UHGV virus genome: UHGV-0116495
Source of the DNA: a virus
Length of the DNA stretch: 10,863 nucleotides
Reading direction: 5' to 3' (one strand)
Below are positions 1 through 10,863 of the stretch, one piece after another; positions within the stretch are counted from its first letter, which is position 1, and every line of letters begins with the position of its first letter. The position numbers and the translations under genes are program-made. The notes below the pieces were generated by a model. That model ran no database searches and was not told where the DNA came from. It saw nothing but the letters and a program-made list of their open reading frames with translations.

Positions 1-87
1 TCTCCAATGACTAGTCTAAAAACTAGTATTAAGACTATCACTTATTTAAGTGATATTGGTTGTCTGGAGATTCAGGGGGCCAGTCTA
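1..87 (-). mobile_element. IS2: IS2 insertion sequence, terminal 87 bp of the left inverted-repeat end; the element continues beyond the window start
   Basis: Reverse complement of 1-87 reads TAGACTGGCCCCCTGAATCTCCAGACAACCAATATCACTTAAATAAGTGATAGTCTTAATACTAGTTTTTAGACTAGTCATTGGAGA, which matches my recollection of the IS2 left end just upstream of the insC start. Recalled from memory, not aligned. Confidence 0.8.
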
Positions 88-1122
88 CAGACCAATTAAT
101 GCATCTCTAAAAACACAGGCCGTTATCTCATGATTATGATAAGCAACTGTTTGCTGTGACCTGTCTCCATATTCAATACACGTGCAATTTGAAGCTGAGC
201 CATCAATGTCAATATACGAAATAGATGTCTGTTTTTTCTTTCTCACATCAACAATAGGATCTGCATATCCAATAGTATGGTCATCTGCTAGCTTAAGTGT
301 AGATTTAAGATTAAAACCTGATGAAGAGTAAGCCCACGCAGATTTGATGCCTGTGAGAGCCTTGTTATCTTGCATAACTACAGGTGTCTTAATAAACAAA
401 TACCTGTCTACTAGCACCTCAACCCCATACGGACTGTTCAGAGCTTTATTTATTGGTATAGCGTTATCGGTTTCGGGACCTGGCTTAGCTCCGTAAAAAA
501 TCGCATTCAGAGGTCCATTGAAAGTCCCAGCATACAATCCATCCCTCACAACCTGACCTACCGCTCCAGTATTAATGACAATACCATCATCTGGAGCTAG
601 GTTTCGATTGCTGTAATATGTGAAACGCCCCCCAGCTAAATCGCCAGTTTCGAATCCGTATTTCGCTATAATAATTGTTCCGTCTTCAAAATCATCTCCT
701 GTTTCGGCAGCAATATCTACGTATCTGAATCCTAGTCCGCCAATAAGTGTATATCCATTTTCCCCTTCAATTAACCCCCTAAATTGATCTGGGTCATACT
801 TAATTATGTTTGGATAGTAGAACTGCTGTGTACCATACGCATCATAAACAGCCATAGAATGGCCTTGCACAGTTACGAACTTGGCAATCTGTCCGTTATA
901 TACCGGATATCCAGCAGCATTAATGATGATTGGTTGCGGAACAGGAACGTGAGAGCCGTCTTCGTTCTCCACATAAACCTGAATCTGGTTTTCAGGATTT
1001 ACCGGGTCAGTGTCAATTTTACCGATATAAATTTTGCCATTAGCTACGGCTTTAAAAGAACGCGCCATAGTGAAGAGTTGCGAAGGCATCGATACGATCA
1101 CATTGGCTGTAATGTCTGTCAT
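85..1122 (-). pseudogene. P22-like tailspike (gp9 family): conserved N-terminal head-binding domain plus part of a non-P22 receptor-binding domain, truncated at codon 345 by IS2
   Basis: N-terminus [46 protein letters not shown] closely resembles the P22/Sf6/HK620 tailspike head-binding domain. At 345 aa it is about half the length of known tailspikes. The stop codon TAG (85-87) is the first three bases of the IS2 end. RBS TGGAG lies upstream of the ATG at 1122. Confidence 0.75.
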
Positions 1123-1257
1123 TTAATTTGCTCCAGATACAAGGAATCGCCGCAGCATGGCTACGGTTGGTATTTGTTTGGTTTTTGAACTACGAAAATT
1201 TCGTAGTGCTATCCATCAAGGCCATCGCCGCTTAGTTGCTGCGGTGAATTTTGGGCA

Positions 1258-1282
1258 TAAAAAAACCCAGCCGAAGCTGGGT
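1258..1282 (-). terminator. Rho-independent terminator downstream of ant
   Basis: On the - strand: 7-bp stem ACCCAGC/GCTGGGT (1265-1271 and 1276-1282) with loop CGAA, followed by a run of seven U (complement of the A-run at 1259-1265). Confidence 0.6.
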
Positions 1283-1300
1283 CGTTGCGTTGGTTATCTG

Positions 1301-2179
1301 TCAGTAGTTATGTACTGAAGGAGGCAATTCTTTATTCTTAAGTCTCATCCATGCGGAAAGATTCGTTGGTCCGTCTGGCTCATTAATATCAACATCTCGT
1401 GTGTGGTTTATTAAAACGTCTCTCGCCATTCCGATAACATACGAGAATTCATGACCGTAGTCGTAGCATCTGCCGGAATAGTTCGATTGAATTTGTTTTA
1501 GCGCCGGATACAGTTCGCGGAATAATGCCTGTGAGCGGTTGGCATAATCCCATAACCATACAAGGCTGTTTGCTTCTTTTGCAGAAAGCTCGTTGGTTTT
1601 CTTCTCTTGTTTGCCAATGAACTCACCTTCAAGCACTACCCTGTGGATGTACTCTACGGCCAGCGGGATTTGTTCAATTGAAAGTTCATCAATGCTGTCA
1701 ATACCAAAACGCTGATGAACCATATTGTATGCATCGTCATAGCGAAGTCCTTTCTTTCCTACCAGCATGTTTACTGCATCGCGTAGCGGTGTTCTTTCCT
1801 CAACAGTGGTTTTCTTTCCTTTTACATACTCGCCATGTTTGCGAATTGAAGGCAGAACTTCTGCTGTTACCCACTTGCGGAATTTGTGCGGGACTGAACC
1901 TTTATTGACTGCATCGCGGCAGCGCAGAACCAATGTATACATACCTGATTCGCTCACAATGCTTAGATTCTGCTCACCACCAAGGGTGTAACTTAAAGTT
2001 ACTCCCTTTTCATCGTCATCAAGTGCAGTAAGCGCCTTGCGTGAGTTAGTCAAATCTAAAGCATCACAAACATCTTTAGCTACAAACCACGGCTCACCGC
2101 ACTTGTTGATGACGCGGATTTCACTGTCGCCGAATTTGAAGATGGTGAAATCGTTTTGTGCCTTTGCTATACTTTTCAT
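1301..2179 (-). CDS. ant: Antirepressor Ant (immI region), 292 aa
   Basis: Sits immediately downstream of arc on the same strand and upstream of the tailspike, as in P22 immI. Size is close to P22 Ant. AGGAAA RBS upstream of the ATG at 2179. The N-terminal region has the look of a Bro-N/AntA-type domain. Confidence 0.85.
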
Positions 2180-2247
2180 GTCAATATTTCCTAATCCGAT
2201 TTGTTGATGCCGAAGCCCTGACTGTTACAGCAGTTGGGGCTTCAACT

Positions 2248-2409
2248 TTACGCACCAATGCGCCCTTCCTTCTTAAAGCTTTCCATTACTCGCTGATAAA
2301 TCTCAGAATTAACAGACCGACCATTTTCTTCCGCCACCTTGCGTACCAAATCCAATACTTCTTTAGGCCACCGCAAATTGAACTGTGGCATTTTGCTCAT
2401 TCCTTTCAT
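2248..2409 (-). CDS. arc: Arc repressor (ribbon-helix-helix), 53 aa
   Basis: Translation MKGMSKMPQFNLRWPKEVLDLVRKVAEENGRSVNSEIYQRVMESFKKEGRIGA is essentially the P22 Arc sequence as I recall it (one R/K difference). GAGGTGA RBS 5 nt upstream of the ATG at 2409. The longer track ORF starting at 2472 begins inside the operator and is rejected. Confidence 0.9.
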   Translation of the reverse strand: MKGMSKMPQFNLRWPKEVLDLVRKVAEENGRSVNSEIYQRVMESFKKEGRIGA

Positions 2410-2425
2410 GTTCACCTCACAATAT

Positions 2426-2442
2426 AGGTCCACGGTGGACCT
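2426..2442. promoter_or_regulatory. Mnt operator (Omnt), 17-bp perfect palindrome AGGTCCACGGTGGACCT
   Basis: Exact match to the P22 Mnt operator as I recall it; lies just downstream of the Pant -10. Confidence 0.8.
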
Positions 2443-2448
2443 ATTGAG

Positions 2449-2477
2449 AATATAGTAGAGTGCTTCTATCATGTCAA
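2449..2477 (-). promoter_or_regulatory. Pant promoter (-35 TTGACA, 17-bp spacer, -10 TATATT) driving arc-ant
   Basis: On the - strand: TTGACA (complement of 2472-2477), a 17-bp spacer containing Oarc, then TATATT (complement of 2449-2454). Omnt overlaps the expected transcription start. Confidence 0.7.
2452..2472. promoter_or_regulatory. Arc operator (Oarc), 21 bp ATAGTAGAGTGCTTCTATCAT
   Basis: Matches the P22 Arc operator with TAGA/TCTA half-sites; located between the -35 and -10 of Pant. Confidence 0.8.
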
Positions 2478-2499
2478 TACACTAACTTGGAGTGATGGC

Positions 2500-2754
2500 A
2501 TGGCTAGAGATGATCCGCACTTTAACTTCCGTATGCCTTTGGAAGTAAGAGAAAAATTGAAATTAAGAGCCGAGGCTAACGGAAGGTCAATGAACTCTGA
2601 GTTATTACAAATCGTTCAGGATGCACTATCAAAACCATCACCGATTACAGGATATCGCGACGAAGCTGAACGCTTGGCTGATCAGCAGGCTGAGCAGTTC
2701 AAGGCTATAGTGTTTGAGACACTTAAAAAGATTTATGAAAAGGATTTGAAATGA
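2500..2754 (+). CDS. mnt: Mnt repressor (ribbon-helix-helix), 84 aa
   Basis: N-terminus MARDDPHFNFRMPLEVREKLKLRAEANGRSMNSELLQIVQDALSKPSP matches P22 Mnt as I recall it. GGAGTGA RBS upstream. Divergent from arc-ant across the operator region. Confidence 0.9.
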   Translation: MARDDPHFNFRMPLEVREKLKLRAEANGRSMNSELLQIVQDALSKPSPITGYRDEAERLADQQAEQFKAIVFETLKKIYEKDLK

Positions 2755-3086
2755 GATTTCTATCACTGTTCTTGTTAGCAGTTGTCTCTTCTTCCAGTGC
2801 TGAGCTGCGCGAGCTTCAAACGGGTAATGACCTTCTTTACAACATTCAACAAGGTAAAAAGGGTGATGATTTTTCATCGCTTTACATTACTGGATATTTG
2901 CGCGGAGTAACTGACTCATTGATACTAATTGGTTCTCTATGTCCTCCTGATGGCGTTGACATGTATCAATACACCGATATCGTTGAGAAATATCTAAACA
3001 AAAACCCAGAATCAAGAAATGAGAGTGCAGTTATACTAACCGCCCTAGCAGTAGGAAAAACATTTCCGTGCAAAAAGAATCAATAA
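2751..3086 (+). CDS. Small secreted protein, 111 aa: predicted Sec signal peptide, two Cys in the mature part, family unknown
   Basis: Start ATG overlaps the mnt stop (ATGA at 2751-2754), implying translational coupling. N-terminus MRFLSLFLLAVVSSSSA-ELRE looks like a cleavable signal peptide. Mature part has two Cys (LCPPDG and FPCKK). Visibly AT-richer than the flanking late genes. Confidence 0.55.
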   Translation: MRFLSLFLLAVVSSSSAELRELQTGNDLLYNIQQGKKGDDFSSLYITGYLRGVTDSLILIGSLCPPDGVDMYQYTDIVEKYLNKNPESRNESAVILTALAVGKTFPCKKNQ

Positions 3087-3101
3087 CAATAAGGGCTTAA
3101 A

Positions 3102-3491
3102 ATGAAATTGATTATAGCAATGGCTTTCCTTGTCTTCTCGTTTTCTGTCTCAGCAGAGTGCTGGGTCGTTGGAGATATGCACGGAATAAGCTATTCAGAA
3201 CGAAATAATTTTCAACCGGAAGAAGATGGTTTTAGTGGAACATTCATCATTAAGACAAACGATGAAGATGCCAGTATCACATATTCTGGGACGGATGCGG
3301 GCGGCATGGCTTACAAAGCATTGTCTAAAAACTCCATCATTGGAATCGGTGCGAATGGCGAAACTCAACGAGTTATCGACTCATGGGTAATACATCCTAA
3401 TGGAACAGTTTTAATGTCGAAAACCATTTCTGGTTATGGGAATATGGATTCAACCAAAGCTTTTGTTGGAAAAGTAAAAAGAAAATGTTAA
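3102..3491 (+). CDS. Small secreted protein, 129 aa: predicted Sec signal peptide, Cys near both ends of the mature part, family unknown
   Basis: AAGGG RBS 7 nt upstream of the ATG. N-terminus MKLIIAMAFLVFSFSVSA-ECW looks like a signal peptide without a lipobox. Gly/Ser/Thr-rich, probably mostly beta. Same strand as, and 15 bp after, the previous ORF. AT-rich. Confidence 0.55.
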   Translation: MKLIIAMAFLVFSFSVSAECWVVGDMHGISYSERNNFQPEEDGFSGTFIIKTNDEDASITYSGTDAGGMAYKALSKNSIIGIGANGETQRVIDSWVIHPNGTVLMSKTISGYGNMDSTKAFVGKVKRKC

Positions 3492-3515
3492 CGATTGAAT
3501 CCAATTCCCCATACG

Positions 3516-5357
3516 TTACTGCTGTGTTGCCTCAGTAGCAAGCAGCGGCCTGATGGCATTTGCAGCGTTACTCAACGCTCTTTCATAGGCTGGCGTTCCA
3601 GCTTTAGTGTTTGCCAGACGTAAGAGAGCATTCCTTGCTGCTTTGGACTCATACAAACGCATCATTGCACCAAAGCCAGCCTCAAGCCCCATTGATACAC
3701 CAAGAGTCGCAGTTGCGCCAATCGTCCTTATCCTGTTGGCTTGTGATTGCCCCGTCTGAGTTACTACATTTGCGGTGTCTGACCTTGCTGTTTGCTGTAG
3801 AACTTCATGAAGAGCATCAAGCTCTTTCATGTGCTTTCCAGAAAAAATAGTGTTGTAAATTTCACCGCCTGACTGAGATTTCAGCTTATTAACTTCAGTG
3901 ATGAACTTGGCTGGAGAGTCACCGGCCTTTTCCGCTATTTTGCTGACGTAAGCTGCACGCATAGCATCTTTCCCTTTATCATCCAGGGCGCTCCATATTC
4001 GTTTCACGTCAGATGGTTTTCTGCTTAATACAACGGTATTTATAAGTTCAGGACTGGCTTCACTGCTTGCCTTGTTGAGCTTGTTAGCAATGTTTTTATT
4101 AAGCACCTTATTATAAACGTTTGCATAATCGGAATTTGCTTTAAGGTATTTTGCTGCGTCTGATGCACCGAGGTTTTTAGCAACTGCGTTACGAAGGTCT
4201 TTTGACATTGCATTCTCTACCATATTGGTAGCTGCTTTTGCCTGGTTGGGGAAGACCATAGCATCTCCCTGAACATTAGATCTAAATGCTGTTCTGTGCT
4301 GACGCAAGAGATCAAACGTAACATCCAAATCAGTTGCAGGGTTTGCTAATTCTTCACGTAGGTTACGCAAGGATGTAAGCAGGCTTTGATTGGCAGACGT
4401 CCCAAGCCGTTCCTGTCTTGCGATCGCTGTATTCAGAGCATTCATGGTATTTGTGGTATCAACTGCGGCATTACCCATTTTATTGGTGACGTCATTGATA
4501 ACAGCGCCAGCGGCATCCTTCCGCCCCCTTAACGTGGTGGTAAGAGATTTCACCACATCATCAGGGTTGTACTCACCAAAACGGTCAAAATAATTACTTA
4601 CCAGCTTACTACGCGTTGCATATTGCTCCGCTCGCTTTGAGCCTGTCCCGAGCAAAGCCCCCTCGGCATCCTGAGTTAGGCCGCGAGTGAAAGCATTTTT
4701 CGGCGGGATAACATCAGATGTCATTGGTGTCACGCCCATCGATTCTGATGTGGCAATTTTCTTCGCCACTTCTGGCGCAATATCACCTTTTATAGCCGTT
4801 ATTCCACGCCCTATTCCCTTTGCTGCTGCGGAAAGAACACCCTGAGTGGCAAGGTTAACTCCGGCATTTTTAGCTGCATTTTGTGCGAAATCGCCTTTCT
4901 GATTTGCGGCCTCTGCCAGTGATCCAATAGCCATGCTTCCTGCCGTTCCAACTCCTGGAACTAAATACCCACCAATTGTTTCACCGGCTTGCGCGTAGGG
5001 GTCTGTCGGTCTGTCTACTGGACGATAAACATCATCCAAAACCTTGGGTCCACCAAGCCCCTGACTGATTGCATTAATCAGACTTGCGCCGCCCTGCAAT
5101 ACGTCAAATGGTATGTTTACCAGACCACGACCAGCCTGTTCTGCAATTTGCCCTGCACTTTGACCACCAGTGAGCCAATCGCCAGCTTGTTGGATCAATG
5201 ATGGTTCTTCCCGTGTTGGTGCATTATTGGCCTGATTAACTGTTTGTTGCTGAACAGCCTGACCAGCAAAATACTCATCAATGGCGGTGCCAATATCTTC
5301 GGTGCTCGTACCATCAGGAAAGGTAAATGTCTTACCGTTTGCAGTTACTTTCATCAT
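3516..5357 (-). CDS. gp16: P22 gp16-like ejection (injection) protein, 613 aa
   Basis: Position and size match P22 gene 16 (about 609 aa) in the 7-20-16 order. Start ATG overlaps the gp20 stop (ATGA). Ala/Gly-rich composition typical of ejection proteins. Confidence 0.85.
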
Positions 5358-6769
5358 TCCACCGTAAATTGAATGCCTGATTTTGAGGTATATGATCCAA
5401 CCTGATTCCGTGGTTCTCCTGAAGGTGTCGAATCTTGTGCTGGCGCTGCGTCAGTATTCATTGACATATACCGCTTAACGGCACTCCCCAATGATTCACC
5501 TTTTTTAACATCCAACCCCAATATCTGACCGCCATTACGCGATTGTCCAGGGTTGCCATTCGCGCTCATCCACTCGGCTTTAAACTCATTAAACTGCGCG
5601 TTTCGTCGCTCAAGGTTTGCCATTGCATCAAGCCATCTTGCGACCGTCTCAGGGTTATCCATGTCAGTTGGCGCACCCTGTCGAACGATCTCAACGTCTT
5701 TATCCGTTGCTGGGCCGGGAGGTAGGAATTTAAGAACCTGACTGTTAACAAGGGCATTTTGGCGAATGCGCAAATCACGCAATGTTGTATCGCTTCCGGT
5801 AAGTTTTGCGAACATGTTCTGTGCGTTACCGAACAAACCTGTCGTTGGTTTTTCTGCTCTGAACTGTTGAGCAAGCGCACTCATAGAATTGGCTGAGTTT
5901 GATGATGCTGTAGCATTGTTTACAGCCGTCTCGATGCCTTTTTCCATGTTTACTGACAGCTTAGGTGCTTCGCTAATCAACTGCTGAGCCTTTTCCTGCG
6001 CTTGCTGCATCTTAAACCCGAACTCTTGCTGATCCAGAGCCAAGCGTTGTGCTGCGATATTGTGCCCAGTCATTGCTGACTGATAGGAAAGGTTTTGCCC
6101 TCTCGCCTGAAGTGCTTCACCAGCCTGATTGCTGCGGATTGTCTCTGCCAGCCTGCCTCGGTCAATCTCACGACCAGCCATCTTGTCCTGAACAGCAAAC
6201 GCCTTTTCTGGCCCAAGTGCACCGAGAGACATAGTAGTCAGCATGTGTGATAGCTGCTCTGGATTCTGGATACCTGTCTGAATCATCCAGTCAGCATTCG
6301 CACCCACGCGATTTAACCTGTCCTTGTTGTCAGTAATGAATTTACTGTAGGCTTCCGGTCCCTGGGAAAGAGCGACGTTAGCCCTCATGGCTAAATCGCC
6401 CATATCGTTGCGTTGCTGCTCATTAAGACCGGAAAACGCCTGTTGTGCCTGTGCAACAAACGCTGGATTTTCCTGGGCAAACTTAAATAGTCCAGATGGA
6501 TCACCAGAAGCCCATGCATCAGCGTGAACCTTATTGAACGCACTAATAGCTTTCTGTTGCTGTTCCTGATTGTAAATATCAGCAACTCCAGCCAGACCAC
6601 GTAACGCGGTCAGACCAATGTTATTTGCACCTGAGCGAGCCAGTTCATTGTTTTCGCGGATCAGACCAAACGTTGCGTTAATGTCGCTTGCCTTTGGCGC
6701 ATTCTCATTTTGCGTACCGATGCCAGCCAGAAAACCACCAGAATTAATACCCTGTTGCCACGTAGCCAT
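5354..6769 (-). CDS. gp20: P22 gp20-like ejection protein, 471 aa
   Basis: Same length as P22 gp20 (471 aa as I recall); sits between the gp7 and gp16 homologues. AGGGGT RBS upstream. Confidence 0.85.
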
Positions 6770-6779
6770 TGATTACCCC

Positions 6780-7472
6780 TTAAAACAACGAGCCAAGCAG
6801 ACCAAGACCGCCGCCGATCGCAGCCCCCCACGGAGTTGATGAACCAATTAATTTCGCAAGTCCGGCCCCAGCAATAGCACCAGACGCACCTCCGCCAATA
6901 GCAGATTGCATTGCTGATGGTCTGTTGGCATTTGCCGCTGCAAGAGCCGCACTTTGCTGCGAAATCTGACTCATATTGTTGGCATATGTTTGCCCGGCGT
7001 TTGCCTGACCTTGCAGTGCGCCAAGACCAATATTTGCCAGATTCTGGTAGTTGTTCATCTGACCAGATAGCCATTGCTGACCAAGCGTTGGAGCGATTGT
7101 TGCTAACTGATTACCGGTTGCAGTGGAACCCAATCCACCTGTTGCTTCCGCTGCCGCCAGACTCTGATAGCGAGCCTGACCAGCAAGATCTTTGTACTGC
7201 TGAGAGTTGTAATACTGGTTAAGTGCCTGACCTTGCCCTTCCAGAGACGATAAGTTCTCGAGGCTGCCGACATACTTATCAGCCAGAGGAGTAAACGGCT
7301 TCAGGTTGTTCATGATGGTGTTGAACTGCTGATTTTGCAGGTCTGCGGCATACTTCTGGGCTTCTGCGGCATACTTTGCGCTTTTATCAGAACTGCCACC
7401 TTTCCCGCCTTTTTCAGGGCAATAAGGTTCCTCGCCACGCAGTTTTCTGCCCAGCTTAAATGCATATAACAT
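6780..7472 (-). CDS. gp7: P22 gp7-like ejection protein, 230 aa
   Basis: Length matches P22 gp7 (about 229 aa). Gly/Ala/Gln-rich with a hydrophobic Gly-rich C-terminus. GGGAG RBS upstream. Follows the gp14-position ORF with a 2-bp gap. Confidence 0.8.
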   Translation of the reverse strand: MLYAFKLGRKLRGEEPYCPEKGGKGGSSDKSAKYAAEAQKYAADLQNQQFNTIMNNLKPFTPLADKYVGSLENLSSLEGQGQALNQYYNSQQYKDLAGQARYQSLAAAEATGGLGSTATGNQLATIAPTLGQQWLSGQMNNYQNLANIGLGALQGQANAGQTYANNMSQISQQSAALAAANANRPSAMQSAIGGGASGAIAGAGLAKLIGSSTPWGAAIGGGLGLLGSLF

Positions 7473-7474
7473 GG

Positions 7475-7930
7475 CTATCTCCCGTGATTCAGGAATTCGA
7501 TTAGTTCTTCGCGTGTAGCACTGTAAAATGTCACGTCATCCACGCCTTTGAAGTATTTCTTGATGGTTCCTACACGCTTAAGTCCAATCATTGCGCAGTA
7601 CATCTGCCCGTGGCGGAATTTGCGTGCAGCGAACGATGTGACGCACTGAACGGTGGTGTTAGTCAGAATGTATCGCCAGAACGCCAGCCCGATTTCCTTG
7701 CTGAATCCGCGAATCTCTGGCAGGTACATGGCGTGGCAATCGAATGTAAGCGGCTGAATCTCCTGATAGTAAACAATGCCGCCGAACTGCCCGTGCACGT
7801 TCACCTCAAAGTAACGGCAATCAGGTTTGTAGTCGTATCCATCACCGTTGTTGCTCCCGGCAATAATGTCAGGGTGATTTCCGACTGCTTCGATCAGGTC
7901 GATGTTTCGCGTTGGTTTGAACTGAATCAT
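7475..7930 (-). CDS. gp14-position protein of the P22-like late operon, 151 aa (call is by synteny)
   Basis: Lies between the tail-needle fragment and gp7, where P22 has gene 14. Its ATG overlaps the stop of the upstream needle fragment by one base (TAATG). I do not recognise the sequence itself. Confidence 0.55.
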   Translation of the reverse strand: MIQFKPTRNIDLIEAVGNHPDIIAGSNNGDGYDYKPDCRYFEVNVHGQFGGIVYYQEIQPLTFDCHAMYLPEIRGFSKEIGLAFWRYILTNTTVQCVTSFAARKFRHGQMYCAMIGLKRVGTIKKYFKGVDDVTFYSATREELIEFLNHGR

Positions 7931-8403
7931 TACTGCTCCGCGATTATCTTGATGGTTGTGGCAGTAAACGCCGCACCATTAGACTGAATGGTTAACGTGC
8001 TGCCATTTGTGGCAAGAAAGCCGTCTTTATCCACACTGAAGAACGTAGCTAACAGGATGTTGTCGGTTGTTGTCGCCGCATTACGACTGCTGACCAACGT
8101 GTCAGGAACAGAGCCGGAAAAGGTTAGCTGCATTGACCTGTTGGTGGTTCCGCTGGGCCACGTCCCGACAATCGACAGCTTGAAGAACAAGGTTTTGTTC
8201 TCGTTGAACACAACCATCTTGTTGTTAACAGTGTCGAAGAATGGTGCCAACGTCCCGGATGACGGCGTGAGCGTTTTCAGCAGGCTAACAAGGTTGGTCG
8301 GCGCTGTCGGAATGGTTACTGATACGCCAGAGTAAACAACCTCTGACTTCTTGCGCGTGGTTGCATACTCCAGAGCATCAATGCGCGTTTCATGGTCTGA
8401 AAT
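7930..8403 (-). pseudogene. 3' fragment of the tail-needle gene (P22 gp26 family): end of the coiled coil plus C-terminal domain, about 157 codons, no start codon
   Basis: The in-frame region runs from the stop at 8404-8406 to the stop at 7930-7932. It contains ISDHETRIDALEY, resembling the DHE-containing heptad repeats of the gp26 coiled coil. There is no ATG or GTG before the TTG at 8250. The gene's 5' part, including the gp10-binding N-terminus, is absent. Stop overlaps the next gene's start as in an intact late operon. Confidence 0.6.
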
Positions 8404-8464
8404 CTATTGTTAATCTCCAATCAATGTTACGTTGTCATCTCACTCATGCTTTGGAGGTAGTGAT

Positions 8465-8644
8465 ATGTCTTGTCCAAAATGCGGTTCTGGAAATATTGCA
8501 AAAGAAAAAACAATGCGTGGATGGTCTGATGATTATGTGTGCTGCGATTGCGGATACAACGACTCTAAAGACGCATTTGGAGAGCGTGGTAAAAACGAGT
8601 TTGTCAAAATTAATAAAGAAAGCGAAGGCAACGAAAAAAGCTAA
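8465..8644 (+). CDS. Small zinc-ribbon protein, 59 aa (CPKC-x18-CCDC), with an acidic/lysine-rich C-terminal tail
   Basis: GGAGG RBS (8453-8457) 7 nt upstream of the ATG at 8465. Four Cys arranged as CxxC...CxxC. Followed by a strong terminator. AT-rich. Confidence 0.5.
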   Translation: MSCPKCGSGNIAKEKTMRGWSDDYVCCDCGYNDSKDAFGERGKNEFVKINKESEGNEKS

Positions 8645-8707
8645 TTTATTTATTCATATATGAAAACAATGTAACCAATATTCGAATTGAAGAACTGAAA
8701 GAACACC

Positions 8708-8731
8708 AAGCCGCCTGATGGCGGTTTTTTA
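8708..8731 (+). terminator. Rho-independent terminator after the zinc-ribbon ORF
   Basis: Stem AAGCCGCC/GGCGGTTT (8 bp including one G-U pair), loop TGAT, followed by TTTTTT. Confidence 0.65.
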
Positions 8732-8744
8732 TTGGAGACAAGAA

Positions 8745-9089
8745 ATGTCAGATTTGGCTATGAAGGTTTTGAAATGGCAATCGACTGGCGATGTCGGCAT
8801 CAGTAGCGCAACTCTTGCCTCAATCGCATGTGGACTGAAAAAGAATATCTATGGTCATCACTTCGGCGCTCCACATGACGCAGCAGATTTCCGACGATGC
8901 GTTGCACTTGTTGAGCAGATTCCAGAAATCAGAGATTCATTCGACAAGGTTGCAAAGCGCGTTCCGGCATTCAAAGGAATCCTCAACGAATGGGATTCAC
9001 TCGTTGCTCTGTTGAAGTCTGAAATGAAGGCGTACGGGAACAAAGCACCAGAGACTTACAGAAGAATCAGCGAGCTACGCAAGGACTAA
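8745..9089 (+). CDS. Hypothetical cytoplasmic protein, 114 aa, family unknown
   Basis: GGAGA RBS (8734-8738) about 6 nt upstream of the ATG at 8745. The track's earlier ATG at 8718 lies inside the upstream terminator loop and is rejected. No signal peptide or transmembrane segment is evident. Confidence 0.5.
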   Translation: MSDLAMKVLKWQSTGDVGISSATLASIACGLKKNIYGHHFGAPHDAADFRRCVALVEQIPEIRDSFDKVAKRVPAFKGILNEWDSLVALLKSEMKAYGNKAPETYRRISELRKD

Positions 9090-9125
9090 CGCCTCACACT
9101 CGATGAGGCCTGTACATATCTGATA

Positions 9126-9150
9126 GAGCCGCTATATGGCGGTTTCTTTT
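9126..9150 (+). terminator. Terminator-like hairpin plus U-tract between the 114-aa ORF and the alpA-like gene
   Basis: Stem GAGCCGC/GCGGTTT (with G-U pairs), loop TATATG, followed by CTTTTT. An upstream hairpin GCCTCA-N7-TGAGGC lies at 9091-9109. Confidence 0.45.
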
Positions 9151-9166
9151 TGCCTGGAGAATTAAG

Positions 9167-9358
9167 ATGACCGATACCAGCCTGATTCCTGAGAAAGAAG
9201 TGATGAACAAGCTCGGTGTTTCATCACGTCAGACAATCTGGAACTATACCAAACGGCACGGATTTCCGAAGCCAGTCAGAACCCACCCCAAATCATACCT
9301 TCGTGAAGCTGTTGAAGGGTGGATTCTTAACGGTGGCGTTAATCAGAAATGCTCCTGA
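9167..9358 (+). CDS. AlpA-family DNA-binding protein (prophage excisionase/transcriptional regulator), 63 aa
   Basis: LIPEKEVMNKLGVSSRQTIWNYTKRHGFPKPVR...EAVEGWI fits the AlpA/Xis-like winged-helix pattern (L-P-E-V...G-S-R-T-I...G-FPKP...W). GGAGA RBS upstream. Adjacent to the integrase. Confidence 0.75.
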   Translation: MTDTSLIPEKEVMNKLGVSSRQTIWNYTKRHGFPKPVRTHPKSYLREAVEGWILNGGVNQKCS

Positions 9359-10517
9359 TGTGCCAGAACAATTTATCAGCGTGAAGCTCATACGCTTTGC
9401 GCTGAGCCTCTATCCAGTCGTGTTTATTGTACACGGACATTATCCCGCCAAGTTCATGACCGAGCATTCGCTCAGTAACATGAGGCTCGACATTCATCTC
9501 GGACAGACGTGTAACAAGCGTTCTTCTGAAATCGTGTGTTCGCCAGTAACCTAGATCCATCCCTCCCCTTATTCTATTTACGAATCGGTTGGCTGCAGCG
9601 ATGCTGATCGGTTTGTTTATGTCTTCTCCAGGGAAAAGAACATCATTGTACGTTGTCATGGCCTTTTCGAGGAAAGGCTTAATTTGTTCGAAGATTGGAC
9701 GGCGGATAACATTACCCATCTTGCTATGCTCTTTCGGTACGGTCCATACGTTTTCCAGCAGATCAAATTCTGTCTTTTTTGCCAGCCTAAGCTCTGAGAG
9801 CCTCGCCCCCCACAGCATAAGCATCTGATGAAGTAGCTTATTTGACGTAGACGCACGGCTTCTTTCAATAGCAAGCCAAATCTTAGCCAGTTCGTGATAC
9901 GACAGTACCCGATCCCCTACCTCAGCGCGGGAGCCGAAGTCCCTTGGTTGGATGCTCATAATTGCGCAACTATCTATCAACTGACGCCGCATGCACCAAC
10001 TTATTGCTGATCTTAGTTGACTTAGCACCTGCCTTGCTCGGCGTGGATTATCTCTTTCTTCTTCGGTAAGCAGGTCAACCCATTGCTTAACCGTGATAGA
10101 AGATGCCGGACGATTAGGAAAGGCGTCATGCATGCGCTTCATAACCGTTGATCGGTAAAGTGCCTGGGTCTTTTCTCTGAGAGTTGTAGAGACGTAGTTG
10201 TCGAACCAGTAGTCGAGACACTGGGCGACCGTCATGGAGTTCTCCACCTTCTCTTCAAAATAGGTGCGTGGATCCGTTCCTGAGAAATAGAGCTTTCGCA
10301 AGTCAGCAGTGATCTGTCTGGCATCCTTCAAAGACAGGGATGGGTATCGACCAAGCCCAAGTCGATTAGGCTTGCCATGCCAGCGATAGCGGTACTGGAA
10401 CTGGATGACCCCCTTCGGTGAAATTCGTACGCTGAGGCCATCGGCATCAGCCACTTCTTGTGGGCCCGAATATGGTTTACCATAAATAGTACGCAGTTTT
10501 GTGTCGCTTATAGCCAT
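9339..10517 (-). CDS. int: Tyrosine site-specific integrase, P4-type (N-terminal arm-binding domain plus catalytic domain), 392 aa
   Basis: The N-terminus (DGLSVRISPKGVIQFQYRYRWHGKPNRLGLGRYPSLSLKDAR) is typical of the P4-like integrase arm-binding domain. The C-terminus has the catalytic motifs ARLSELR, HDFRRT, LGHELGG and SVYNKHDW (Tyr). It is the last prophage gene before sbcB. Confidence 0.9.
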   Translation of the reverse strand: MAISDTKLRTIYGKPYSGPQEVADADGLSVRISPKGVIQFQYRYRWHGKPNRLGLGRYPSLSLKDARQITADLRKLYFSGTDPRTYFEEKVENSMTVAQCLDYWFDNYVSTTLREKTQALYRSTVMKRMHDAFPNRPASSITVKQWVDLLTEEERDNPRRARQVLSQLRSAISWCMRRQLIDSCAIMSIQPRDFGSRAEVGDRVLSYHELAKIWLAIERSRASTSNKLLHQMLMLWGARLSELRLAKKTEFDLLENVWTVPKEHSKMGNVIRRPIFEQIKPFLEKAMTTYNDVLFPGEDINKPISIAAANRFVNRIRGGMDLGYWRTHDFRRTLVTRLSEMNVEPHVTERMLGHELGGIMSVYNKHDWIEAQRKAYELHADKLFWHIRSISD

Positions 10518-10525
10518 AAATAATA

Positions 10526-10569
10526 TTTGGTACGCTCAAAAATAATGGTTTGGTACACATCTGGTACAC
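10526..10569. repeat. Three direct repeats of TGGTAC(A/G)C upstream of int
   Basis: TTTGGTACGC (10526-10535), TTTGGTACAC (10549-10558) and CTGGTACAC (10561-10569), in an AT-rich junction between int and sbcB. Candidate arm-type or regulatory sites. Confidence 0.5.
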
Positions 10570-10698
10570 AATATCACATGGACAACAGCGCACAGTAAAC
10601 AACTATATTTGACGTTCGTAGACATACTCAGGTGAAAAAATGGTTGTTTTTCGAGTTATAACAGACAGTTAATTAACTACAGTGGACAATGCTAGACA

Positions 10699-10863
10699 AT
10701 GACAGACACAGATAAACAACCTACCTTCCTCTTTCACGATTACGAAACCTTTGGCACGCACCCCGCGTTAGATCGCCCTGCACAGTTCGCAGCCATTCGC
10801 ACCGATAGCGAATTCAATGTCATCGGCGAACCCGAAGTCTTTTACTGCAAGCCCGCGGATGAC
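10699..10863 (+). CDS. sbcB: Exodeoxyribonuclease I (SbcB), N-terminal 55 codons; the gene continues past the window end
   Basis: Translation MTDTDKQPTFLFHDYETFGTHPALDRPAQFAAIRTDSEFNVIGEPEVFYCKPADD matches enterobacterial exonuclease I. The open frame runs to the window edge. Confidence 0.85.
   Translation, partial: MTDTDKQPTFLFHDYETFGTHPALDRPAQFAAIRTDSEFNVIGEPEVFYCKPADD

Follow-up and report, generated by a model that had tools for sequence, protein, structure and literature searches.

The tailspikes of P22-like phages (P22 gp9, Sf6 gp14, and HK620 gp9) have an N-terminal head-binding domain, then a right-handed beta-helix that binds the receptor, and a C-terminal part; they form trimers that bind or cleave O-antigen. 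Their gene follows mnt-arc-ant and has gtrABC as its neighbor. Cryptic lambdoid and P22-like prophages of E. coli decay by deletion and IS insertion. IS2 belongs to the IS3 family and moves via figure-of-eight and minicircle intermediates (PMC3299598, PMC3219604); its left repeat reads 5'-TAG...TTAA and its right repeat 5'-TGGATT...TTAA (PMC3299598). In E. coli K-12, the copy IS2A splits yaiX, leaving a 5-bp duplication and the gene in two annotated fragments.

The locus analyzed here resembles each of these systems. We refer to the whole stretch of 10,863 nt that was analyzed as the window, and we consider it highly probable (about 0.93) that IS2 inserted at codon 345/346 of the tailspike gene in a defective P22-like E. 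coli prophage. Like IS2A in yaiX, the element has the same terminal sequence (87/87), a 5-bp duplication, and a target gene in two fragments, while the target is a different gene and the IS2 variant is 96 to 98% identical to IS2A over 125 nt at each end. Like the tailspikes of P22, Sf6, and HK620, the encoded protein has a head-binding domain, approximately 90% identical to that of Sf6 gp14 over amino acids (aa) 1 to 115, followed by a predicted beta-helix whose fold is closest to that of Sf6 (2vbe), and the gene has the same neighbors; it differs in that the receptor-binding part has no sequence match among solved structures in the PDB and in that the copy in the window is cut at residue 345 of 623. 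Like other cryptic E. coli prophages, the remnant lacks most phage functions, has its integrase end fused to a shortened tail-needle gene, keeps the lysogenic-conversion genes gtrABC, and carries an IS in a structural gene; it is one more instance, with no substantive difference. The relevant features of the window are as follows.

1 to 87, minus strand: IS2 left end, IS2 nt 1 to 87 (left inverted repeat and subterminal sequence), 87/87 identity to IS2A of MG1655
85 to 87, minus strand: TAG stop codon of the truncated tailspike gene, formed by IS2 nt 1 to 3; the intact allele has CGT (Arg346) here
88 to 92, no strand assigned: one copy of the 5-bp target-site duplication, CAGAC on the plus strand and GTCTG on the gene strand, found beside both IS2 ends
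88 to 1122, minus strand: proximal tailspike codons (345, of 623 in the intact gene), 100% nucleotide identity to nt 1 to 1035 of the gene in strain 2-1
88 to 783, minus strand: linker and roughly the N-terminal third of the receptor-binding beta-helix, aa 114 to 345, as placed by an AlphaFold model
784 to 1122, minus strand: head-binding domain, aa 1 to 113 (Pfam PF09008; PDB entry 7sg7, Sf6 gp14 aa 1 to 115)
1131 to 1134, minus strand: Shine-Dalgarno-like GGAG, 8 nt 5' of the tailspike ATG, read directly from the sequence
1264 to 1283, minus strand: terminator-like hairpin GACCCAGCTTCGGCTGGGTT with a T-run, between the ant stop codon and the tailspike start, a match to the consensus only

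The tailspike ORF runs from 1122 to 85 on the minus strand and comprises 345 codons followed by the TAG stop. The Head_binding family covers aa 1 to 113 over its full length (profile positions 1 to 113 of 113, E=6.7e-67), and a sequence search of the PDB matched the N-termini of Sf6-, P22-, and HK620-type tailspikes with a best E value of 4.6e-64 and found no match past about residue 174. Thus, the reading in the first-pass annotation of a P22/Sf6/HK620-like N-terminal domain in a protein that stops after 345 aa is borne out. Four complete E. coli chromosomes (2-1, CUVM3, CPww7, and OY754392, which are from pig or carry no source label) match 88 to 2300 at 100%, while 1 to 87 is unmatched at their tailspike locus; homology between the window and this intact allele starts exactly at 88, and the strains with the intact tailspike differ from the window at 2 of 8,213 bases. 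The annotation of strain 2-1 gives the gene product (L002 5164-7035) as a 623-aa "phage head-binding domain-containing protein," which is identical to the window product over 345 residues and then continues with RSDMAGLMRV... to residue 623 (...LIGL-RSDMAGL... across the break). Because this intact 623-aa allele exists, the 345-aa length represents a truncation that cuts off 278 codons. A natively short tailspike is ruled out, as an allele that is 100% identical reads through to 623 aa. None of the complete RefSeq E. coli genomes has the IS2 insertion found in the window.

The segment that supplies the stop codon is the end of IS2. Positions 87 to 1 align with IS2A, a mobile element annotated in E. 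coli K-12 MG1655 (1,331 bp; 1761-3091 of the fetched locus L007) without a single mismatch, in agreement with the earlier proposal that the TAG consists of the first three bases of the IS2 left end. Both the left terminal inverted repeat (5'-TAGACTGGCCCC...) and the subterminal sequence next to it are present, the segment ends 3 nt short of the ATG of orfA/insA, and IS2 and the tailspike gene are co-oriented. The match (E=3e-37 against 28 Gb) is far beyond what would be expected by chance. These 87 nt are found 21,673 times across 4,742 of 5,426 complete E. coli genomes (median of 3 and maximum of 41 per genome), and one genomic copy adjoins a gene annotated as "IS3 family transposase, programmed frameshift." An in-frame TAG calls for no special explanation, as an insertion can land in any of three phases.

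The window corresponds to nt 238 to 11100 of contig k127_6108 (L003) in the human gut metagenome assembly ENA ERZ917573 (run ERR1578662), with 100% identity across its full 10,863 bases. Eight contigs encode the exact 345-aa product, and the two of these that were examined (k127_6108 and a contig from a second sample, ERZ28601537 [L004], with an identical left junction) end 54 to 125 nt into IS2, as short-read assemblies stop at multicopy repeats. A simple insertion predicts a distal ORF of 275 aa starting at Met349, and we found exactly this sequence (P0020; NCBI NJT74422.1, locus tag HCW86_23045; ENA; Logan) on 13 contigs that are divided among at least four breakpoints. The far junction was thus recovered by way of the protein collection; the window junction was not found in an exact-pattern scan of GTDB species-representative genomes, and exact-pattern scans of JGI metagenomes and GTDB genomes did not find the predicted far junction. 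Gene callers start the distal ORF at Met349, and a candidate chimeric ORF of 292 aa, starting from a GTG in the IS2 right end, is absent from the collection as an exact sequence.

Among the contigs with the distal ORF, k127_24749 (L010) comes from the same sample as the window, ERZ917573. Its nt 1 to 125 are 96% identical to nt 1207 to 1331 of IS2A and represent the IS2 right end, including the right terminal inverted repeat (...GGGGCAAATCCA-3'), which lies outside the window. The junction reads ...GGGGCAAATCCA, then GTCTG, then CGTTCTGATATG..., and the tailspike reading frame continues from codon 346 to its stop; from the junction to the end of the tailspike gene and on through gtrCBA, the contig and the intact allele are 100% identical. 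Tailspike homology ends at gene nt 1035 on k127_6108 and starts at gene nt 1031 on k127_24749, giving an overlap of 5 bp. The overlapping GTCTG corresponds to 6001-6005 of L002 in strain 2-1 and adjoins the IS2 right end at nt 126 to 130 of k127_24749; IS2A in K-12 is flanked by the 5-bp repeat ATTAC. The first-pass annotation had expected the rest of IS2, a 5-bp target duplication, and the distal tailspike sequence beyond the start of the window, and the duplication and the distal sequence were both recovered, along with a further 125 nt of IS2 at its right end. Its statement that the C-terminus is lost holds for the 345-aa product, while the coding sequence itself has been displaced and is still in the genome, on k127_24749. 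The two junction contigs appear to be linked by their matching breakpoints in one metagenome sample. A complete IS2 is a 1,331-bp element with orfA and orfB, from which programmed -1 frameshifting yields the DDE transposase. The start codon of orfA is on k127_6108 and the end of orfB on k127_24749, with 125 nt assembled for each IS end. This IS2 copy is a sequence variant that differs from IS2A at 2 of 125 positions on the left (both past nt 87; k127_6108 11014-11138) and at 5 of 125 on the right (k127_24749 1-125).

These data support a simple insertion over three alternatives. The best of these, which we regard as very unlikely, is that a deletion, an inversion, or recombination between copies of IS2 moved or removed the distal part of the tailspike gene, so that unrelated DNA would lie past IS2. 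The contigs do not span IS2, and the number of IS2 ends per E. coli genome makes recombination between copies possible. However, a rearrangement would leave no matching duplication, whereas the same sample holds the exact reciprocal junction with the 5-bp target overlap and perfect identity through gtrCBA. The proximal fragment is on seven to eight contigs and the distal ORF on 13, the latter split among at least four breakpoints. Still less probable is that the two ends belong to a partial or internally deleted IS2 rather than to a complete 1,331-bp element. Only 125 nt are assembled at each end, and both ends carry mismatches to IS2A; yet contigs are expected to break at the ends of a multicopy repeat, a deleted element shorter than the read or insert length is usually assembled through, and the 5-bp duplication indicates a transposition that involved both ends. 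Finally, the IS2 bases lie at the extreme end of a contig from a short-read metagenome assembly and might be a chimeric join to a gene that is really intact, but there is next to no chance of this given that the identical junction was recovered from independent samples and assemblers (k127_6108, the ERZ28601537 contig, and Logan contigs), that the join coincides exactly with the terminal base of IS2, and that the reciprocal junction exists.

In the favored reading, IS2 transposed into the tailspike gene in the orientation of the gene, duplicating the 5-bp target GTCTG. The 5'-TAG of its left end lies in frame, so that translation stops at the first IS2 triplet and yields the 345-aa product, and the remaining 278 codons sit past IS2, kept as the 275-aa ORF from Met349. 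Based on published work on IS2 and the IS3 family, the transposition presumably followed a copy-out/paste-in route via a minicircle. The presence of both IS2 ends together with the 5-bp duplication argues for simple transposition in which no flanking DNA was lost.

To place the break in the protein, we used an AlphaFold model of aa 154 to 623 of the intact allele, made from a 10-sequence alignment (mean pLDDT of 82.7, pTM of 0.79). The modelled part is a long stack of beta-strands, for which the best Foldseek match in the PDB is the Sf6 tailspike 2vbe (E=7e-7), with CBA120 TSP2 and other phage depolymerases also matched. The break at 345/346 corresponds to model residues 192/193 and falls within strand E190-195. 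According to the model, the window product would retain the head-binding domain along with about the first third of the beta-helix, and the insertion would remove about two thirds of the receptor-binding part, including the C-terminal part. The complete beta-helix and C-terminal part are present in the intact allele and absent from the window ORF, which ends at 345 of 623; the window ORF is therefore a truncated remnant of a P22-like tailspike of the gp9 type and not a complete member. By analogy to known P22-type tailspikes, the 345-aa fragment would be unable to bind or cleave a receptor. The remnant has no visible gene for a late-gene activator and a strong terminator-like hairpin lies 5' of the tailspike gene; thus, the fragment may be poorly transcribed. 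The receptor-binding module is found in 8 of 5,426 complete E. coli genomes, and its relatives form 3 clusters in a word-indexed search and 19 clusters among 1.84 billion representatives. This rare module spans 88 to 783 of the window and L002 5164-6690 in strain 2-1.

The gene order on the minus strand is integrase (392 aa), three small ORFs, the truncated tail-needle gene, a DUF2824 gene, gp7-like, gp20-like, and gp16-like genes, the immI region (mnt, arc, and ant together with a Rap1a-family gene and an unknown gene), the tailspike gene, IS2, and gtrCBA. The tailspike gene thus occupies the position typical of P22-like phages, where it follows immI (mnt-arc-ant) at the right-hand end of the late region. 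Between arc/ant and mnt (2444 to 2477), we observed face-to-face promoter-like sites, TTGACA-17-TATATT on the minus strand (11/12 consensus positions) and TTGAGA-17-TATCAT on the plus strand (10/12), a putative layout as expected for a P22-type immI region. Two accessory genes follow the mnt-like gene on the plus strand (2751 to 3491) and encode a 111-aa protein of the Rap1a/Tai family (type VI immunity-like) and a 129-aa protein without a Pfam match. Past IS2, the O-antigen glucosylation genes gtrCBA are intact (476, 305, and 120 aa; k127_24749 1030-3733) and run convergently to the tailspike gene; they should therefore be untouched by the insertion.

The tail-needle gene is a 106-aa ORF (7930 to 8250), which in strain 2-1 is annotated as "incomplete, missing N-terminus." It lies approximately 0.5 kb from the small genes at the integrase end, placing the deletion junction within 7930 to 8720, and the stretch from this ORF to the integrase-end genes holds no replication, lysis, packaging, or head genes. 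Hence, the internal deletion mentioned in the first-pass annotation is real, and the prophage is presumably non-viable. The strains with an intact tailspike, such as 2-1, share this deletion; thus, the IS2 insertion came later, when the prophage was already defective. As the central genes had already been lost, the insertion was most likely without phenotypic consequence. The integrase end (8720 to 10863), which comprises the 392-aa integrase, an AlpA-like 63-aa ORF, and flanking sequence, is approximately 98% identical to the corresponding end of several Stx-converting phages such as 1717 and of other lambdoid phages, including phage mEp234, indicating either that the prophage is a mosaic or that the same attachment site is used. 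The other prophage end in strain 2-1 abuts dacD-sbmC.

The same 1,872-nt tailspike gene is also broken elsewhere in other public contigs, in which at least six different breakpoints were counted and five further positions were located (L005 4415-5680; L006 1-29; L008 ~9762; L009 ~165; L011, L013, and L014 1-27; L012 1-27). Breakpoints within the gene are listed below; the IS3, IS903, and IS10 names for the insert ends are tentative and based on their terminal repeats.

Gene nt 239: IS2 in the opposite orientation
Gene nt ~720: a 1.26-kb insert with IS3-like ends
Gene nt 806: an IS903-like end beside a DDE_Tnp_1 gene
Gene nt 922: an IS10-like end
Gene nt 963: IS2

Repeated inactivation could mean that expression of the tailspike is costly to the host and selected against, or that the gene is a local hot spot for insertion, rather than reflecting neutral decay. 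The clusters of neighboring genes do look less fragmented, in a comparison that is confounded by cluster size and by partial sequences at contig ends. We nevertheless consider this reading very unlikely and set it aside: the module is uninterrupted in seven of the eight complete genomes that carry it. We read the several breakpoints as neutral decay that has been sampled very deeply. A related and similarly improbable idea is that the head-binding fragment that is kept interferes with the assembly of superinfecting P22-like phages.

Overall, this is an ordinary and already known kind of gene disruption, in which IS2 turns a tailspike gene in a cryptic prophage into a pseudogene, and beyond correct annotation its importance is small. 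In annotation, the tailspike gene should be treated as a pseudogene disrupted by IS2, with the 345-aa ORF as its 5' fragment and the 275-aa "hypothetical protein" (for example, NJT74422.1) as its 3' fragment. The IS2 repeat explains where short-read contigs of the tailspike locus end, and the pair of junctions could mark the lineage of the carrier E. coli strain in gut metagenomes.

Follow-up and report, generated by a model that had tools for sequence, protein, structure and literature searches.

In phage P22, the slot between the maintenance repressor gene mnt and gene 16 is annotated in the order mnt-orf59a-terminator-PsieA-sieA, convergent with gene 16. Here we ask what has taken the place of sieA in a P22-like prophage that carries two other small genes in this slot, and how their products might serve the lysogen. 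The DNA analyzed (hereafter, the window) is 10,863 nucleotides long, and its genes were identified from an ORF list and Pfam searches. The minus strand encodes a tailspike head-binding domain, ant, arc, genes 16, 20, 7 and 14, and an integrase, whereas mnt and the two genes considered here, ORF111 and ORF129, are found on the plus strand. Of an Sf6-type tail-needle knob, only the last 106 residues (PF16532 positions 70-175) are encoded, by an ORF at 7930-8250 (minus strand) that adjoins a Lar-like gene and the integrase. Because the knob is truncated, and because head, lysis, replication and immC genes are absent from the window, the element is a deleted remnant. The host of this P22-like remnant is E. 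coli. A locus retrieved with the exact ORF111 protein (L004) shows the same architecture as the window. The features relevant to our analysis are the following.

2444-2472, plus strand, and 2477-2449, minus strand: divergent, overlapping promoter matches, Pmnt-like and Pant-like (consensus scan, 10/12 and 11/12)
2500..2754, plus strand: mnt, maintenance repressor (Pfam Arc, E 3.7e-28; Repressor_Mnt, E 1.3e-11)
2751..3086, plus strand: ORF111, 111 aa, putative immunity-type protein of the Rap1a/Tai4a family (PF18602, cysteine alignment, RefSeq name, phrog_3870, dN/dS)
2751-2801, plus strand: predicted leader of ORF111, residues 1-17 (sequence heuristics)
2940-2942 and 3069-3071, plus strand: Cys64 and Cys107, the only two cysteines in ORF111
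3102..3491, plus strand: ORF129, 129 aa, small beta-barrel of the Hex family, predicted to be secreted (tblastn, hhalign, AF2, phrog_2651, motif, dN/dS)
3102-3155, plus strand: predicted leader of ORF129, residues 1-18 (sequence heuristics)
3159-3161 and 3486-3488, plus strand: Cys20 and Cys129, the only two cysteines in ORF129
3516..5357, minus strand: gene 16 homologue, DNA ejection protein (gene order identical in loci with a PF26808 Phage_P22_gp16 product; P22 layout)

The initial annotation had described two AT-rich ORFs of 111 and 129 amino acids in the sieA slot, the first overlapping the mnt stop codon and both endowed with a predicted Sec leader and paired cysteines. This description proved accurate. 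The two ORFs are intact and lie at 2751-3086 and 3102-3491 between mnt and gene 16, which is convergent with them and marks the distal boundary of the slot. The mnt stop codon (TGA, 2752-2754) and the ORF111 start codon (ATG, 2751-2753) overlap in an ATGA at 2751-2754, with a Shine-Dalgarno-like AAGGA located 6 nt 5' of the ORF111 start. ORF129 begins 15 nt past the ORF111 stop codon and is likewise preceded by a Shine-Dalgarno-like motif (AAGGG, 6 nt 5' of the start), and a scan of the window found no plus-strand terminator-like site between mnt and the end of ORF129. The GC content is 0.37-0.39 across ORF111 versus 0.43-0.47 in the flanks. The arc/mnt segment of P22 and that of the window share 86.6% DNA identity, and the layout of the Pmnt- and Pant-like matches agrees with the annotated mnt and arc/ant promoters of the P22 immI region.

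ORF111 and ORF129 are real genes under purifying selection. For ORF111, pN is 0.07-0.23 versus a pS of 0.38-0.91, and dN/dS is 0.14 where measurable; for ORF129, dN/dS is 0.26-0.32. Frame disruption in relatives, which would have spoken against conserved genes, was not found: the 129-aa frame of ORF129 is intact in six out of six loci checked, and the 104-aa gene calls made in those loci and in RefSeq for E. coli strain C merely reflect the choice of a later start codon. We called the Sec leaders by a heuristic (basic residue at position 2, hydrophobic core, small residues at -3/-1). In the putative ORF111 leader, MRFLSLFLLAVVSSSSA/E (the slash marks the predicted cut), residue 2 is basic, ten hydrophobic residues form the core (Kyte-Doolittle 3.0), and the residues at -3/-1 are small (SSA/E). 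The ORF129 leader again has a basic residue at position 2 and a 10-residue core (Kyte-Doolittle 3.2), followed by VSA/E at -3/-1. In homologues of ORF111, the leader is variable in sequence, yet hydrophobic. These leaders point to two exported proteins, each with a single cysteine pair (C64/C107 and C20/C129).

Neither protein had initially been assigned to a known family, an assessment that our searches overturn for both: ORF111 matches PF18602 (Rap1a), and ORF129 is a homologue of phage 434 Hex and Sf6 gp38. The PF18602 (Rap1a T6SS immunity) match to ORF111 has an E value of 9.7e-15 and scores 55.3 bits, compared with a gathering cutoff of 27.7. It spans residues 24-107, corresponding to positions 1-90 of the 90-position model, and is present in all six close homologues inspected. 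We found no description of a phage-borne Rap1a/Tai gene in the literature that we searched, though RefSeq already names ORF111 a "Rap1a/Tai family immunity protein". C64 and C107 (spacing 43) are invariant among ORF111 homologues and align with C80 and C124 of Agrobacterium tumefaciens Tai4 (AtTai4; chain residues 58 and 102, spacing 44). ORF111 is thus similar to Rap1a and AtTai4 (PDB 6IJF) in its full-length HMM match, its size, its N-terminal leader and its cysteine pair. Rap1a from Serratia marcescens Db10 carries a signal sequence of 26 residues and a disulfide linking C78 to C122, and its dimer sterically blocks the active site of the T6SS effector Ssp1 (PMC3852654). Pairwise similarity to the solved family members is weak, and the fold and dimer of ORF111 are predictions: a phmmer search of the PDB yielded AtTai4 as the sole match (E 0.08) and did not recover Rap1a itself. 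An AF2 model calculated from seven sequences is all-alpha with four helices and of mediocre quality (pLDDT 80.5, pTM 0.54); it places C64 right after predicted helix 2 and C107 beyond the last helix. Foldseek found no significant match to this model in the PDB and did not return the five-helix bundles of Rap1a/Tai4 (3ZFI/6IJF), a search that we consider uninformative because the model is weak. NCBIfam and PADLOC gave no match to ORF111. The profile match and the aligned cysteines nevertheless identify ORF111 as a Rap1a/Tai-family member.

ORF111 occurs as the exact protein in 3033 indexed assembly blocks. Its close homologues (64-82% identity) all come from P22-like prophages, of E. coli or Serratia, in which they are located directly 3' of mnt, and one S. 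fonticola prophage harbors two tandem Rap1a paralogues in the slot after mnt. In the loci examined, no effector gene adjoins the ORF111-type gene, whose neighbors are mnt and a Hex-like gene. ORF111 is therefore an orphan immunity gene, which the prophage bears as cargo. In this respect it is unlike Rap1a and AtTai4, as it lacks an adjoining Tae4 effector or T6SS cluster and is joined to a P22-like mnt instead. Orphan T6SS/CDI immunity genes, including a Tai4-like one, have been described in the SAIDI-1 islet of S. Typhi, where their predicted periplasmic products were proposed to protect against cell-wall-targeting effectors of competitors (PMC7400221). ORF111 resembles the SAIDI-1 genes in being of an immunity type without a cognate effector and in its predicted periplasmic location, but its carrier is a temperate phage rather than a chromosomal islet, with expression tied to the lysogeny repressor. 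Judged by its sequence, ORF111 adds an orphan, phage-borne member to a characterized immunity family.

Membership in the Rap1a/Tai family makes a bacterial T6SS amidase the expected target of ORF111, and not phage machinery. The initial annotation had envisaged that the two proteins interfere, from the periplasm, with phage ejection machinery or envelope-targeting enzymes; the general idea stands, whereas phage machinery is not what we would expect ORF111 to act upon. The Serratia work indicates that immunity specificity goes with the fold, and that the Tae4 effectors of Salmonella and Enterobacter are neutralized by the other Tai4 fold (PMC3852654). Because specificity follows fold, effectors similar to Ssp1 and AtTae4 are likelier targets of ORF111 than the Salmonella/Enterobacter Tae4 proteins. 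Alternatively, ORF111 may mediate superinfection exclusion by inhibiting a peptidoglycan peptidase that a phage brings into the periplasm, much as T4 Spackle inhibits the gp5 tail lysozyme. Such a function would suit a gene that occupies the sieA slot of a phage, and stand-alone Rap1a-family genes are also present in two unrelated phages; overall, Rap1a-family genes occur in several unrelated phage genomes, some of which look lytic. Since one of these phages is labeled as a Bacillus phage, the Rap1a fold may serve other targets as well. However, we know of no NlpC/P60-type virion enzyme in P22-like phages, and the stand-alone Rap1a-family genes that P. syringae and R. etli carry on conjugative plasmids fit interbacterial defense better. 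Moreover, every characterized family member neutralizes a T6SS Tae4 amidase (PMC3852654, PMC6277958). We thus regard inhibition of a phage peptidase by ORF111 as improbable and favor T6SS immunity.

ORF129 aligns with 434 Hex and Sf6 gp38 over 100% of the query at 28.6% identity (tblastn, E 1e-6). When a profile made from the ORF129 clade with Hex left out was compared to Hex using hhalign, the probability was 99.3% (E 1.1e-20, 128 columns), and phrog_2651 matches ORF129 with an E value of 1.8e-59. The gene annotated as "repressor protection protein" in phage 434 is Hex. The similarity covers the leader, a CW motif and the C-terminal cysteine, and by these alignments ORF129 is a full-length homologue of 434 Hex and Sf6 gp38. 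No match to ORF129 was found in Pfam, NCBIfam or PADLOC, Pfam contained no credible match to 120 diverse Hex-like proteins, and a PDB sequence search with the ORF129 family profile returned noise only. An exhaustive profile search defined the Hex family as 218 clusters at 50% identity, for which no curated family exists and whose genes nearly always neighbor a phage lysogeny repressor; the best 150 matches are all small proteins of 69-195 aa, mostly ~125-140 aa. In 161 of the 215 full-length members, a hydrophobic leader is followed by CW at about residue 21, usually preceded by Ala-x (A-x-C-W), and 201 of the 215 have a cysteine within the last eight residues. ORF129 itself contains VSA/ECW and terminates in KC (KVKRKC).

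AF2 confidently models mature ORF129 as a nine-strand all-beta barrel (pLDDT 94.7, pTM 0.85), and according to this prediction the protein is a small beta-barrel. Its structural matches are generic only, with the soluble barrels Cap15, NHBA-C, avidins and designed barrels scoring equally, and a Foldseek search of BFVD with this model gave nothing at E <= 0.001. A lysozyme-inhibitor-like fold had been guessed for the 129-aa protein. We rejected MliC/PliC, as there is no match to the MliC family in Pfam and as the hhalign comparison with E. coli MliC reached a probability of 3.7%, with only the leaders aligned; yet the modeled barrel is of the same general architecture. We also considered that ORF129 may be a small outer-membrane barrel of the Lom/Ail/OmpX type that changes the lysogen surface. 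The mature protein comprises only 111 residues, several of the predicted strands are 6-7 residues long, and the KVKRKC terminus contains no aromatic beta-signal. The OmpX/Ail/Lom, NspA and OmpW class of eight-stranded barrels, by comparison, is defined by membrane-spanning strands, ~150 or more residues in the mature form and a C-terminal aromatic beta-signal. The family cysteines at the mature start (161/215) and near the C terminus (201/215), and the equally good structural scores of soluble barrels, also argue against membrane insertion, which we consider highly improbable.

The Hex moron family adjoins repressors in 434, Sf6 and many prophages, and while its genetics date back to 1980, a convincing mechanism is lacking. 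Hex owes its name to the finding that lambda-imm434 lysogens of Salmonella exclude P22; 434 hex is co-transcribed with cI from PRM, its deletion increases spontaneous induction 30-fold in recA+ cells only, and a 6-kDa fragment, sHex, inhibits the in vitro cleavage that RecA stimulates in both the 434 and the P22 repressor (PMC3564112). The same study used a 158-aa ORF with its start inside cI, found overproduction of full-length Hex to be lethal and left the cleavage of Hex unexplained (PMC3564112). The only biochemistry performed on Hex thus assigns it a cytoplasmic role, and P22 exclusion is old genetics on a relative that is 29% identical to ORF129.

Were ORF129 to follow the published mechanism of 434 Hex, it would reside in the cytoplasm, whole or as a fragment, and stabilize lysogeny by protecting a cI/C2-type repressor from RecA-stimulated autocleavage, as suggested by the recA-dependent rise in induction upon hex deletion and by the in vitro activity of sHex (PMC3564112). 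The sequence of ORF129, in contrast, predicts a periplasmic protein. Translation of the 158-aa Hex ORF yields a 134-aa protein with 24 additional upstream residues, and sHex, numbered E43-N103 in the 158-aa ORF, becomes E19-N79 when the 134-aa protein is numbered from its own start. The N terminus of sHex hence coincides exactly with the predicted signal-peptidase site (ANS/ECW), and the fragment spans about half of the predicted barrel. The lethality of overproduced full-length Hex and its cleavage are what one would expect from an exported protein, and the family-wide leader and cysteine pair argue for export, too. In addition, the gene here follows that of Mnt, which is not an S24 autocleaving repressor, and ORF129 is intact also in remnants devoid of the entire immC region. 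We infer that the position of the sHex start at the predicted leader cut, the Mnt context and the persistence without immC weaken the cytoplasmic model, and we give it a slim chance of applying to ORF129. The literature that we searched contains no account of a periplasmic Hex. The conserved leader and cysteine pair of ORF129 enable a testable reinterpretation of Hex.

We looked up the genomic contexts of Hex-family genes at ~10 loci, one by one. In 434, hex is co-oriented with the repressor gene and located just 3' of it, and its start overlaps the repressor stop codon; Hex-like genes overlap the cI stop in Klebsiella and Yersinia prophages as well. ORF129 likewise lies downstream of a repressor gene, co-oriented with mnt and with ORF111 in between. 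It shares only 29% identity with 434 Hex at the protein level and is found behind mnt and ORF111 in immI beside gene 16, not behind cI in immC. A Hex-like gene adjoins gene 16 in P22-like phages (the window, Emek, L012/L013, L026-28). An Enterobacter prophage has its Hex-like gene convergent to cI, in Aeromonas such genes reside in small integrase- or resolvase-bearing islands, and in Cedecea one is part of a short run of unannotated ORFs, with no recombinase in the 12 kb examined. All of the ~10 sampled contexts are phage immunity regions or small islands, and in none of them is a toxin or T6SS gene found beside the Hex-like gene.

These contexts bear on the proposal that ORF129 is a second orphan immunity protein directed against an envelope-acting toxin (a T6SS effector, a bacteriocin or a lysozyme), which would make the cassette a two-gene interbacterial defense islet. 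We consider this unlikely. Aside from the 0 of ~10 contexts with a neighboring toxin or T6SS gene, ORF129 has no match in Pfam, NCBIfam or PADLOC, its hhalign score with MliC is as low as mentioned above, and the one relative that has been studied, Hex, shows phage exclusion (PMC3564112). Because Hex is genetically defined as excluding P22, the exclusion idea gains some independent support. Among 5426 complete E. coli genomes, the ORF111 allele is present in 26 and ORF129-type genes in 147; the latter occur without ORF111 in ~120 of the 147, and also in 434, Sf6 and Emek. ORF111 and ORF129 are therefore not an obligate pair, and we rejected a toxin-immunity pairing of the two.

The cassette resembles P22 sieA in its location between mnt and gene 16, in its orientation on the strand of mnt and in its predicted expression from the prophage. 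SieA targets the gp16/gp20 conduit (PMC10883804). Neither ORF111 nor ORF129 is similar to SieA (BLASTP E 3.0 and 6.5), and while SieA is an inner-membrane protein, both contain no hydrophobic segment beyond the leader. We thus rejected homology to SieA for either protein.

Taken together, we interpret mnt-ORF111-ORF129 as a lysogenic-conversion cassette, an operon of cargo ("moron") genes that occupies the immI/sieA slot and is expressed in the lysogen, in which ORF111 would provide T6SS immunity and ORF129 superinfection exclusion, and we place the probability of this reading slightly above one half (roughly 0.55). Transcription from Pmnt would yield Mnt and, by translational coupling at the ATGA, ORF111; ORF129 would be translated 15 nt later from its own Shine-Dalgarno sequence. 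Both proteins would be exported by Sec and cleaved after Ala17 (ORF111) and Ala18 (ORF129). ORF111 may form a small, disulfide-stapled helical protein that dimerizes, in analogy to the Rap1a-Ssp1 and AtTai4-AtTae4 complexes. When the T6SS of a competitor injects Ssp1-type Tae4 gamma-D-Glu-mDAP endopeptidases into the periplasm, the dimer would sterically plug their active site, with the phage acting to spread an orphan immunity gene. Mature ORF129 is predicted to be a beta-barrel of 111 residues that a Cys20-Cys129 disulfide probably closes. The protein may serve as a periplasmic heterologous superinfection-exclusion factor and thus as a functional stand-in for SieA, its target perhaps being the gp7/gp20/gp16 ejection conduit, or else a part of the envelope on which incoming phages depend. 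The cassette products probably protect the lysogen envelope.

A broader reading, which we put forward only tentatively, is that P22-like phages spread T6SS resistance (by ORF111, against Ssp1-type Tae4), that the Hex family consists of periplasmic barrels blocking the entry of heterologous phage DNA, and that the published cytoplasmic, RecA-related mechanism stems from a non-native fragment. If so, the immunity regions of lambdoid and P22-like phages would share a general design that includes repressor-coupled periplasmic "shield" genes. If ORF111 indeed neutralizes T6SS amidases, then the lysogens of a common class of enterobacterial phages would be protected in contact-dependent bacterial warfare, and phage spread would be tied to competition in the gut. 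Phage-conferred T6SS immunity and the testable reinterpretation of Hex are the most valuable leads from our analysis. The mnt-ORF111-ORF129 cassette is intact in several deleted prophage remnants, and its preservation in decayed prophages suggests a benefit to the host. The combination of a Rap1a and a Hex-like gene recurs in another prophage, where the two copies are 66% and 48% identical to those of the window, and Mnt only 36%.

We compared the ORF129 family with the exclusion protein Hex of phage 434, for which a published active fragment, sHex, is available.

L002 (phage 434 locus), 2429-2905: hex

sHex comprises residues E43-N103 of the 158-amino acid ORF, corresponding to E19-N79 of a 134-amino acid protein. 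Its start coincides exactly with a predicted signal-peptidase site (ANS|ECW), and roughly half of the predicted barrel lies outside it. Full-length Hex is reported to be lethal when overproduced, and its cleavage has been left unexplained (PMC3564112). Together, the position of the sHex start, its half-barrel extent, the unexplained cleavage and the lethality suggest that Hex is an exported protein.

The start of ORF129 is called inconsistently by RefSeq/PGAP and other gene callers, giving proteins of 104, 122 or 129 amino acids.

Window 3102-3491, plus strand: ORF129
L048 (E. coli remnant), 9427-9741: ORF129-type gene, differing start
L047 (E. coli remnant), 3473-3841: ORF129-type gene, differing start

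In the short calls, both the leader and Cys20, which is conserved, are missing, so that the secreted nature of ORF129 is hidden. Two promoter-like matches (TTGACA-16-TATCGT and TTGAGA-18-CAGAAT) lie within ORF111 (window 2956-3012, plus strand), from which a separate ORF129 transcript could arise. Such a transcript would be in line with other prophages (L047) in which an ORF129-type gene follows a reverse-strand gene and ORF111 is missing. A start choice also affects arc in the window.

Window 2248-2472, minus strand: arc as a mechanical ORF, 74 amino acids, starting at an upstream ATG

The form used by P22 and related loci is the 53-amino acid Arc (window 2248-2409).

Gene content between mnt and gene 16 varies widely. 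In phage Emek (L001:1484-2583), several small ORFs and a DUF4065 protein precede the Hex-like gene, and FORC_031-type remnants carry a reverse-strand 139-amino acid gene with a weak PEGA-domain match (L047:2915-3334). In Aeromonas and Cedecea, an ORF of 139-152 amino acids, matching no Pfam family, is located immediately upstream of the Hex-like gene (L014:5449-5877, L015:5458-5877, L017:5241-5699) and may be its conserved partner. A Serratia fonticola prophage harbors two tandem Rap1a-family genes in the mnt-to-gene 16 slot (L010:8001-8715; 112 and 119 amino acids, 32% identical to each other's counterparts), resembling the multi-gene immunity arrays of orphan immunity islets. Rap1a-family proteins above the Pfam threshold also occur in the unrelated phages vB_BspP_Dartukuta (L046:2336-2698) and DSL-LC04 (L045:2932-3258), one of which is labelled a Bacillus phage. 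A role in T6SS immunity would be senseless there if the phage is labelled with its true host and the fold acts on nothing else.

The prophage in the window is a deletion remnant. It has no head, lysis, replication or immC genes, and of a tail-needle knob only the C-terminal part is present.

Window 7930-8250, minus strand: Sf6-type tail-needle knob fragment, 106-amino acid ORF, PF16532 positions 70-175

This fragment directly abuts a Lar-like zinc-finger gene, two small ORFs and the integrase (window 8432-10517). Comparable remnants from further E. coli genomes (L004, L047, L048) have retained the mnt cassette whole.

Follow-up and report, generated by a model that had tools for sequence, protein, structure and literature searches.

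A deletion joint at the tail-needle gene of a defective P22-like Escherichia coli prophage

The window analysed here (the whole stretch of DNA, 10,863 nt) carries a defective P22-like prophage in which an internal deletion joint truncates the tail-needle gene, a core reading that had already been made in a first-pass annotation of the sequence and that holds. The joint is very probably the mark left by a spontaneous deletion inside a P22/Sf6-like (Lederbergvirus-type) prophage lying between dacD and sbcB in E. coli. Illegitimate recombination over 2 bp (AA, 8401–8402) would have fused needle codon 126 to a point 64 bp before the eag ATG, removing the N-terminal plug/virion-binding domain of the needle along with nearly the whole coiled-coil shaft, all genes between the needle gene and eag, and the late promoter of the needle gene. 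A 157-codon knob-coding piece would then have been left behind as a pseudogene.

Contents of the prophage remnant

The genes and regions recognised in the window on either side of the joint were as follows.

88–1122, minus strand: 5′ part of the tailspike gene, interrupted after codon 345, with the head-binding domain and some sequence past it (phrog_8280)
1301–2754, no single strand: immI region (phrog_245, Rfam, annotation), with arc placed inside it by annotation
1301–2179, minus strand: ant, in the immI region
2181–2247, plus strand: sar antisense RNA, intact (Rfam RF00262, 65.6 bits, E = 4e-12)
2500–2754, plus strand: mnt-like gene, in the immI region
3516–7472, minus strand: ejection (DNA transfer) protein genes (phrog_598, phrog_917 and phrog_770 as a set), all three intact
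3516–5357, minus strand: gp16
5354–6769, minus strand: gp20
6780–7472, minus strand: gp7
7475–7930, minus strand: gene 14 homologue (DUF2824), intact (phrog_651, E = 5e-78; annotation)
8465–8644, plus strand: small eag-type zinc-ribbon gene of 59 aa, intact (RefSeq "Eag protein")
8745–10517, no single strand: integration module, adjoining sbcB (annotation, Pfam, PHROG)
8745–9089, plus strand: hypothetical gene of the integration module
9167–9358, plus strand: AlpA-like HTH gene of the integration module
9339–10517, minus strand: tyrosine integrase of the integration module

The late gene order of P22-like phages (Lederbergvirus), in which needle, 14, 7, 20 and 16 are followed by immI (mnt, arc, sar, ant) and then by the tailspike, is found here, as evidenced through PHROG matches, the sar RNA and 95–97% DNA identity to Sf6 and N7. 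The ATG of gene 14 overlaps the needle TAA at 7930, and the eag gene, which also shows weak Pfam matches to Lar_restr_allev and a zinc-ribbon family, is divergent from the needle fragment. The sar RNA, the antisense regulator of immI in P22, lies between ant and arc.

Two moron-like genes are situated between mnt and gp16 (2751–3491, plus strand), in an interval that we take to be the place of sieA in the P22 map. The first encodes a Rap1a/Tai-family (T6SS-immunity-like) protein of 111 aa, and the second a 129-aa protein whose hydrophobic N-terminus resembles a signal peptide by eye; the single SNP that separates the window from its sibling genomes (3350) falls within this second gene. At the other end of the window, the AlpA-like gene and the integrase converge, their 3′ ends overlapping by 20 nt (9339–9358). 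Terminator-like hairpins on the plus strand follow eag (8708–8727) and the next hypothetical gene (9126–9145), as if the two were separate small transcription units, and no promoter-like site was found for either. A 100-codon ORF beginning with TTG (8361–8663, plus strand) crosses the joint in a frame other than that of eag and is most likely spurious.

The sequence upstream of the needle frame, described initially as accessory ORFs and int, is indeed a module of eag, a hypothetical gene, the AlpA-like gene and the integrase. The ejection proteins, immI and the integration genes, which the same description listed as everything that the prophage had kept, are all present, but so are the tailspike gene, gene 14 and the moron-like genes, with gtrABC just outside the window. 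There is, however, no complete P22-like gene set: with phages N7 and Huey for comparison, neither the window nor locus L001 has any terminase, portal, scaffold, coat, gp4, gp10, lysis, replication or immC genes in the interval from the needle fragment to eag. Lacking its head, portal, terminase, lysis, replication and immC genes, the remnant can neither form virions nor replicate nor cause lysis.

The joint and its occurrence in other genomes

The prophage is present at the same dacD-sbcB site in E. coli F719 (NZ_OY754392.1, locus L002). L001 and L002 are 99.98% identical over the prophage arms and chromosomal flanks, compared with 97–99% for other strains, and the needle gene of F719 is intact at 282 aa. 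Base-by-base comparison with F719, together with translation, gives the following features around the joint.

7930–8403, minus strand: tail-needle pseudogene fragment (translation, PF16532, PDB knobs, alignment A1, RefSeq annotation)
8248–8250, minus strand: earliest start-like codon in frame, TTG, at residue 177 of the complete needle (ORF and start inspection)
8401–8402, no strand: deletion joint, AA common to both parents
8403–8464, plus strand: native intergenic spacer upstream of eag
8404–8406, minus strand: TAG stop of eag-side origin, closing the needle frame upstream (translation of 8466–7930)

Identity to F719 on the needle side stops at 8402 (L002 28315), and on the eag side it starts at 8401 (L002 34567) and continues as a 100% match; in F719 the two breakpoints are separated by 6,251 bp. 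The one on the right is 32 nt past the stop of the F719 DUF551 gene and 64 nt ahead of the eag ATG. By this comparison, the joint is placed at 8400/8403 with a 2-bp overlap, and not around 8404–8440 as first suggested, since 8403–8464 is native eag spacer. The microhomology consists of the AA alone, situated within an imperfect patch (GAAACCT / GCAATCT, 5/7 matching). Wider comparison shows the same change of affinity: left of ~8405 the window has 95–97% DNA identity to Sf6, N7 and related phages, and right of ~8401 its matches are to int-proximal sequence in other P22-like phages and in Stx phages. In more than 600 E. coli genomes, the match begins at 8401 and runs rightwards only.

No IS sequence was found at 8390–8470, the nearest being at 1–87, and there is no att sequence at the joint; the Rfam scan, whose only hit was the sar RNA, gave none there. 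The joint is seamless, with a 2-bp overlap, flanks that are identical to the base, and parental sites that are not adjacent in L002, as in an illegitimate (microhomology-level) deletion. Because it is seamless, has minimal microhomology and is without IS or att, the sequence indicates that the joint probably arose by illegitimate recombination. An overlap of 2 bp is within chance expectation, and the enzymatic pathway is therefore not identified by it. Adjacent deletion by an IS, or site-specific or homologous recombination between repeats, has some circumstantial appeal, given that IS2 and IS3-family elements are active within and near the remnant and that the joints of other lineages at this site (L003 and L004) do carry IS elements. 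It is nevertheless very improbable as the origin of a seamless joint that contains no IS sequence, where an IS-mediated adjacent deletion would have an IS element, and whose parental sites have only 2 bp in common, or 5/7 within the imperfect patch.

Of 5,426 complete E. coli genomes, three contain the joint (CUVM3, CPww7 and 2-1), and it was further found in one ENA assembly, GCA_040011875.1 and GCA_049321455.1, giving at least six independent assemblies. The three finished chromosomes, all from pig isolates, are 100% identical to the window over 88–10863. An exact search of JGI metagenome contigs with a 40-mer across the joint gave no match. The joint is fixed in one clone. An assembly artefact had been named as the finding that would overturn the deletion, and a chimera of two elements would do the same; it was worth considering as the window opens within an IS2 copy, a typical site for contig breaks, yet no positive support for it was found. 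The joint is not an assembly artefact, because it recurs in independent assemblies, three of them finished chromosomes and at least three others, whilst in F719 the two flanks belong to a single contiguous prophage occupying the same site in the chromosome. The probability of either can be regarded as negligible.

The needle fragment and its expression

The needle frame on the minus strand is open from 8403 down to 7930, as had been reported, and comprises 157 codons and a stop codon (TAA, 7930–7932), with the TAG at 8404–8406 immediately upstream. Its identity as needle sequence is borne out by PF16532 ("Sf6-type phage tail needle knob"), which matches the 157-codon translation at E = 7e-105 (7.3e-105) over profile positions 19–175 of 175. 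In alignment A1 the fragment corresponds to residues 126–282 of the 282-aa Sf6-type needle (gp9, the orthologue of P22 gp26), with the joint turning its first codon from V to I. The truncation described in the first-pass annotation is real, but residues 1–125 make up 44% of the gene, somewhat less than the 5′ half that was said to be lost.

Sf6-type needles have an N-terminal virion-binding (plug) domain, a shaft of ~11 heptads and a C-terminal TNF-like knob (PMC3741392), the knob of Sf6 being formed by residues ~139–282 (PMC3741392). The full-length 282-aa needle of the sibling strain matches the Sf6 and HS1 knobs (PDB 3RWN and 4K6B) at residues 130–282 (3RWN, E = 1e-89), and structures of the P22 gp26 shaft match it within residues 1–144, of which only 126–144 are kept in the window. 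The fragment contains a complete TNF-like knob, as recognised by PF16532 and 3RWN, and ~13 residues (about two heptads) of coiled-coil shaft; the coiled-coil repeats ascribed to this frame earlier do not describe it well. The N-terminal plug domain and the ~11-heptad trimeric shaft are not found, residues 1–125 being missing in alignment A1. Nor is there a complete ORF with a start between gp10 and gp14, as gp14 lies downstream but eag, and not gp10, lies upstream. The absence of a start codon and N-terminal domain was correctly noted before, and no intact needle gene with a conventional start, which would have spoken against the deletion, was seen in the frame between 8403 and 7930, where the earliest ATG, GTG or TTG is the TTG at 8250. 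RefSeq annotates the fragment on the finished chromosomes as a pseudogene ("tail needle knob protein, incomplete, missing N-terminus"). Judged by its coding content, the fragment appears as a remnant of a needle gene and no longer as a needle gene.

The TTG at 8250 had been put forward, on account of a preceding GGGA, as a start from which a C-terminal fragment could still be expressed. The GGGA is present and sits 2 nt upstream of the TTG; the usual SD spacing is 5–9 nt. No promoter-like (sigma-70-like) site was found on either strand of 7800–9400 in a simple consensus scan. The product would begin inside the jellyroll, without the first strands and without Glu146, the residue of the knob that binds glutamate (PMC3741392). 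Translation from this TTG thus seems unlikely, because of the 2-nt SD spacing, the lack of a promoter-like site and a start inside the knob fold at residue 177. Gene callers differ on the fragment, returning 157 aa, 95 aa or nothing, which is consistent with it having no credible start.

The 157-codon fragment is most likely a dead pseudogene, and we infer that it is untranslated because the start codon is missing, the region of the late promoter has been deleted and the scan showed no promoter-like site, the frame is closed immediately upstream by a TAG, the GGGA is at 2 nt and the product would be without knob strands. A function for the fragment was considered, in which the TTG at 8250, or some other start, would give rise to a free knob, for instance one that blocks incoming Sf6-like phages. 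Recombinant constructs beginning near the same residue form stable trimers (PMC3741392), and T4-like phages possess stand-alone knob homologues (PMC3741392). The frame also remains open across 157 codons, but a deletion as recent as the 100% identity of its flanks to the sibling strain suggests would leave it open anyway. No ATG, GTG or TTG precedes residue 177, and a product starting there would be deprived of the first knob strands and Glu146, in addition to the 2-nt distance between GGGA and TTG, the lack of a promoter-like site and the deletion of the late promoter, which makes a functional knob highly doubtful. Equally far-fetched is a broader version, according to which the arm of tailspike, immI, ejection genes and gtrABC would be under selection and the knob fragment would be translated unconventionally as a free trimeric knob acting against Sf6-like phages, although its first residue almost coincides with the start of the crystallised knob constructs.

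Extent of the deletion and comparison with known prophages

F719 has 6,251 bp that the window lacks, which include gp10, a fragment of gp4 and the run of early-left genes that starts with ral and ends with the DUF551 gene. Its prophage is already defective too, with its own joint between gp4′ and ′ral (L002 ~30205–30211, where the BLAST pieces overlap by 7 nt), which was found in F719 alone when 5,426 complete E. coli genomes were searched. On intact phages, the needle-side breakpoint corresponds to nt 377 of the 849-nt needle gene of N7, and the eag-side breakpoint to position 19509 of Huey. The equivalent arc of Huey is ~27.8 kb of 38.6 kb, which puts the shortfall against an intact P22-like genome at ~28 kb. 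Within this arc lie gp10, gp4, the coat, scaffold, portal and terminase genes, lysis and the late regulator, and further nin, replication, immC and the early-left genes. These endpoints confirm the loss of the head, lysis, replication and immC regions that had been deduced from the window.

The first-pass annotation spoke of a deletion of tens of kilobases, and whilst this describes the end state when compared with Huey, a single event of that size is not supported, given that F719 differs by 6,251 bp. Stepwise erosion, in which the joint would represent a 6,251-bp loss from an already defective prophage, has slightly better than an even chance, and two steps are at least as likely as one because F719 is already without the central genome through a different joint. 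Removal of ~28–31 kb at once from an intact P22-like prophage, independently of the deletion in F719, has a somewhat less than even chance. Besides the ~28 kb missing in comparison with intact genomes, the restriction of the gp4′/′ral joint to F719 favours such an event, and it is as parsimonious as stepwise loss: the deletion in the window spans the F719 joint, and therefore nested steps and independent deletions each need two events. Against it, the sole near-identical sibling (99.98%) is already defective and 6,251 bp apart, and no intact version of the prophage was found at sbcB. The endpoints are identical under a one-step or a two-step history. Look-ups of the exact gp14 and gp20 proteins revealed no intact direct ancestor; intact prophages with an identical gp14 or gp20 differ in needle type, integrase and insertion site, and were set aside as mosaic relatives.

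Further rearrangements were observed at this locus. Positions 1–87 of the window are the end of an IS2 copy (junction 87/88), the insertion of which cuts the tailspike gene after codon 345; they match an IS3-family element of L002 (14745–14831) at 100% identity and an annotated IS2 of L004 at 98.9%. This insertion is not present in CUVM3, CPww7, 2-1 or F719, and the source of the window is therefore a further member of the clone. In GCA_040011875.1 (L016/L020), an IS of 1,331 bp lies at a different position in the tailspike gene (equivalent to 628–632 of the window, with a 5-bp overlap), and an IS3-family element of 1,309 bp lies at the 3′ end of gp16 (equivalent to 3578–3581 of the window). 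The remnant in this clone has been hit by IS elements repeatedly and independently. The best match for an att core shared by the two prophage ends in L001 was 11 bp, which is not convincing, and an IS is located at the dacD-side end.

At the same locus, Z1323HEC0422 has a central deletion in the form gp4-IS3-int′ (L003 16870–18389), and FORC_031 has gp20′ joined to alpA, with int interrupted by IS100 (L004 11772–15287). P22-like prophages at dacD-sbcB have thus had their centre deleted or rearranged in at least four different ways in different E. coli lineages (gp4′/′ral; gp4-IS3-int′; gp20′/alpA with int::IS100; needle′/eag), and all four retain the arm that begins with the tailspike, includes immI and extends to the ejection genes.

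The joint carries little weight beyond annotation, where the breakpoint is now fixed to the base and the fragment is assigned as the knob of a dead needle gene, and it reveals no new mechanism or system. What remains of the prophage is non-inducible and has become fixed in a clone that includes complete genomes of pig isolates, for which the joint could act as a clonal marker. It offers a tidy example of prophage erosion, with a possibly intermediate state preserved in the sibling strain and IS insertions ongoing.

When compared with the needle of Sf6 (gene 9) and that of the E. coli prophage HS1, the orthologues of P22 gp26, the fragment is ~97–99% identical to the C-terminal part and has gene 14 immediately downstream, the arrangement seen in Sf6 and P22. 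It differs from them in having no residues 1–125, that is, the plug domain and ~9 of 11 shaft heptads, as well as no start codon and no gp10 gene upstream. The fragment cannot plug the portal channel, and is therefore a pseudogene remnant. The F719 remnant shares the tailspike, immI, the ejection genes, eag and int with the window, but differs in its intact needle gene, gp10, gp4 fragment, the genes from ral to DUF551, and its gp4′/′ral joint. The feature is of an already known kind, an ordinary scar of cryptic-prophage decay. Cryptic lambdoid and P22-like prophages of E. coli have likewise lost central lytic and replication genes whilst keeping an end with accessory genes (here gtrABC, immI and the moron-like genes) and an integrase, and likewise accumulate IS elements and show several independent deletion variants per attachment locus. 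Nothing essential differs from these prophages, the breakpoints at needle codon 126 and in the eag spacer being what is specific to this clone.

Follow-up and report, generated by a model that had tools for sequence, protein, structure and literature searches.

This stretch of DNA (the window, 10,863 nucleotides of the virus genome UHGV-0116495) raises the question of why two small genes lie between the truncated late operon of a prophage and its excision module, and whether the two belong together. The initial annotation took them for an accessory cassette of separately expressed cargo, perhaps a regulator-effector or toxin-antitoxin-like pair. Both open reading frames are confirmed on the + strand between a truncated tail-needle gene and alpA/int, each with the ribosome-binding site and the downstream terminator hairpin that had been described. 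The best explanation of the whole, to which we give a probability of roughly 0.78, is that the locus is a remnant of an early-left (PL) operon holding two accessory genes that are unrelated and assort independently of each other.

The window is a remnant of a P22-like prophage beside sbcB in E. coli. The tail-needle-knob gene (P22 gp26 type; 7930..8403, - strand; Pfam Phage_tail_NK, 3e-68) survives as a C-terminal portion that covers only positions 70-175 of the 175 in the profile, and RefSeq records it as a pseudogene 'missing N-terminus' with its end at about 8403. Homology to P22, Huey and HK620 begins at 8401; the deletion joint that had been suspected here is therefore real and lies at 8400/8401, at the upstream end of the needle-knob remnant. 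What follows (8401..8464, + strand) is the remnant of a spacer between eaA and eaG, 97-99% identical to that of P22, HK620 and Huey and including the ribosome-binding site of eaG. At the far side, the integration module starts with an AlpA-type excisionase or HTH regulator (9167..9358, + strand), annotated by RefSeq and matching phrog_66, 'excisionase and transcriptional regulator', at 1.9e-8, while Pfam Phage_AlpA reaches only 0.0032, below cut-off. A P4-type tyrosine integrase (9339..10517, - strand; Pfam Arm-DNA-bind_3 8e-18, Phage_integrase 1e-16) adjoins sbcB in the RefSeq context. We propose that an internal deletion took everything from the eaA-eaG spacer to the middle of tail-needle gene 26, in which case 8401-9160 would be what is left of the promoter-distal end of the early-left operon of the P22-like prophage by sbcB.

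The first of the two genes is eaG, known as hkaD in HK620 (8465..8644, + strand; 59 aa; ribosome-binding site GGAGG at 8453-8457). Its product is 94.9-98.3% identical to P22 EaG and HK620 HkaD over residues 1-59 (tblastn), belongs to phrog_2945 (profile match E = 4e-31) and is named 'Eag protein' by RefSeq. The proposal that the pair sits in the variable ea/exo-xis accessory region near xis/int of a lambdoid prophage is thus borne out, the zinc-ribbon protein being P22 EaG itself. The P22 and HK620 loci resemble the window in the spacer upstream, the ribosome-binding site, the terminator downstream and the last or next-to-last position before xis/int; the next gene is eaC in P22, a TorI-type xis in HK620 and ORF114 here, and otherwise nothing material differs. 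Four cysteines do form a ribbon motif as first described, but it reads C3-x2-C6-x19-C26-x2-C29, with a spacer of 19 residues and not 18. The C27S change in a variant, P0078, suggests that the zinc ligands are C26 and C29. The C-terminal tail is charged, as had been noted (6 K/R and 6 D/E in residues 33-59). In a single-sequence AF2 model of low confidence (pLDDT 63) there are hairpin strands at 11-15 and 22-26 and a helix at 33-46. The cysteines are intact in P22-like and lambda-like phages of Salmonella, Shigella and E. coli, variable sites fall 4/4/9 by codon position, and 80 copies contain no stop. As a separate observation, the eaG family is narrow, many of its database 'variants' are frameshifted, and phages 22 and 34 have the tail in another frame. 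Sequence searches returned no solved-structure relatives of EaG, and a literature search found no paper on eaG/hkaD function.

The second gene (8745..9089, + strand; 114 aa; ribosome-binding site GGAG at 8734-8737; phrog_1229, 2e-51) had been called unrecognised, but is already annotated in phage 434, as ORF114. Identity of its product to the ORF114 proteins of 434, HK022, mEp043 and numerous Stx phages is 94-99%. The gene takes the same slot directly upstream of xis in 434 (GenBank M60848), HK022, mEp043/mEp213 and the Stx phages, all of which share the upstream linker with the window from 8671 on; the gene before it is orf55 in 434, HK022 and mEp043, but eaG here. Both reading frames were initially described as AT-rich, which holds for eaG (38.9% GC) and the eaG-ORF114 spacer (33%) but not for ORF114, whose 47.2% is like that of the whole window (45.8%).

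ORF114 represents a large, uncharacterised family of all-helical phage proteins, with at least 1907 cluster representatives (50% identity clusters) at E <= 1e-3. The AF2 model has seven helices and a pLDDT of 96.2. An alignment of 44 diverse members has eight invariant residues (G18, S20, P43, D45, D48, R51, C52 and W83), which are kept by homologues at 30-45% identity in proteobacterial and actinobacterial phages, and the invariant residues of the motif GxSS...PxDxxDxxRC lie at two helix N-termini. Variable sites are distributed 12/5/41 over codon positions, with no internal stop in 79 copies. In distant phages the homologues stand among early recombination and replication genes, and in Mannheimia phage 1152AP2 the homologue is again found between terminators just upstream of xis-int; a scan of genome contigs for the family gave only three loci, all near-identical. 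No Pfam or NCBIfam model was found for the family, and no Pfam domain in 20 of its longer proteins or in any of the 44 aligned members. Sequence searches with the protein or its profile returned no PDB relatives, Foldseek of the model against PDB gave a best E of 1.9, a BFVD fold search returned only unnamed family members, and the source names of about 100 members are all 'hypothetical'. As a compact helical protein, ORF114 most likely acts by binding a host or defence factor and modulating it.

For EaG there are two small zinc proteins with which comparison may be made. The likeness to the Ogr/Delta regulators of P2-like phages, raised initially, did not hold up: EaG has no Pfam Ogr_Delta match at E <= 1, and the proteins are alike only in being small and having four cysteines. 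The cysteine pattern of Ogr is CxxC-x22-CxxxxC, from which the CxxC-x19-CxxC spacing of EaG differs, and the setting differs also, being a lambdoid early-left operon for EaG and the P2 late control region for Ogr/Delta.

The second comparison is with Lar/RalR of the Rac prophage, which is similarly small (64 against 59 aa) and has an N-terminal CxxC...CxxC ribbon followed by a helix. Within the Rac order recT-ralR-rcbA-xisR-intR, ralR takes a slot equivalent to that of eaG, where the recombination operon ends, with xis the second gene further on. EaG matches Pfam PF14354 (Lar_restr_allev) at E = 1.2e-4 with 22.7 bits, against a gathering cut-off of 28.6 and the 53.5 bits of RalR itself, and NCBIfam anti_R_Lar with 14.4 against a cut-off of 39.6. 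The Lar_restr_allev match spans EaG residues 2-41 and profile positions 5-43 of 58, taking in the ribbon and the first part of the helix, and PF14354 appears among the precomputed matches for eaG homologues. Aligned with K-12 RalR by BLASTP (28% identity, 54 aa, E = 0.003), EaG has KNEFVKINK opposite RalR KEALERWNK. The ribbon spacer differs (19 residues in EaG, 17 in Lar/RalR), and the C-terminal W-N motif of the Lar family (RalR ...ALERWNKR; profile positions 44-58) is absent from EaG. We infer that EaG is likely a small protein with a zinc ribbon of the Lar/RalR type, whose target would be a nuclease or a restriction function of the host, or else nucleic acid.

A stronger reading would make EaG a true Lar-family anti-restriction protein, directed at type I systems early in infection, and ORF114 a separate inhibitor in defence or takeover, the two merely sharing an integrase-proximal hot spot. 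The sub-threshold Lar match, the weak pairwise match to RalR and the equivalent slot in Rac are consistent with this, as is the presence in the same operon of known counter-defence or takeover genes (abc1/abc2, ral and kil) and, for ORF114, its wide occurrence in early regions of diverse phages and its compact, helical build without any enzyme-like relative. Set against these are a Lar score below cut-off, which the generic zinc-ribbon family HVO_2753_ZBP about equals (7e-5, likewise below cut-off), and a ral gene already present in the sister prophage described below, as it is in P22. Neither protein matches an anti-defence family: comparison with PADLOC gave no match for ORF114, and for EaG only chance-level zinc-ribbon matches to Cas12 models (E = 0.017-0.024), and both sequences are absent from the supplementary data of two accessory-gene screens. 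We regard this stronger reading as possible, but doubtful.

The interval between the two genes bears on how they came to be neighbours. Translation of 8671..8718 (+ strand) gives VTNIRIEELKEHQAA and a stop, a relic of the last 15 codons of a lambda-type orf55, as seen by comparison with mEp043 Orf55 (...DVTNIRIEELKEHKTA); mEp043 homology begins at 8671. The stop codon of this relic is overlapped by an intrinsic terminator, a hairpin with a T run (8708..8733, hairpin 8708-8727, + strand; -13.4 kcal/mol, z = -2.9), and the records of P22 and phage L annotate a terminator at the homologous place. A second hairpin and T run lies downstream of ORF114 (9126..9152, hairpin 9126-9145, + strand; -10.5 kcal/mol, z = -2.3). 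The two hairpin regions form a direct repeat, D1 (8709-8734 and 9127-9152), of 26 nt at 81% identity, and the ribosome-binding site of alpA follows the second copy. Altogether, five terminator-like sites with T runs occur in 8200-9400, against 1.1 expected. The orf55 relic and the first terminator together make up a conserved linker between the genes. Its 64-bp piece 8671-8734 is found alone in about 1700 more genomes of E. coli, lambda DE3 lysogens among them, and around half of the E. coli genomes overall have the linker.

Relatives with intact or less-deleted operons suggest how the genes would be expressed. The order is abc1-abc2-...-eaA-eaG-eaC-xis-int in P22, erf-ssb-abc2-...-eaG-ORF114-xis-int in Huey and orf55-ORF114-xis in mEp043, while a sister prophage at the same sbcB site in E. 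coli F719, with identical proteins, has ral'-kil-recT-...-DUF551-Eag-ORF114-HTH-int. In these and in HK620, eaG or ORF114 is promoter-distal in the early-left operon and co-oriented with the abc2, erf, kil and ea genes and with xis; all 64 usable IMG/VR eaG loci likewise have eaG at the distal end of that operon, just before xis/int. Antiterminated PL transcription in lambdoid phages reads through internal terminators such as those found here. The distal PL-operon slot in intact relatives argues that eaG and ORF114 are operon members, contrary to the initial idea of separately expressed cargo; a crude consensus scan of 6800-9400 detected no sigma-70-like promoter on either strand, although weak or activator-dependent promoters may escape it. 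From gene order and established lambdoid biology, both genes would be made early, during infection or induction of an intact phage, from antiterminated PL transcripts running through the hairpins toward xis/int. In the remnant, which lacks PL and any detectable promoter, both genes are probably carried along unexpressed, and preserved only because int lies next to them.

The pair occupies the same compartment as the exo-xis or ea region of lambda (orf55, ea8.5, ea22, orf73 and others), lying between recombination genes and xis, co-oriented with PL and variable in content. That region consists of non-essential, early, PL-transcribed small genes extending from the recombination genes to xis, and is highly mosaic (PMC8614690, PMC3824215). 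Neither EaG nor ORF114 is a homologue of orf55, Ea8.5 or Ea22, and the Orf55 model, a small alpha/beta protein (PMC8614690), is unlike both.

Comparative genomics indicates that each gene is usually found without the other. Of 5426 E. coli genomes, 327 carry eaG and 915 carry ORF114 (1246 places), and 116 have the two side by side, these being raw genome counts that ignore clonal relatedness. The share of eaG places with ORF114 next in line is 35% (116 of 335); at other places bearing the linker it is 32% (about 1130 of 3584), which gives an odds ratio of about 1.15. Counted by gene, 65% of eaG places are without ORF114, and 87-91% of ORF114 copies without eaG. The 64 IMG/VR loci divide into 34 in which eaG is followed by ORF114, 27 that pass straight to xis and three with eaC, and ORF114 is both present and absent with all four xis/int types. 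Upstream of ORF114, 79 loci have eaG in 13 cases, orf55 in 30 and other genes in 36. Curated phage genomes include three records in which both genes are intact and adjacent, compared with 39 containing eaG and 275 containing a relative of ORF114. The spans of homology within the window have mosaic borders, and run from 8401 to 8751 for P22, 8401 to 8734 for HK620, 8671 to 9121 for mEp043 and 8401 to 9121 for Huey. Since each gene mostly occurs without the other, at an odds ratio of about 1.15, co-inheritance of the two as a pair is rejected; as judged from gene neighbourhoods, they are independently shuffling neighbours and not a two-part cassette.

Some functional link is nonetheless conceivable, since zinc modules also occur in the ORF114 family itself. 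About 10 of 129 distant representatives (some 8%) carry a fused N-terminal Cys/His module, in the same order as the gene pair, zinc module then ORF114 domain. One elaborate reading would have ORF114 as an undescribed family with a new all-helical fold and a GxSS...PxDxxDxxRC site, serving as an early counter-defence or takeover factor that is partnered by a zinc module either in trans (EaG-like neighbours) or in cis (the N-terminal Cys/His modules). We consider it unlikely. Homology between EaG and the fused modules was rejected, hhalign giving a probability of 3.6% with only a CxxCG knuckle in common, and what lies upstream of the ORF114 homologue changes from one distant phage to another, the product there often having no cysteines.

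These same observations weigh against a functional two-gene module of the regulator-effector or toxin-antitoxin kind, expressed by the prophage as cargo of its own. Such a module could draw on the fusions and on the constant gap where the genes do adjoin, 104-106 nt in the 116 E. coli genomes and the 34 IMG/VR loci, and also on precedent: RalR, founder of the Lar family, alleviates restriction but has also been described as a DNase toxin, in the RalR/RalA type I toxin-antitoxin system, and lies in the same slot of Rac (PMC4041452). However, 8300-9400 (8400-9200 included) contains no RalA-like repeat or antisense sRNA signature and no Rfam match at E <= 1, and ORF114 has no similarity to RcbA of Rac. 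Further, a terminator and a spacer of 100 bp separate the genes, the scan found no promoter, and the census shows independent occurrence without co-conservation. A module of this kind is very unlikely. That one or both reading frames are non-functional leftovers, decaying or spurious and conserved by block recombination only, is highly improbable: the narrowness and frameshifts of the eaG family and the loss of the promoter in the remnant would fit, but third-position bias, the lack of stops and the invariant ORF114 residues mark both as real coding genes, as do the very confident model of ORF114 and the intact eaG cysteines.

The preferred reading, of two accessory genes assorting independently, requires a means by which single genes are exchanged, and for this we look to the linkers. 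A boundary-sequence model has been advanced for lambdoid mosaicism (PMC3233612, citing Clark et al. 2001). The linkers would be sites where lambdoid phages swap modules; such swapping would account for the range of genes found before ORF114 (eaG, orf55 or other small genes) and for its variable presence in front of each of the four xis/int types.

Both genes are already catalogued and near-identical to known lambdoid phage ORFs, and the find is in this sense mostly ordinary; neither is assigned to an ea protein of established function. The cassette itself matters little, there being no functional link by the tests run and the genes being stranded in a decaying prophage. The locus is, however, a clean worked example of single-gene swapping at short conserved terminator linkers, one of which is a fossil of the 3' end of orf55. 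As a very large and confidently folded early-gene family, recurrent beside recombination genes and integrases, ORF114 is a reasonable candidate for anti-defence or takeover screens. Were EaG shown to be Lar/RalR-like, a 40-year-old P22 "ea" protein would gain a function.

Both genes of the proposed accessory cassette are already-known lambdoid reading frames without assigned function. The 59-aa zinc-ribbon protein (8465-8644, plus strand) is EaG of P22 and HkaD of HK620, at 95-98% identity over its full length (phrog_2945; 'Eag protein' in RefSeq). The 114-aa protein (8745-9089, plus strand), which the initial annotation had left unrecognised, is the 'ORF114' annotated in the int-xis record of phage 434 (M60848, 1990); it matches phrog_1229 and recurs at 94-99% identity in HK022, mEp043, mEp213, g341c and many Stx phages. 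Neither protein reaches any cut-off in Pfam or NCBIfam. The ribosome-binding sites noted earlier stand, each a Shine-Dalgarno sequence 7 nt before the ATG, and substitution patterns among IMG/VR copies show that both behave as coding genes, with variable sites by codon position of 4/4/9 for eaG and 12/5/41 for ORF114 and no internal stops in either. The description of the pair as AT-rich fits eaG (38.9% GC; spacer 33%) but not ORF114 (47.2%), and the zinc ribbon is present but with a spacer of x19 (C3, C6, C26, C29) rather than x18; a natural C27S variant indicates C26 and C29 as the ligands. Some EaG variants have an out-of-frame C-terminal tail (Salmonella phages 22 and 34, our H98 and H99; database proteins P0077, P0087 and P0092), and in P0087 and P0092 the shifted frame continues into a relic of orf55, reflecting either weak constraint on the tail or sequencing frameshifts.

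Three chromosomes of E. coli from pigs (strains 2-1, CUVM3 and CPww7) contain the sequence of the window at 100% identity, beside sbcB in the RefSeq context. P22-type genes follow the order of a prophage (tailspike, ant, arc, mnt, ejection proteins, gene 14 and the tail-needle-knob gene), the last without its N-terminus, followed by eaG, ORF114, an AlpA-type helix-turn-helix gene and a P4-type integrase; this content and order, with the truncated needle-knob gene, therefore identify the window as a Lederbergvirus-like prophage that has lost a large internal segment. Homology to phages that carry eaG begins exactly at 8401 and the needle-knob pseudogene ends at about 8403 in RefSeq, and so the deletion joint suspected earlier is real and lies within the former eaA-eaG spacer. 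E. coli F719 has a sister prophage in the same position beside sbcB (L179; NZ_OY754392.1, locus 2543-7244) that encodes identical EaG, ORF114, AlpA and Int proteins, retains most of the early-left operon upstream of eaG (ral', kil, recT, DUF2737, ead' and DUF551) and has a different internal deletion, in which gp4' is joined to ral'; the two remnants look like the independent decay of one prophage lineage.

Elsewhere in the window, the sar antisense RNA of the P22 immI region lies between ant and arc (2181-2247, plus strand; Rfam RF00262, 65.6 bits against a cut-off of 43 bits), a normal P22-type feature. Downstream of mnt, at the place where P22 carries sieA, are a gene annotated in RefSeq as a 'Rap1a/Tai family immunity protein' (2751-3086, plus strand) and a hypothetical-protein gene (3102-3491, plus strand) whose N-terminus, MKLIIAMAFLVFSFSVSAECW, resembles a signal peptide; a type VI immunity-like moron inside the phage immunity region might merit separate study. 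At 9339-10863 the integrase is P4-type (Arm-DNA-bind_3) and the prophage ends directly at the 5' side of sbcB; despite this integrase type, there is no tRNA gene within the window.

The initial annotation had suggested that eaG and ORF114 form a regulator-effector or toxin-antitoxin-like pair, and had named a co-occurrence census as the test. Among 5426 complete E. coli genomes, eaG is present in 327, ORF114 in 915 (1246 places) and the adjacent pair in 116. With the 3919 places that match any part of 8465-9089 as the set of comparable loci, 35% of eaG copies are followed by ORF114, which occupies about 32% of the remaining places; the odds ratio is near 1.15 by our own arithmetic on raw counts with clonality ignored. 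In IMG/VR, eaG is followed by ORF114 in 34 of 64 usable loci, directly by xis in 27 and by eaC in 3; each of four xis/int types (AlpA, TorI, lambda-type and P22-type) occurs both with ORF114 and without it. Upstream of ORF114 there is eaG in 13 of 79 loci, orf55 in 30 and other genes in 36. Curated phage records contain eaG in 39 cases and an ORF114 relative in 275, both genes being intact only in Huey, HZ41 and Stx1a_EH2115. The upstream neighbours of distant ORF114 homologues (Yersinia phage PY54; Vibrio, Klebsiella, Mannheimia and Arthrobacter phages) are varied, several lacking cysteines. The two genes therefore occur independently, with no co-conservation, which argues against such a pair.

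Their junction has a mosaic structure. Homology to P22 spans 8401-8751, to HK620 8401-8734 and to 434/mEp043-type phages 8671-9121, and the P22/HK620 and 434/mEp043-type homologies overlap in the 64 bp at 8671-8734, annotated as identical to lambda 29106-29165 in P22 record L06296. This piece occurs alone in another 1700 or so E. coli genomes, lambda DE3 lysogens among them, and in about half of complete E. coli genomes overall (2706 of 5426 match some part of 8465-9089). Positions 8671-8718 translate to VTNIRIEELKEHQAA and a stop, the final 15 codons of a lambda-type orf55, with the stop codon inside the terminator stem; this segment is a fossil of the orf55 3' end joined to a terminator. The second terminator (9127-9152) is a 26-nt near-copy of the first (8709-8734; 81% identity), each followed by a ribosome-binding site, and recombination between the copies would remove ORF114 precisely, yielding the eaG-alpA order that occurs in one IMG/VR locus. 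A passage of PMC3233612 citing Clark et al. 2001 (HK620) describes short conserved boundary sequences as putative sites of homologous recombination shuffling lambdoid modules. The linker and terminators here are such boundaries, and eaG plus ORF114 is thus one recombinant combination among several and not a unit. In proteins P0015, P0017, P0032, P0034 and P0228 part of ORF114 is fused to Kil, Erf, ead/Ea22 or a PF04447 domain; these look like in-frame deletion products of decaying prophages, and ORF114 would therefore often be a deletion end-point.

The best profile matches of EaG are generic zinc ribbons (HVO_2753_ZBP, 7e-5; Lar_restr_allev, 1.2e-4), and its similarity to Lar offers a tentative lead on its mode of action, to which we give well under an even chance. 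PF14354 is among the precomputed matches of eaG homologues, and K-12 RalR (Lar) aligns by BLASTP at 28% identity over 54 residues (E = 0.003). The Rac gene order is recT, ralR, rcbA, xisR, intR, and therefore ralR occupies the same slot as eaG. RalR alleviates restriction, according to the passage of PMC4041452 that cites King and Murray 1995, and the same paper also presents it as a DNase toxin paired with an sRNA antitoxin. However, EaG is not assigned to the Lar family, since it scores 22.7 bits against a cut-off of 28.6 bits and its match ends before the profile's C-terminal W-N part. Also against membership, there is no RalA-like repeat in 8400-9200 and no Rfam match at E <= 1 in 8300-9400, and ORF114 is unrelated to RcbA.

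A partnership might also be read from the ORF114 family, in which about 10 of 129 distant representatives have an N-terminal Cys/His zinc module, of the CxxC...HxxC or CxxC...CxxC type, fused before the ORF114 domain (members include P0166, P0206, P0210, P0211, P0221, P0175, P0181 and P0224), an order that resembles eaG followed by ORF114. These modules share nothing with EaG past the CxxCG knuckle (hhalign probability 3.6%), and a true partnership of zinc module and ORF114 seems decidedly improbable. A C-terminal 'GGW...GW.K' extension is common to P0104, P0140, P0149 and a Vibrio phage K250 protein; both architectures appear to be undescribed. The suggested likeness of EaG to Ogr/Delta regulators is not supported, there being no match to the Pfam Ogr_Delta profile at E <= 1.

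In all relatives examined, eaG and ORF114 lie at the distal end of the leftward early operon, in the same orientation as the genes before them and as xis downstream, and are therefore operon members, in the ea region near xis/int where they had been placed. The order is abc1, abc2, eaE, eaF, eaD, eaI, eaA, eaG, eaC, xis, int in P22; erf, ssb, abc2, ..., eaG, ORF114, xis, int in Huey; and orf55, ORF114, xis in mEp043, while in HK620 a TorI-type xis directly follows eaG. Each gene does have its own predicted terminator, a hairpin with a T run at 8708-8727 after eaG (folding z-score -2.9) and at 9126-9145 after ORF114 (-2.3), the region holding 5 terminator-like sites against 1.1 expected. In lambdoid phages, PL transcripts modified by N or gp24 continue past internal intrinsic terminators as far as xis and int, and such hairpins are therefore no evidence for separate expression. 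With operon positions in the relatives and no sigma-70-like promoter on either strand in a consensus scan of 6800-9400, the notion of separately expressed cargo is not supported. In an intact phage, antiterminated PL transcripts would run past the hairpins to xis/int; PL is deleted from the remnant, and both genes are therefore probably silent there.

The ORF114 family itself comprises at least 1907 cluster representatives at E <= 1e-3 in an exhaustive phmmer search. None of the 44 alignment members or 20 longer fusion proteins has a Pfam domain, and the source names of about 100 members checked are all 'hypothetical'. Residues G18, S20, P43, D45, D48, R51, C52 and W83 are invariant in an alignment of 44 diverse members; the AlphaFold2 model from this alignment has seven helices (pLDDT 96.2, pTM 0.89) and places the invariant residues at the N-termini of helices 2 and 3. 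Distant phages carry homologues in early regions, beside exonucleases, RusA, helicase and primase, and in Mannheimia phage 1152AP2 the homologue lies between terminators just upstream of xis-int. Our best guess, drawn only from such context, is that ORF114 may be expressed early and bind or modulate a host or defence factor. The main residual value lies in ORF114, whose large family has a confident fold prediction and no structural relative.

Follow-up and report, generated by a model that had tools for sequence, protein, structure and literature searches.

Temperate phages that carry the ‘type 2851’ integration module insert into the 5′ end of the Escherichia coli exonuclease I gene sbcB. The paper on Sf101 gives the attP core of Sf101 and 2851 as the 13-bp sequence 5′-CGTAATCGTGAAA-3′ (PMC4159516). 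GenBank phage records bear the feature ‘attP; prophage attachment site (type 2851)’, and the record of phage 1717 (FJ188381) annotates exactly this 13-mer as a repeat_region labeled ‘duplication due to insertion of stx2c phage’. The att of sbcB prophages is 13 bp long in PMC4159516 and FJ188381 but 12 bp in one preprint, which has already described degraded non-Stx prophages at this site (bioRxiv 10.1101/2024.03.06.583675). In O157, sbcB is among the four routinely typed insertion sites of Stx phages (PMC8309913, PMC3519850); typing of this site is also routine in other STEC. An initial annotation of the DNA studied here had named sbcB as a known site for lambdoid phages including Stx-converting ones, in agreement with the GenBank features and with PMC4159516, PMC8309913 and PMC3519850.

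We analyzed the complete 10,863-nt stretch of the UHGV virus genome UHGV-0116495, referred to as the window, at the right end of which a phage integrase gene lies next to a truncated sbcB with an unusual start. We interpret positions 10518–10863 as the P-O-B′ junction of a temperate phage with a ‘2851-type’ integrase, integrated in an attB within the 5′ end of E. coli sbcB, and assign this reading a probability of about 95%. As such, the junction is a standard instance of the published attachment site and already known.

A phage-borne start of sbcB

The sbcB open reading frame (ORF) of the window opens with an ATG at 10699 and reads MTDTDKQPTFLFHDYETFG at its start. The translation from this ATG begins MTDTDKQPTFLFHDYETFGTHPALDRPAQ, the whole part inside the window is MTDTDKQPTFLFHDYETFGTHPALDRPAQFAAIRTDSEFNVIGEPEVFYCKPADD, and the ORF runs off the right end. 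For comparison, three unoccupied E. coli loci were fetched. In all three, dacD is directly followed by sbcB, and the two that were translated, ECONIH2 and NEBExpress, encode an sbcB start of MMNDGKQQSTFLFHDYETFG. The start in the window thus differs from that of K-12 just as stated in the initial annotation. Its expectation of agreement from TFLFHDYETFG onward was likewise borne out: from T9/T10 on, the proteins agree, and the remaining 47 residues are all those of ECONIH2. The 55 residues encoded in the window also match exonuclease I chains in the PDB (E = 6e-30); for the solved chain 4jrp_A, residues 1–55 align and are identical from TFLF on. With eight residues in place of nine, the hybrid SbcB is one residue shorter.

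At the DNA level, the foreign portion reaches further than the protein difference. The window reads ATG ACA GAC ACA GAT AAA CAA CCT ACC TTC CTC followed by TTT CAC GAT TAC G, and the empty site reads ATG ATG AAT GAC GGT AAG CAA CAA TCT ACC TTT TTG followed by the same TTT CAC GAT TAC G. Two synonymous changes, TTC CTC versus native TTT TTG, extend the foreign DNA through codon 11, and the last mismatch between window and empty site falls at 10731. The earlier description of a changed first eight codons therefore holds for the protein but undercounts the DNA, in which 11 codons are of phage origin. This substitute 5′ end (10699–10731, plus strand) comprises the ATG and ten further codons (MTDTDKQPTFL) in frame with the host gene. 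It was directly observed to be phage-borne, being found in the free phage genomes HK140 and 1717, which both cover 100% of the query 9339–10744, and missing from empty sites. In phage 1717, the lone difference among the substitute codons is synonymous, AAA to AAG, and AAG is also the lysine codon of the host. Compared to native codons 2–12, the substitute 33 nt are 64% identical in an ungapped, in-frame alignment (binomial p about 1e-5); given this identity, the phage-borne fragment appears to be a diverged copy of an sbcB start and not an arbitrary stretch. Host-derived sbcB (the B′ side; 10745–10863, plus strand) continues to the window end and is 95–99% identical to sbcB in 5,423 of 5,426 E. 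coli genomes.

The att core and its reciprocal junctions

To locate the crossover region, we aligned four sequences: the window, the free phage HK140 (attP), the dacD-side junction of E. coli strain 2-1 and the empty site of ECONIH2 (attB). The sole stretch identical in attP, attB and both prophage junctions was the 13-mer TTTCACGATTACG at 10732–10744 (plus strand). Derived here independently, it is the reverse complement of the published 5′-CGTAATCGTGAAA-3′, a match that is exact over the 13 bp. Left of the 13-mer, the window is near-identical to HK140 and the dacD-side junction to the empty site; right of it, the pairs swap, with the window joining the empty site and HK140 joining the dacD-side junction. 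This arrangement of P-O-B′, P-O-P′, B-O-P′ and B-O-B′, read directly from the alignment, is the textbook pattern of conservative site-specific recombination. It agrees, together with the published core, with the proposal in the initial annotation that the prophage junction lies inside the start of sbcB and that attP carries a replacement 5′ end. The proposed comparison with prophage-free loci gave identity beginning at 10715, a last mismatch at 10731 and the core at 10732–10744. A core within roughly the first 30 bp of sbcB had been anticipated; the location at the 5′ end stands, while the exact position is shifted to nt 34–46 of the hybrid ORF. There, the core encodes F-H-D-Y-(E) and overlaps the DxE active-site motif of exonuclease I. 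The exact prophage boundary is thereby fixed at 10732–10744, which is of practical value only.

The second junction lies outside the window and was read in strain 2-1, a relative without the insertion sequence (IS) found at the left end of the window. In this strain, a 14.8-kb element separates dacD from sbcB, with a PGAP context of dacD, prophage, int and sbcB. A repeat finder returned one direct repeat of 30 nt with 87% identity flanking the element (5515–5544 and 20316–20345 of the strain 2-1 locus, L004), of which the copy at 20316–20345 corresponds to window positions 10715–10744. The last 13 nt of this repeat, termed D3, are exact and constitute TTTCACGATTACG (L004 5532–5544 and 20333–20345); the 17 nt beyond the exact core are imperfect, with 13 of 17 identical (window 10715–10731 versus L004 5515–5531). 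The matching repeat that the initial annotation had proposed to look for at the other prophage end is present in strain 2-1, at the dacD side, as an exact 13-bp core. At the dacD side, the native sbcB promoter region is followed by ATGATGAATGACGGTAAGCAACAATCTACCTTTTTGTTTCACGATTACG, then CGCAATACCCCTGAG and onward, so that in strain 2-1 each prophage end has a copy of the core, flanked by reciprocal P and B arms.

Both displaced and phage-borne starts are short when read outside an sbcB context. The native sbcB 5′ end at the dacD-side junction (L004 5497–5559) reads into P′ DNA and stops after 19–20 codons (...FHDYAQYP*), as does the substitute 5′ end in the attP of free phage HK140 (L005), again after 19–20 codons (...FHDYAQYP*). 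From its new place at the far junction, the native sbcB promoter faces the prophage, in the direction of the gtr genes.

Integrase, P arm and arm-type repeats

An intact gene for a tyrosine integrase of the ‘2851 type’ occupies 9339–10517 on the minus strand. The 392-aa product contains the Pfam domains Arm-DNA-bind_3 (PF13356) and Phage_integrase (PF00589) and shares 391 of 392 residues with Int of the viable phage HK140. HDFRR, GH and VY motifs are visible in its C-terminal part and were assigned by eye as the R..HxxR..H..Y catalytic residues. The region comprising int, P arm and core (9339–10744) was recovered with 100% coverage and 98.4–99.6% nucleotide identity in HK140, mEp234, HK544, Sf101 (98.7%), 2851 (98.4%) and 1717, and over the same identity range in numerous Stx1a-, Stx2a- and Stx2c-converting phages.

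Located upstream of sbcB, int is divergent from it and 181 bp away. This intergenic region (10518–10698) forms the P arm of attP and is near-identical in HK140. It contains three direct copies of TGGTACRC at 10528, 10551 and 10562; the whole window holds five copies of this motif, three of them in the P arm, against 0.36 expected. Two further copies in the same orientation are present in the P′ arm at the far junction (L004 5601 and 5613). The layout is as expected of arm-type sites, and the repeats are putative arm-binding sites of Int.

On the other side of int, a gene on the plus strand (9167–9358) encodes a 63-aa AlpA-family helix-turn-helix protein. It is annotated as an AlpA regulatory protein in the RefSeq records of HK140, Sf101 and mEp234 and as a helix-turn-helix regulator in the strain 2-1 locus; no Pfam match was obtained for it at E ≤ 0.001. 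The gene is likely an excision or regulatory partner of int. The two genes, int on the minus and the AlpA-like gene on the plus strand, converge with their 3′ ends overlapping by 20 nt (9339–9358).

Distribution among E. coli genomes

A megablast search of window 10400–10863 against 5,426 complete E. coli genomes returned an sbcB match in 5,423. Only 582 of the 5,426 covered at least 80% of the query; the other matches begin at query position 316, equivalent to window position 10715 inside the annotated sbcB, and no empty-site match among these genomes reaches upstream of that position. Sequence left of 10715 thus occurs in just 582 genomes, and the difference at the sbcB start is not chance variation. 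By this count, the junction is occupied in about 11% of complete E. coli genomes. A query restricted to the P arm and one combining int with the junction each retrieved 582 genomes, giving, at the level of these equal counts, no sign among the 5,426 of a variant start without the element. These data explain a variant SbcB N-terminus that annotation pipelines and variant callers will encounter in about every ninth E. coli genome.

A degraded P22-like prophage body

The remainder of the window is a defective P22-like prophage body (88–9338) with the 5′ part of a tailspike gene, ant, arc, mnt, genes for ejection proteins, a truncated needle-knob gene and ea-type genes. These assignments are based on the PGAP annotation of the near-identical strain 2-1 region and on Pfam matches to Head_binding and Phage_tail_NK. 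The P22-like phages N7, CUS-3 and Emek match 88–9338 only piecewise, with a coverage of 45% at most. In strain 2-1, the element comprises, in order, gtrA/B/C-type glucosylation genes, a tailspike gene with a P22-type head-binding domain, ant, arc and mnt, followed by three to four ejection-protein genes, a needle-knob gene lacking its 5′ part, eag, a hypothetical gene, the gene for the AlpA-like helix-turn-helix protein and the tyrosine integrase gene. The Sf6-type needle-knob ORF spans positions 70–175 of the 175 in the Pfam profile and directly abuts eag/ea-type genes, with the joint at 7930–8465. Because this truncated ORF adjoins the ea-type genes, a single internal deletion is the explanation for the loss of the early, replication, lysis and head genes.

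Positions 1–87 constitute an IS end with 21,673 occurrences in E. coli genomes, which we take to be the left end of IS2 in reverse complement. The tailspike gene is broken off by this IS at the left end of the window, so that the far junction lies outside; placing the other prophage end beyond IS2, as in the initial annotation, is consistent with this arrangement. No complete E. coli genome contains an IS at this tailspike spot, and the best matches there cover just 88–3500. Within the immI region, beside mnt, PGAP identifies a gene for a Rap1a/Tai family immunity protein (2751–3086), a family associated with type VI effector immunity. An unannotated ORF of 105–129 aa follows it (3102–3491).

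The hybrid sbcB and alternative readings

On the basis of these data, we propose that strand exchange took place within the 13-bp core, at the codons for F-H-D-Y-E. Integration then moved the native promoter, the start codon and the first 12 codons to the far junction beside dacD, a distance of ~14.8 kb in strain 2-1, with the P arm substituting its own ATG and ten codons from a diverged in-frame sbcB copy. In the source genome of the window, the far junction past the IS would be expected to read ...ATGATGAATGACGGTAAGCAACAATCTACCTTTTTG-TTTCACGATTACG-CGCAATACCCC... Because the phage copy is in frame, sbcB stays open and intact. In strain 2-1, the hybrid ORF was directly observed to be intact at 474 aa, compared to 475 aa for the native protein, and PGAP names the gene exodeoxyribonuclease I rather than a pseudogene. 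The FHDYETFG segment with the catalytic HDYE motif (the D-x-E of Exo I) is kept in the hybrid. We take D15 and E17 to be the catalytic carboxylates of this motif, following the structural literature on ExoI; that the core encodes F-H-D-Y-E with these two residues would explain why attB is well conserved. The hybrid exonuclease I is predicted to be active.

The P arm presumably contains the int promoter as well as the promoter now driving sbcB, so that sbcB transcription would start in the 181-bp int–sbcB spacer. A consensus scan found no sigma-70 consensus site in the P arm between int and the ATG. A relaxed scan of the P arm yielded weak candidates only, TGGACA-19-TATATT ending at 10609 and an extended −10-like TGaAAAAAT ending at 10641. 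The same simple scan, applied upstream of native sbcB, revealed no strong promoter either, which makes it uninformative here. Nor is an obvious Shine–Dalgarno sequence apparent before the ATG at 10699. The earlier suggestion that promoter and N-terminus now come from the element was thus substantiated for the N-terminus through the free phages, while a promoter of phage origin is a prediction, no consensus sigma-70 site having been found in the P arm. More speculatively, a prophage-supplied promoter situated among the putative Int arm sites, by the divergent int promoter, might set or modulate ExoI levels in the roughly 11% of E. coli genomes with this junction, many Stx2c lysogens among them. 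We consider this improbable; if true, it would amount to lysogenic conversion of a recombination and repair nuclease and could favor phage recombination or prophage stability.

Several other readings of the locus were weighed. The start could be the native sbcB allele of the strain or of another species, placed beside an integrase by coincidence, and the resemblance of the substitute codons to sbcB, at 64% in frame, is what a diverged allele would show. Yet the same codons and upstream DNA sit beside phage P′ DNA in free phages, and all examined unoccupied E. coli loci start MMNDGKQQS, with similarity to the window only from 10715. A degenerate pattern back-translated from the first 17 residues, MTDTDKQPTFLFHDYET, had a single match in 185,579 species-representative genomes, and this genome is an E. 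coli with the same int–sbcB junction and an occupied site. We accordingly give a native allele next to no probability and reject the other-species alternative raised in the initial annotation. Another species as the source of sbcB was also dismissed on the DNA itself: downstream of the core it is E. coli sbcB, and 10400–10863 is 100% identical to strain 2-1 (NZ_CP097198), the closest complete genome. A different concern is that the junction may belong to a phage-inducible chromosomal island (PICI) or a P4-like satellite with int and alpA, and not to a true prophage. Gram-negative PICIs, too, typically have an AlpA-family gene beside the integrase gene as their hallmark, and the element is short, at about 14.8 kb in strain 2-1. 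What it carries, however, are virion and immI genes of the P22-like type (for tailspike, ejection proteins and needle knob, plus ant, arc and mnt), one of which is cut short at the internal deletion joint, and the same int–attP module is found in complete viable phages. A PICI or satellite is hence highly improbable and was rejected on gene content.

The third alternative accepts the junction as real and concerns its consequence. With the native promoter carried away, sbcB could be silenced or strongly downregulated in lysogens, leaving the substitute codons as a functionless relic. The weak promoter candidates between int and the ATG and the missing Shine–Dalgarno sequence would fit this scenario, but the region upstream of native sbcB also lacks a strong promoter in the same scan. 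Moreover, the in-frame ATG and ten codons are kept across the inspected phages, with the one difference in 1717 being synonymous, and the hybrid ORF has stayed intact in strain 2-1. The kept in-frame start and the intact ORF argue, short of proof, for selection that keeps sbcB functional. We regard silencing as unlikely, while giving it some weight, and prefer the reading of a P-O-B′ junction at which a phage-borne 5′ end maintains the gene.

Comparison with related systems

The locus is closest to the ‘type 2851’ module of phages 2851 and Sf101, also present in 1717, HK140, HK544 and mEp234, which has the same 13-bp core and the same target at the sbcB 5′ end. No stx genes were detected in the window, as opposed to Stx phages of type 2851, and oacB was seen neither in the window nor in the matching element of strain 2-1. 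The junction itself is no different from that of type-2851 phages; what sets the locus apart is the prophage body, the degraded remains of a P22-like prophage that has undergone an internal deletion and been hit by an IS.

Beyond this group, the components resemble those of lambda Int and attP, in which a tyrosine recombinase with an N-terminal arm-binding domain is likewise combined with a short core between repeated arm-type motifs, the motifs being putative in the present case. The lambda int gene runs towards attP. Compared to lambda and P22, int is here read away from the core, out of the P arm and towards the AlpA-like gene. Finally, the attP of phage 21 and of e14, which insert at the icd 3′ end, includes a substitute for that end, so that the displaced part of the gene is likewise replaced in frame by a diverged phage copy and the host gene remains intact; for this, a few C-terminal codons and a stop suffice. 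In contrast to these elements, it is the 5′ end that is replaced at sbcB, and the integrating element must therefore supply the start codon, the translation signals and the promoter as well.
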